A DNA stretch of 62,744 nucleotides, filler included, from a bacterium (GTDB lineage Bacteria; JBDRGX01): the NCBI GenBank assembly GCA_043817485.1. It is 7 parts of 7 records of this genome, joined end to end, with 100 filler letters (N's around TTAATTAATTAA, not from the genome) between each part and the next. Parts side by side here need not be neighbours in the genome. Positions count along the whole stretch, not along the records: positions 33,510 to 57,811 come from JBDRGX010000113.1; 6 more parts are not named here. The stretch is one strand, 5' to 3'. A program made the position numbers and the translations under genes. Shown one piece after another: positions 1-62,744 of this stretch; the stretch's first letter is position 1, and the number at the start of each line of letters is the position of its first letter. The notes under the pieces are model-generated. The model was not told the origin of the DNA. It saw nothing but the letters and a program-made list of their open reading frames with translations, and did not search any database.

Positions 1-1
1 T

Positions 2-415
2 TAATTGATCAATTGCTTCTTGAACAGAAATAGGTTGTGAAATGAATTTGTCCATTTTAATTATTTCATATCTTGGAGACAATGATTCTTCTATTGCTTT
101 TTCATTAATATCAATACTTTTTTTGGTTCTATGATGACTTATTTTTTCTTTATGTTTGATTATTTGCTTTTCTAATTTATCAACTAATTTATCAATAGAA
201 GAATTTAAGTGAAAATCTTTATTTTTACAATAAAATGTTATTTTATTTGCCAAAATAGTTGCTTCAGTATTATAAGTATTTTTTTCCATTAAAATTACTA
301 TATGAGCATCTATTAAATGATCAAAGTATTTTTCAAGTTTTTTAATTTTTTTAGTAATATCATCTTTTATTTGTGTATTTATTTCTAAATGTCGAGCAGT
401 AATTGAAATCTGCAT
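2..415 (-). CDS. hpf: Ribosome hibernation promoting factor (long HPF/RaiA), 3' end outside window
   Basis: Not in ORF track; manual translation MQISITARHLEINTQIKDDITKKIKKLEKYFDHLIDAHIVI...SIDKLVDKLEKQIIKHKEKI...PISVQEAIDQL; GGAGG RBS upstream of ATG at 415. Confidence 0.9.
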   Translation of the reverse strand, partial: MQISITARHLEINTQIKDDITKKIKKLEKYFDHLIDAHIVILMEKNTYNTEATILANKITFYCKNKDFHLNSSIDKLVDKLEKQIIKHKEKISHHRTKKSIDINEKAIEESLSPRYEIIKMDKFISQPISVQEAIDQL

Positions 416-476
416 TTTGCCTCCTTGTTTTTTTAATATTTAAGATGCAGTTTAAGAAAAATTTAAAAATGTATAA

Positions 477-1991
477 CTATTTTTTAATGAAATTTTCTTC
501 AATAGCTTTTTTTACTTTATTAAAACCAACATAATTAATTTTTATCATTTTTTTTTGATAATGATTGCAAATTATTTCTGTTTTTTTAAAACTATTATAT
601 AAAATTTCATTATTATAAAGAAATAAAACTCCATTGCAATTTTTTATTATTCCATCTAATCTATGTAATTCGTGAATTCCATCATGCCACCATATATCTA
701 TTCCGATTTTTTTATATTCTGATATATAACAATATTTTAATTTTACTTGATTACTAATAAGAACAATTTTTTGTCTTTCCAAAATATTTTCTGATTTATT
801 AATAATTTTTTCTATTACATTTTTTTCAAATTTACTACAAATATCACATTGTTGCCATTTACTAATATTTTTATAGAAAAAATTTTCTTCTTGACAATAT
901 TTTTTACAATTTTCTGAATCACAAATTTCAAAAATTTCTACTTTGTCTAAAACTTGTTTTACAATTTCTTTAATATCTTCTAAAAATACAAAATTATTTT
1001 GAATTAAAGTATATTTAAATTTAAAATCATCTAATATTTTAATAAAAGTTTTTTGTGGAATTGATGTAATTTCCATAATGTTTGCTATTTCTTGAATAGA
1101 TAATTCTTTATTTGTTTTTTCTTCTTGAAAATTTGTTTCTGTAGTTTCTTGAAAATCTATTTTTTTAATTATTTTTCCAATATATCTTCCCCATTCATCT
1201 TGTTTTATTTGATTATAAGCAATAAGAACATTATCTCCTATAAAGGTGTTAGTTCTTTTCATTTCTTGATGAGATAAAGTTATTATTGCTTCTCCTGTTT
1301 TAATAATTCCACCATTAACATCAAAAATAATAATACTTGCTATTTGTTTATATTTATCCATAAAATTTTTTTCTTTTTCTGTGGAAATAATAGGTTTTTC
1401 TTTTTGAATAGATTCTGGAACAATTTCATTTTCTTTTTTTTCTTCTTTGTTTTCATTAAGATTTAGATTTTTTTCATTTGTTTTCAATTGATTAATTTCT
1501 TGAGTAAGATATGCAATTTCTTTATTTTTTTCTTTAATGTTTTGAAAAAAATAATCATTTTTTTGATGTAAATTGTTTATTATTCTATCCTTGTTTCTAA
1601 TGATTTCTCTAAATTTTTCAATAGAAGATGGAATTAAATCATTTTTTTCATTATTAATAAATTTTATATCTATTTTATTTTTTAAAGAATTTATTTCTTG
1701 ATTTGGATTAAGTGAAAGAAATAAATAAAATTTTTCTTTTCCTAATTGATTATATAATTTTTCAAATTCTTTTTCTAATTCTTCTTTAGTATTTTTTTCT
1801 ATGGAAATAAATTCATTTTTATATTGATTTTGCCATGTTTTAATTAATCTAATTTTTACATTTTCATTTGATTTTATAGTATCTATTAAAGTATCATGAG
1901 AAATACTTGAAAGTACATAATTTAATATATAAGGAGAAATATTTTTAATTTTTTCAGCAAGAATATTTTCTGTAAGAATATTTTCTTCCAT
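477..1991 (-). CDS. Hypothetical coiled-coil protein with C-terminal DUF2325-like domain
   Basis: 504-aa ORF; central coiled coil, Cys pairs (CDSENC, CDIC), C-terminus (KIVLISN...WWHDG...IIKNCNGVLFLYN...GFNKVKKAIE) resembles DUF2325. Confidence 0.5.
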   Translation of the reverse strand: MEENILTENILAEKIKNISPYILNYVLSSISHDTLIDTIKSNENVKIRLIKTWQNQYKNEFISIEKNTKEELEKEFEKLYNQLGKEKFYLFLSLNPNQEINSLKNKIDIKFINNEKNDLIPSSIEKFREIIRNKDRIINNLHQKNDYFFQNIKEKNKEIAYLTQEINQLKTNEKNLNLNENKEEKKENEIVPESIQKEKPIISTEKEKNFMDKYKQIASIIIFDVNGGIIKTGEAIITLSHQEMKRTNTFIGDNVLIAYNQIKQDEWGRYIGKIIKKIDFQETTETNFQEEKTNKELSIQEIANIMEITSIPQKTFIKILDDFKFKYTLIQNNFVFLEDIKEIVKQVLDKVEIFEICDSENCKKYCQEENFFYKNISKWQQCDICSKFEKNVIEKIINKSENILERQKIVLISNQVKLKYCYISEYKKIGIDIWWHDGIHELHRLDGIIKNCNGVLFLYNNEILYNSFKKTEIICNHYQKKMIKINYVGFNKVKKAIEENFIKK

Positions 1992-2113
1992 ATTGTAATT
2001 TTCCTTTATTTTTATTAAATAAAATTGACTTAAATATTATTTGAACATAAAAATGAGACCTTATTGAAATTTTTAAGAAATGTCAAGAAAAATAAAATAA
2101 GTAGGGGAATAAA

Positions 2114-2713
2114 ATGTTTTATGAAAAAAAAAATATTAATATTTCAGGAACTATTTTATCTGGTGGAAAAAATTCAAGAATGGGACAAAACAAAGCTTTT
2201 ATTGAAATAAATGGTATTACTATTATAGAAAGAACAATAAATATTTTTAAAGAAATATTTGATGAAATAATTATATCTACTAATTCTTTGCAAAATTTTA
2301 AATTATACGAAAATGATGTTATAATAATTCCAGATATTATAAAGAATTTTGGGCCTTTATCTGGAATACATTCAGCGTTGTCTAAAACAACTAAAGAAAG
2401 TGTTTTTTTTATTGCTTGTGATATGCCTTTTATACAAAAAGATATAATTTTACAAATAATAAATTGTTTTAATGAAACAATTTGTGATTGTGTAGTCCCT
2501 AAAATAGGTGATTCTATTGAACCACTTTGTGCTATTTATAAAAAAAAAATAAATAATGATTTACAAAACTTTTTGAAAAATACAAATAATTATGCTATTA
2601 AAAATTTTCTTAAAACAATAGATGTTCATTATTTGGATTTAGAAAATAATTTTTTTTCTCGTAAATTATTTATTAATTTAAATGCTCCATCAGATTTAGA
2701 TAAAATTAAATAA
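2114..2713 (+). CDS. mobA: Molybdenum cofactor guanylyltransferase
   Basis: ILSGGKNSRMGQNKA, GPLSGIHSAL, ACDMPF, EPLCAIY, NLNAPSDL motifs. Confidence 0.9.
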   Translation: MFYEKKNINISGTILSGGKNSRMGQNKAFIEINGITIIERTINIFKEIFDEIIISTNSLQNFKLYENDVIIIPDIIKNFGPLSGIHSALSKTTKESVFFIACDMPFIQKDIILQIINCFNETICDCVVPKIGDSIEPLCAIYKKKINNDLQNFLKNTNNYAIKNFLKTIDVHYLDLENNFFSRKLFINLNAPSDLDKIK

Positions 2714-2788
2714 CTACTTTTTAATGATATATAATTTTCAAAAAAAACTGTTGTTACTTTGTCAATATGTTAATTTTTTACTACGTGA

Positions 2789-2888
2789 NNNNNNNNNNNN
2801 NNNNNNNNNNNNNNNNNNNNNNNNNNNNNNNNTTAATTAATTAANNNNNNNNNNNNNNNNNNNNNNNNNNNNNNNNNNNNNNNNNNNN
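2789..2888. other. Assembly spacer (contig junction)
   Basis: N44-TTAATTAATTAA-N44; identical at all six gaps. Confidence 0.97.
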
Positions 2889-2983
2889 GCCCCTACAAAT
2901 TTTCATATTTCTTTATTTTGATATTCGAATTTTGAATTTTCTTTATTATTACTATCCCTTAAATTGCAAATTAGTATCATATA

Positions 2984-4015
2984 TTATATTTCTACTTTTG
3001 TTTCTCTTAATGCTTTTGCTGCATCTTCTGGAGATGTAGGATTTATATAAAATCCAGTTCCCCATTCAAATCCAGCAATTTTAGTAAGACGAGGAATAAT
3101 TTCAATATGCCAATGAAAATCATCTCCAATGGTATGCCAATAATCTCTTCTTGGAAATCTATTTGGAGCTGCATGAATTACATAATTATATTGAGCATCA
3201 TCCAAAGTTAAAAAAATTTTCATAAAAACTATTTTCATAACTTCTGCTAAAGAATGTATACTATTTTTAACACTTGAAGCATAAAAATCTATATCATGTA
3301 CCTTAGGTAAAATCCAAATCTCAAAAGGAAAAGAAGATGCAAAAGGACAAAAAACAACATAATCTTTATTTTCATAAACAATTCTTTGTCCTGAATTTAA
3401 TTCTTCTTGAATAATATCACAAAAAATACATCTTTCTTTAGCTCTAAAATAAAGTTCCGCTCCTTCTAATTCTTCTCTTACTCTTTTAGGAGTAATAGGT
3501 GTTGCAATAAGTTGATGATGTGGATGACTAAGAGATGCTCCAGCTTCTTTTCCTTTATTTTTAAAAATAAGAGCATAACGAAATCTTTTATCTTTATATA
3601 AATCTTCTATTCTATATTGTAATACAGAAATAAAAGTTTTAATTTCATCTATAGATAAATCTTTCATTTCTTTATTATGATGTGGAGTTTCTATAATTAC
3701 TTCATGAGCACCAAAACCAGTCATTGTATCATATAATCCAACTCCTTTTTTTACAAGTGCTCCATCTATTCCTAATGCTGGATATTTATTAGGAATAACT
3801 CTTACTTGCCAATTTGGTGTATTAGGAGCAGTATTCTGATTTCTAATAGCATATATTTCTGGTGGTGTTAAATTTTCATTCCCTTCACAAAAAGGACAAA
3901 TTTTATTTAAATCTTCTTCATCTTTTTTAAAAACAAAACTTGCAGGTCGTCTACTACGAGATGTAGCAATAATAACCCATCTTCCTAATATTGGATCTTT
4001 TCTTAATTCTTCCAT
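2984..4015 (-). CDS. galT: Galactose-1-phosphate uridylyltransferase family protein
   Basis: ELRKDP..RW, CPFCEGNE, GASLSHPHHQ active-site motif, CIFCD, GFEWGTG. Confidence 0.92.
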   Translation of the reverse strand: MEELRKDPILGRWVIIATSRSRRPASFVFKKDEEDLNKICPFCEGNENLTPPEIYAIRNQNTAPNTPNWQVRVIPNKYPALGIDGALVKKGVGLYDTMTGFGAHEVIIETPHHNKEMKDLSIDEIKTFISVLQYRIEDLYKDKRFRYALIFKNKGKEAGASLSHPHHQLIATPITPKRVREELEGAELYFRAKERCIFCDIIQEELNSGQRIVYENKDYVVFCPFASSFPFEIWILPKVHDIDFYASSVKNSIHSLAEVMKIVFMKIFLTLDDAQYNYVIHAAPNRFPRRDYWHTIGDDFHWHIEIIPRLTKIAGFEWGTGFYINPTSPEDAAKALRETKVEI

Positions 4016-4069
4016 ATAACACTCCCCTTTTTTAAAACTGTTTTAAAATAAAAAATATTTTAAAAATAT

Positions 4070-4486
4070 TTAAAGAATTTGTTTTTCTATTTGTAATTTT
4101 TCAAAATTTGCAGATATTGGATAATTTGCTTCTACTATTGTTTCTATTCCACCTCGAGATCTAAATTCTCCTTTTACTTTAAGCCAAACTGGTTCACAAC
4201 TTGAAATTATATCTTGCAAAATTCTATTAATTGCATTTTCATAAAATATTCCTAAATTTCTATAAGCAAGAATATAAAATTTCAAAGATTTTAATTCTAA
4301 GCATAATTTATCTGGCTGATATTGAATAAAAATAGTTCCATAATCAGGTAATTTTGTTTTAGGGCAAATAGATGTAAATTCTGGAATTTCAATTGTAATT
4401 TCATAATTTTTAAATTGATTTTGCCAACATTGTATTTCTGGTAATTTTTGATTTAATCCAGATTTTGCATGTTGATTTGTATACAT
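4070..4486 (-). CDS. queF: NADPH-dependent 7-cyano-7-deazaguanine reductase (short QueF)
   Basis: EFTSICPKTKLPDYG, ELKSLK, F.SRGGI motifs. Confidence 0.93.
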   Translation of the reverse strand: MYTNQHAKSGLNQKLPEIQCWQNQFKNYEITIEIPEFTSICPKTKLPDYGTIFIQYQPDKLCLELKSLKFYILAYRNLGIFYENAINRILQDIISSCEPVWLKVKGEFRSRGGIETIVEANYPISANFEKLQIEKQIL

Positions 4487-4675
4487 TAATTCTCCTTTTT
4501 TTAAAAGTTGTAATTCACTACAATTATATGTTTTTTAAAGTAGTTCTGCAACTACCATTCTTTATTAGCCATTTAATATAATTAAACAATATTTCATCAC
4601 TATAAAAATTCATTTTTTACAAATACAACACAATTTTTATAAATTTTAACATTTTCATTCAATTTTAATAAATAA

Positions 4676-7639
4676 TTAAACTATTACTTGAACTTTATCT
4701 TCTCCTGCTAATTTATTTAATTCTAAGAAAAATCCCTCTGAAAGATCTATAGATAAAAAAGATTTTATTTTTACTTCTTCTCCTTTATGCCCAATAAAAT
4801 CTAAATAAACTGGACAATTTCCAGGATAAAGTAAAAAAATCTTTTTTAAATTATTTAAAAAATCTTCTTCTAACCCAGTAGTAATAATTTTAATTTTAAT
4901 TGCTTTTGCTAATTTTTTTTTAACTTCTTGAATAGAAGTAATATCTAAACAAATAATTTTAACATTTTTTTCATTTCCACTTACTTTTCCTTTTACAAAA
5001 ACTACAGCATCTTCAAAAATATCATCATTAAATTTAGCAAGCATATCAGAAAATACAATTACTTCAATACTTCCTTCAAAATCTTCTAATAAAACAAAAG
5101 CCATATTTTTCTTTTTTTTATCTAAAATTTTTTTAATAGAAGTAATAACACCCGCAATTAAAACTTCTTCTCCTTCTCTACATTCTTTTAATTTTTGACT
5201 AGAATGTGTTGTATATTTTTTAATTTCGTTTTCAAATTTAGACAAAGGATGTCGCGAAATATATAAACCTAACATTTCTTTTTCAAAAGCAAGAAATTCA
5301 CTTTCATGCCATTCTGATACCTGTTGTATGTTTTTTTTATATAAAGATTCCTTTTCTCCTGCTTCTAAAGATTCAAATAATGAACTTTGTCCAGTTTTTT
5401 TATTTTTTTGAATTTGTTCTGCAATTTCTAAAGTATTATCTAATATAGCCATTAATTGAGCTCTTGGTTGTTTTAAAAAATCAAAAGCACCACATTTAAT
5501 TAAACTTTCAATAACTCTTTTATTTACTAATCGCAAATCTACATTTTCACAAAAATTACAAAGTGATGTAAAAGGACCTTGTTTTTCTCTTATTTTTAAA
5601 ATAGAATCAATAGCTCCAGATCCAACATTTTTAATAGATAATAAACCAAAACTAATTCCTTCAAAAGTAATAGAAAAATTAGAATAAGAAGTATTTATAT
5701 CTGGAGGCAAAATTTTTATTCCAATTTTTTTTGCTTCATTAACATATAAAGCAATATTTTTAATATTACCTATTTCGCTTGTTAATAAGGATGTCATAAA
5801 TTCAACTGGAAAATGAGTTTTTAAATAAGCAGTTTGATAAGCAATAAAAGAATACGCAGCACTATGAGCTTTTACAAAACCATAACCAGCAAAATGAGCC
5901 ATTAAATCAAATATTTCTTCTGCTTTTTGTATAGGAATCTTATTTTTAACAGCACCTTGTATAAATAATTCCCTTTGTTTATCCATTGCTTCTGGATTTT
6001 TTTTACCCATTGCTTTTCTTAAAATATCAGCTTGTCCTAATGAAAATCCACCTATTTTATGAGCTATTTCCATTACTTGTTCTTGATAAATAATAACTCC
6101 ATAAGTTTCTTTTAATATTTCTTCTAATTCTGGAATAATATATTCTACTTTAACTTTTTTATGTTTTCTTTTTATAAAATCATCTATGCTTCCACCTTGA
6201 ATTGTACCTGGTCTATATAAAGCCAATAAAGCAATTAAATCATCAAATTTTTCTGGTTTTAATTTTCTTAACAAATCCCTCATTCCACCACTTTCTAATT
6301 GAAAAACACCTATTGTTTCTCCATTGCATAAAGTAATAAAAGTTTCTTTATCATCAAACAAAATTGTTTCTATATTAATTATTTTGTTAGTTTTTTGTTT
6401 TATAAATTCAACAGTTTCTTTTATTGCAGATAATGTTTTCAATCCTAAAAAATCTATTTTTAAAAGTCCAATTTTTTCTAAACATTTCATATCATATTGA
6501 GTAGTTCTTATTTTTTCTGCTTTTGAATCTGTACTTTGTTTTGCTTCATACAAAGGTAACAATTCTATTAATTTCTGATCTGCAATTACTATTCCAGCTG
6601 CATGAATAGAAGCATGCCTTGTTAAACCCTCTAATGTAGTAGCAATTTCTAAAAGTTCTTTTACTTCATGTTTTTTAGCAATTTCTTTTAATTGAGAATT
6701 ACTATTTAATGCTTGATTAATAGTAATATCATTTTCAGATGGAATCATTTTAGCAATTTTATCTACTTCAATATAAGCCATATCTAAAGCTCTACCTACA
6801 TCACGAATTACAGCTCGAGCCATCATTGATCCAAAAGTAATAATTTGAGCAACATTTTCTTCTCCATATTTTTCTTTCACATAATTTATTACTTCCTCTC
6901 TACGCACATAACAAAAATCCATATCAATATCTGGCATACTAATTCTTTCTGGATTAAGAAATCTTTCAAAAATAAGACCATATTGTAAAGGATCAAGAGA
7001 AGAAATTTCTAAAAGATAAGAAACTATACTTCCAACAGCTGATCCTCGTCCTGGTCCTACTGGAATATTTTTTTCTCGAGCAAAACGAATAATATCCCAA
7101 ATTACAAGAAAGTATCCCGCATATCCAGTTTGTCTAATAATTTCAAGTTCATATTCTAATCTTTTTTTTACTTGTTCTAAATTATCATTATATCTATTTT
7201 TGATTCTTTCATTACAAAGACTTTTCAAATATTCAAATAAATCTTCTCCAAATGGAGTTTTATATTTAGGTAAATGAATTTTATCAAATTCAAATTTTAA
7301 ATTACATTTCAAAGCAATTTCCGCAGTATTTTTAATTGCTTCTGGAACTTCTTTAAATAAAATTTCCATTTCTTCTGGACTTTTAAAATAAAATTCATTT
7401 GTAGAAAAACTCATTTTTTTAGGATCATTTATAGTAGTTTTGGTTTGAATGCAAAGTAGAATTTGATGTGCTTTTGCATCTTGTTTTTGAAGATAATGAC
7501 AATCATTTGTAGCAACAACTGGAATATTTAGCTTTTTACTAAAATTTAATAATTCTTTATTTACCAATAATTCTTCTTTTAAATTATGATTCTGCAGTTC
7601 AAAATAATAATTTCCATCAAATATTTCATTATATTCTCC
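4676..7639 (-). CDS. dnaE: DNA polymerase III alpha subunit, N-terminus cut by gap
   Basis: VVATNDCHY, GPGRGSAVGS, PDIDMDF, KIDFLGL, YQEQVM, OB-fold; frame open toward the gap at 7640. Confidence 0.97.
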   Translation of the reverse strand, partial: GEYNEIFDGNYYFELQNHNLKEELLVNKELLNFSKKLNIPVVATNDCHYLQKQDAKAHQILLCIQTKTTINDPKKMSFSTNEFYFKSPEEMEILFKEVPEAIKNTAEIALKCNLKFEFDKIHLPKYKTPFGEDLFEYLKSLCNERIKNRYNDNLEQVKKRLEYELEIIRQTGYAGYFLVIWDIIRFAREKNIPVGPGRGSAVGSIVSYLLEISSLDPLQYGLIFERFLNPERISMPDIDMDFCYVRREEVINYVKEKYGEENVAQIITFGSMMARAVIRDVGRALDMAYIEVDKIAKMIPSENDITINQALNSNSQLKEIAKKHEVKELLEIATTLEGLTRHASIHAAGIVIADQKLIELLPLYEAKQSTDSKAEKIRTTQYDMKCLEKIGLLKIDFLGLKTLSAIKETVEFIKQKTNKIINIETILFDDKETFITLCNGETIGVFQLESGGMRDLLRKLKPEKFDDLIALLALYRPGTIQGGSIDDFIKRKHKKVKVEYIIPELEEILKETYGVIIYQEQVMEIAHKIGGFSLGQADILRKAMGKKNPEAMDKQRELFIQGAVKNKIPIQKAEEIFDLMAHFAGYGFVKAHSAAYSFIAYQTAYLKTHFPVEFMTSLLTSEIGNIKNIALYVNEAKKIGIKILPPDINTSYSNFSITFEGISFGLLSIKNVGSGAIDSILKIREKQGPFTSLCNFCENVDLRLVNKRVIESLIKCGAFDFLKQPRAQLMAILDNTLEIAEQIQKNKKTGQSSLFESLEAGEKESLYKKNIQQVSEWHESEFLAFEKEMLGLYISRHPLSKFENEIKKYTTHSSQKLKECREGEEVLIAGVITSIKKILDKKKKNMAFVLLEDFEGSIEVIVFSDMLAKFNDDIFEDAVVFVKGKVSGNEKNVKIICLDITSIQEVKKKLAKAIKIKIITTGLEEDFLNNLKKIFLLYPGNCPVYLDFIGHKGEEVKIKSFLSIDLSEGFFLELNKLAGEDKVQVIV

Positions 7640-7739
7640 NNNNNNNNNNNNNNNNNNNNNNNNNNNNNNNNNNNNNNNNNNNNTTAATTAATTAANNNNN
7701 NNNNNNNNNNNNNNNNNNNNNNNNNNNNNNNNNNNNNNN
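7640..7739. other. Assembly spacer
   Basis: N44-TTAATTAATTAA-N44. Confidence 0.97.
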
Positions 7740-7812
7740 TTAATTTAGTTATTGAAATAATATTAAAAAAAACAATCTTGTTTTTAAAATAAAAGGAAAG
7801 AAAAAGTTAATT

Positions 7813-8729
7813 ATGAATTTATCTATTTTTTATGTTTTTTTAGCAACTTTTATATGGAGTTTTTCTCCATTTGTATTAAAAATTCTTTTAAAAACTTTTA
7901 ATGCTTCAACAATAGGTTTTCTTCGAATGTTTTCAACTTTTATTTTTTTTATTTTAATTCAAAAAAAAGAAAAAAAGAAATTGAAATTATAAAATTTATT
8001 AAACTTTATCCTTTATGGACAATTCTTGGTGGCATTGGCTTTGCTTTTCAATATTTTCTTTTTAATGTTGGATTACAATATACAAGTAGTGGAATAGCGT
8101 TTTTAATGGTTAAAACAGAAATAATTGGATTAATTATTTTATCTTGTTTAATTTTAAAAGAAAAAATAAATTCTCTAAAAATATTGGGAATATTAATTAC
8201 TTTTATAGGAATATTTTTAGCTTGTATAGATTTCAAAGGATTACATAATCTTTTTTCAGCAGACCATATTAGAATGAAAGGAAATTTTATAATTTTTTGT
8301 GCTGGATTTTGTTGGTCATTTTTTGGGATATCTCGAAAAATATTGATTAAAAAAAGAGGAATTTTCGCATGTTTAATTCCTATTTTTTTCATTAGTACCA
8401 TTACATCTGCTTTATTAGTTTTTTTTGATTTTAAATTTATACCACCACTAAAAATAGAACTAATTTTTGAATTGTTTTTTGTAGGAATTGTTTGTACTGG
8501 TTTAGCTTATTTACTTTTGGCTAAAGGTTTTCAAAAACTACCTGCTTCTACTACGGGAATAATTACTTGTATGTTACCTATATTTTCTATGATTGAAGCT
8601 AGCTTAATATTTAAGGAAATAATTTGTTTAAATATTTGGATATATGGTATTATGTGTATTAGTGGTATTTTATTAGTACTTTATGTAGATAAAAAAAATA
8701 CCAAAATATTAAAAAAATTAGAAGAATGA
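7813..8729 (+). CDS. DMT/EamA family transporter, frameshifted in homopolymer region ~7943-7976
   Basis: ATG 7813 gives MNLSIFYVFLATFIWSFSPFVLKILL..IGFLRM; continues in the frame of ORF 8106..8729 (multiple TM helices, GIVCTGLAYLL). Confidence 0.75.
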
Positions 8730-9562
8730 AAATTATTGATATTTGGAAAAAATATGGGTATAACTATGAAACAAATCTTCTTATTTTAGAAATATTGAAA
8801 ATAAAAAAATCAGATCTTTATATTAAATCTTACCAAGAAATTGAATTTTCAAAATTAAATAAATTTGATAAATTATATGAACGATTAAAACAAGATGAAC
8901 CTATTCAATATATTATAGGTAAATCGGAATTTATGAATAACTGGTTTTTTGTTAATTCCAATGTTTTAATTCCTAGACCAGAAACAGAAATTTTAACAAA
9001 AGTATCTTTGAAAATAGCAAAGCATTTTAAAAATGGTTTTACTATTTTTGATTTAGGAACAGGTTCTGGGAATATAATTATTTCTTTGGCAAAGAGATTA
9101 AAAAATAAAGACATAAATTTTCTTGCTTCAGATATTTCTAAAAAAGCTTTAAAAATAGCTTATAAAAATAGTTTATATCATAAAGTAGAAAAAAAAATAA
9201 CTTTTCTTTGTGGTAATTTATGGAAAGCATTAAAAAATCATAATCAATCTCAAAAAATTAATATGATAATTTCTAATCCTCCTTATATTTCTAATTTTGA
9301 TTATGAAAATCTTGAATTAAAAGTAAAAAATTATGAACCTTCTATTAGCTTAAAAGGAAGGGAAAATGGACTATATTTTTTAAAAAATATAATTAAAAAT
9401 GCACCTAATTATTTAGCTTTTGAAGGATATTTGATTTTAGAAATAGGGATGGGACAAGAAATTTTACTTGAAAAAATTATTAAAAAAATGAATATTTATT
9501 CAAAATTAAAAATTGTTAAAGATAAGGCTGGAATAAATAGAATAATTGTTCTTCAACTTTAA
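8726..9562 (+). CDS. prmC: Release factor glutamine methyltransferase
   Basis: EPIQYIIG, VLIPRPETE, DLGTGSG, SNPPY. Confidence 0.95.
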   Translation: MKIIDIWKKYGYNYETNLLILEILKIKKSDLYIKSYQEIEFSKLNKFDKLYERLKQDEPIQYIIGKSEFMNNWFFVNSNVLIPRPETEILTKVSLKIAKHFKNGFTIFDLGTGSGNIIISLAKRLKNKDINFLASDISKKALKIAYKNSLYHKVEKKITFLCGNLWKALKNHNQSQKINMIISNPPYISNFDYENLELKVKNYEPSISLKGRENGLYFLKNIIKNAPNYLAFEGYLILEIGMGQEILLEKIIKKMNIYSKLKIVKDKAGINRIIVLQL

Positions 9563-9569
9563 CAAAATC

Positions 9570-9715
9570 GCAATCAGAAATAAAATATTGCAATTTTTTT
9601 TCTTTATTTTGTATTTTGTTTTGAACATTTGCATTTATTTCAAATTGAAAATTGAAAAATTATTTTATATTTCGGTCATTTGTATTTGTTTCGTATTTCG
9701 AATTTTTAATTATTA
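9570..9715 (+). repeat. AT-rich dispersed intergenic element (family A)
   Basis: GCAATCAGAAATAAAATATTGCAA...TTTTGTATTTTGTTTT...GTATTTCGAATTT; homologous to 30344-30465 (+) and ~14650-14760, ~26245-26275 (-). Confidence 0.7.
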
Positions 9716-11644
9716 CTATCTTTTTATTTCTTCCATAATATAGCTTTCAATAATATCATCTTGTTTAAGATCATTAAAATTTTCTATTTTAATACCACAT
9801 TCTAACCCAAGCAATACTTCTTTTACATCTTCTTTAAATCTTTTCAAAGTGTCAATTTTTCCAGTATAAACTATGATATTTTGTCTAATTACTCGTACAT
9901 TAGAATTTCTTAAAATTTTTCCTTTTTGAACTAAACATCCAGCAATTAATCCAATTTCAGAAACATTGAAAAGTTCTTTTACAAGAGATTGTCCTAAAAT
10001 AATTTCTTTGTATTTTGGGGCTAACATTCCTTTTATTGCTGCTTTTACATCAGAAATAACATCATAAATTACTTGATATAATCGAATATCTACTATTTCT
10101 TTTTTTGCTATTTCTTGAGCAGAAGCAAAAGGTTTTACATTAAAACCAATAATAATAGCATTTGAAACAGAAGCTAACATTACATCTGAATTATTTATCC
10201 CACCTGTTGCTTGATGAATTATATTTATTTTTATTTCATTATTTAATTCAGTAAGTGATTTTGCTAAAGCTTCTAAAGAACCTAAAACATCTCCCTTTAT
10301 AATTAGTTTAAGTTCTTTTATTTCACCTAATTCAATTTTTTTATGTAATTCATCCAGACTTAATTTATGCATTGATCTTCTATCTTTTTGTCTTTGAATT
10401 TCTTGTCTTTTATTAGCAATTTGTCGTATAAGTTTTTCATCTTTTATTACTTGAAAAATATCTCCAGCCGATGGAATACCATCAAGTCCAACTATCTCTA
10501 CTGGAGTAGAAGGCAAAGCTATTTTAATAGATTCTTTTTTATCATTTAACATTTTTCTAATTTTTCCACTATAATTTCCAATTAAAAAAGAATCTTCCAT
10601 TTTTAAAGTACCTTCTTGAATAAGCACTGTAGCTATAAATCCTAATCTTTTATCTAATTGAGCTTCAATTACTATTCCTTTAGCTAATTTATTAAAATTT
10701 GCTTTTAATTCTAACATATCTGTTTCTAATAAAATCATTTCTAATAATTTATCTATACCTATGTTTTGTTTAGCAGAAATTTCCATAAACATTGTTTTTC
10801 CGCCCCATACTTCAGGAATATATCCATACTTTGATAAATCTTGTTGTATCCTTAAAGTATTCGCACCAATCTTATCTATTTTGTTTACAGCTACAATTAC
10901 AGGAACATTGGCCTCTTTAATATGATCTATTGCTTCAATTGTTTGAGGCATTACTCCTTCATCAGCAGCTACTACTAAAACTACTATATCAGTAAGTTTA
11001 GCTCCTCGTGCTCTTAAAGAAGTAAAAGCTTCATGTCCAGGAGTATCTAAAAAAACTATTTTTTTATTATTCCAAATTACTTCATAAGCTCCTATATGTT
11101 GAGTAATCTTTCCAAATTCTTTTCCTGCAACATTAGTTTTTTTTATAGCATCTAATAAAGATGTTTTTCCATGATCAACATGTCCCATTACTGTTACAAT
11201 AGGTGCTCTTTTAGTTTTCAAAGATTCATCTTCTTCTTTTTCTTCTGGAAGTAATAATTCTTCTCCATATAAAGAAGAAATAATTGTTTCATAACCATAT
11301 TCATTAACTATCATTGTAGCAACATCAATATCTAAACTTTGATTAATAGTAACCATTTCACCTAAAGATAAAAACTTTTTTATTAATTCAGTTGGAGTTA
11401 TATTTATTTTTTCAGATAATTCTGCTACAGTAATTCCTTCACTTATAATAATATTTCTTTTTTTTATAATTGTTTTTTCTCTTTTTTTTACTTTAGAATG
11501 AAGAAATTTATTAATTATTTCTTCATCTAATAAATTCATATGAGAAGAAATATCTATATTCATTTCTTTTAATTCTTGAATAAGAACTTTACTAGAAATA
11601 TTTATTTTTTTTGCTAATTCATAAACTCTCAAAATTTGCCTCAC
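9716..11644 (-). CDS. infB: Translation initiation factor IF-2
   Basis: RVYELAK N-domain, [31 protein letters not shown]. Confidence 0.98.
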
Positions 11645-11654
11645 TTTTTAAATT

Positions 11655-12896
11655 TTATTTTTCTAATAAATTTTTTGCTTTTATTTGCAATTTTTCTGCT
11701 TTTTTATTTCCAATTCCATGAATTTTTTGAAGTTCTACAAGATCTGTAATGGCTAATTTTTCAACAGTATCAATTCCAGATGCTATTAAAAATTCTAAAG
11801 TTTTTTCACCTATTCCAGAAATTTCTTTTAAAGAAATATTTTTTTTCTCTTCTAATTCTAAAGTTTTTTTGAAAAGAGATTCTTTTTGAATATCCATTTT
11901 CCAACCAGTAAGTTTAACAGCCAATTTAACATTTTGTCCATTTTTACCAATTGCTAAAGAAAGTTGATCATCTGGAACTATAACAATTGAAGATTTATTT
12001 TTTTCATTAAGTATTACTTTACTAATTTGAGCTGGACAAAGAGATTTTTTAATAAATTCTTGAATTTTTTCATTCCAAACAATAATATCTATTTTTTCTC
12101 CTTGAAGTTCTTTTATTATTACTTGAATGCGAGATCCTTTAACACCGATGCAAGTTCCTACTGGATCTATATCAGGACGAGTTGAATAAATAGCAATTTT
12201 AGTTCTTATTCCTGGAAGTCTTGCTATAGAAGCAATTTTAATTATTTTTTCAGTTATTTCTGGAATTTCCATTTCAAACAATTGTTTTACTAATTCTGGA
12301 TGAGTTTGAGAAACAATAATTTGTGGATTTTCACATTTTCTCACATCTAATATATAAACTCTTATTCTATTTCCTGGTTTAAATTTTGTTTCAGGAATTT
12401 GTTCATCTAATGGAAGCAATCCTTCTATTCTATCGATATCTAAAATAACATCTTTTTTTTCTAATCGTTGAATTACAGAAGAAATACATGTTCCTATTTT
12501 AGATTTATATTCTTCATAAATATTTTTTTGTTCTTCTTCTTCTAAAAATTGTCCAATTGTTTGACCCGTTGCTATAGCAACAATTCTACCTAATTTTTCT
12601 ATTGATAATGGAACTAAAAGTTGATCACCTATTTTTATTTCAGAATTTATTTTTTTTGCTTCTTTTAAAATAATTTCTTTATTTTCATCAATAAAATTTT
12701 CTACAACTATTTTATTTTTCCATATTTTAATTTCACCAGATTGTAAATCAATGTCTATTTCTATATTTTCATATTTTCCATATTTTTTTTTATATCCTAA
12801 TAAAATAGAATTTTTTATGATTTCTGCAACTTTTTCTTGAGAAATATTTCTTTTTTTAGATATTCTCTCTATAAGTTCAATTAATTCAAAATTCAT
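11655..12896 (-). CDS. nusA: Transcription termination/antitermination factor NusA
   Basis: S1/KH motifs (DPVGTCIGVKGSR, SLAIGKNGQNVKLA), C-terminal HhH; likely start ATG 12896 with AGGAG RBS. Confidence 0.96.
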   Translation of the reverse strand: MNFELIELIERISKKRNISQEKVAEIIKNSILLGYKKKYGKYENIEIDIDLQSGEIKIWKNKIVVENFIDENKEIILKEAKKINSEIKIGDQLLVPLSIEKLGRIVAIATGQTIGQFLEEEEQKNIYEEYKSKIGTCISSVIQRLEKKDVILDIDRIEGLLPLDEQIPETKFKPGNRIRVYILDVRKCENPQIIVSQTHPELVKQLFEMEIPEITEKIIKIASIARLPGIRTKIAIYSTRPDIDPVGTCIGVKGSRIQVIIKELQGEKIDIIVWNEKIQEFIKKSLCPAQISKVILNEKNKSSIVIVPDDQLSLAIGKNGQNVKLAVKLTGWKMDIQKESLFKKTLELEEKKNISLKEISGIGEKTLEFLIASGIDTVEKLAITDLVELQKIHGIGNKKAEKLQIKAKNLLEK

Positions 12897-12960
12897 ACAC
12901 AAACTCCTTCTGATGAACAAAATATCTTTATTCTTATTTTTAACAAATTTTGGTTTTTTT

Positions 12961-13023
12961 ATTATATGTCATTTTATCGTGATGTCAAGTTTTTATTGAC
13001 ATTTTAAAAAAAGGAATTAAAAT
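12961..13023. promoter_or_regulatory. Back-to-back sigma70-type promoters
   Basis: Minus strand TTGACA (12988-12983)-N16-TATAAT (12966-12961) for nusA; plus strand TTGACA (12996-13001)-N16-TAAAAT (13018-13023). Confidence 0.6.
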
Positions 13024-13049
13024 CTATTTTTTAAATAAAGGGAAAAAAT

Positions 13050-13406
13050 ATGATATATGTAATTGTTTCTATTATGATAGCAATAATAGGTCAAATTTTG
13101 TTAAAAATAGGAATAGACAAAATAGGTAAATTAGAAATTTCTTTAGCAAAATTATTTCCTTTAATTATAAAAATATTTTTTAACCCTTTTATTATTATAG
13201 GGCTTATGTTTTATGCAGTAGGTGCTTTTACTTGGATTTTAGCTTTATCAAAAGTTCCTATTAGTTTAGCGTATCCTTTATTAAGTATAAGTTATGTAAT
13301 TATAGTTGGTGTTTCAAGTATATTTTTTCATGAACATGTTTCTCTAATGAGATGGATAGGTGTCGGAATAATAATTTTAGGCGTAACTTTGATTGCTCAA
13401 AAATAA
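13050..13406 (+). CDS. Small EamA/SMR (ArnE/ArnF-like) membrane protein
   Basis: 118 aa, 4 TM, GQILLKIG, LSKVPISLAYPL, RWIGVGIIILGV. Confidence 0.8.
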   Translation: MIYVIVSIMIAIIGQILLKIGIDKIGKLEISLAKLFPLIIKIFFNPFIIIGLMFYAVGAFTWILALSKVPISLAYPLLSISYVIIVGVSSIFFHEHVSLMRWIGVGIIILGVTLIAQK

Positions 13407-13417
13407 AGGAGAAATAA

Positions 13418-14400
13418 TTGCCAGCCAATTTACCACCTCAATTTATCGAAACTCGAAATAAATTAAGTCAAGTTAAAACACCTCAAGAAAAAATTGCTAT
13501 TTATGAAGAACTTTTAACAATTATTCCTAAACATAAAGGAACTGATCGACTACAAGGAGATATTAAAAGTAAAATAGCAAAATTAAAATTATCTTCTCAA
13601 CAAAAATCTAATACTTCTCGTCAAGTAGATAGTTTTTATGTACCTAAGGAAGGGTCTGGTCAAATAGTTTTAATTGGACCTCCGAACAGTGGAAAATCAT
13701 CTTTATTAGCAAAATTAACTAATGCAAAACCTATAATTGCAGATTATCCTTATAGTACTCGTTCTGCATTATCGGGAATGATGAAATTTGAAAATATTCA
13801 AATTCAATTAGTAGATACTCCAGCATTAGGAGATCTTCCAATTGAAGCTGGAATATTTCAAGTAATTCGATTGGCTGATATAATTTGTATAGTACTTAGT
13901 TTAACAGAAGATCCTTTAAAACAATTTGAAAGCATTAAATCAAAATTACAAGAACATAAAATTGGAATAGGAGCAGAAACAGAAATAGAAACAGAAAAAT
14001 TAGTTTTTCAAAAAACATTGATATTGGCTAATAAAATAGATGCTTCTGGTACTTCTGAAATATTAGAAATATTTTGTTCTTTATTTGAAGAAAAAATTAA
14101 AATTTTACCAATTTCTGCTATTTTTGAAACGGGTTTAAATGAAGTGGCATTAGATTTTTATAAATTATTAAATATTATTAGAGTTTATCCAAAAACTCCA
14201 GGGCAAAAACCTGATTATCATAGTCCAGTAGTTTTAAAAAAAATAGTTCTGTTTTTATGTTTGCAAGAGAAATTCATAAAGAATTATCTCAAAAATTAAC
14301 TTTTTCTCGAATTTATCCTAAAGGAAGTGATAAAATAATAAAAGCAAGTGGTGATTATTTACTTAAAGAAGGTGATGTTGTAGAATTACATACGAAATAA
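13418..14400 (+). CDS. DRG/OBG-family GTPase with C-terminal TGS domain, frameshifted at A8 (14236-14243)
   Basis: MPANLPP, PKHKGT, GPPNSGKS, YPYST, DTP, NKID; adding one A gives LKKNSSVFMFAREIHKE...LKEGDVVELH to TAA 14400. Confidence 0.85.
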
Positions 14401-14530
14401 AAAAGAAAATCCGAAAAACGAATATCAAAATATAGAGAAAATACGAAATTCAAATATCATATTTTTAATTCAAAATCATTAATAAACCAATTCGTTTTGT
14501 AGAAACAAGATAAAGGAAATTTTATATATC

Positions 14531-14652
14531 ATGCCTACGGCATTTGTTATTATGTGAAAATAATTTTTTTCTACCAACATTGTGTCCCTATGGGACATTT
14601 ATGGATAAAGCACAATGATAATTCATTCCGTAGAAACGAAATATTGGTAAAA
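14531..14652. repeat. Cluster of REP-like hairpins (CC-TAY-GG type)
   Basis: ATGCCTACGGCAT, TGTCCCTATGGGACA, TTCCGTAGAAACGAAATATTGGTAAAAA; last motif recurs at 58767-58798. Confidence 0.55.
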
Positions 14653-14789
14653 ACGAAACAAATTTCAATAACCAAAATATAAAGAAAATTTTCAATTTTC
14701 AATAAATACGAAATTCAAAACAAAAAAGAAAAATTTGCAATATTTTATTTCTGATTGCAAATGGATATAATTACTAAATAAATTATTTT

Positions 14790-15272
14790 ATGAAAAAGCA
14801 AAAAATAGAAGAAATTATAGGTTTTTTATTATTTCAAAATAAAAAAAAATTGTCAGTAGCAGAATCTTGTACTGGTGGTTTAATATCTCAAAAAATAACC
14901 AGTATTGCTGGAAGTTCAAATTATTTTGAAAGTGGATTAGTTACTTATAGTGATTATTCTAAAATAAAATTACTTAAAATTTCTGAAAAAATTATAAAAA
15001 AGTATGGAGCAGTTAGTGAAGAAATTGCTTTATTAATGGCAGAAAAAGTTCGTAAATTAGCAAATACAGATTATGGATTAGGAATTACTGGAATTGCAGG
15101 TCCTAGTGGAGAAACAAAATTAAAACCAATTGGCTTAGTATTTATTGCTTTATCAAATTCAAAAAATAATATTTGCAAAAAATATAATTTTTTTGGAACA
15201 CGAAATATAATTAGAAATAAAACTTATAAAAGTGCTTTAAATATGTTAAAAAAAGATTTATTGCAAAAATAA
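14790..15272 (+). CDS. pncC: CinA C-terminal / NMN deamidase (PncC) family
   Basis: SVAESCTGG, GSSNYF, GAVSEE.A..MA, GITGIAGP.G. Confidence 0.88.
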   Translation: MKKQKIEEIIGFLLFQNKKKLSVAESCTGGLISQKITSIAGSSNYFESGLVTYSDYSKIKLLKISEKIIKKYGAVSEEIALLMAEKVRKLANTDYGLGITGIAGPSGETKLKPIGLVFIALSNSKNNICKKYNFFGTRNIIRNKTYKSALNMLKKDLLQK

Positions 15273-15275
15273 ATA

Positions 15276-16875
15276 ATGAAAAAATTAAAACTACGATTGT
15301 TAATTTCTATAATTTTTTTTTATTAGTACATTTATGACTATTCTTTGTACTGTTGATAATTTTGGAATTACTTTTGATGAACCTTGTTATTTTAAAGCTA
15401 CTTATTTACATACAAAATGGATTGATTGTTTAAAAAATTCTTTTTTACATCATAATTACTTTCACCCTTTTTCTTCTTCTGTAATCTCAACTTACTGGGA
15501 ACCTTTTCATAATCATCCTTCTTTTACTTTTTTTATTTCTAATTTTTTTTGGAATTTTTACCATAATAGTTTAGGAGACATAAAAAGTTATCGTTTATCT
15601 GGAGCCTTTTTTTTTGCTTTATTAATTTCTTCTGTTTTTATGTTTGCATCAAAAATTTATGGAATAAAATCTGGTATTATTTCATCTTTAAGTTTATTAT
15701 TATTACCAAGAGTTTTTGGAGATAGTTATCTTTTAGCATTAGATATTCCTATTACTTGTATGTGGTTTCTCACAATATATGCTTTTTATAAAAGTTTCAA
15801 TTTTTTGTTATGGAAAATTATTGCTGGAATATTATTTGGTTTTGCATTAGCTACAAAAATAAATGCTTTTTTAATTCCAATCCCTTTATTTATTTGGACA
15901 CTTATTTATTATCGTAAAAGAAAATATTTAGTAAATAATTTTCTTTGGTTTGGAATTATTGGATTTATAGTTTTTATTATTAGTTGGCCATGGCTATGGC
16001 ATCAAACTTTTTTTAGATTAACAGAATATTTATTATTTCACAAATCTCATTTTTATGTTTCTACTTATTATTTTGGAAAAGCTTATACTGTTCCTCCCTG
16101 GCATTATCCTTTTGTTATGACTTTAATTACAATTCCAATTTCAATTTTGTTATTTATTTTAATAGGGTTGTTTCAAAAAAATAAATCTACTTCACAAATA
16201 AAAAATTTATTTATTTTAAATTTTTTAATACCTTTTTTAATTAGTGCGTATCCTAAAATTCCAAAATATGATGGAGTTCGATTATTTATGTCAGTATTTC
16301 CTTTTATGACTATTTTTGCTGGAATTGGCTTTAATTTTTTTATAGAAAAATTAGAATTATTTTTTAAATTTATAAATAAAACAAAACTTTGGGTAATTTC
16401 AACAATTGTTTTTTTAATTATTAATATTTTTTTCTTGATGCAAATTCATCCCTATGAGAGATCTTATTATAATTTTTTAATTGGAGGAACAAAAGGTGCC
16501 TATAAAAAAGGAATGGAAATAACTTATTGGAATGAACCTTTAACTTCTAAACCAATGATTGAATTTATAAATTCTTTAAAAGGCAATCAAATAAATATTT
16601 TAGTTCATGGTGGGTCTCCTTATCCACTTATTCTTTTACAACATGCTAATTTGCTTAAAAAAAATATTAAATTTATTTCTAATTCTTCAAATGAAAGTTT
16701 TTTAAATGAAAAAAAAGAATGGGATTATTTTTTACTTAATTGTCGTTTTGGATTTTTCAATGATAATGATTGGCAAATTTTTAAAAAGAAAAAACCAATT
16801 TTTTCTGTGAAATGCCAAAAAGTTCCTTTAGCACTTTTATATACTAAAGAAGAAGTAAAAGACTTATTAAAATAA
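15276..16875 (+). CDS. Membrane glycosyltransferase (GT39/ArnT-like), 5' frameshift at T9 (15313-15321)
   Basis: GITFDEP, many TM helices, GFALATK, YDGVRLF; removing one T joins ATG 15276 (MKKLKLRLLISIIFFISTF) to ORF 15334. Confidence 0.75.
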
Positions 16876-17903
16876 TGGAGGAATGGATGAATTCAGAAAT
16901 GTTTTATAAAGATGCTGGTGTTAATATAAATAGAGCAAATGAATCTAATGAATTAATAAAAGGGTTTATAAAATCTACTTTTACTTCTAATGTTCTTTCT
17001 AATTTTGGAAGTTTTGGAGGACTTTTTGAAATTGATATTGCAAAATATAAAAATCCAGTTTTAGTTTCAAGCACTGATGGAGTAGGTACAAAAATAAAAA
17101 TATCTATAATGATGAATAAATATTCTACTATAGGGATTGATTTAGTTTCTCATTCTGTAAATGATATTTTAGTTCAAGGAGCATCTCCTTTATTTTTTCT
17201 TGATTATATAGGAATGGGGCAATTAGAACCTAATTTAATAGCTGAAATAGTAAAAGGCTTATCTATTGGATGCAAAGAAGTAGGTTGTGCTTTAATAGGT
17301 GGAGAAACAGCAGAAATGCCATCTATTTATCAAAAAGGAGATTATGATTTAGTTGGATGTATAATAGGTATAGTTGAAAAAAACAAAATAATTACTGGAG
17401 AAAAAATTAAAGAAGGTGATGTAATTATTGGGTTAAATTCTAATGGTCTACATACAAATGGTTACTCTTTAGCTCGAAAAATTTTATTTGAAAAAATGAA
17501 ATATAAAATAGATACTTTTATTCCAGAATTGAATACAACTATTGGAGAAGAATTACTTAAAACACATACTTGTTATAGCAAAATTATTTTACCTTTATTA
17601 GATGAATATGAAATAAAAGGAATTGCTCATATTACAGGTGGTGGTTTTATAGATAATATTCCTCGTATTTTACCAAATGTTTCTGCTAAAATATTTAAAG
17701 GAACTTGGCAAATTTTACCTATTTTTGATTTACTTCAAAAACTTGGACAAGTGCCAGAATTAGAAATGTATCGCACTTTTAATATGGGTATTGGTTTAGT
17801 AATAATAGTTGATCCTAAAATTAGTGATAAAATTTTAGAATTAACAAATGGCAAAATAATTGGAGAAATAGTTCAAGGTACAGGAAAAGTTGAAATAGTA
17901 TAA
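16875..17903 (+). CDS. purM: Phosphoribosylformylglycinamidine cyclo-ligase
   Basis: YKDAGV, STDGVGTK, GGETAEMP, GLHTNGYSLAR, HITGGG, TFNMGIG. Confidence 0.97.
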   Translation: MEEWMNSEMFYKDAGVNINRANESNELIKGFIKSTFTSNVLSNFGSFGGLFEIDIAKYKNPVLVSSTDGVGTKIKISIMMNKYSTIGIDLVSHSVNDILVQGASPLFFLDYIGMGQLEPNLIAEIVKGLSIGCKEVGCALIGGETAEMPSIYQKGDYDLVGCIIGIVEKNKIITGEKIKEGDVIIGLNSNGLHTNGYSLARKILFEKMKYKIDTFIPELNTTIGEELLKTHTCYSKIILPLLDEYEIKGIAHITGGGFIDNIPRILPNVSAKIFKGTWQILPIFDLLQKLGQVPELEMYRTFNMGIGLVIIVDPKISDKILELTNGKIIGEIVQGTGKVEIV

Positions 17904-17982
17904 TATTAATTTTCAATTTTCAATTTGTAATTTAAATGTTTTTCCCGATATACAAAAAAAATTTTCAATTGAAGAATTTCCT

Positions 17983-18059
17983 AACCCCGAAGGGGTGATA
18001 TTATTGTAGCAAAACAGTACCAAAACAGGCAATCTCAACCCCGAAGGGGTGACATTATT
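17983..18059 (+). repeat. Doublet of CCCC-GAA-GGGG hairpin repeat
   Basis: AACCCCGAAGGGGTGA(T/C)ATTATT at 17983 and 18037; relatives at 21953 (+) and 19488-19552 (-). Confidence 0.75.
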
Positions 18060-18126
18060 TATGAAGGATTTTGGATTTGATCATTTATTGGCATAGTTAT
18101 AACATATGTGAGAATTTAGGGTATAA

Positions 18127-19287
<1,161 letters not shown>

Positions 19288-19621
19288 TATAAATTATTTT
19301 AATACAGATAATATATTTCAAATAAAATTTATTTAAACTAAATTGCAATTAAAAGAATAGTAATAATTAAAAATCCGAAATTCAAAACAATAAAAAAAAA
19401 TTTAAACTACAACGAACAGGGACAAAGCTACTGTTCTACGATACTATATCAAAATTCGAAACAATGAAAAAATTAAATGGAAAATTTTACTACAATAATG
19501 CCACCCCCTTCAGGGTTAATTCTTTGTTCCCATCCATTTGCTTCGGGGGTTAGAATTATCGGTAGAAATCTTCGTATTTATTTCAAATTGAAAAATTCAA
19601 ATTAAAAATTAAAAATAAATT

Positions 19622-19723
19622 GCCAAAAATTATAATTTTTCATTTCCCATTTTCAATTTATTCTGATGTCCCATTTGGTAAGGACGAATGCTGTGCCCGT
19701 GTTGTTGTAAATGGCAATTTATG
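19622..19723 (-). repeat. Inverted near-identical copy of REP-flank repeat at ~58471-58570
   Basis: Reverse complement reads AATTGCCATTTACAACAACACGGGCACAGCATTCGTCCTTACCAAATGGGACATCAGAATAAAT..AAAATGGGAAATGAAAAATTATAATTTTTG. Confidence 0.85.
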
Positions 19724-19880
19724 GAGACTGTGTCGTAATTAGAAATTTGGCATGAGAAGTATACAACATGTTGTGCCAATATTAGCAATAAATACTATAT
19801 ATGGGATAGTTTTGCCATTAATTATCAATTGTATATATAAAGACTTAAATTAGTTGATATAAAGACTTGACTCTATTCAT
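19724..19880 (+). mobile_element. Left end of GAGACTGTGTC-terminus element with two NrdR-box-like sites, truncated by contig end
   Basis: GAGACTGTGTCGTAA at 19724 matches the TIR of 57571-57687; boxes ATACAACATGTTGTGC (19761) and ATACTATATATGGGAT (19792). Confidence 0.65.
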
Positions 19881-19980
19881 NNNNNNNNNNNNNNNNNNNN
19901 NNNNNNNNNNNNNNNNNNNNNNNNTTAATTAATTAANNNNNNNNNNNNNNNNNNNNNNNNNNNNNNNNNNNNNNNNNNNN
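19881..19980. other. Assembly spacer
   Basis: N44-TTAATTAATTAA-N44. Confidence 0.97.
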
Positions 19981-20144
19981 TTGGCCAAGTAGTCAGAGAA
20001 GTAATTACAAACAATGCAAATAGTAGTGTATATTGGGATGGAAGAGATAATTTAGGAAAAGAGGTAAGTTCAGGAATGTATTTTTATGAAACAATTATAA
20101 ATAATAAAACACAAAATTGTAAAAAAATGTTGATGTTGAAATAA
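19981..20144 (+). CDS. C-terminal fragment of FlgD-Ig / T9SS-like sorting-domain protein
   Basis: GQVVREVITNNANSSVYWDGRDNLGKEVSSGMYFYETIINNKTQNCKKMLMLK*, 49/53 aa identical to the end of 57912..58372. Confidence 0.85.
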
Positions 20145-20161
20145 AAATTTTTATTAAGTAA

Positions 20162-20196
20162 AAATTAGGGCGAGATTTTATTTCTTGCCCTAATTT
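20162..20196 (+). terminator. Putative intrinsic terminator hairpin
   Basis: AAATTAGGGC...GCCCTAATTT shortly after the stop at 20144. Confidence 0.6.
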
Positions 20197-20749
20197 AGAG
20201 ATATAAGTTTAGAAAAAAGGATATAATATACCAACAACATATATTTATCAAAAAATTCAAAAAAAGATTTGATAATGAAAAAGTAGTAATAACAAAGAAA
20301 AGAAAGTAAATATTTTAAAAAAGGAAATGAAAAAGAGAAGGTTTTTGGTATATTAATTTGTAATCATATATTCGAAGATATGATTACAAATATTTATAAA
20401 GAAAAAAGTTATTTTTAATCAAATGTTTTGAGATTTTGTAAGCATATAAAAAGTTGTCAAAAATGCCATATTTAATAACCTTCCATCATTATATAGTACC
20501 CTTTAAAATTAAAAATATATAATGTTATTCAACAATAAATTTTATGAGTTTATTTTTTAAATTTAGATAGATGAAAAATAAAAGAGTAAGTTATAAACTA
20601 TTTAATTAGAATATTGTTAATTTCAAAATTCATAAAAATAATGAAGAATGATTTTATTAAATTATTTCATAAAAGTTTATTATAAAAATTAAAAGATTAA
20701 TTTTCATGCAAAGCATTTTCATGCAAAGCATTTTTTCAAGAGGTGTATT

Positions 20750-21769
20750 TTGATTATAAAAACTTTGTTTTTATATCGTAGAATTTTAAATTTTATATTA
20801 TTATTTTTTGTAATTTTGTTTTTTGTATTAGCTAATTTAGTTGTAGATGTATTTAGACCTGCAGATAAACATGGGGTTATATCTATTTTAAATATTCAAA
20901 AAGGAACAACAACTTCTCAAATTGGAGAAATTTTGTATGAAAAAAAACTAATAGTAAATAAAAATCTTTTTATTTTTTTAGCTAAAACAATGAGTTTTTC
21001 TACAAATTTAAAAGCTGGAACATATAAAATAAATTCCTCGAATAACATGTTTGTTATTTTAAACAAATTAAATAAAGGTGATTATTTAAAAATTCAATTT
21101 ACTGTTCCAGAAGGATATACTTTAGATCAAATAAATGGGTTGCTTATTCAAAAAAAAATTATTTCAGGAAAAAAATTTCAAAAATTAGTAAATACTTCTT
21201 TAGGAGGTAAAATATTAGGGCTAAAAACAAAAACTCTTGAAGGGTATCTTTTCCCAGATACTTATTTTATTGCTTTAGGGAAAAATATAGAAATAGATAT
21301 TATTAAAATGATGCATAATAGATTAAAACAAACTTTTGCTGTGCATTTAAAACAAAGAGCAATAAAATTAAATTTATCTTTACAAGAAGTATTGATACTT
21401 GCTTCTTTAATAGAAAAAGAAGCAAAAATAAAAGAAGAAAAATATCTTGTATCATCTGTTTTTCATAATAGATTAAAGAAAAAATTAAAATTAGAAGCTT
21501 GTTCAACAGTAAGATATTCTTCTAAAAACTATAAAAATAAACTTACTTATAATTCCTTAAAAATAAAATCGCCTTATAATACTTATAAATATTATGGACT
21601 TCCTCCATCAGCTATTTGTAATCCTGGAAAAGATGCTATTATTGCAGCTTTATATCCTGCAAAAACTAATTATTTATATTTTGTTTTAAAAGATAAAATG
21701 GGCTTTCATTATTTTTCATCTACTTTTAAAGAACATAATAAAATGGTTAAAAAATTAAGAAAAAAATGA
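20750..21769 (+). CDS. mltG: Endolytic transglycosylase MltG
   Basis: N-terminal TM, TVPEG, LEGYLFPDTY, LASLIEKEA, SPYNTY..YGLPP..I.NPG. Confidence 0.95.
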   Translation: MIIKTLFLYRRILNFILLFFVILFFVLANLVVDVFRPADKHGVISILNIQKGTTTSQIGEILYEKKLIVNKNLFIFLAKTMSFSTNLKAGTYKINSSNNMFVILNKLNKGDYLKIQFTVPEGYTLDQINGLLIQKKIISGKKFQKLVNTSLGGKILGLKTKTLEGYLFPDTYFIALGKNIEIDIIKMMHNRLKQTFAVHLKQRAIKLNLSLQEVLILASLIEKEAKIKEEKYLVSSVFHNRLKKKLKLEACSTVRYSSKNYKNKLTYNSLKIKSPYNTYKYYGLPPSAICNPGKDAIIAALYPAKTNYLYFVLKDKMGFHYFSSTFKEHNKMVKKLRKK

Positions 21770-21791
21770 AGTTTTTTATAGGGTTTTATAT

Positions 21792-21877
21792 GAGACCGTT
21801 TCATAATCATGTGATTTTGTTTTTTTATATACATCTAATTGTAAAAAGTAGTTTTTTTTCAATTAAGACATGGTTTC
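21792..21877 (+). mobile_element. Short MITE-like element (degenerate copy)
   Basis: GAGACCGTTTCATAA...TTAAGACATGGTTTC; interior aligns with 57412-57492. Confidence 0.65.
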
Positions 21878-22015
21878 TTGGGATTAATACAGAAGATGAA
21901 AAAAATCAAGAATATCTACCTACTTTTTCGTCAATGAGAAACAGGTAATCCCAACCATGAAGGGGTGATATTGTTGTAGCATATAATATGTGCGGGAATT
22001 TAGGATTAATTTTTC

Positions 22016-22044
22016 TTGACAGAATAAAAAATAAATTATAAACT
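22016..22044 (+). promoter_or_regulatory. Putative sigma70 promoter of fabG-hisS
   Basis: TTGACA-N17-TAAACT. Confidence 0.5.
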
Positions 22045-22072
22045 TATATGTTTTTATAAAAAATCAAATGAT

Positions 22073-22828
22073 TTGGAGGGTTTAAAAGTGAAATTAGAAG
22101 GAAAAGTAGCTTTAATTACAGGAGCATCACAAGGAATTGGTAGAAATATTGCTTTATTTCTTGCAGAAAATGGTGCTAATATTATTGGCTTAGATGTAGA
22201 TGAAAAGGGATTAGAAAAACTTAGCATAGAAATCAAAGAAAAAGGACAAGATGTTTTAGTTTTAAAAGTAGATGTAAGTAATTTAATAGAAGTAGAACAA
22301 GCAAAAAATGAAATATTAAAAAAGTTTTCTAATATAAATATTTTGGTTAATAATGCTGGAATTACGCGTGATAATTTATTAATTAGAATGAGTCAAGAAG
22401 AATGGCAAAAAGTCATAGATATAAATTTAACAGGGCCTTTTAATTTAACAAAAATTATTGGGAAAGAAATGATTAAGCAAAAATCAGGCGTTATTATCAA
22501 TATATCTTCTGTAATTGGAATAATGGGAAATTTAGGACAAGCTAATTATGCTGCTTCAAAAGCTGGATTAATTGGGTTAACTAAAACAACAGCAAAAGAA
22601 TTTTCTCGTAGAGGAATTAGAGTTAATGCAATTGCTCCTGGATTTATTGAAACAAAAATGACTGATAAATTGTCAATGGAAGCAAAAGAAAATTTATTTA
22701 ATCAAATTCCTTTACAAAGATTAGGGCAACCACAAGATATAGCAAATTTAGTTTTATTTTTATCTTCGGATGATTCAAGTTATATTACAGGACAAGTAAT
22801 TCAAGTAGATGGTGGTTTGGTAATGTAA
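22073..22828 (+). CDS. fabG: 3-oxoacyl-ACP reductase
   Basis: TGASQGIG, NNAGITRD, YAASKAG, PGFIET.MT. Confidence 0.95.
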   Translation: MEGLKVKLEGKVALITGASQGIGRNIALFLAENGANIIGLDVDEKGLEKLSIEIKEKGQDVLVLKVDVSNLIEVEQAKNEILKKFSNINILVNNAGITRDNLLIRMSQEEWQKVIDINLTGPFNLTKIIGKEMIKQKSGVIINISSVIGIMGNLGQANYAASKAGLIGLTKTTAKEFSRRGIRVNAIAPGFIETKMTDKLSMEAKENLFNQIPLQRLGQPQDIANLVLFLSSDDSSYITGQVIQVDGGLVM

Positions 22829-22829
22829 T

Positions 22830-24092
22830 ATGGAAATAAAAACTCTTAGAGGAATAAAAGATATTTTGCCAGTTGAAATTAAAAAATGGCAATATGTTGA
22901 ATTAAATTGTCGAAAAATATTGGAAAATTTTAATTTTTCTGAAATTAGAACTCCAATTTTTGAAAAAACAGAATTATTTATTCGAAGTGTTGGCAAAAGC
23001 TCTGATATTGTTAATAAGGAAATGTACACTTTTATTGATAAAGGTGGAGAAAGTATTACATTAAAACCAGAAGGAACTGCTTCTGTAATAAGAGCATATT
23101 TAGAACATAAAATGTATGCTCAAGAACAAATTACAAAATTATATTATTTTTCGCCGATGTTTAGATATGAACGTCCTCAATCTGGTAGATATAGACAGCA
23201 TTATCAATTAGGTGTAGAAGTTATTGGAACAAAAAACTTTATTATAGATTTAGAAATTTTTATTTTAATTACAACTATTCTTGAAACTTTAGGAATGAAA
23301 AATTTTGAAATTAAAATAAATAGTGTTGGTTGTAATATTTGTCGAAATAAATATATCGAAGTTTTAAAAGAAAGTATTTTTTCAAATATTTCTTCTTTTT
23401 GCGAAGATTGTCAAAATAGATTTAAAATCAATCCCTTAAGAATATTAGATTGTAAAAAAGATAATTGTCGTGCTTTACTTCAAAAAGGCCCTTTTATAAA
23501 AGATTTTCTTTGTTCTGAATGCAAAGATCATCATTTAAAACTTATTAAGTATCTTGATTTTTTTAAGGTTAAATATGTATTAGATTCTTTTTTAGTTAGA
23601 GGGCTTGATTATTATACTAAAACAGTATTTGAAATTACTTCTCCTTTTTTGGGCGCACAAAATTCTTTTGGTGGTGGAGGTAGATACGATAAATTAGTTC
23701 AAGAATTAGGTGGCAATGATATTTCATGTATTGGTTTTTCTTTTGGATTAGAAAGATTAATTCAAGCAATGGAAAAAAGTAATGTTAATTTTCCTGAAAA
23801 AAAAGAAATAGAATTTTATTTTGTTTATTTAGGAGAGAAAGCATTAGAAAAAATAATAGAATTAGTTTTTTTATTTAGAACTAAAAATTATTATGTTCAT
23901 TTTTCTTATGAAAATGTTAGTTTTAAAAATCAACTTAAACAAGCTAATAAATTAGGTGTAAAATATTGTTTAATTTTAGGAGAAAATGAACTTCAAAAAG
24001 AATTGATTTTATTAAAAGATATGGAACAAGGAATACAAGAAGAAGTTAGCTTGCAAAATTTAGTAAAAAAACTCGAAGAATTGGTAAAATAA
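22830..24092 (+). CDS. hisS: Histidyl-tRNA synthetase
   Basis: PEGTA, FRYERPQSGRYRQ, LVRGLDYY, GGGRYD, anticodon-binding domain. Confidence 0.97.
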   Translation: MEIKTLRGIKDILPVEIKKWQYVELNCRKILENFNFSEIRTPIFEKTELFIRSVGKSSDIVNKEMYTFIDKGGESITLKPEGTASVIRAYLEHKMYAQEQITKLYYFSPMFRYERPQSGRYRQHYQLGVEVIGTKNFIIDLEIFILITTILETLGMKNFEIKINSVGCNICRNKYIEVLKESIFSNISSFCEDCQNRFKINPLRILDCKKDNCRALLQKGPFIKDFLCSECKDHHLKLIKYLDFFKVKYVLDSFLVRGLDYYTKTVFEITSPFLGAQNSFGGGGRYDKLVQELGGNDISCIGFSFGLERLIQAMEKSNVNFPEKKEIEFYFVYLGEKALEKIIELVFLFRTKNYYVHFSYENVSFKNQLKQANKLGVKYCLILGENELQKELILLKDMEQGIQEEVSLQNLVKKLEELVK

Positions 24093-24180
24093 AGATATAG
24101 CCTATTAGGCTGTAAACTATTAGGAAAAAAATTTATAATTGACAAAAATTAAGTTTTTAGAGATAATTAATTTATAAATT

Positions 24181-25260
24181 ATGAAAAATTATACACCAAT
24201 ATTATTGCCAATAAATAATTTTAAGTGGGATGTTTTTGTTCATTTGATTGGTAAAGCAAATGCAGAGATAGGGCGTTTTGATGGGTTATTGAAAAAAATC
24301 CCAAATCCATCTGTACTTTTGAGCCCATTAACTACAAATGAAGCTGTTTTATCTTCTCGCATTGAGGGAACACAAGCCACATTAAAAGAAGTTTTGGAAT
24401 TTGAAGCTAATCCTCAAAAAGGGACTAAAAAATACGAGGATATTCAAGAAGTTATTAATTATAGAAAAGCATTAAAAGAAGCGATTGATGAAATGGAAAA
24501 ATTTTCACTTTCAACTCGCGTCATTAAAAAAGCTCATAAAATTTTGTTGCAAGGAGTAAGAGGAAAAAATAAAAACAAAGGAAATTTTAGGCAGCAACAA
24601 GTTTTTATTGGAAAACTTGGCGCAAATATTGAACAAGCAATTTATATTCCACCGATTGCAGAAAAAATCAATGATTTAATGTCCAATCTTGAAAAATATA
24701 TTCATAGTGATGATAAAGACTTGCTTATTCAACTTGCTATTATTCACGCTCAATTTGAAATAATTCACCCTTTTATGGATGGCAATGGAAGAGTTGGTAG
24801 AATGTTAATACCATTATTTTTATATTTCAAAAAAGCCATTTTTTATCCATCGTTTTATTTAAGTGAATATTTGGAATCTCATAGAGAAGAATATTACAAA
24901 ACATTGCTTGATATTTCTAAAAATAACAATTGGGAAAATTGGATTAGCTTTTTTCTTCAAGCTGTACTTGAACAAGCCAAAAAAAATATTGAAAAGGCAG
25001 AAAAAATAATTAATTTGTATGAACAGAAAAAACAACGAATAATGGATTTAATTAAATCTCAATTTAACATTAAAATTTTGGATGCACTTTTTGTAATGCC
25101 TATTTTCCAAAGTGAAGATTTTATAAAAATTACTAAAATATCAAAAAGAAGTGTTTTTAGATATATTGGAATATTGGAAAAAAATGGCGTAATATCGTCA
25201 AGTAAAAAAATGAAAAATAAACTTTATTTTTTTAATAAGTTATTAGATATAATTAAATAA
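24181..25260 (+). CDS. Fic-domain protein (N-terminal inhibitory helix, C-terminal HTH)
   Basis: Canonical HPFMDGNGRVGR; SSRIEG inhibitory motif; own promoter TTGACA(24139)-N17-GATAAT. Confidence 0.93.
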   Translation: MKNYTPILLPINNFKWDVFVHLIGKANAEIGRFDGLLKKIPNPSVLLSPLTTNEAVLSSRIEGTQATLKEVLEFEANPQKGTKKYEDIQEVINYRKALKEAIDEMEKFSLSTRVIKKAHKILLQGVRGKNKNKGNFRQQQVFIGKLGANIEQAIYIPPIAEKINDLMSNLEKYIHSDDKDLLIQLAIIHAQFEIIHPFMDGNGRVGRMLIPLFLYFKKAIFYPSFYLSEYLESHREEYYKTLLDISKNNNWENWISFFLQAVLEQAKKNIEKAEKIINLYEQKKQRIMDLIKSQFNIKILDALFVMPIFQSEDFIKITKISKRSVFRYIGILEKNGVISSSKKMKNKLYFFNKLLDIIK

Positions 25261-25374
25261 AATATATGGCACTATGAAAAATTATAATGCCATAAAATAA
25301 AATATATGGCACTATGAAAAATTATAATGCCATAAAATAAAATATATGGCACTATGAAAAACTATAATGCCATA
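25261..25374 (+). repeat. Tandem array, ~3 x 40 bp, each unit palindromic
   Basis: AATATATGGCACTATGAAAAATTATAATGCCATAAAATAA at 25261 and 25301; third copy from 25341 has one substitution and a truncated tail. Confidence 0.95.
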
Positions 25375-25429
25375 TATGAGTAAAATAACTTAATTATATT
25401 ATAAAAAATAAAAAGGAAAAAAATGAATC

Positions 25430-25529
25430 NNNNNNNNNNNNNNNNNNNNNNNNNNNNNNNNNNNNNNNNNNNNTTAATTAATTAANNNNNNNNNNNNNNN
25501 NNNNNNNNNNNNNNNNNNNNNNNNNNNNN
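25430..25529. other. Assembly spacer
   Basis: N44-TTAATTAATTAA-N44. Confidence 0.97.
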
Positions 25530-26124
25530 TGCTGGTGTGAAAAGTGGTTTTTTACAATCCAAAAATGAAAAACTGATAACAAGCCAGAAAATTAGTAATT
25601 CTTCTTTTGCTGAAATTGAAAATATGCTTAAACGAATTGAAAAAAAAAATGCTCCTGCAGAAAAAATGGGAGCTATGTGTTATAAGATGGCTATGCCTCC
25701 AAAATATCAAGAATATGTTTGTCCTATAGATGGAGAAAAAACGGTTTATAGCAGAGAAAATATGGAGATTTACAATTGTATTGACGACATTGTGAAAATG
25801 AGACGTTTAATAGAACATATAAATTCTGTAACGAATTTAGCAAAGTTTACACTGGATGAAAAACAGTTATGTCATATATGTTGCCCAAATATTAAAACAA
25901 ACGAAAGATATATTTCTTTAATAATTAAATATCCTGATAATAAAGAATATCGGTATAACAAGGTTATAACCGAAGATTTGCAAATATTAAAAGGATTTTT
26001 TGAAAAAAAACTTGATTACGAAGGTGATAGAGGTAGTCAGATACCACTTAAAGAAGAGATAAAAAGAATTAAAAAAATATTAGGTATTGAAATTAGCATT
26101 CCTGAAAAAGAAAACAAAAAATGA
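25530..26124 (+). CDS. Hypothetical Cys-motif protein, probably N-terminally truncated
   Basis: 195-aa ORF at contig start; MGAMCY, YVCPIDG, LCHICCP. Confidence 0.65.
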
Positions 26125-26153
26125 TAGACGCTTGTATTGTAAAAACAAGGCCA

Positions 26154-26220
26154 GTAGGAACAGGAAATTGTTCCCTGTCCGTTGTAAAAAATTACGGACA
26201 ATCACAAAGATTGTCCGTAC
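26154..26220. repeat. GTAG-type REP-like hairpins between convergent genes
   Basis: GTAGGAACAGG..CCCTGTCCGTTGTA (inverted relative at 19408-19439) and perfect TACGGACAATC-N5-GATTGTCCGTA. Confidence 0.6.
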
Positions 26221-26288
26221 AAGAATCATTAATAATAGGTTTGATAATTTGCAATATTTTATTTTTGATTGCAACTTGATATTAAAAA

Positions 26289-28883
26289 TTAATCTTCTGC
26301 ATCTTCTATTTCTTGTAAAACAAGTTTTTTCAATGGTCTAATTTTTCGATATATTTCTTGTGGAGTTTTCTTCTCTCCATTTACTTTCAAAAGATGATAT
26401 TCAACAGAAATCCCAAAAAGATTTTCATTTTCTTTCAAATAAGGCAAAATAAGCTGCCAATCTGCTTCTTCAAGAGAAACTATTTCGCCTCCATTTAATT
26501 GTTCTTCAACAATTTGTTTTTCTGGATCTCTTATGTAAATTGCTCCACCAGACGCTAATGAAAAAAGATTAGATCCGGGATAAGAAATTGCTAATGGTTG
26601 TATTTTTCCTTCATCATCAAATTCTAATGCATTTACAACAACAAATCCTCCATTATTAAGAGGATCTCCAGCCATAAACGATTCTGCTAAATAATCTAAA
26701 GAAGTTCCATTTATAATTACTCGTGGACTACCAACAGCATTTATAAGTGGTCTTCCAGCAGTATTTCCTAAAACATAAACTTCTCCACCTTTTGCTCCAT
26801 ACAAAAATGTTTGACCAACATCCCCATAAATAACTAATTTTCCTGCTTTAATAATTTGTGCTAATTGATCCTGTCCATTACCATAAATTTTAATTTCCAT
26901 TCCATCAATTCCAGAACTTATATAATCTCCAGAAGAACCATAAATTTCCATTTTAACTTTATGAGTATTAGCTCCAAAACCAGCTCCTAAAAATCTTTGT
27001 CCTTGTAAATTATAAATAATAAATTCTTTCCAATTTAATTTATATGCTTTTACTAAAAATTGACATAAACTTTCTTTTCCTTCTGGAGGAAAAGAAAAAG
27101 CATTAATTACAAGAATTTTTTGTTCACTTAAAGAAGTAGATAAATTTTCTTTATTCACCCAATTAATATGTTTATAACAACTTTTTTCTATAGAATCAAC
27201 TGATGAGAAAATTTTATAAAGTGTTTTAATAATTATTTGTAAAATAGAACTTCTTTTTTTATTCCCTGTAGCAAATCGTCTATTATAAAGTAAAGTTAAT
27301 ACTTCAATAGCCATTAAAGTATTTTTCTTGTTTGATAAAGAAATTGTTACAATGATTTCACAAACAATTCGAAAAGTATAAAATCCCCAACTACTTAAAC
27401 TATTTTTAAGATATTCAAATAATTCATAAGAAGTTCCTTGAATGAAAAAGTCTAATATTTTTTCTTTAAGTTCATTATCAAAAGAAGTAGAAATTTCTAC
27501 TCGAAAATCACAATGTACTTGTTCTTTATTAATGTTTATTTCTTTACCAAATTTATCTTGACAAATTAAATTTTTATTAATTGGATCAACAGTAAAAATA
27601 AAAGAGCCACCATCAGTATAACTTCCACCTCTTGCATTCCAATATTTATCAGCAATTGGACAAATTCTTTTGTCTTCAGAAGATAAACTTTCTAATGCTG
27701 CATCTATAGCTTGCTTTTCAGAACCAATAAGTCCAATTTGAATTTTTCCTTTTTGAATAGCAAATACTTGAGGTCGTAACATAGCAGTATCTGTAATTCC
27801 AACAAGTTGATACAATTTTTGTTCTGGTAAAGTTCTTGCAATAATAAAAAACCAAGGACCATCTGGAGATCCATGAATATGAGTTGATTGAATATGTTTA
27901 TAAATTTTTTGTTTTTTTTCTGGCAAAATATCAAAATCTCTTTCTGTAGTCGGAGCCAATGCTTCAATAATATATTCTAAAGGATACCCACAAGTTCTAT
28001 GCCAAAAATCAAATAATAAAACAGAGACTTCTGTATCAGTTAAAAAAAGAGGATATATATTTCGCTGTTTTAAATATTCTGTTGTAGAATAATAATTAGC
28101 AAAATCACCATTATGAACTAATGCTTCATTAAGCCCTATAAAAGGATGTGCTCCTCCTGGATGCCAAACTCTTCCTTTAGTTGGATATCTTTGATGAGCA
28201 ATCCAAATATGTGCTTTAAAATTTTCTAATTTGTAATATTTTATTACTTGTTCTGCATAGCCAACAATCTTCAAAATCATTATATTTTTTCCATGAGATA
28301 AAACAAACGCCTTTTTTTCACCTAAAGAAGCATAATATTTAGTATTTATTCGAAAACTATTTTGATAAACAAATTCATCTTCTGCTTGCATTAAAGTCAT
28401 TTTTTGAAAATTATTTTCTTTTATAAATTGTTCTAATACTTCTTTTTTGACTTTTACAAAATAGCGACAAATATCTGGTGGTTTATTTTCCAAACCATCT
28501 ATTTCTCTATAATCAGAAATAGTATCTAATTTTTCTTGATGATTTATATCAAAATATGGTTTAATAAATTCTTCTTCTATTTTTGATTGAATTTCGATAT
28601 CAAGCAAAGCTATTTGAAGCAAATAATTATTATCCAATATTTCTTGATCTATTCCTAAATCTTCTGCACAAAGACCTGTAGCAGCAATTCCTCCACCTTT
28701 TCCATTTCCTCTATTATGCATTTGAACAGAAGGAGTAAATATGTGATTCCCTTTTATGGGATATGAAGAAATAAGACCAATAACTCCACACCCACCTTCT
28801 TCTTCTTTTTTATGCAAAGGAAAAGAAGGTAAATTATTCATATTTTTTTTTCTCGAACAAATTATTTTTTCTATTTCTTGCAT
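26289..28883 (-). CDS. Glutamate synthase-related fusion: class II amidotransferase (GltB1) + GXGXG (GltB3) domains
   Basis: GGCGVIG, HQRYPT, AHPF, HNGD, DTE, C-terminal GXGXG repeats (GQTFLYGAKGG, DYLAESFMAG); no FMN barrel recognisable. Confidence 0.85.
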   Translation of the reverse strand: MQEIEKIICSRKKNMNNLPSFPLHKKEEEGGCGVIGLISSYPIKGNHIFTPSVQMHNRGNGKGGGIAATGLCAEDLGIDQEILDNNYLLQIALLDIEIQSKIEEEFIKPYFDINHQEKLDTISDYREIDGLENKPPDICRYFVKVKKEVLEQFIKENNFQKMTLMQAEDEFVYQNSFRINTKYYASLGEKKAFVLSHGKNIMILKIVGYAEQVIKYYKLENFKAHIWIAHQRYPTKGRVWHPGGAHPFIGLNEALVHNGDFANYYSTTEYLKQRNIYPLFLTDTEVSVLLFDFWHRTCGYPLEYIIEALAPTTERDFDILPEKKQKIYKHIQSTHIHGSPDGPWFFIIARTLPEQKLYQLVGITDTAMLRPQVFAIQKGKIQIGLIGSEKQAIDAALESLSSEDKRICPIADKYWNARGGSYTDGGSFIFTVDPINKNLICQDKFGKEININKEQVHCDFRVEISTSFDNELKEKILDFFIQGTSYELFEYLKNSLSSWGFYTFRIVCEIIVTISLSNKKNTLMAIEVLTLLYNRRFATGNKKRSSILQIIIKTLYKIFSSVDSIEKSCYKHINWVNKENLSTSLSEQKILVINAFSFPPEGKESLCQFLVKAYKLNWKEFIIYNLQGQRFLGAGFGANTHKVKMEIYGSSGDYISSGIDGMEIKIYGNGQDQLAQIIKAGKLVIYGDVGQTFLYGAKGGEVYVLGNTAGRPLINAVGSPRVIINGTSLDYLAESFMAGDPLNNGGFVVVNALEFDDEGKIQPLAISYPGSNLFSLASGGAIYIRDPEKQIVEEQLNGGEIVSLEEADWQLILPYLKENENLFGISVEYHLLKVNGEKKTPQEIYRKIRPLKKLVLQEIEDAED

Positions 28884-28923
28884 CTCATCTCCCTATTGAT
28901 TATTATTATAAAATATCTATTTT

Positions 28924-30300
28924 TTATATAAATTTTTCTAAAACATTTTTCTCAACATTATTATTATATTTAATAGGATATTTTCCATTAAAACAAGCTG
29001 TACAAAAATCTTTTTTAGGTAAAAGCATAGAATCAAGCATACCTTCTAAACTTAAATATTTTAAACCATCTAATCCTAAAATTTTTTGAATTTGTTCAAC
29101 TGATTGGTGAGCAGCAATTAATTCTTTATTATCAGGAAAATCAATTCCATAAAAACATGGAAACTTTATCGGTGGACAACTTACTCCCATATAAATTTTT
29201 TTAGCTCCAAATTCTCTCAACATATTTATTCTATTCTGAATAGTAGTTCCCCTTACAATAGAATCTTCAATAACTACAATTTTTTTTTGTTTTAAAATTT
29301 CTCTAATACCATTTAATTTTATTTTTACTTTAAAATTTCTTACAAATTGAGATGGTTGAATAAAAGTTCTACCAATATAATGATTTCTAATAAGTCCCAT
29401 TTCATAAGGAATTTTAGATTCTTCTGCAAAACCTACTGATGCATAACTACCAGAATCTGGAATAGGAATTACAAAATCTGCATCAATAGAAAATTCTTGT
29501 GCCAATTTTCTTCCTAAATTTTTTCGAGTTAAATAAACATTTTTTCCAAAAATATTACTATCTGGTCTCGCAAAATAAATAAATTCAAAAATACACATAC
29601 TATGTTTTTTTTGTTCAGAAAATTTAATAGATTCTATTCCTTTTTCATTAATAAAAACAATTTCTCCAGGCTCAATTTCCCTTATATATTTTGCTCCAAT
29701 TAAATCTAAAACACAAGTTTCACTAGTTAAAATATAAGATTGTCCAAGTTGTCCTAAACATAAAGGTCTAAAACCAAAAGGATCTCTCATCCCTACTAAA
29801 GTATCATTTATCATCATTACTATAGAATAAGACCCTTTTATTTTAGAAAGAGATTGAATTAATTTTTCTTTATAATCTTTTTTTTTGCTTTGAGTAAAGA
29901 GATGTAAAAGCAATTCAGAATCAGTAGTAGTTTGAAAAATAGATCCTTTATCTTCTAATAGTTTTTTTAATTCAAATGTATTAACAAAATTTCCATTATG
30001 AGCAATTGCAAAACTTTTTCCTTTATGACTTACCAAAATTGGTTGAACATTTTTTAATAAATTTGAACCTGTTGTAGAATATCTTACATGAGCAATAGCC
30101 AAATTACCTTTAATGGATTTAAGAATAGATTCATTAAAAACATTTCCCACTAACCCTAAATTTTTATGAATTTTAGTTTCTTTTCCATCATAAGTTACTA
30201 TTCCAGAACCTTCTTCTCCTCTATGTTGAAGAGCATAAAGTCCAAGATAAGATAAATGAACCGCATCCTCATGCCCATAAATTCCAAATATTCCACACAT
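28924..30300 (-). CDS. purF: Amidophosphoribosyltransferase
   Basis: MCGIFG, LQHRGEE, HVRYST, CIFEFIYFARPDS, EDSIVRGTT, CTACF. Confidence 0.97.
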   Translation of the reverse strand: MCGIFGIYGHEDAVHLSYLGLYALQHRGEEGSGIVTYDGKETKIHKNLGLVGNVFNESILKSIKGNLAIAHVRYSTTGSNLLKNVQPILVSHKGKSFAIAHNGNFVNTFELKKLLEDKGSIFQTTTDSELLLHLFTQSKKKDYKEKLIQSLSKIKGSYSIVMMINDTLVGMRDPFGFRPLCLGQLGQSYILTSETCVLDLIGAKYIREIEPGEIVFINEKGIESIKFSEQKKHSMCIFEFIYFARPDSNIFGKNVYLTRKNLGRKLAQEFSIDADFVIPIPDSGSYASVGFAEESKIPYEMGLIRNHYIGRTFIQPSQFVRNFKVKIKLNGIREILKQKKIVVIEDSIVRGTTIQNRINMLREFGAKKIYMGVSCPPIKFPCFYGIDFPDNKELIAAHQSVEQIQKILGLDGLKYLSLEGMLDSMLLPKKDFCTACFNGKYPIKYNNNVEKNVLEKFI

Positions 30301-30343
30301 ATCAACTCCTTTTTAAATAATAGATTTTTTTATACCAAATTAT

Positions 30344-30465
30344 AATCAAAAATAAAATATTGAAAATTTTTCTTTTTTGTTTTGTATTTTGTTTTAAACA
30401 TTCGAATTTATTTTAAATTATAAATTGAAAAATTTTTTTGTATTTCGAATTTTTTTTTATTGCAA
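30344..30465 (+). repeat. AT-rich dispersed intergenic element (family A)
   Basis: Aligns with 9570-9715. Confidence 0.7.
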
Positions 30466-30472
30466 CTTAGTA

Positions 30473-31765
30473 TTATTCAGATTTAATAATAATAGCAGTA
30501 TAAGCTTTAAAATATTTTTCTGCTACTTTTTTAATATCTTGAATAGATACTTTTCTAATTAAATCACAATATTTTTCATCAAATTCATAACCTATATCCA
30601 AAACTTCAAACCAACCTAAATACCAAGCTTGTTTAATTCTATTTTGATGATTTCGTTCAAAAGAATCTATAAGATTTTTTTTTGTTTCTTCTAATTCTTC
30701 TATTCCAATTTTCTCTTCTTTAATTTTTTGCAACTCATCTAAAAGTCCATTAAAACATTGTTCTAAAGTTTTTTCTTTTGTAATAACATTAAAAGCAAAA
30801 AAACTTAAATACTTTCGAGTCGGAAAATAACAACCCAATGAATAAGCTATTTTTCTTTTTTCACAAAATGCAATATATAATCTTGATTTTTTTTCTATTG
30901 CTAAAAGCATTTCAATAACTTTTAATACGGGATAATCACTGTTTATAATACTCGAAACAAGATACCCTAATACAATATATGCTTGTGTAGTATTTTCTTT
31001 TTTTTCTATTTTTTTAGGTAAAAAATTTACATCAGATAAAAAATAATTTTTATTCTCAAAATTTTCTATAGGTTTTAAATTTCCAAAAATATTATTTGTT
31101 TTAATTAATAAATTTTCTTGTGAAAAATCTCCTACTGCTACTAATATCATTTTGTTAGGGACATAATATTTTTGCCAATAATTCAAAATATCATTTCTTG
31201 TAATGATTTTTATTGAATCTTCTGTTCCTTTTATATTACGAGCATAAGGATGATTTTTATAAATATTAGTTTTAAACAAATCATAAGCAAAATTTAAAAA
31301 ATTTTCTTTTTCTTTTTTTATTTCTTGTAAAATTTTTTCTTTTTCATTTTGTATTTCTTCTTGTTCAAATAAAGGATTTTTGATTATATCTTCTATGATT
31401 TCTAAAGATATATCTATATATTGACTAGGAATATCTACAGAAATTTCTGCATAATCTTCTGTAAAAATTATTTTAATTTCACCTCCTAATTTTTTTATTT
31501 TTTCTGTTATTTGAAATTTTTTTTGAGCATCTAATAATGAAAAATGAGTTAAATAAGCAAGTCCAGGAATTTCTTCATCAAAAATTCCTGTTTTTATAAA
31601 TAAATCTAATGTAATCATTTTTGTATTTGTTAATGGTTTTGTAATAAAAACAAATCCATTTTCAAATACAGTTTTTTTTGTTAAATTTTCATTTGTTAAA
31701 TTTTCGCTAAAAGCAAAACCAAATAAACTAAATAAAATAAATAATGAAAATATATGTTTATTCAC
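30473..31765 (-). CDS. Exported M16 (pitrilysin) family protein, Zn motif degenerate
   Basis: Signal peptide; PGLAYLTHF where HxxEH is expected; HPY, YYVPNKMILVAVGD. Confidence 0.85.
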   Translation of the reverse strand: MNKHIFSLFILFSLFGFAFSENLTNENLTKKTVFENGFVFITKPLTNTKMITLDLFIKTGIFDEEIPGLAYLTHFSLLDAQKKFQITEKIKKLGGEIKIIFTEDYAEISVDIPSQYIDISLEIIEDIIKNPLFEQEEIQNEKEKILQEIKKEKENFLNFAYDLFKTNIYKNHPYARNIKGTEDSIKIITRNDILNYWQKYYVPNKMILVAVGDFSQENLLIKTNNIFGNLKPIENFENKNYFLSDVNFLPKKIEKKENTTQAYIVLGYLVSSIINSDYPVLKVIEMLLAIEKKSRLYIAFCEKRKIAYSLGCYFPTRKYLSFFAFNVITKEKTLEQCFNGLLDELQKIKEEKIGIEELEETKKNLIDSFERNHQNRIKQAWYLGWFEVLDIGYEFDEKYCDLIRKVSIQDIKKVAEKYFKAYTAIIIKSE

Positions 31766-32957
31766 TATATTTCCATTCTACAGGAATATCTATAACACCA
31801 TATTTTTCACTTGTTGCTCCAGAAATAATATAAAAATCATATAGCTTTTCATGAAAATCAAAAGGATGTTCACAACTATAATCAAATACTGCAACTGTAA
31901 TTAAATAATGACCTGGTAATAAAGGAAAAGAAGGGAAAGTACATTCTACAAACCCATTATTTTTTATTTCATTTATGATACAATCACTAAATTTGGTATT
32001 AGGCCCATTTATTTGTAAGCCATCTTCTCTATAAATAGCTAATCCAAATACTGGTTTTTTAATAAATTCTGATGATTGATATTTCATTGAAATTGTTAAC
32101 ATATCTCCTGTGCGAAAATTTTTACAAACTTTTCTTTTCTTGTTTAATAAAATAACTTCTTCAATTTTTATTTCTCCAGAACCTTGTCTATTTACTCCTA
32201 AATTAACTACCTCTTTTTCTTTTTCATAACCATATAAAAGTTTTCTATATTTAGAAATAGATTTTACAGGTTCACCATCAAATATCATTTCTCCTTTATG
32301 AAATAAAATAACTCTATCACAAATTTTTTCTATACTTGAAAGATCATGTGATACAAAAATAATTGTTTTTCCTTTTTTTTTGAAATCTGCTATTCTTTGA
32401 AAACATTTTTTTTGAAATCCTTCATCTCCTACAGCCAAAATTTCATCAATTAACAAAATATTTGTATCTACTTCTGTAGCAATTGCAAAGCCCAATCTCA
32501 TATACATTCCAGAAGAATAATTTTGAATAGGAATATCTATAAAATGCTCTAATTCAGCAAAACTAATAATTTTATCTAATTTTTTTTGCATTTCTTTTTT
32601 AGAAAAGCCCAATAATGAACCATTTAAAAATATATTTTCTATTCCAGTTAATTCTGGTTGAAATCCAGCCCCTAATTCTATTAAAGCAGAAACTTTGTCT
32701 TGTTTTATAATATTTCCACAAGTAGGTAAATATATTCCAGCAATAAGTTTCAATAAACTACTTTTTCCAGAACCATTTTCTCCTATTATTCCCAATACTT
32801 CACCTTTTTCTATTGAAAAATTTATATTACGAAGTGCCCAAAAATCTTCATAACACTTTTCTTTTTTAAATAAAAAATGAAAAATATATTCTTTTAAAGT
32901 AGTATATTTTTCATGATAAAGACGAAATTTAAGACCAACATTTTTAACTTCAATCAT
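31758..32957 (-). CDS. wzt: Polysaccharide ABC exporter ATP-binding subunit with Wzt C-terminal domain
   Basis: GENGSGKS, YSSGMYMRLGFA, DEILAVGD, Wzt_C-like tail. Confidence 0.9.
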   Translation of the reverse strand: MIEVKNVGLKFRLYHEKYTTLKEYIFHFLFKKEKCYEDFWALRNINFSIEKGEVLGIIGENGSGKSSLLKLIAGIYLPTCGNIIKQDKVSALIELGAGFQPELTGIENIFLNGSLLGFSKKEMQKKLDKIISFAELEHFIDIPIQNYSSGMYMRLGFAIATEVDTNILLIDEILAVGDEGFQKKCFQRIADFKKKGKTIIFVSHDLSSIEKICDRVILFHKGEMIFDGEPVKSISKYRKLLYGYEKEKEVVNLGVNRQGSGEIKIEEVILLNKKRKVCKNFRTGDMLTISMKYQSSEFIKKPVFGLAIYREDGLQINGPNTKFSDCIINEIKNNGFVECTFPSFPLLPGHYLITVAVFDYSCEHPFDFHEKLYDFYIISGATSEKYGVIDIPVEWKYSE

Positions 32958-33409
32958 TTTTCTGTTATACTTTCTTTTATGATTTCTATTATTTTGTTCA
33001 CTTTATTATCCCAATTATTTTCTTTAGCAACTTTTTCTAAATTTTTTTGTTCAATTTGTCCATTTAAAATATTTTTCATAGTATCAATAAATTCTTTATT
33101 ATTATTTACCAAACTAATTTCATTTTTATATAAACTAAAACTTTCTAAATTTGTAGAAATAATTGGTTTATTCATAGAAGCATAGATGTATGCTTTACTC
33201 ATATTCATTGCATTTGTCAATAAATTTTTCTTTACGGGAATTATGGCTATATCAAAAAAATCAATATAAATAGGTAATTCTTCATAAGAAATACAACCCA
33301 ATACTAAAATATTTTCAAATTTTTTTAAAAATTCAATTTCTTTTTTAACATCACTACTTACAGGACCAATTAACAAAATAGTTTCTTTTTTAAATTGAGA
33401 AGCAATTTC
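32954..33409 (-). CDS. Glycosyltransferase C-terminal fragment (cut by gap)
   Basis: LIGP..ENILVLG..YEELP.YI..FDIAIIP..KPIIST..NNWD. Confidence 0.75.
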   Translation of the reverse strand, partial: EIASQFKKETILLIGPVSSDVKKEIEFLKKFENILVLGCISYEELPIYIDFFDIAIIPVKKNLLTNAMNMSKAYIYASMNKPIISTNLESFSLYKNEISLVNNNKEFIDTMKNILNGQIEQKNLEKVAKENNWDNKVNKIIEIIKESITEK

Positions 33410-33509
33410 NNNNNNNNNNNNNNNNNNNNNNNNNNNNNNNNNNNNNNNNNNNNTTAATTAATTAANNNNNNNNNNNNNNNNNNNNNNNNNNNNNNNNNNN
33501 NNNNNNNNN
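33410..33509. other. Assembly spacer
   Basis: N44-TTAATTAATTAA-N44. Confidence 0.97.
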
Positions 33510-33540
33510 AAAAATTATTAAGAGATAAAGGAGTATTTTT

Positions 33541-34638
33541 ATGGAAAAAATATCTTTTAAAAAATTTGTAGTTATTGATGGAACAAGAGATGATTTAGGC
33601 ACTAATTCTATAATAGTTAGAATTTCCAAAATATCAATGAAAAAACTTGAATTATTTCCAGGATTAATTACATTAGAAGGAAATCAAGAAAAAACTGCTG
33701 AATTTCAACTTAAATCAGAATTACCGGATTATCCATTAGAAGAAATGAAAATTTCAATGACTTTTGAAGCAAGAAAATTATTAAATGTAGAAATTGGAAA
33801 TGAAATTATTTTAGTAGATCAAAAAATAAAACATATAGATTTATTAGAACTTGAAACAATAATATCTTTTCATGAAGATGTAGGAATGAATCCTCCTATT
33901 TGTAGAATTTCAGAAGAAAATATGGCACAATTAAGTTTTTATGAAAATAGTTTTGTTATTCTTCAATTTGAAAAAGCCTTTATAAGAATAAAAGTTAGAA
34001 AAGGAGATATGAATGATAATCAAATATCTATTTGTAGAGAGGTAAGAAATCTTTTAAAAGTTAATTTGGGACAAAAAATAATAATTAGAAAAGAAACAAA
34101 TGCAGAAAAAAGCGATTATTTTTTTAATATTCTTAAAAAAATTGATTTTATGCAAGCTTTTAAAGATACAGAAATTTTAAAATTAGCAAAAAGTTTAGAA
34201 AAAGAAGAATATCAAAATGGAGATATTATTTGTAATGAAGGAGAAGAAGGTTCTTCAATGTATATTATTGATATTGGAAAAGTAGAAATAAGTATTAAAT
34301 CACATTTAGGGCAAAAACATATTATTGCTTATTTGAATGAAGGTGATTTTTTTGGAGAAATATCTTTATTGACTGGACAAAATAGAATTGCTACAGTTAG
34401 TAGTACTACATATACGGTTCTTTTAGTAATAAATAAACAATCTTTTAAAAATATTCTTATGATTGATCCTACCAGAGTGGAAAAAATAGCAGAAATAGTT
34501 AGTAAAAGATTAAAAGAAACTAAAACATATATTGCAGAATCTGAATATGATGATAAACAATCTATTGAAAAAGCAAATAATAAAATGACTTTTAGTGAGC
34601 AAATAAGAGACTTTTTTGCTCTTGATGTAAAAGATTAA
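33541..34638 (+). CDS. Cyclic-nucleotide-binding protein with two N-terminal Cdc48-N-like repeats
   Basis: cNMP domain (EGEEGSSMYII..GKV, GDFFGEISLL....RIATV); N-terminal duplicated ~90-aa repeat. Confidence 0.8.
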   Translation: MEKISFKKFVVIDGTRDDLGTNSIIVRISKISMKKLELFPGLITLEGNQEKTAEFQLKSELPDYPLEEMKISMTFEARKLLNVEIGNEIILVDQKIKHIDLLELETIISFHEDVGMNPPICRISEENMAQLSFYENSFVILQFEKAFIRIKVRKGDMNDNQISICREVRNLLKVNLGQKIIIRKETNAEKSDYFFNILKKIDFMQAFKDTEILKLAKSLEKEEYQNGDIICNEGEEGSSMYIIDIGKVEISIKSHLGQKHIIAYLNEGDFFGEISLLTGQNRIATVSSTTYTVLLVINKQSFKNILMIDPTRVEKIAEIVSKRLKETKTYIAESEYDDKQSIEKANNKMTFSEQIRDFFALDVKD

Positions 34639-34650
34639 GGAGGTTTTAAA

Positions 34651-34764
34651 ATGTCAAAAACAAGAGATAAAGGCGAAAAACATGAACTTAAAAAATCTAA
34701 ACTTACTCTTAAAGAAAAAAGGAAGTTAAAAGATGAAAAGAAAAAAGGAAAAATTGAAATTTAA
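34651..34764 (+). CDS. Small lysine-rich protein (37 aa)
   Basis: AAGGAGG RBS; MSKTRDKGEKHELKKSKLTLKEKRKLKDEKKKGKIEI*. Confidence 0.65.
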   Translation: MSKTRDKGEKHELKKSKLTLKEKRKLKDEKKKGKIEI

Positions 34765-34803
34765 AAAAAATTAAAATAAAAATATTGTTGTAGGAGATAA
34801 ATA

Positions 34804-35268
34804 ATGGGAAAAATATATAAAGGGGATCTAATAGCTGATGAAATGCGATTTGCAATTATTTGTTCTCGTTTTAATGAATTTATTACTAATAAATTATTAG
34901 AAGGAGCAATTGATGCTTTAATAAGACATAAAGCAAAAGAAGAAAATATAGATGTAATTTGGACTCCAGGTTCTTTTGAAATTCCAATTGTTGCTAATAA
35001 AATAGCAAAAACAAAAAAATATGATGCAATTATTTGTTTAGGAGCAATTATTAGGGGAGAAACTCCTCACTTTGAATATGTAGCATCAGAAGTTTCTAAA
35101 GGCATTTCTAAAATAGGATTAGAAACTTTAATTCCAGTTATATTTGGTGTACTTACAGTAGATACTTTAGATCAAGCAATTGGAAGATCTGGAACAAAAT
35201 ATGGTAATAAAGGATGGAGTGCAGCTCTTTCAGCTATTGAAATGGTTGACTTAATGAAAAAAATATAA
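34804..35268 (+). CDS. ribH: 6,7-dimethyl-8-ribityllumazine synthase
   Basis: [26 protein letters not shown]. Confidence 0.97.
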
Positions 35269-35277
35269 TTTTGGAGA

Positions 35278-35690
35278 ATGATGAGAAATAGAACTAAAGC
35301 AAGAGAAATGACACTTCAAATTTTATATGAAATTGAAATAAAAGAAAAAATTTTATTAGATGAAATATTTTCTTATTTTTGGCAAAGGCACACAGTATCT
35401 TTAGAAATTCAAAAATTTATTCAAGAATTAGTAAATGGTGTTATAGAAAATAAAAAAAAAAAATTGATGAAATAATAAAAGAAAAAGTTTTAAATTGGGA
35501 AATAGAAAGAATTTCAATTATTGATAAAAATGTTATTAGAATTGCTATTTATGAAATTTTATATAAAAAAGAAATTCCTCGAAAAGTAAGCATAAATGAA
35601 GCTGTTGAAATATCTAAAAAATATAGTACTGATGAATCTGGTAATTTTGTTAATGGAATTTTAGATAAAATTAAAAAGAATGAAGAATAA
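35278..35690 (+). CDS. nusB: Antitermination factor NusB, frameshifted at A12 (35452-35463)
   Basis: RTKARE..LQILYE; second frame IDE..NWEIERISIIDKNVIRIAIYE..INEAVEISKKY..FVNGILD; follows ribH. Confidence 0.92.
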
Positions 35691-35765
35691 AATTTTTTTT
35701 ATAATTTAATATTTTGCAAATTGTCAAGAAATAATTCATTTCAATATAAATTAAAGGATAATTTT

Positions 35766-36476
35766 ATGAAATATAAAATATTTTTTATTATAATAACACT
35801 TTTTTTTGTAAATTTTGTTTGTGCAGAAATAGAAAATTTTGAAAAATGGAGTAATTTATTTAAAGAAAAAGAGGTAGTGAAAAGTTTAGGAATAGTTATG
35901 GATCAAGAAGTTTTTTCTGCTCCAGAAATTAAAAAAACAAAAGCTCCAGAAATCGGTATTTATTGGTTAGTAGTAAATTTATCTTCTGTTGCTAAAAATG
36001 CTATTAAAGAAGAAACTAAACAAAATATTTCTTTTATTTCTGTTCCTGTCATTCAATCAAAAATGACATTTCCGGGTGATTTAGAAATAGGAACAAAATT
36101 TATTCCATTTGGATTATTCCCTGGTGTACAAACAATTGGTCTACGAGTAAAATATAATTGGAAATATAAAAATCTTTTTCTTGGATCATTGATAACAAAT
36201 TTTAATATATTAAAAACAAATTGGAATTGGGAAATAAGTAATTTTTCTTGTAAAGGAACTATAGGTAAAAAATTAAATATATTTACACCTTATATTGGTA
36301 TTGGATTTATTAGAACTTCTCCTTTGTTAAAAACTTTCATGTCAAAAACAATTGTTTCAGCACAAGATTATCTTTTTATTGCGGGCTTAAAAATAGAATG
36401 TTTTTCTAATTTTGATTTATTACTTCAAGCAAATAACCAATCTTTTGGAACTGGAATAAATTTTAAATTTCAATAA
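35766..36476 (+). CDS. Exported hypothetical protein, possible outer-membrane beta-barrel
   Basis: Signal peptide from ATG 35766; amphipathic strands, TPYIGIG, terminal GINFKFQ. Confidence 0.55.
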   Translation: MKYKIFFIIITLFFVNFVCAEIENFEKWSNLFKEKEVVKSLGIVMDQEVFSAPEIKKTKAPEIGIYWLVVNLSSVAKNAIKEETKQNISFISVPVIQSKMTFPGDLEIGTKFIPFGLFPGVQTIGLRVKYNWKYKNLFLGSLITNFNILKTNWNWEISNFSCKGTIGKKLNIFTPYIGIGFIRTSPLLKTFMSKTIVSAQDYLFIAGLKIECFSNFDLLLQANNQSFGTGINFKFQ

Positions 36477-36673
36477 TATAAAAAAGTAAATTGTAATAAT
36501 GAACATTTTTTTGTAGGCATAAATTTCGCAGTATTTTATAATATTATTTTCAGTTTAAAATATTAAAAATCATAGCGATAATATAATTTTAAAAAATCTA
36601 TATTGATTAAATTTTATAACTATAAATATAATTTTAATATTTATGATATGAAGATTATTGTTATTTTGTTATG

Positions 36674-37213
<540 letters not shown>

Positions 37214-37223
<10 letters not shown>

Positions 37224-37741
37224 TTAAATCCTTGAATTAATGCTTCTTTGTTTATTTCTAATAAATTTTGTTTAGTAGAAGATAAAGCATTTTTTAAAGA
37301 ATTTAAACAACTTTCTAAAGAAATAATTTGAGTTATTGCTATATATTTTCCAATCATTACCATGTTAGTAATTTTAACATTTCCTATTTTTTCTGCTATA
37401 TCAGAAGCTGGAATTTTTATAAAATTTTGTTCATTTGAAATTTCTTTAATTAAAGAAGAATTTAAAATAATTATTCCATTTTTTTTTACTTTAGATTCTA
37501 ATTTTTTAAAAGAAATATCATTCATGAAAATACCAATATCAGCTTGTGAAATAATTGGAGATCCTATTTCTTCAGAAGAAATTATAATACTGCAATTTGC
37601 AAATCCACCTCTCATTTCTATTCCATAGGATTTAAAAAGTGTTACTTCTTTTTTTTCTTGCATAGCAGCATAAGCTAAAAGATTCCCTGCTAAAATAATT
37701 CCTTGACCTCCATATCCAGCAATTATAATTTTTTGTTTCAT
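37214..37741 (-). CDS. 2-oxoacid:ferredoxin oxidoreductase gamma subunit
   Basis: IAGYGGQGI, SYGIEMRGG, EIGSP, NMVMIG. Confidence 0.9.
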
Positions 37742-37789
37742 CTTTTATCCTTTTTATAAAAAAAAATTCTATACTATTTTTTATAAATG

Positions 37790-38431
37790 TCAATTAAATT
37801 TTATGGAAATTTGACTTATTCCAATTAACAAAAATATTATACCAGATATTATAGCAGATAGTTGTGCTATCCATTGTATTTTTTCTAATTTTGAAAAATA
37901 TCCCAAAAAAATAAGAGGAATAAGGTAAATTGAAGTAGTAAGAAAAAATATAAAAAAAAATAAAATTCCATTTAAAAAATTTCCTATATTAAATATATAA
38001 GTTATTGCAAGAATAAAAGGAGGACAAATATTAAATCCCGTGAGAAATCCAAAAACAAAAGGCAAGTTAAACATTAAGTGAAATTTTTGAAAAAATAAAC
38101 ATAACTTAAATTGAGGAAATGATTTTACTAATCCATAAAAAATTAAAAAAATAGAACAAATTATAATAATTATTGGTGTTATTTTATGGATAGTTTTATT
38201 TAAAAATATTTTTCCTAAATAACCAGACAATCCACCTATTATTATATATGCTAATAATTTTCCAAAACAAAAATTAATTATTATTTTTACTCTATTTTTA
38301 AAAGATTGTTTTTCTGCTAAAACTATAGGAAAAGTAACAGGTAGACAATATCCTAAACAAAAAATACCAGTGGATAATCCAAGCAAAATACTTTGAGTAA
38401 TTAAATTACTTTGAGTAATTAAATTAAGCAT
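37790..38431 (-). CDS. DsbD_2 / TauE-SafE-like membrane protein
   Basis: GLSTG.FCLGYC.P, GFLTGFNICPP, ~6 TM; in-frame 18-bp duplication at 38391-38426 (NLITQS x2). Confidence 0.7.
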   Translation of the reverse strand: MLNLITQSNLITQSILLGLSTGIFCLGYCLPVTFPIVLAEKQSFKNRVKIIINFCFGKLLAYIIIGGLSGYLGKIFLNKTIHKITPIIIIICSIFLIFYGLVKSFPQFKLCLFFQKFHLMFNLPFVFGFLTGFNICPPFILAITYIFNIGNFLNGILFFFIFFLTTSIYLIPLIFLGYFSKLEKIQWIAQLSAIISGIIFLLIGISQISIKFN

Positions 38432-38433
38432 AT

Positions 38434-39117
38434 TTAATCTGTTGTTTCTTTTAATAATTTTTTTGCTTCATTTGTTTCTTTTGAATTTAATGAAGTATTA
38501 ATTACTTTTTGCCAATTTTCTCTTGCTTTAAGAATATCTCCATTTTTTTTATATGCATTACCAAGTCCTAAATAAATAGTAGCAAGAAGATTTTTATCAA
38601 AAGATTTTTTTTCATTTAGTAAAAGTAAATATTCGAAATCTTCAATAGATGTTTTTATTCGATGAAAAATATTTTCTGGTAAAGCAAGACAAGTATTCCC
38701 TCTGATCATTCTTATAGTAATATTAGTAGAATCTAATTTAATTGCTTTATCCATTTGTGTTAAACCATCATTTACATATTTTAATTTTAGTAATGGAAAA
38801 ATAGCATCTCTTCCTTTCATTGTAAGAATACTACCATACCATGTTAAAGCTTCAGAATTTTCAGGTTTTATTTGTAATAATTTCTTAAAATAAATTGCAG
38901 ATTTTTTAACTGCATTTTTATTCCCTAGTTTAGCTAATTCATGATAAGCAATTCCTATTTTCATTAAAAGTTCAGTATTTTGAGGATTTATTTTTAATTG
39001 ATTTTCAAGTAAAATTATTTCATTTGGAATTAATTCTTTTTTAGATTGTTGAGAAAATATAAAAGTGGTACTAACTAAAAGCAAAATAATAAAAATTAAT
39101 TTTTGTTTAATAATCAT
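38434..39117 (-). CDS. Exported TPR-repeat protein
   Basis: AGGAGG RBS before ATG 39117, signal peptide, TPR motifs (YLGLGNAYKKNG...ARENWQKV). Confidence 0.8.
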   Translation of the reverse strand: MIIKQKLIFIILLLVSTTFIFSQQSKKELIPNEIILLENQLKINPQNTELLMKIGIAYHELAKLGNKNAVKKSAIYFKKLLQIKPENSEALTWYGSILTMKGRDAIFPLLKLKYVNDGLTQMDKAIKLDSTNITIRMIRGNTCLALPENIFHRIKTSIEDFEYLLLLNEKKSFDKNLLATIYLGLGNAYKKNGDILKARENWQKVINTSLNSKETNEAKKLLKETTD

Positions 39118-39228
39118 TTTCAAAAACCTCCTTAAAATAAAAACTAAAAAAATAATTGCCAATAATTAAAAAATATTATATTAAGATTAAAATCAATAAT
39201 TGTCAATAATTTTATAAAAAATTAAAAA

Positions 39229-39906
39229 ATGAAAAGAGGGATTATTGTGTTAGAAAAATTACCTGGTTTTATTATTATGTATCCAGCTCTTATTTTAGCG
39301 ATAACTGCTCATGAATTTGCTCATGCATGGGCAGCTTCTAAATTAGGAGATAATACAGCTCGAAACGAAGGTCGTGTTTCTTTCAATCCTTTACATCATA
39401 TTGATCTTATTGGAACTGTAATACTTCCTTTAATGATGATTTTTACTGCAACTCCTTTTTTAATAGGATGGGCAAAACCAGTACCAGTTAATCCTTGTTT
39501 TTTAAAAAATCCTAAAAAAGATACTTTATGGATTTCTTTGGCTGGTCCAATTGCTAATTTAATTTTAATGTTTATTCTTTCTATAATTTTTTATTTTATT
39601 AGATTTTTACCTTTAAATTCCAATTTTATTTTTGTATTTGAACCTTTAATGGGATTTATTTCTATATGTGCTTACTTAAATTTAATTTTAGCTTTTTTCA
39701 ATCTTGTTCCAATTCCTCCTTTAGATGGGTCTGGAGTTTTAAAAGGACTTTTACCTTATCGTTATTTAATTAAATACGAAGAAATTTTTAACAGATATGG
39801 TTTTATTATTTTACTTATTTTATTATTTTCTGGTGCTTTACAATTGTATTTAAAGTTTGTTATTGGAATTTTAAAATACATTCCATTTATAAGAGTTATT
39901 TTATAA
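39229..39906 (+). CDS. Site-2 protease (M50) family
   Basis: HEFAH, LAGP.ANL, FNLVPIPPLDG. Confidence 0.95.
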   Translation: MKRGIIVLEKLPGFIIMYPALILAITAHEFAHAWAASKLGDNTARNEGRVSFNPLHHIDLIGTVILPLMMIFTATPFLIGWAKPVPVNPCFLKNPKKDTLWISLAGPIANLILMFILSIIFYFIRFLPLNSNFIFVFEPLMGFISICAYLNLILAFFNLVPIPPLDGSGVLKGLLPYRYLIKYEEIFNRYGFIILLILLFSGALQLYLKFVIGILKYIPFIRVIL

Positions 39907-39914
39907 GGAAAAAA

Positions 39915-40889
39915 ATGTTAAAAAAAATAATTGTTAGTGGACTTCGTCCTACTGGAAAAATGCATCTTGGTAATTTTTTAGGAACAGTTTCTAATTGGTT
40001 TGATTATCAAAAAGATTATAAATGTTTTTTTATGATTGCTGATTGGCATGCTTTAACTACAGAATATAAGCAGCCTCAAAAAATAAAAAGTCTTAGTTTA
40101 GAAATGTTAAAAGATTGGCTTTCTTTAGGAATTAATCCTGAAAAAAGTACTATATTTATTCAATCACAAGTAAAAGCACATTTGCAGTTATATTTTTTAC
40201 TTTCTATGATTACTCCATTACCTTGGTTAGAAAGAAATCCTACTTATAAAGATTTATTAACAGAAAGAAAAGATGAAGATTTAAGAACTTTTGGTTTTTT
40301 AGGATATCCCGTACTTCAAGCAGCTGATATTTTAATTTATAAAGCTAATATTGTTCCTGTAGGATTAGATCAACTTCCTCATATTGAACTTACTCGAGAA
40401 ATAGCAAAAAGATTTAATTTTCTTTATAAAGAAATTTTTCCTTTACCTGAATCTAAATTAACAGAAACTTCTAAATTGCTTGGTATTGATGGAAGAAAAA
40501 TGAGTAAAAGTTATAATAATTGTATTTATTTAAGTGATGAGCCCAAGGATTTAAAAAAGAAAATTAAAAATATGATTACAGATCCAGCTCGAATAAAAAA
40601 AAGTGATTTAGGACATCCAGATGTATGTAGTGTTTTTCAATATCAACAAATTTTTAATAAATATAATGTTCTTCAAATTAAACAAGAGTGTGAAAACGCT
40701 ACTATTGGATGTGTAGATTGTAAAGAAAATATTGCATCTATTATTATAAACTTTTTTGCTGAATTTAGAGAAATACGAAAAGAAATAAAATTAGAACAAA
40801 TAGAAGAAATAATTGAACATGGAAATTCTAAAGCACAAAAAGAAGCAGAAAAAGTATTAAAAGAAGTGAATGAAGTAATGCAATTTTAA
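39915..40889 (+). CDS. trpS: Tryptophanyl-tRNA synthetase
   Basis: SGLRPTGKMHLGN, YPVLQAADIL, VPVG.DQ, KMSKS. Confidence 0.97.
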   Translation: MLKKIIVSGLRPTGKMHLGNFLGTVSNWFDYQKDYKCFFMIADWHALTTEYKQPQKIKSLSLEMLKDWLSLGINPEKSTIFIQSQVKAHLQLYFLLSMITPLPWLERNPTYKDLLTERKDEDLRTFGFLGYPVLQAADILIYKANIVPVGLDQLPHIELTREIAKRFNFLYKEIFPLPESKLTETSKLLGIDGRKMSKSYNNCIYLSDEPKDLKKKIKNMITDPARIKKSDLGHPDVCSVFQYQQIFNKYNVLQIKQECENATIGCVDCKENIASIIINFFAEFREIRKEIKLEQIEEIIEHGNSKAQKEAEKVLKEVNEVMQF

Positions 40890-40934
40890 TGCTAATTTTT
40901 ATTAATACCAATTTGCATTCAATTATGAACTAAT

Positions 40935-42962
40935 TTATCTTCTATATTGTTTTGGAATAATATTATATTTTTCTAATCTTCTATAAAAAGTAGCTCTACT
41001 TATTCCTAATATTTTAGCAGTTTTGTTTATATCTCCATTATTTGCTTTTAAAGTTTGTTCATATAATTCTTGATTTGAAATTTCTGCTTTATTTATTTTA
41101 TTATCTAAAACATTTTCAACTTCAACTGAATTTTTTTCTAAAGAAATTGTTTCTGTTAGTCTTTCTGGTAAATCTTCTATAGAAATATATTCTTTTTCTG
41201 TTATGGCAATAGTATATTCAATTACATTTTCTAATTCTCTAATATTGCCAGGCCAAGGATAATTTAAAAATAATGTAAGAACTTTTTCATCTAATCCTTT
41301 TACATTTTTATTTAATCTTTTGTTTAATACTTTTATAAAATGATTAGCTAAAATTTCAATATCTTTATTTCTTTCTTTTAAACTAGGAATATTGATATTA
41401 ATAACATTTAAACGATAATATAATTCTTCTCTAAAATTTCCTTTTTTAATTTCTTGTAATAAATTTTTATTAGTAGCTGAAATAATTCTAACATCCATTG
41501 TAATAGATGTATTTCCTCCAATTCTAAAAAAATCTTTATTTTGTAAAACTCTTAAAAGTTTTACTTGCATATCTATAGGCATATCTCCAATTTCATCTAA
41601 AAGCATAGTTCCGCCTTCTGCTAATTCGAATTTGCCAATTGCTCCTTCTTTTCGAGCTCCAGTAAAAGCCCCTTCTGCATAACCAAATAATTCGCTTTCA
41701 ATTAATTCTCTTGGAATACCAGCACAATTAATAGCTACAAAAGGAAAATCTGCTCTTGAACTTGCATTGTGAATTGCTTGAGCAAATAATTCCTTACCTG
41801 TACCACTTTCTCCTTGTATAAGAACATTAGAAAAAGTAGTAGATGCAATTGCAGCTAATTTTTTAGATTCTATTAAAGCATCATTTTGTCCTAAAATGTC
41901 ATCAAAAACATATTTGGCTTGAGAGCCAACTATTTTATTAACTAATTTACCTAATTCTTTAATTTCTCTAAAAATTAAAACCTGTCCAGTATTTTCTTCA
42001 GTAATATCTTTTATATTAGTAATATTAGCAAACGCTCGAATTTTTTTATCACTTTTAGTCTTAATTTTAATTTCCTTATTTTTAGATTCTTCTTCTTTTT
42101 GACAAATTGTATTAATCGAAGGAGTGCTAATAATTATATCATCTATGTTTTTTTTTATGGAATCTTTTTTATCCATTTCTAACAAATTTAAAGCAAAAGA
42201 ATTTATTTCTTTTATTTTCCCTTGTTTATCATAAGCAATAATTCCATTTGATATGGATTCAAGAATAGCAGTTAAAAGATTATTAGAAATAATAAAATCT
42301 TCGGACATTTTTTTAATTTTAAATACATTATCACTGAGATCAGTACAAATTTTAGCCATTTGAGATATATTTAATGGAGAAGAAGTATCTTTTAATCCCA
42401 TAATTGATAAAATACCAATTGTTTGTCCTTTATCATTATGTAAAGGAGATGCACAACCTCTAATTTGATGAAAAGCTTTACAATAATATTCATATCCTTT
42501 TATGCTAATGAGTTGATTATAAGATATAGATAAATTAACACAAGTTGTTCCTATTATATCTTCGCTTAAACTTGCTCCGGGTTTTAAATTTATGCTTTGA
42601 CAAAAATTTAACATAGCATTATCGCAAAGCATTTCTAAACAACAAGCATCTTTATCATATAAAGATATTGCAAATCCTAAATACTTTATAGCTTCGTATA
42701 AATTTTCCATAAATGGCTTAACATTATCAATAAAAAATTTATTTTCTTCTTTTCTTCTTTCTAAAATTTCAGAAGAATAAACAATATTTTTTTTTATATT
42801 TGGATTAATGTTTAAATCTTTACATCTAATCCATGATTCGTAAATAATAGGTCTTAAAATTTTTTTATTAATTTTTCCATCAGTTATAAAATCTTGCCAT
42901 GCTTTTTCCCAAATTTTATGTAAAGAATTTTCTTTTTCATCTTTGTCATTGAAATTATTCAT
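40935..42962 (-). CDS. Sigma54-dependent activator (GAF-PAS-AAA+-HTH, AcoR-like)
   Basis: GESGTGKE, GAFTGA, LDEIGDM, WPGNIREL, LGISRATFYRRL. Confidence 0.93.
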   Translation of the reverse strand: MNNFNDKDEKENSLHKIWEKAWQDFITDGKINKKILRPIIYESWIRCKDLNINPNIKKNIVYSSEILERRKEENKFFIDNVKPFMENLYEAIKYLGFAISLYDKDACCLEMLCDNAMLNFCQSINLKPGASLSEDIIGTTCVNLSISYNQLISIKGYEYYCKAFHQIRGCASPLHNDKGQTIGILSIMGLKDTSSPLNISQMAKICTDLSDNVFKIKKMSEDFIISNNLLTAILESISNGIIAYDKQGKIKEINSFALNLLEMDKKDSIKKNIDDIIISTPSINTICQKEEESKNKEIKIKTKSDKKIRAFANITNIKDITEENTGQVLIFREIKELGKLVNKIVGSQAKYVFDDILGQNDALIESKKLAAIASTTFSNVLIQGESGTGKELFAQAIHNASSRADFPFVAINCAGIPRELIESELFGYAEGAFTGARKEGAIGKFELAEGGTMLLDEIGDMPIDMQVKLLRVLQNKDFFRIGGNTSITMDVRIISATNKNLLQEIKKGNFREELYYRLNVININIPSLKERNKDIEILANHFIKVLNKRLNKNVKGLDEKVLTLFLNYPWPGNIRELENVIEYTIAITEKEYISIEDLPERLTETISLEKNSVEVENVLDNKINKAEISNQELYEQTLKANNGDINKTAKILGISRATFYRRLEKYNIIPKQYRR

Positions 42963-43003
42963 TTAATCTCCAAAGTTTTATATTTTTTGGTAAAATTTTT
43001 TTA

Positions 43004-43924
43004 TTAAATCTTTTTTATTCTATCAATTAATTCTTGAATATCATCTGAAATAGGAGTTGAAAACATCATTTTTTCTTTTGTTTTTGGATGAATAAATTCT
43101 ATTGTTTGAGAATGTAAAGCTTGTCCAACAAAATCTACTAATTGTTTTTTTGGTCCATACAAAACATCTCCAACTATAGGATATCCAATATAAGAAAGAT
43201 GTACTCTAATTTGATGAGTTCTACCTGTTTCTAAATTTGCTTTAATTAATGTAAATCTATTATTAAATCTTTCAATAACATCTATATAAGTAATTGCTTT
43301 TTTGCTATTGATCATGGTTACTGCCATTTTTTTAAAATTCTTCAAATTTCTTCCTATTGGAGCATTTATAATATTTTGATTTTTTTCTATGTTTCCATAA
43401 ACAACAGCAATATATTCTCGTTTAACTTTATGATATTGAAGTTGTTCTTTTAACCATAGATGACTTGAATTATTTTTAGCTACAAGCATAAGTCCAGATG
43501 TATTTTTATCTAATCTATGAACAATCCCTGGCCTAAAAATCCCACCAATAGAAGACAAATTTTCATTACAATAAGCAAGAAGAGCATTAACTAATGTTCC
43601 TTCAAGATTAGATGAAGTTGGATGAGTAATTTGACCTCTTTTTTTATTAATAACTAATAATTCATCATCTTCATAAATAATATTAAGAGAAATATTTTCT
43701 GGCTTAATATAAAAGCTTTGATCTGAAATTTCTATTACAATTTCATTATTATTTTTAATTTTATAATTTGGTTTTAATATTTTTAAATTATTAACAGAAA
43801 CTAAACCATTTTTAATCATTTTTTGAATATAACTTCGAGAAAAAGAAATTTCTTTTTGAGCTAAAAAAAAATCCAATCTTTTATTTTCATCTTCAACTAA
43901 AGATTTATATGTATGTTTTTCCAA
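43004..43924 (-). CDS. rluD: RluA/RluD pseudouridine synthase
   Basis: S4 domain, RPGIVHRLDKNTSG, TGRTHQIRVH. Confidence 0.92.
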   Translation of the reverse strand: MEKHTYKSLVEDENKRLDFFLAQKEISFSRSYIQKMIKNGLVSVNNLKILKPNYKIKNNNEIVIEISDQSFYIKPENISLNIIYEDDELLVINKKRGQITHPTSSNLEGTLVNALLAYCNENLSSIGGIFRPGIVHRLDKNTSGLMLVAKNNSSHLWLKEQLQYHKVKREYIAVVYGNIEKNQNIINAPIGRNLKNFKKMAVTMINSKKAITYIDVIERFNNRFTLIKANLETGRTHQIRVHLSYIGYPIVGDVLYGPKKQLVDFVGQALHSQTIEFIHPKTKEKMMFSTPISDDIQELIDRIKKI

Positions 43925-44036
43925 AAAAATCCTCTTTTTGTTATTTTATTGTTAATAAATAAGTAGTTTTCAATATAATAGTAATTAATTTTTGTCAAAT
44001 CTTTTGTTTTTTTTGAAGGAATGCAAAATAGATGGG

Positions 44037-44098
44037 TCTTGAACCTACGATTTAAATAGTAGGTTCAATAATCGTCGGTTCAAAAAATCATCGGTTTA
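44037..44098 (-). repeat. TTGAACC-type short array (3 tandem + 1 inverted)
   Basis: TTGAACCTACGATTT / AAATAGTAGGTTCAA / TAATCGTCGGTTCAA / AAAATCATCGGTTTA. Confidence 0.7.
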
Positions 44099-44125
44099 TT
44101 TCTATAATCTTCAAAAATCATAAGT

Positions 44126-45175
44126 TTATAAAGGTAATTTTATAGATTTTCCTTCTTTAGAAGATTTATAAATAGCTTGAACAATTTCTAATGTTATTAA
44201 TCCATCTATTGCTCTAACTCCAAATGAAGGATCTTGATTTTTTCTAACACAATCAGTAAAATGAGCAATTTCGTTTGGATATCCAAGTTCCATTTCTTCA
44301 TCTATTGCTGGCATTGTCCAGCCCTTTGTAGTTTCAGCTTTTTCAATAGCATAAGAATATCCATCTAAACTAAAAACAGAAATTGGAGATCCTTGAGACA
44401 TTTTAATTTTTATAGTTCCAGTAGTTCCATAAATTTCAATAGTATTATCTAATCCTCCACAAGTAATATAATTACCTTCTATAAAAGCCTGAGTATTATC
44501 TTCTAATGTTAAAATAGCACATCCCCAGTCTTCTCCTTCAAAATAAGAATGTTTTAAATTTTGTTCACCACCTTTACTTATTTTTCCAATAACTTCAACT
44601 ACTTCTTTTTCTTTTAACCATCTAACCAAACCAATAGGATGAATAGCTAAATGAATAATAGAACCACCACCACAATATTCTAATTTACGAGCATATTGTG
44701 AATGAGATCCAGGATGACATTCTTTTGCTTTAATATAAAGAACATCTCCAATAGCACCTTCTTTAATAATATTCTTTGCTTTTACTAATGCTGGAGCAAA
44801 AAGCCAATCTTCAGAATACATTAATCTTACTCCATTATCTTCACAAATTGAAATCATTTCTTTAGCATTTTCTAAGTTAGTTGCTAATGGTTTTTCACAA
44901 ATAATATTTTTTTTACCAGATAAAGCAACTGTTTTTACAACTTCACAATGTAAAAAATTAGGAACACAAACACTAACTAAATCAATATCATTTCTTTCTA
45001 ACATTTTTTTATAATCACTATATAAATTGGAAATATTATGTTTAGAACCAAATTCTTCTAAATTATCTATTGCAGCTACAGCAATTACATCAACATAATT
45101 TAATCTTTTGTATGCATCAATATGAAGTGATGCTGAAAATTTTGACCCAATAATTGCTACTCTAACTCTTTCCAT
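44126..45175 (-). CDS. Gfo/Idh/MocA family oxidoreductase
   Basis: VAIIG, CVPNFLH, ICEKPLA, GGGSIIHLAIH. Confidence 0.92.
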   Translation of the reverse strand: MERVRVAIIGSKFSASLHIDAYKRLNYVDVIAVAAIDNLEEFGSKHNISNLYSDYKKMLERNDIDLVSVCVPNFLHCEVVKTVALSGKKNIICEKPLATNLENAKEMISICEDNGVRLMYSEDWLFAPALVKAKNIIKEGAIGDVLYIKAKECHPGSHSQYARKLEYCGGGSIIHLAIHPIGLVRWLKEKEVVEVIGKISKGGEQNLKHSYFEGEDWGCAILTLEDNTQAFIEGNYITCGGLDNTIEIYGTTGTIKIKMSQGSPISVFSLDGYSYAIEKAETTKGWTMPAIDEEMELGYPNEIAHFTDCVRKNQDPSFGVRAIDGLITLEIVQAIYKSSKEGKSIKLPL

Positions 45176-45401
45176 AAAAAAACCTCCTGTTTTTTATTAA
45201 AATATTTGTTAATAATTAAAATTTTCATATTTAAAATATACAATATTTTTTTTGTCAATTTAATAATAAAATTTTTCCCAATTATTATTGTAGTTTTTCT
45301 TGACAAATTATTATATTTTATATAAAAAAATTCTGTTTATTTTATATTTTATCCATTATGAGTAAAATATTTTTTGTTTTTTCATAGGAGTTTAAAATAA
45401 A

Positions 45402-48400
45402 GTGATTAAATTTTTAAAAATATTTTTTTGTTTTATTTTTCTTTTTTCTTCTGTTTTTGCTTCTTTTGAAACCTATCAACAAAAAATTATTCCAGAATTT
45501 GTTAAAGGAAATTATAATTTAGTACAACCAATGCTTATAAATCTTATTAAACAAAATTTAGATGATCCAACAAATGAAGTTTTTTTTAGACATTTGGAAA
45601 ATATTATTGATAAAACTGGAAATTATCAAGAAGCATATAATTTATGTAAATTAATTTTAAAAAATAAAAGCAAAATAATAAATCATAATACTTTATTATC
45701 TCGAGCATTAGCAATGGAAACAAGAATTTTAATTAATCAGGGAAAAATTCAAGAAGCAAAAAAAGAAGTAAAAAAATTAAATTTTATTACTGATTGGCAA
45801 TTTATTGGATCTTTTGACAATGAAGCTGGGTCTGGTTTTAATAAAATATTTCCACCCGAACAAGAAATAGATTTTACAAAAGAATATGAAGGAAAAATTA
45901 AAAAAGTAAAATGGTTCACAATTCCTGTAAATTCTTTATTAGGAAATATTGATTTTCAATCTATATTTTCATCTAATACTGATAGTTTGGCTTATGCTTT
46001 AACTTATATTTATATTCCATTAGAAAAAACTATAAATATTAGAACTGGAAGTGCTGGAGCTATGAAAATATGGATAAATAATCAATTAATTTTTTCTGAA
46101 GAAGAATATAGAAAAGGAGATTTCGATCAAAATATAATTTCTATAAAACTTAATTCAGGTTGGCATAAAGTATTAGTTAAATTATGTGTAAAAGAAGATA
46201 ATTGGAATTTTTATTTTCGACTTACAGATGAAAAAGGATTAGGACTTGAAGGATGTAAAGTAAATGTTAATTTACAACAAAAATTTTTGCAAGAAAAATC
46301 TTTACAAGAAAAACTTTCTTTTAACAAAATACTTCCTAATTCTATTTCTACACTTCAACTTGATGATAAAGAGATGAATTGTGCTTATTTGGGATATCTT
46401 TATTATGATTTAGATTTAAAAGATTTAGCTTTAGAACAATATAAAAAAGCTCAAAAATTAAATTCTACATTCTCATTTTATCCTTTAATGATTGGAACTA
46501 TTTTCGAAGAAAAGGATTCAATAACAGATGCTATTATTTTTTATTCTCAAGCTATTAATATAGATTCAAATTGTTTAGAAGCAAAAAGAAAATTATCTCT
46601 TATTTATGCTAATGAAAAAAAAGATGATATGGCTATAAAATTACTTCAAGAAGTTGTAAAAAGCAATTCTCAATTTATTTTAACTCAATTAAATTTAGCA
46701 AATAAATATTTTATTAAAGGTTGGGAATTTGAAGCAATTTGTCAAAATAAATTAGCTTTATCTTATAATTTTCAAAATGCTTTATCTTATTATTATTTAG
46801 GATATTTTTATGAAGTAAAAGATGATTATAAAAAATCTATTTTTTATTATAAACAAGCATTAAAACGAAATTATTATCTTAATGAAGTAAGAAAATCTTT
46901 GGCTGTTCTTTATTATAAATTAGGTGAAATAAAAAAATCTATAAAAGAATATAAAACTTGTCTTATTTTAAATCCTTTTGATATTTCAGTATATTTTTCT
47001 CTTGGTCAAATATATGTAGATAAAAATGAATATGAAAAATCTTTAAATACTTATTTTGAAATATTAAAAATATGTCCAGATAATGCAAAAGCTTATGAAA
47101 AAATTGGGCTTGTTTATCATTTTCAAAATAAAGAAAAAGAATCTTTTGAATCATGGAAAAAATCTTTAGATTTTGTTCCAAATGCTCCATATTTACGAGA
47201 ATATATTGAATTTTTAAATCCAAATTTTTTAATTTCTTCTGAAGAACAAAAAGAAAATGTTAAAGAAATAATAGAAGAAAAAATAAACATAGAAAATTAT
47301 AAAGAAGCAGATGCTGTAGTTTTATTAGATAAAGTAGAACGAGTAATATTTGAAGATGGTACCAGTAATTATACTATTCATCGCATTATTAAAATATTAA
47401 GTAATGAAGGAAAAAGTAAATATGGAGAAGTAGAAATTGGCTATAATTCAAGTTATCAACAAGCAAAAGTAAGAAAAGCAAGCACTATTAAAAAAGATGG
47501 AACTTCTATCGAAGCTATTTCTATTCGTAATTTAGCTATTTCAGAACAAGATATGTATTCTGATGCACAAGTCGTTTCTATTTCTATGCCATCTTTAGAA
47601 AAAGAAGATGTTATTGAGTATATTGTCACCATAGAGAATTTTGGAGAAAATATATTTAAAAATAATTTTTGGGATACTTTTTATTTTCAAGAACATGATC
47701 CAGTTAAATTAAGTAAATATATATTAACAATTCCAAAATCTTTAAATCTTAAAATTGTTCCACAAAATGTAAATATTATTCCGAAAATAGAAGAAAAAAA
47801 TAATTCTATTACTTATGTTTGGGAAATGAAAAACTCTACAACTTTTATTCATGAAACGATAATGCCTTCAATAAATGATATTCTTCCAAAAATTTCTATA
47901 ACAACTATTGAAAATTGGGATACAGTATGGAATTGGTATCATAATCTTTGTATAGGACAATTTGAACCAGATGAAGAAATTAAAAATCAAGCTATTAAAT
48001 TAACTATAGATAAAAAAACAAAAGAAGAAAAAATAAAAGCTATTTATAATTATATTGTTTCTGAAATAAGATATGTAGGAATAGAATTTGGAATAAATGC
48101 TTATAAGCCACATAAAGCAACAGAAGTTTTGAAAAATAAATATGGAGATTGTAAAGATAAATCTGGATTAATGATTTCTATGTTAGAATCTATTGGAATT
48201 AAAAGTTATATTGCTTTAGTATCTACTATAGATAATGGAGAAGTAAATTTAGATTGTCCTTCTCCTTCTCAATTTAATCATGCAATTGTGGCTATTCCAG
48301 ATGATAAAAAAGAGGATTTTATTTTTGTAGATTGTACTATTACAAATTGGAATTTTGGTACTTTACCAGGACAAATTCAAGGAATAAAATCTTTTATTAT

Positions 48401-49082
48401 TCAAGAAGAATCTGGAATATTTAAAGATACACCAGTTTTGGATTTTTCTCAAAATCAATTTTCGGAAAATGCAAAAATAGAACTTAAAGAAAATGGATCT
48501 ATTAAATCAAATGTTTCTCTTTCTGTTACTGGTTTTTTTAGTGCTTTGTATAGAGAAGCGTTAAAAGATAAAAAAACAGAAAAAGAAAATGTAGAAAGAG
48601 AATCTAATGAAGATTGTTCTGGTGCATCTTTGATTACATATAAAGTTTCTGATATGGAAAATTTAGATCTACCAGTAAAATTATTTTATGAATTTGAATC
48701 TAATAATTTTGCTCAAATAAACAAAAATAAAATAATTTTTCATCCAGTTTTTAGACCAATTAATCTTATTAATTTAGTAGCTAAATCAGAAAGAATTCAT
48801 CCTTTACAATTTGAATTTTTATGGCAATATAAATGTATTTTAGAAATTATTTTTCCGAGAGGGTTTAAAATAGAAAGTATTCCAGATAATGTAGAATTAA
48901 ATACTTCTTATGGTTCTTATACTTTAAAATATAAACTTGAAAAAAATAAAATAATTTGTGAAAGAAATTTTTTTCATACAGCAAAAAAATTAAAACAAGA
49001 AGAATATAATAATTTAAAAACATTTTATGAAAATATTGCTAAATATGAAAAAATGTTAATTATTCTCGAAAAAAATAAATAG
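45402..49082 (+). CDS. Exported TPR + DUF3857 + transglutaminase-like protein
   Basis: Signal peptide, many TPRs, IRYVGIEFG, GDCKDK / FNHAI / FVD triad. Confidence 0.88.
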   Translation: MIKFLKIFFCFIFLFSSVFASFETYQQKIIPEFVKGNYNLVQPMLINLIKQNLDDPTNEVFFRHLENIIDKTGNYQEAYNLCKLILKNKSKIINHNTLLSRALAMETRILINQGKIQEAKKEVKKLNFITDWQFIGSFDNEAGSGFNKIFPPEQEIDFTKEYEGKIKKVKWFTIPVNSLLGNIDFQSIFSSNTDSLAYALTYIYIPLEKTINIRTGSAGAMKIWINNQLIFSEEEYRKGDFDQNIISIKLNSGWHKVLVKLCVKEDNWNFYFRLTDEKGLGLEGCKVNVNLQQKFLQEKSLQEKLSFNKILPNSISTLQLDDKEMNCAYLGYLYYDLDLKDLALEQYKKAQKLNSTFSFYPLMIGTIFEEKDSITDAIIFYSQAINIDSNCLEAKRKLSLIYANEKKDDMAIKLLQEVVKSNSQFILTQLNLANKYFIKGWEFEAICQNKLALSYNFQNALSYYYLGYFYEVKDDYKKSIFYYKQALKRNYYLNEVRKSLAVLYYKLGEIKKSIKEYKTCLILNPFDISVYFSLGQIYVDKNEYEKSLNTYFEILKICPDNAKAYEKIGLVYHFQNKEKESFESWKKSLDFVPNAPYLREYIEFLNPNFLISSEEQKENVKEIIEEKINIENYKEADAVVLLDKVERVIFEDGTSNYTIHRIIKILSNEGKSKYGEVEIGYNSSYQQAKVRKASTIKKDGTSIEAISIRNLAISEQDMYSDAQVVSISMPSLEKEDVIEYIVTIENFGENIFKNNFWDTFYFQEHDPVKLSKYILTIPKSLNLKIVPQNVNIIPKIEEKNNSITYVWEMKNSTTFIHETIMPSINDILPKISITTIENWDTVWNWYHNLCIGQFEPDEEIKNQAIKLTIDKKTKEEKIKAIYNYIVSEIRYVGIEFGINAYKPHKATEVLKNKYGDCKDKSGLMISMLESIGIKSYIALVSTIDNGEVNLDCPSPSQFNHAIVAIPDDKKEDFIFVDCTITNWNFGTLPGQIQGIKSFIIQEESGIFKDTPVLDFSQNQFSENAKIELKENGSIKSNVSLSVTGFFSALYREALKDKKTEKENVERESNEDCSGASLITYKVSDMENLDLPVKLFYEFESNNFAQINKNKIIFHPVFRPINLINLVAKSERIHPLQFEFLWQYKCILEIIFPRGFKIESIPDNVELNTSYGSYTLKYKLEKNKIICERNFFHTAKKLKQEEYNNLKTFYENIAKYEKMLIILEKNK

Positions 49083-49090
49083 AGGTAAAT

Positions 49091-49966
49091 TTGTTTCATA
49101 TTCCAGTTTTAGTTGATGAAATATTAAATGAATTAGATTTAAAAGAAAATTTTATTTTTGTAGATTGCACTATTGGTGGTGGTGGTCATACAAAAACAAT
49201 TTTAGAAAAATTTCCATATGGAAAAATTATTGGAGTTGATCAGGATCAAGATGCTATTTCTTGGTTAGAAAAAGATTTAGGAGAGTATGAAAACAAAATT
49301 TCTTTAATTAATGATAATTTTAATAATTTAAAATTTTTTTTAGCAGAAAAAGAAATTTATGCAATAGATGGTATTTTATTTGATTTAGGTACTTCTTCTT
49401 ATCAATTAAAAGATGAAAATCGTGGGTTTAGTTTTAGAATTAAAGCTCCACTTGATATGAGAATGAATATTAAAGAAGATACTACTGCTTATGATATAGT
49501 AAATACTTTTTCTTTTGAAAACTTAAGAGATATTATTGTGAAATATGGAGAAGAAAGATTTGCTTCTAAAATTGCGCGTTTTATTATTGATAAAAGGCCA
49601 ATAAAAGATAGTTTAGAATTAGCTAATTTAATTGAAAGAGCAGTTGGTTATTATTATAAAAAATTAAAAATTCATCCAGCAACTCGAACTTTTCAAGCAT
49701 TGCGAATAGCTGTTAATAAAGAATTAGAAAATTTAGAATCTGGATTAGAACAAGCAATAATGCTTTTAAAAAAAGATGCAAAAATATTTGTTATTTCTTA
49801 TCATTCTCTTGAAGATAGGATAGCAAAACATACTTTTAAAAAATATAGTAAAGATGATATTTTGGGAATAATTACTAAAAAACCAATTATTCCACAACAA
49901 GATGAAATAATTAAAAATCGTGCAGCTCGTTCTGCAAAATTAAGAATAGGAGTAAAAATAAAATGA
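49091..49966 (+). CDS. rsmH: 16S rRNA m4C1402 methyltransferase
   Basis: HIPVL, DCTIGGGGHT, RGFSF...PLDMRM, TFQALRIAVN.EL, HSLEDR, RSAKLR. Confidence 0.97.
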   Translation: MFHIPVLVDEILNELDLKENFIFVDCTIGGGGHTKTILEKFPYGKIIGVDQDQDAISWLEKDLGEYENKISLINDNFNNLKFFLAEKEIYAIDGILFDLGTSSYQLKDENRGFSFRIKAPLDMRMNIKEDTTAYDIVNTFSFENLRDIIVKYGEERFASKIARFIIDKRPIKDSLELANLIERAVGYYYKKLKIHPATRTFQALRIAVNKELENLESGLEQAIMLLKKDAKIFVISYHSLEDRIAKHTFKKYSKDDILGIITKKPIIPQQDEIIKNRAARSAKLRIGVKIK

Positions 49967-51282
49967 CTAAAAGTGATGTATTGAAAGAAGTAAAAGAAAA
50001 AAATATTAAATTTATTAAACTTTGGTTTGTAGATATTTTAGGCCAATTAAAAAGTTTTTCGCTAATAGATAGAGAATTAGAAAAAGCTTTTGAAGAAGGG
50101 ATGGGATTTGATGGTTCTTCTATTGAAGGATTTGCTCGTATCTTTGAAAGTGATTTAGTTGCGATTCCAGATCCAAAGACTTTTAAAATTTTACCATGGA
50201 GACCGAAAGAAGATGGTGTTGCCCGAATGTTTTGCGATATTTATAATCCAGATGGTACTCATTATGAAGGTGATACTCGTTATATTTTGAAAAAAAATTT
50301 AGAAAAAATCAATAAATTAGGTTATATTTATAATGTTGGTCCAGAATTAGAATATTTTTATTTTAAAAATGATAAAGCCCCAGAAATTATAGATAGAGGT
50401 GGTTATTTTGATGCTTTACCACTTGATGAAGCCCATGATTTAAGAAGAGAAACAATACTTAATTTAGAAAAAATGGGTATTATGGTAGAATATTGTCATC
50501 ATGAGGTAGCTCCTTCTCAACACGAAATTGATCTAAAATATAACGATGCACTTACTATGGCAGATAATGTTATTACTTACAAAGTAGTAGTAAAACAAGT
50601 GGCTTGGGAAAAAGGAATTTATGCTTCTTTTATGCCAAAACCTTTATTAGAAGTTAATGGAAGTGGGATGCATGTTCACCAGTCTTTATTTAAAGATGGA
50701 AAAAATATTTTTTTTGATTCACAAGATTCATATCATCTTTCTCAATTTGCAAAATCATATATTTCTGGACTTTTAACTCATGTTAATGAAATGACAGTAG
50801 TTTTAAATCAATGGGTAAATTCCTATAAAAGATTAGTAGTAGGGTATGAAGCACCAGTTTATATTTCTTGGGCAAGAAGCAATAGGTCTGCTTTAATTCG
50901 AGTACCAATGTATAAACCGGGTAAAGAAAAAGCCACACGAATTGAATTACGATCTCCAGATCCTGCTTGTAATCCTTATTTAGCTTTTTCTATAATGTTA
51001 GCAGCAGGAATGGAAGGAGTAGAAAAAAAATATAATTTTCCACAACCTATAGAAGAAGATATTTTTATGATGAGTGATGATATTAAAAAAGAAAAAAATA
51101 TTAATTCTCTTCCAGGAAGTTTAATTGAAGCTATATCTTTATTTGAAAAAAGTGAATTAATGAAAAAAACTTTTGGAAAGCATATTTTTAATAAATTTAT
51201 TGAAAATAAAAAAATAGAATGGGATAGATATAAAAGTCAAATAACTATTTATGAAATAGAAAAATATTTGCCAATTTTGTAA
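49963..51282 (+). CDS. glnA: Glutamine synthetase type I
   Basis: FDGSSIEGF, HHEVAPSQHEI, NGSGMHVHQS, RIELRSPDP..NPYL. Confidence 0.97.
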   Translation: MTKSDVLKEVKEKNIKFIKLWFVDILGQLKSFSLIDRELEKAFEEGMGFDGSSIEGFARIFESDLVAIPDPKTFKILPWRPKEDGVARMFCDIYNPDGTHYEGDTRYILKKNLEKINKLGYIYNVGPELEYFYFKNDKAPEIIDRGGYFDALPLDEAHDLRRETILNLEKMGIMVEYCHHEVAPSQHEIDLKYNDALTMADNVITYKVVVKQVAWEKGIYASFMPKPLLEVNGSGMHVHQSLFKDGKNIFFDSQDSYHLSQFAKSYISGLLTHVNEMTVVLNQWVNSYKRLVVGYEAPVYISWARSNRSALIRVPMYKPGKEKATRIELRSPDPACNPYLAFSIMLAAGMEGVEKKYNFPQPIEEDIFMMSDDIKKEKNINSLPGSLIEAISLFEKSELMKKTFGKHIFNKFIENKKIEWDRYKSQITIYEIEKYLPIL

Positions 51283-51350
51283 ATTTTTGTAAGTGGGCAA
51301 AAACTATTCAGTGTTTGGTTGTAAAGTTGGTATTATGAAATAAGGAAAAT

Positions 51351-52364
51351 GTGAAAATAATTAATTTATCATTTTTAAAAAAAATTCCATTAACTTGTAT
51401 TTTTGAATTAACATATAATTGCAATCTTCATTGTTTGCATTGTTATGTTGTACCTAAAAAATGCAAGGAATTAAATACAGAAAAAATAAAAGAAATTATT
51501 TTACAATTAAAAAAAGCTGGGACTTTAATTCTTAGTTTTAGTGGTGGAGAAATATTAACACGTCCAGATTTTTGGGAAATAGCATCTTATGCTTCTTCTT
51601 TGAATTTTGCTTTAAATCTTTATACTAATGGAACTTTAATTACACAAGAAGTAGTTTCTAAAATTAAAAAATTGTTAATATATCAAGTTCATATTAGTAT
51701 TTATAGTAGTATTTCTTCTATACACGATAAAATTACTCGATGTAATGGTTCTTTTGAAAAGTCAATTGAAGCAATTACTTTATTAAGACAAAATAAAATC
51801 AAAGTAAAAATAAAAACACCTTTAATGAAACAAAATATTGAAGAAGTAGATAAAATTATTGATTTAGCAAAAAAATTAGATACAACTTATTTATTAGATC
51901 CAACACTTACTTCTTGTCAAAATGGAGAAAAAACACCTTTAAAATGGCGTGTTGGTAAAAAAGATTTAATGAAATTTTATACAAATCCAAACATAATTCC
52001 CAAAAAAGGTGCAAATGTTTTTTATGACAAACAACAAGATTATCCGTGTAGTGCTGGTCATAATTTTTGTTCTATTTCTCCTTATGGAGATGTTTATTCT
52101 TGCTTGCAAATTCCTCTAAAATCTGGAAATTTAAAAAATAAAACTTTTTTTGATATTTGGCATCATTCACCAGTTTTTAAAAAAATAAGAAATATTACTA
52201 CAAACAAATTATCTCAATGTAAAGATTGCAAATATTTATTTGTTTGTTCTCGTTGTGCTGGATTGGCTTATACAGAAGATGGAGATATTTTAGGTCCTTC
52301 TAAAAGAGCTTGTGAAGTAGCAAAAATAAAATGGCAAATAAAACAAGAAAAAAATGGAAATTAA
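51351..52364 (+). CDS. Radical SAM/SPASM domain protein
   Basis: CNLHCLHC; CSAG...GDVYSC...CKDC.....C..C...C SPASM cysteines. Confidence 0.92.
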   Translation: MKIINLSFLKKIPLTCIFELTYNCNLHCLHCYVVPKKCKELNTEKIKEIILQLKKAGTLILSFSGGEILTRPDFWEIASYASSLNFALNLYTNGTLITQEVVSKIKKLLIYQVHISIYSSISSIHDKITRCNGSFEKSIEAITLLRQNKIKVKIKTPLMKQNIEEVDKIIDLAKKLDTTYLLDPTLTSCQNGEKTPLKWRVGKKDLMKFYTNPNIIPKKGANVFYDKQQDYPCSAGHNFCSISPYGDVYSCLQIPLKSGNLKNKTFFDIWHHSPVFKKIRNITTNKLSQCKDCKYLFVCSRCAGLAYTEDGDILGPSKRACEVAKIKWQIKQEKNGN

Positions 52365-52773
52365 AGAATTTCAAAAAAAAATTGAAGAAAAAAACATTTT
52401 TGAATTAAAAGCAATTGGAACAAGTATGCATCCAACCATAAAAAATGGAGAAATACTTTTTTTAAAAAAAACTTCTAATTTTAAAAAAGGAGATGTTCTT
52501 TTTTATTCTTTAGAAAATCGTTTTTTTATTCATCGTTTAATTAAAAAAACTAAAAATGGTTTTTTAGTAAAAGGAGATATGCTACCTAAATTTGATGCTT
52601 TAGTAAAAACAGAAAAAATATTAGCAGTAGTTGAAGCAATAAAAAAAAAAGAAAAAATAATTAAAGAAAATAAATGGAAAAATTATATTTTTGCTATATT
52701 ATCGCAATTTAATTTATTTATATTTGGTTGGAAAATCAAAAAAAAATTTCCAATCTTTTTTATAAAAAAATAA
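52354..52773 (+). CDS. S24/S26-like peptidase-fold protein
   Basis: GTSMHPTIKNGE, GDV, IHRL, KGD; overlaps rSAM stop. Confidence 0.8.
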   Translation: MEIKEFQKKIEEKNIFELKAIGTSMHPTIKNGEILFLKKTSNFKKGDVLFYSLENRFFIHRLIKKTKNGFLVKGDMLPKFDALVKTEKILAVVEAIKKKEKIIKENKWKNYIFAILSQFNLFIFGWKIKKKFPIFFIKK

Positions 52774-52786
52774 TGAAATCTAATCA

Positions 52787-53734
52787 ATGAAAAAAAATAT
52801 TTTAGGAAAAACTGGATTTAAAGTAAGTCATTTAGGATTTGGAACTTTGCCAATGGGGCCTTTACAATTAAATCTTCCTTTGAAAAAAGGTGTTGAAATT
52901 ATTCAATATGCTTTAGAAAAAGGAATCAATTTTATTGATACAGCACATATTTATGGAACTTATAAATATATTAAATATGCACTTAAAAAAGTAAAACAAA
53001 AAGTTTTTATTGCTTCTAAAACAAATGCTAAAGAATATCAAGAAGTAGAAAAACAAATTCAAAATGCTTTAAAACAAATGAATTTAAAATATCTTGATAT
53101 TTTTTTAATTCATGCTCCTCGTATTAATAATCCTTTTGAAGAAAGAAGTTTTGCTTGGAAATGTCTTATAGATTATAAAAAAAAGGGGTTAATTAAAGCA
53201 ATTGGATTATCTTCTCATTCTGTAAAAGCAATAGAATCAGCTTTAGAAATTAAAGAACTTGATATTATTCATCCTTTAATAAATTTTTCTGGACTTGGAA
53301 TTTTAGATGGAACTAAAAAAGAAATGTTATCAGTTATTAAAAAAGCCCAAAAAAAAGAAATTGGTATTTATACTATGAAATCATTGGCTGGAGGTAATTT
53401 GATTGATAATAGAATTAAATCTTTAAATTTTGTTTTGAAACAAAAATCTTTTCATAGTATTATGATAGGAATGGTTAAAAAAGATGAAGTAGATTATAAT
53501 GTGAAATTTTTTAATTTTGAAAAAATACCAAATAAATTATCTCAAGATACAAAAAAACAAACAAAAAAAATAACAATATTACCTTTTTGTAAAAAATGTG
53601 GCAAGTGTATTGATACTTGTCCTAATAAATCTCTTTCAATGGGTGAAAATAAACCAATAGTTAATAAAAGGAGATGTTTATTATGCGGATATTGCACTGT
53701 AGTTTGTCCAGAATTTTTCATACGATTAGCTTAA
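52787..53734 (+). CDS. Aldo/keto reductase with C-terminal 4Fe-4S dicluster
   Basis: LGKTGFKVS.LGFG, GINFIDTA..Y, CKKCGKC...CP, CLLCGYC...CP. Confidence 0.92.
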   Translation: MKKNILGKTGFKVSHLGFGTLPMGPLQLNLPLKKGVEIIQYALEKGINFIDTAHIYGTYKYIKYALKKVKQKVFIASKTNAKEYQEVEKQIQNALKQMNLKYLDIFLIHAPRINNPFEERSFAWKCLIDYKKKGLIKAIGLSSHSVKAIESALEIKELDIIHPLINFSGLGILDGTKKEMLSVIKKAQKKEIGIYTMKSLAGGNLIDNRIKSLNFVLKQKSFHSIMIGMVKKDEVDYNVKFFNFEKIPNKLSQDTKKQTKKITILPFCKKCGKCIDTCPNKSLSMGENKPIVNKRRCLLCGYCTVVCPEFFIRLA

Positions 53735-55945
53735 TTTTTTTATTGGGGGTTTTTGTTTATAGTGAAAATGTGAAAATTGGTGGAACATTAAATTTTTTTT
53801 TAGATGATACAGATATAGGATGGAGATCAGATTATTCAAAATATTTATCTTTTTATGAAGTTAATAATTATAATGTAGATTTGAATGGTTATTTATTAAA
53901 AGATGACGATAAAATTCATAATACTTCTTTTATGGCAACAGAACTTAATTTGTTTTTAAAAACAAAACTTTCTGATGAAACAAATCTTCAAATAAATTTT
54001 TTAGCACCTTATGGAGAAACTTTTACTCCAGAAAATTTATTTATAAAATCAATTGAACTTGAAAAAATAAAACAACCTAAATTGCTTTTTCAAATTGGAG
54101 CAATTACTCCAGATTTTTCTCCTTATTCATTATCTCATAAAACTTCTATTTTTAATGAAACAAATTTTAATAAAATAGATCCTTTGAAAAAACCTTATAA
54201 TTTACAAAATTTAAATCCTTATGATTATTACGGACTTTTATTAGATATGAAATTAGATTATTTTCAAATTCTTTTACTTGGATTAAGACCAGAAAATGAA
54301 AAAAAAAACTTCTTCAGTTTATTTTCATCAAATTACAATTGAAACTCAAAATGAAGATGTAATTATCCCTTTACCAAAAGAAATTGGTTTTGATAATAAA
54401 TATCTTTATGATCCTTATTTAATTGCTTTAAAAAATTCTATGCAAAATTCTGCTCAAATATTTTTTATTAAAATTTATAGAAAAAAAAATAATGTTCGAG
54501 AAAATATTACATATTTTCCAGAAGTAAAAATTGAACAAGATAGAATAATTATTGATAAAAAATTAGTAAATACAGGAGATGAAATTTATATTGAATGGTC
54601 AGATAAAAATCCAAAATCTCAACTTACAAAATATCTTAATGCTGGACAAATAAAAGGAAATAATAATTTCTTAGAAAACTTTACATTTTCTTATGTTAAT
54701 TTACATAATGATAAAAATTCTTTATCAGGAATTGAAAAAGAAAAAGCTTTGTCTCCAATGTTAATAGAAATTTTTAGCATACAAGGAAAATATGAAAATC
54801 CTTTTAAAATTACATCAGAAATAGCAATGAGTAAATATTCTCCAGATTGTAAAGAAATAACAAAAGATATTATTGGTTATTTAATTGGAGAGAAAAAAAT
54901 AGGTAATATTTTTTATAAATTTAATTTTCGTTATTTAGGACCAGATTATGTATTAAATATTGCTCCTATAAAAGATGTAAGATATTTAATACAAGATTCT
55001 CAAAAAAATAATTATTGGGATTTTGAAAAAGAATATTTTTTTATTGGTGAAAAAGGAACGGGTATAAATATTTCACCTTATTTTAAAAGTATAAAATTAT
55101 CAATGGGATTAGATTATAATCAAAATATTTCAAGTCCATATTTAGAAAAAAAATATTTTCAAGAAATAAACTTTTTCAAATCTATTTGTAATAATCCATT
55201 AAAAAAAGATAATTATTTTTATTCACCAACTCCTTCTGTAGATGATATAAAAACCTTAACTGGATTTTTAAAAAGTAATTATCAAATTTTAACTAATTTT
55301 AAAATACAAGGAGAGTATATTTCAAAGATTCTTTCTGGAGAAAAATTTTCAGTATCTCAAAATATTTCAAGTTATTTTTTAGAATGTAATTATTTTTTAC
55401 CTAAAAAAGAAATTATTCAAGGAGAAATTAAAATAAGTGGTAAATATACAAAACAAGATGATAAACAAGAAAAAAATCAAGATACTTCTTTTTTTAATTT
55501 GAATAACAAAATTTCTTTAGAAGAAAAATTTGGAAAAATTACTTTTGGAGAATTTTTAGAACATCAATTTATTAAAAATTTTTGTTTTGATTTAAGAGAA
55601 AGAAGTTTTAAAAATTTAATTAATCAAACAAATACAAATGAAGACATTATTTTAGAAGGTGGTAATTATAATATTTTAATACCAGAATTTAAAATTAATT
55701 TTTCTATATCTCCAGAATTTAATGTAGAATATTTACATAATATGAATTATTTTTTTGATCAAGAAAATCTTATAACACATAATATTAGATATTCGCAAAT
55801 TAAGGGAACATATTCTTTTGGTTTAAAAAATACTTTTCTTTGTGCTTATTATGTTGAGAGAATAACAAGATTTAAACAAGAAAAAATGAAATTACATAAT
55901 TTTAGATCAAAAGCAATTGTAGCAAGTTTAGAAATAACATTTTAA
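53674..55945 (+). CDS. Large exported hypothetical (possible beta-barrel), frameshifted at A10 (54299-54308)
   Basis: Overlapping ORFs 53674..54342 and 54296..55945 join if one A is removed; signal-like N-terminus, terminal ASLEITF. Confidence 0.6.
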
Positions 55946-55956
55946 TAATAATATTT

Positions 55957-56073
55957 TTTAACACGAATGTTTTGAACCAATGATTTTGAACTAATATTTT
56001 GAACCAATGATTTTAACACGAATGTTTTGAACCAATGATTCTTGAACCAATGATTTTAATCATTGGCTCAAAA
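55957..56073 (+). repeat. TTGAACC-type short array (7 tandem ~14-bp units + 1 inverted)
   Basis: TTTGAACCAATGAT and variants (TTTAACACGAATGT x2), ending in the inverted ATCATTGGCTCAAA. Confidence 0.9.
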
Positions 56074-56079
56074 TATTAA

Positions 56080-57369
<1,290 letters not shown>

Positions 57370-57411
57370 AAAAACTTTATTTTACCAATTTTTGTTGATT
57401 CAAAGAAAAAA

Positions 57412-57492
57412 GAGACTGTGTCATATCATGTAAATTTGTTTTTATATACATAATTGCAAAAAGCAGTTTTTTTTCAATTAAGACACGGTTTC
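57412..57492 (+). mobile_element. Short MITE-like element (81 bp)
   Basis: GAGACTGTGTC...GACACGGTTTC imperfect TIRs; second copy at 21792. Confidence 0.7.
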
Positions 57493-57570
57493 ATTGGTTG
57501 AGACAGAGAGAATAATGAAAAAAGTAGATGAAATTGCTATTATAGAAATTATTTTTAGGGGCAATTCATC

Positions 57571-57687
57571 AGACTGTGTCATAATTCAATTTCACGGCAA
57601 TTGTTTTACAACATAAAGTGGTAGGTTTCCACAAAACCACAATATGTTATGGTATGGATGTCTAGATTTAGAGTTATGACACAGTCT
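57571..57687 (+). mobile_element. 117-bp MITE with perfect 14-bp TIRs and tandem NrdR-box-like sites
   Basis: AGACTGTGTCATAA...TTATGACACAGTCT; preceded by half REP TAGGGGCAATTCAT; boxes at 57606 and 57637. Confidence 0.8.
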
Positions 57688-57811
57688 CATATATGATCAT
57701 TTTAAAAATATATCTACGAATAGAGTTATGTCTTTATATATAATATGATGAGGTGCTGGTAAATTGCAAATATGAGAATGGAGATTTATTAAATTCCCCT
57801 TTATTAAAGGG

Positions 57812-57911
57812 NNNNNNNNNNNNNNNNNNNNNNNNNNNNNNNNNNNNNNNNNNNNTTAATTAATTAANNNNNNNNNNNNNNNNNNNNNNNNNNNNNNNNN
57901 NNNNNNNNNNN
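57812..57911. other. Assembly spacer
   Basis: N44-TTAATTAATTAA-N44. Confidence 0.97.
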
Positions 57912-58372
57912 GTAGTGATAGTGTTTCGATAATAAATACAGCAAATAATAATTCAGTTACAAATATAACTGTTGGAAATGAACCAGTAGCATTGTGTGTA
58001 TTAGAAAACAAGGTATATGTGGCTAATAGTTTAGGTGGAAGCATAAGTATTCTTGGAGATGATGGAAATAATATTAATGGACTTTTGATAAATTCAATGA
58101 ACAATAAAATTTTATCATATCCAAATCCATTTAATCCCGAATGTTATATACCAATAGAAATAACAAACAACAAATCACAAAATATCAAAATAAAAATATA
58201 TAACATACTGGGACAGGTAGTAAGAGAAGTAATGACAAATAATGCAAATAATTCAGTGTATTGGGATGGAAGAGATAATTTAGGAAAAGAAGTTTCATCA
58301 GGAATGTATTTTTATGAAACAATTATTGATAACAAAACATTAAATTGTAAAAAAATGTTGATGTTGAAGTAA
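57912..58372 (+). CDS. C-terminal fragment: YVTN-type beta-propeller repeat + FlgD-Ig/T9SS-like sorting domain
   Basis: SDSVSIINT...ITVGNEPVAL..KVYVANS; YPNPFNP, IKIYNILGQVVR, WDGRD..G..VSSGMYFY. Confidence 0.85.
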
Positions 58373-58384
58373 AATACAAAAAAA

Positions 58385-58700
58385 TTTTCAATTTTCAATT
58401 TTCAATTTGAAAATGAATATAAATGACCAAAAAATGGGAATTTGATTTTTAATTTGTAGGGGCAATTCATGAATTGCCCTTTACAATAACACGGGCACAG
58501 CATTCGTCCTTACCAAATGGGACATCAGAATAAATGTAAAATGGGAAATGAAAAATTATAATTTTTGACAAATTATTTTCAATTTTCAATTTGAAAATGA
58601 ATATAAATGACCAAAAAATGGAAATTGGATTTTAAAAATTTGTAGGGGCAATTCATGAATTGCCCCTACAAACGGCGACACGGCGTTCGCCTCTACAAAA
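58385..58700 (+). repeat. Composite GTAG-family REP cluster
   Basis: ~90-bp direct repeat (58391-58479, 58576-58665) each ending in GTAGGGGCAATTCATGAATTGCCC; perfect 34-bp palindrome at 58639-58672. Confidence 0.88.
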
Positions 58701-58836
58701 GAAGAATATTGAAATTTTAGATTGAAGGAATATCATATTTTTAATTTAAAATCATAAACATTTCAATTCGTTCCATAGGAACGAAATATTGGTAAAAATA
58801 AAATTTTTAAAAACAATAAATAAAAAGGATATATAA

Positions 58837-59778
58837 ATGAATCAAGAATTAAAAATTTTTGCTGGAAATTCAAATATAGAATTGTCTAAAAAAATAGCAA
58901 ACTATCTTGGAATGTCATTAGGTGAAATAGAAATAAAAAATTTTCCAGATGGAGAAATATTTGTTCAAATAAATGAAAATATTCGAGGAAAAGATGTTTT
59001 TATTATTCAATCAGGTTGTGCTCCAGTTAATCAAAATTTAATGGAACTTTTAATTATTTTAGATACTTGCAAAAGATCTTCTGTTTCAAGAATTACAGCA
59101 GTGATGCCATATTATTGTTATGCTCGTCAAGATGTAAAAGATGCTTCAAGAGTACCAATTACAGCCAAATTAGTAGCGGATCTTATTTTGAAAGCTGGTG
59201 CTAATCGTTTATTAACTATTGATTTACATTCTCCTCAAATTCAAGGTTTTTTTGATATTCCAGTAGATCATTTATATGGTGCACCAATATTTGTAAAATA
59301 TTTTAATCAAATAAAAAATAAAGAAAATTATATTGTTGTATCTCCAGATGTAGGTCGGGTTAAAAGATCAAGATCTTTTGCAAGAAGATTAGATTTACCA
59401 TTAGCTATTATAGATAAAAGAAGACCTTGTCAAAGTGTAGTAAAAGTAATGGAAATAATTGGTGATGTTAAAGATAAAAATATAATTATTTTTGATGATA
59501 TTATTGATACTGGAGGTACTATATTAGAAGCAGTGAAAGCATTAAAAGAAAAAGGAGCAAAAAAGATTTTTGTAGGAGCAACACATGCTATTTTTTCACT
59601 TGATGCTGTTCAAAATATAGAAAATTCTGCAATTGAAAAGGTTATTATTTCTGATACTATTCCTTTATCTGAAAATAAAAAAAGTGAAAAAATAGAAATT
59701 CTTTCTATATCTGAATTATTTGGAGAAGCAATTAAAAGAATTCATACTGAAACTTCAGTAAGTGATTTGTTTAAATAA
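58837..59778 (+). CDS. prs: Ribose-phosphate pyrophosphokinase
   Basis: FPDGEI, PYYCYARQD, DLHSPQIQGFF, VSPD.G, DDIIDTGGT. Confidence 0.97.
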   Translation: MNQELKIFAGNSNIELSKKIANYLGMSLGEIEIKNFPDGEIFVQINENIRGKDVFIIQSGCAPVNQNLMELLIILDTCKRSSVSRITAVMPYYCYARQDVKDASRVPITAKLVADLILKAGANRLLTIDLHSPQIQGFFDIPVDHLYGAPIFVKYFNQIKNKENYIVVSPDVGRVKRSRSFARRLDLPLAIIDKRRPCQSVVKVMEIIGDVKDKNIIIFDDIIDTGGTILEAVKALKEKGAKKIFVGATHAIFSLDAVQNIENSAIEKVIISDTIPLSENKKSEKIEILSISELFGEAIKRIHTETSVSDLFK

Positions 59779-59779
59779 A

Positions 59780-59870
59780 AAATGAGAATTGGATTTTGAA
59801 AATTCGTAGGGACATCATGAATTGCCCTTTACAACAATACAGTCGCAGCATTTGCCTTTACCAATGGAAC
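59780..59870 (+). repeat. Degenerate copy of GTAG REP + flank
   Basis: GTAGGGACATCATGAATTGCCCTTTACAACAATACAGTCGCAGCATTTGCCTTTACCAATGG vs 58456-58522. Confidence 0.7.
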
Positions 59871-59996
59871 GATAAATAAAGATGGAAGTATTAATTGAAA
59901 ATTTAATTTTCTTTTATTGTTTCATATTTTGATATTCGTTTTAAATTGAAAATTTATTTCGTATTTCGAATTTTTTTATATTTATTCCAGTAGGTT

Positions 59997-62582
59997 TTAG
60001 TTTTTATTTGGAGTAGTAATAACAAGATGATATTTGCCAAAATATTTATTTGCAACTTTTTTTACTTGTTCACTTGTTATTTCATTTATTTTTTTTTCAT
60101 AATCATTACGGTAATTATAACCCAATCCAGATAATTCATAAATAGCAGATAATTTTGCTTGAGATGATATTTGCTGAGAATAATATAAATTTTCCATTAC
60201 AATACAATTTCGTTTTGCTCTTTCTAATTCTTTTTCTTCAACCAAAGTATTTTTAAGAAGTTCTTGTTTTTCTTTAATAATATTTATGACCTTATCTATA
60301 TTTTCTGGATTTGTGGCTGCCATAATACCATAAAAACCATCAGTCATAAAAAATTGATTCCAAGCATGAACTATATAAACAAGTTTAGCATTTCTTAAAC
60401 TTTGGTGTAACCATCCCGATGGATAATATACTCCAGAAGTTATTGCATCAATTACTCTTAATGTATAAGCATCAGTATCATCATTTATTTTTATAGTTGG
60501 ATAACCTAACATTATAATAGCTTGTTGTTTTTGAGTAGTTAATTTTTTTTCTATGTTTTCTGAAAGAATTTGTTTTTTTTCAATTATTGGAAAATTTATT
60601 TTTCCTTGTTTTATTTTTGTAAATTTATTTTCTATTTTTTTCATAATTTCTTCTATTTCAATATTTCCAAAAACTGTTATTACTAAATTATTAGATACAC
60701 AATATTTATTGTATATTTCTAAAATATCATTTTGATTTATTTTGTTAATACTTTGTTTTGTTCCTAAAATAGAAAATTTATATGGATTTGTAGAATAAAA
60801 ATTTTCCCTAAAAAATAATTCTGCTTGTTGAAAAGCATCATCTTCTTGTTGTTTAATTTGAGATAGAATTATTTTTTTTTCTTTTTCTATTTCTTGTTTA
60901 GGAAAAATAGAATTTAAAAATATATCAGAAAAAATATCTAAACTTTTTTCTAAATCTTCTTTTAATGTGCTAACTGTACAATAAAAATAATCTTCTTCTG
61001 CTCCAGAAGAAAAATTTATTCCCAAATTATTTATTTCTTGAGCAATTTTCAAAGCAGTTCTTTTTTTAGTTCCTTTCATAAACATTTGAGTCATAAAATT
61101 AAAAATTCCATTGTTTTTTTCATTTTCATAAAGAGTTCCACCTTTTAAATAAGCACCAAAATAAATAAAAGGTAAATTAGAATTTTTTTTATAAAGAAGT
61201 GTAATTCCATTTTTTAAAATTTGTTTTTGTATTTTTTCTTGTTGTATTTCTTTTTTTTCAATTATTTTTTTAGACAAATTTTTTTCTTTAGGAATGATAA
61301 CTGCAATGTTTAATTTATCATTACAAAAATATTTATTTACAACTCTTTTAATATCTTCTTTTTTTACTTCACTTATTTTTTCAAGATATTTTTTGTGAAA
61401 TAAAGGATCTTCAGTAGTGAAAGCATTTAATCCTATCATGTCTGCTTCTTGTTCTACAGTTTGATGACTAAAAACATATTCACTTATCATTTGTTTTTTT
61501 GCTTTAGATAATTCTTTGTTTTGAAGTGTTTTAGTTTTTAATTTATAAATTTCTTCTAAAATTGCTTTTTGTGTAGATTCTAAATTTTCATATTCTAATA
61601 TTGCTGATATTTTAAAATTTCCCGCATCATATTTAGGAGTATAAGAAAAAGTATCAATATCAGAAACTAAACCTTTTTCATTTTTTATTACTTTATTAAG
61701 TATTGCACTTTCTCCTTTGGATAAAATAAAAGATAAAACATCTAAAGGATAAAGATCTTCATGCGTAATATTTACTGTTCTAAATCCCATTGAAAGATAA
61801 GTTGATTGTATATCCATTTCTTGCATAGTATATCTTTTATTTATTTGTTCTGATTCTTGAGGTAAAACAATTGGCTTGTTAAATTTAGGTTCAAAATTAT
61901 CAAATGCTTTTTTTATTTGTTCTAAAATTTTATTAGCATCAAAATCTCCTACAGATACTATTATCATATTTTGTGGGATATATTTTTCTTTATAAAAATT
62001 AAAAAGGTCTTCTTTTTTTATTTGTTCAAAAAGTTTTTTAGTTCCAATTACTGGGAAATAACATGGATGTTTTTTGAACATTAAACTATTGTATAAGTGA
62101 TAAATTTTACTATTTGGATCATCTTCTTCTTTAGCAATTTCATTTAATATAACACCTTTTTCTCTTATTACTTCTTCTTCTGTAAAAGTGCAATTTTGCA
62201 TCCAATCAGAGATAAAATCAATTGCTTCATTAACATAAAGTTTTGAAGTAGAAATATAATAACAAGTATGATCATTGCTTGTATAAGCATTAAAACATCC
62301 TCCAAGAGATTGAATTATTTTTTCTTGTTCTTGTGATGTTTTTTTTGTGGTAGATCCAGTTGCTACAAGATGTTCACAATAATGAGAAATTCCACTTCCT
62401 AAAAATTGTTCTTCATAAATACTACCTGTATTGCAAACATAAATTTTAATAGTTGCTACTGGTGCCAAATTATTTTCTTTTATGATAACTCTTATTCCAT
62501 TATCTAAAATTTTATCAATGATTTCTTCAGACATAAGTGCATTTATATTTAATAAAAATAAAATTATTACTAATTTTTTCAT
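59997..62582 (-). CDS. Exported M16 zinc protease, two fused halves
   Basis: Signal peptide, GISHYCEH (HxxEH), NAYTS.DHTCY; second half lacks the motif. Confidence 0.93.
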   Translation of the reverse strand: MKKLVIILFLLNINALMSEEIIDKILDNGIRVIIKENNLAPVATIKIYVCNTGSIYEEQFLGSGISHYCEHLVATGSTTKKTSQEQEKIIQSLGGCFNAYTSNDHTCYYISTSKLYVNEAIDFISDWMQNCTFTEEEVIREKGVILNEIAKEEDDPNSKIYHLYNSLMFKKHPCYFPVIGTKKLFEQIKKEDLFNFYKEKYIPQNMIIVSVGDFDANKILEQIKKAFDNFEPKFNKPIVLPQESEQINKRYTMQEMDIQSTYLSMGFRTVNITHEDLYPLDVLSFILSKGESAILNKVIKNEKGLVSDIDTFSYTPKYDAGNFKISAILEYENLESTQKAILEEIYKLKTKTLQNKELSKAKKQMISEYVFSHQTVEQEADMIGLNAFTTEDPLFHKKYLEKISEVKKEDIKRVVNKYFCNDKLNIAVIIPKEKNLSKKIIEKKEIQQEKIQKQILKNGITLLYKKNSNLPFIYFGAYLKGGTLYENEKNNGIFNFMTQMFMKGTKKRTALKIAQEINNLGINFSSGAEEDYFYCTVSTLKEDLEKSLDIFSDIFLNSIFPKQEIEKEKKIILSQIKQQEDDAFQQAELFFRENFYSTNPYKFSILGTKQSINKINQNDILEIYNKYCVSNNLVITVFGNIEIEEIMKKIENKFTKIKQGKINFPIIEKKQILSENIEKKLTTQKQQAIIMLGYPTIKINDDTDAYTLRVIDAITSGVYYPSGWLHQSLRNAKLVYIVHAWNQFFMTDGFYGIMAATNPENIDKVINIIKEKQELLKNTLVEEKELERAKRNCIVMENLYYSQQISSQAKLSAIYELSGLGYNYRNDYEKKINEITSEQVKKVANKYFGKYHLVITTPNKN

Positions 62583-62605
62583 TTTATTTTTCCTTTTAAT
62601 AAAAT

Positions 62606-62652
62606 CGTATTGTCAAAAGTATTTTGACAATACGCTTTAAAATGCTTATTAT
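62606..62652 (+). promoter_or_regulatory. 13-bp perfect inverted repeat overlapping a sigma70-type promoter
   Basis: CGTATTGTCAAAA-GTA-TTTTGACAATACG; TTGACA(62624)-N17-TATTAT(62647). Confidence 0.5.
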
Positions 62653-62744
62653 TAGCAATTATTAAGATTTTATTTGCTTCTCCCCCCTTTTTTATACTAT
62701 AAATAAAAAAAAATAAAAAAAAAGGAGATGCAAATCAATGAATA

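Follow-up and report, generated by a model that had tools for sequence, protein, structure and literature searches.

NrdR-box-like blocks in a small palindromic element of an AT-rich bacterial genome: repressor sites or parts of a transposon end?

Behind an enolase gene in an AT-rich bacterial genome lies a 117-bp non-coding element, and it raises the question whether a mobile element can be read by NrdR, the dATP/ATP-sensing repressor of ribonucleotide reductase (RNR) genes. If this were true, the state of the dNTP pool would bear on transposition or on nearby genes, and the NrdR regulon would have a mobile route for spreading beyond the reductase genes; no mobile element would have been linked to the RNR repressor before. 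A search of the literature for NrdR boxes in mobile elements found no paper on the topic, as judged by title, and a broader one brought up mainly MITE papers in which NrdR does not figure. On the more ordinary reading the element adds another MITE to those of bacteria, which are elements of a known kind.

The window, i.e. the whole stretch of DNA analysed here, is 62,744 bases long. Its seven contigs come from a draft genome or a MAG, and the GC content is about 24%. The contigs are joined by N44-TTAATTAATTAA-N44 at positions 2789-2888, 7640-7739, 19881-19980, 25430-25529, 33410-33509 and 57812-57911. Assembly breaks truncate features near these joins, including both box-bearing copies described below: one contig end (57811) lies close to the 117-bp element and another (19880) close to a second copy that starts at 19724.

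The Pfam scan covered 49 of the 53 ORFs of at least 90 aa in the window; the four omitted are one open-ended ORF and three short ones overlapping longer listed ORFs. The ORFs are housekeeping genes (dnaE, infB, nusA, tgt, hisS, glnA, eno, prs and others), and none of the 49 is a transposase, a ribonucleotide reductase, NrdR or an ATP-cone protein. The top non-self match of the enolase is only 76% identical, while others are about 72%, to Geobacter-like proteins; thus, the protein collection contains no close relative of the lineage. Two contigs open inside paralogous genes (19983-20146 and 58211-58374, DNA 87% identical), and the C-termini of these genes are type IX secretion sorting domains, which suggests an FCB-group bacterium or a neighbouring lineage.

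Structure of the palindromic element

The element and its parts are located as follows.

57571-57687, no strand assigned: 117-bp non-autonomous element (MITE), one long imperfect palindrome according to its terminal repeats and predicted folds
57571-57584, plus strand: left terminal inverted repeat AGACTGTGTCATAA, from motif search
57674-57687, minus strand: right terminal inverted repeat, the perfect complement of the left one, from motif search
57606-57621, plus strand: left subterminal block (box 1), TTACAACATAAAGTGG, offset 35 from the left end
57637-57652, minus strand: right subterminal block (box 2), plus-strand sequence CCACAATATGTTATGG, offset 35 from 57687

Sequence and coordinates bear out the initial annotation of a non-coding element with perfect terminal inverted repeats. 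These repeats are 14 bp long, and on the minus strand a G precedes the right one (GAGACTG...). The sole ORF that overlaps the element (57494-57616) is an unsupported one of 40 aa. The eno gene (56098-57369) lies about 200 bp upstream on the same strand, and the contig ends 124 bp beyond the element. Five matches to the 14-bp repeat with at most two mismatches are found in the window, against 0.32 expected, and none of 100 shuffles reached five.

The element has terminal inverted repeats, a small size, no transposase gene and multiple copies, as is typical of a MITE. That the element belongs to a repeat family, as first proposed, is confirmed by its terminal repeats and by copies both in the window and in distant phyla. 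The only candidate for a target-site duplication at the element is CAT/CAT with a 1-nt offset. REP and REPIN elements, mobilised by RAYT transposases, are short hairpins with a conserved 5' GTAG-type tetranucleotide, often in inverted doublets. This identity was rejected for the 117-bp element, which has no GTAG-type hairpin unit inside, while the neighbouring GTAGGGGCAATTCATGAATTGCCCCTAC hairpins fit the definition; they are the target and not the element.

The two boxes match the NrdR consensus at 11/16 (57606) and 12/16 (57637) positions and start 31 bp apart, and recomputation gave the values first reported. However, the two are not independent. They stand in mirror orientation about the centre at 57629, each 35 bp from its own end, and read in the orientation of the element the right block is CCATAACATATTGTGG. 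In the predicted RNA fold box 1 pairs with box 2 at 13/16 positions, and the other folds agree. The 31-bp spacing is therefore a consequence of the palindrome (117 - 2x35 - 16). What had been called a tandem pair is one subterminal block viewed once from each end: the resemblance to NrdR boxes and the canonical 15-bp linker hold, but the two boxes are mirror halves of a palindrome. The sequence that separates the terminal repeat from the block is nearly unrelated in the two halves of the element.

The predicted RNA fold has an energy of -41.5 kcal/mol (z -6.6; z -6.8 for the other strand), and as single-stranded DNA the element is predicted to form one long hairpin (z -4.7). Both strands thus fold far better than shuffles, and this would agree with a role at the RNA level, where the 117-nt hairpin, co-transcribed with eno about 200 nt upstream on the same strand, would stabilise the 3' end or be cut by RNase III. 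The boxes would then simply be part of the stem, and such a role is compatible with the other readings. For Correia elements, the part of PMC10969869 used here reports that transcripts containing them are cleaved by RNase III. We nevertheless consider this role quite improbable. Any palindromic MITE folds this way, no T-run or terminator-like site is called in either intergenic region, and the block in the second copy, which is not palindromic, is left unexplained.

The boxes compared with NrdR operators

The part of PMC13584703 that we rely on describes an NrdR operator as two 16-bp boxes with a linker of 15-16 bp (or 26-27 bp), 15 bp being canonical. Within a box, strong conservation is seen at C4, A6, A8, T9, T11 and G13, the stretch bounded by C4 and G13 must have an AT content of at least 63%, and single boxes are not bound by NrdR (PMC13584703). 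According to the same part of the source, C4 and G13 are critical in both boxes, although one box may have its G shifted by 1, and a single change of G13 (G44C) abolished binding of the E. coli NrdR. A6 and T11 seem critical there as well, yet A6T is tolerated by the E. coli protein, and the published regex allows [AT] at position 11 (PMC13584703). For S. coelicolor, a 50-60-fold loss upon inversion of conserved GC pairs is given in the portion of PMC9110341 cited here.

In the 117-bp element, box 57606 has C4, A6, A8, T9 and G13 and an A at position 11. Box 57637 has an A in place of the critical G13, and its next G is at position 15. Since T11A in box 1 mirrors the tolerated A6T, the pair has only one clearly disabling change. 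Because of A13 box 57637 fails the published regex, and the list of pairs found by this regex holds none at 57606/57637. An alternative register for box 2 (57634-57649) restores G13 but has a 12-bp linker and A11, and it was rejected. Further, the element is located behind eno and not at the promoter of an RNR gene or nrdR, and the window holds no RNR or ATP-cone gene. With this location and a second box that fails the regex, the proposal that the element itself is an NrdR operator is not upheld.

How common are such boxes at this base composition? Scores of at least 11/16 are found at 167 positions in the window (2.7 per kb) and scores of at least 12/16 at 20, while pairs with both boxes at 11/16 or better number 0-2 at every spacing from 17 to 60. 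At the 11/16 threshold the boxes are thus not more frequent than expected by chance. The published regex matches 418 single sites and gives 23 pairs where shuffles give about 10, and with that many matches at this GC content it carries no weight here. At about 24% GC, hardly any specificity is left in NrdR-box regexes and consensus scores.

The initial annotation also pointed to a second family member with the same spacing of boxes and an offset of 36 instead of 35 bp. This member is present, and its features are listed below.

19724-19880, plus strand: left end of a longer family member, with the terminal repeat at 19725-19738 (one mismatch)
19761-19776, plus strand: subterminal block and first NrdR-like box, ATACAACATGTTGTGC, offset 36, with all six conserved positions
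19792-19807, plus strand: the other NrdR-like box, ATACTATATATGGGAT, which follows a 15-bp linker and likewise has the six conserved positions

Both boxes match the NrdR consensus at 12/16 positions and start 31 bp apart, and the linker (19777-19791) has the same 15 bp as that of the 117-bp element (57622-57636). All rules for box sequence and spacing hold for this pair, with an AT content between C4 and G13 of 75% and 88%. This content is at least 75% in all four boxes, and A6 and T11 are kept in the three boxes other than 57606, the one with A11.

A strict rule that requires all of C4, A6, A8, T9, T11 and G13 gives 25 sites in the window, and no pair other than 19761/19792 lies within 16-70 bp. 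The probability that one or more strict pairs arise by chance in the window is 0.011-0.013 for linkers of 15-16 bp and 0.038-0.040 for all eight accepted spacings, from 1000 shuffles under each of two null models. Matches at the threshold are common in DNA of this GC content; the strict pair is statistically unusual.

In contrast to the 117-bp element the 19724 copy is not palindromic and is unstructured (fold z +0.56). Its first box is 11/16 identical to both blocks at +35 of the 117-bp element, whereas box 19792 is neither a mirror of box 19761 nor homologous to box 57637 (7/16 identical, read by eye). Across the four boxes, also read by eye, positions 3, 4, 6, 8 and 9 are invariant, and positions 11 and 13 each deviate in one box. 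This pattern appears close to the NrdR logo, though the boxes were chosen by that same logo.

The 156 bp before the contig end contain no credible right terminal repeat for the 19724 copy; a MAFFT pairing with 19860-19875 was rejected as right end, as only about 5/15 positions match. In a plasmid collection the 117-bp element has no match, and 19725-19880 has only AT-rich chance matches (E 0.04).

It is conceivable that the family carries functional NrdR operators. The one at 19724 would be intact, and that of the 117-bp MITE would have decayed through the change of one critical base; the repressor would then gate a promoter of the element or transposition, or insertions would spread operators. 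What speaks for this is that 19761/19792, the only strict pair in the window, has the six conserved positions in both boxes and a 15-bp linker and so passes the criteria in the cited part of PMC13584703, and that its first box lies at an offset from the terminal repeat matching that in the 117-bp MITE. NrdR is, according to the same part of that source, present in 77% of bacterial genomes. We still judge these operators to be unlikely. In addition to the G13 lacking in the flagged box 2 and to the lack of weight of the loose regex, the short subfamily (see below) has one block only, and no NrdR, RNR gene or transposase is found among the 49 ORFs. Further, the regulons of NrdR are, in the portion of the literature drawn on here, essentially restricted to RNR genes, with the addition of topA in Pseudomonas. 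In relatives from other phyla (196 kb) a strict pair is absent, with 0/78 ends carrying one; single strict boxes are found at four of these ends and a loose pair at one. Of the claim that the ends of this family are read by NrdR, what remains is that 19761/19792 follows the box rules; the flagged box 2, with its missing G13, does not.

Alternatively, 19761/19792 could be an ordinary host operator, serving a reductase gene or nrdR beyond 19880, with a transposon end that happens to lie, or inserted, just upstream and with the MITE boxes as unrelated look-alikes. This would make use of a pair that passes all box rules and is statistically unusual, and the contig ends 73 bp after its second box, which leaves the downstream gene outside the window. 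Genuine operators overlap promoters directly upstream of RNR genes, as stated in the cited portion of PMC9110341. However, no sigma-70-like promoter is called over the two boxes, and no contig of the window begins with an RNR gene. Moreover, the +36 offset of box 1 and its 11/16 identity to both MITE blocks at +35 point to the element and not to a host promoter. We therefore give a host operator only a small probability.

Insertion sites, other copies and relatives

The surroundings of the two box-bearing copies and the other copies in the window are listed here.

57556-57569, plus strand: left half of a host REP-like hairpin, TAGGGGCAATTCAT, which directly abuts the 117-bp element and is its insertion target
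19596-19723, plus strand: 128-nt repeat ending at the centre of a REP-like hairpin, 93% identical to 58468-58595
57412-57523, plus strand: member of a short subfamily with degenerate terminal repeats GAGACTGTGTCAT ... AAGACACGGTTTC, directly 3' of eno
21792-21904, plus strand: the other copy of this short subfamily, located 23 nt 3' of a yceG-like gene

The left boundary of the 19724 copy is fixed by a paralogous intact site. The homology between 19596-19723 and 58468-58595 stops exactly at the centre of the hairpin, after ...TTTATG, and GAGACTGTGTC then begins. On the minus strand the paralogue 58468-58595 runs on into the intact hairpin GGGCAATTCATGAATTGCCC, and because the hairpin continues there it serves as the "empty site" for the 19724 copy. 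Intact REP-like hairpins are found at 58460-58479 and 58646-58665.

The hairpin family as a whole, (GTA)GGGGCAATTCATGAATTGCCCC(TAC), is represented at 58455-58484, 58641-58670, 59810-59830, 2889-2900, 19708-19723 and 57556-57569. Its members are embedded in larger intergenic repeats, and one contig starts inside such a hairpin.

Only three box-bearing ends are present in the data, and two of them belong to one element. These ends, at 19725, 57571 and 57687 (minus strand), have the terminal repeat with 0-1 mismatch and the block, A[CT]AACAT...GTG, at +35/36; apart from these two features they have only an AAATYT-like stretch in common.

The two copies of the short subfamily are 81% identical over 118 nt. 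They have degenerate versions of the family terminal repeat and an internal A5-G-[CT]-A-G-T8 stretch. There is no pair of boxes in this subfamily: 57412-57523 has a single central ATACAT..TTG block, and the one related block, ATACATCTAATTGTAA, is located at +36 of 21793.

Relatives were collected by a scan of species-representative genomes with a query made of the terminal repeat and a short inner stretch outside the boxes. It returned 68 loci with family termini, none of them from the genome of the window. By manual sorting about 60 were judged family members, while about 8 of the 68 resemble chance or unrelated conserved loci. The family loci are concentrated in one SAR324 MAG (32) and two Thermodesulfobacteriota MAGs (14 and 8), and six single loci with a family-like architecture come from FCPU426, Desulfobacteraceae, Firestonebacteria, Syntrophaceae and two "delta proteobacterium" MAGs. 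In the public genomes 19 complete elements of 139-362 bp could be delimited; the following examples are bounded by the 15-bp ends.

L004, 2001-2139: complete relative
L052, 2001-2244: complete relative
L001, 2001-2158: complete relative
L033, 2001-2145: complete relative

The end of the family, (G)AGACTGTGTCRTAAT, also written (G)AGACTGTGTCRTAA, is about 15 bp long and the same across distant phyla. It may resemble the ends of the IS5 family. Behind this end, at about +25 to +60, the relatives have GTCAT-hairpin modules that are specific to the host, and not the block of the window. Their insertion sites are loops of REP-like hairpins that belong to the respective host.

The flanks of 20 elements, the 19 complete public ones and the 117-bp element, were compared. 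They form inverted repeats (at least 8/9 positions) in 9/20 elements, against 5.7% in shuffles, and typical cases are CCCTCTCCC...GGGAGAGGG or GTCACYCCGG...CCGGRGTGAC. Direct repeats of at least 4 nt flank 8/20 elements, against 3.7% in shuffles, with offsets that vary between 0 and 2 nt. Members of the family are shown to sit in loops of host REP-like hairpins, often with flanking direct repeats of 3-5 bp.

The autonomous element behind the family was looked for, as the initial annotation had suggested, and neither the 49 ORFs scanned in the window nor those examined at the loci yielded a transposase. No second terminal repeat is located 0.6-2 kb away in the 68 loci, many of which end at contig breaks and may for that reason miss an autonomous copy, and no transposase domain is found in 20 + 80 ORFs of the loci (2-kb flanks). 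The 80 are those nearest to the terminal repeats among 153 ORFs of at least 130 aa, and a few of them were entered twice. From the loci, the flanks and the absence of transposase domains it follows that the family consists of widespread non-autonomous elements that prefer hairpin loops.

Rfam gives no match in the window at gathering thresholds and none in 10 loci at E up to 0.1. In the text of the literature the terminal 10-mer has only unrelated primer matches, and it is absent from the main text of a MITE survey (PMC11602168). So far as motif and literature searches reach, the family appears to be undescribed. It is of interest because its 15-bp ends are shared between distant phyla and because it inserts into REP-like loops, and it provides a handle for finding the transposase.

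Possible nature of the subterminal block

What, then, are the boxes? In our view they are probably transposon-intrinsic subterminal sites of a MITE. The 117-bp element would most likely be moved by a transposase acting in trans that recognises the termini of about 15 bp, (G)AGACTGTGTCRTAAT. Each transposon end would have, besides its terminus, a further conserved block at +35/36, and the 16-bp "boxes" would be these blocks. They would probably serve as inner sites to which the transposase or an architectural protein binds, or else form a small cruciform, and would correspond to the subterminal hairpins that the relatives have at +25 to +60. With the ends of the 117-bp element back to back, the two blocks would face each other 31 bp apart. 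The likeness of this element to an NrdR operator would then be incidental, with the A at G13 of box 2 and the position behind eno.

Such a site is favoured because the element's own symmetry explains the flagged boxes, one of which is disabled for NrdR, because the block is kept in three ends and in an altered single form in the short subfamily, and because relatives carry a palindromic module at a comparable place. As no transposase using these ends was found, it is by inference that we assign a transposase-binding role to the block. Against a transposon-intrinsic site stands box 19792, which neither palindromy nor homology explains. Either this box is a coincidence of roughly 1-4%, or the end is recognised by NrdR or by a different protein whose sites recur at a distance of three helical turns.

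One could also think of the block as a bending site for a nucleoid protein (IHF or HU) that aids the assembly of the transpososome. The 19761 block contains CAA-N4-TTG, which would agree with the IHF consensus core. Block 57606 (CAA-N4-AAG) matches it poorly, patterns of this kind are frequent at 24% GC, and even though the part of PMC10969869 used here describes a bona fide IHF site in a Correia element, a bending site seems very improbable to us.

Transposon-intrinsic sites of this kind can be compared with what is known from other systems. IS1397 and ISKpn1 (IS3 family) and the IS110-family elements ISPpu9/10 and IS621 insert into the loops or centres of REP sequences, and they are autonomous elements with known transposases. 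The target is the same kind of REP-like hairpin loop or centre as that of the 19724 copy, the 57571 element and their relatives; however, the ends are different, and in the present family only non-autonomous elements are seen. For the plant MITE Emigrant and its partner Lemi1, the transposase is said to bind subterminal as well as terminal repeats, with several motifs and with binding demonstrated. The likeness to our family is a conserved inner motif at each end besides the terminal repeat, but Emigrant is eukaryotic, and here binding is suggested by conservation in three ends.

The Correia/NEMIS elements of Neisseria resemble the family in being non-coding, about 100-150 bp long, bounded by terminal inverted repeats, intergenic, able to form long hairpins and present in many copies, as far as the cited part of PMC10969869 describes them. 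According to this part, they can also carry a site for a host protein (IHF) and promoters. They differ in their termini, while the present family targets the loop of a REP-like hairpin, has ends common to several phyla and showed no autonomous partner among the loci examined here. The operators of NrdR, in the passages of PMC13584703 that bear on them, are like 19761/19792 in having two partly palindromic, AT-rich 16-bp boxes with six conserved positions and a 15-bp linker. The candidate pairs differ from them in lying inside a mobile element, and the flagged pair differs also in the lack of G13 in box 2 and in its place downstream of eno.

Two further repeats were observed at contig ends. A 22-nt repeat, TATAAAGAC[AT]T[AG]ACTCTATTC, is found at 19857-19878 and, inverted and 91% identical, at 57718-57739, i.e. 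near both contig ends that come after the box-bearing copies; its TATAAAGACTT part is present twice at 19836-19871. Just 3' of a Fic-domain gene (24181-25260), beside another contig end, there are three tandem 40-nt units (25252-25374) that are 95-100% identical, each with a small hairpin (ATGGCAC...ATGCCAT).
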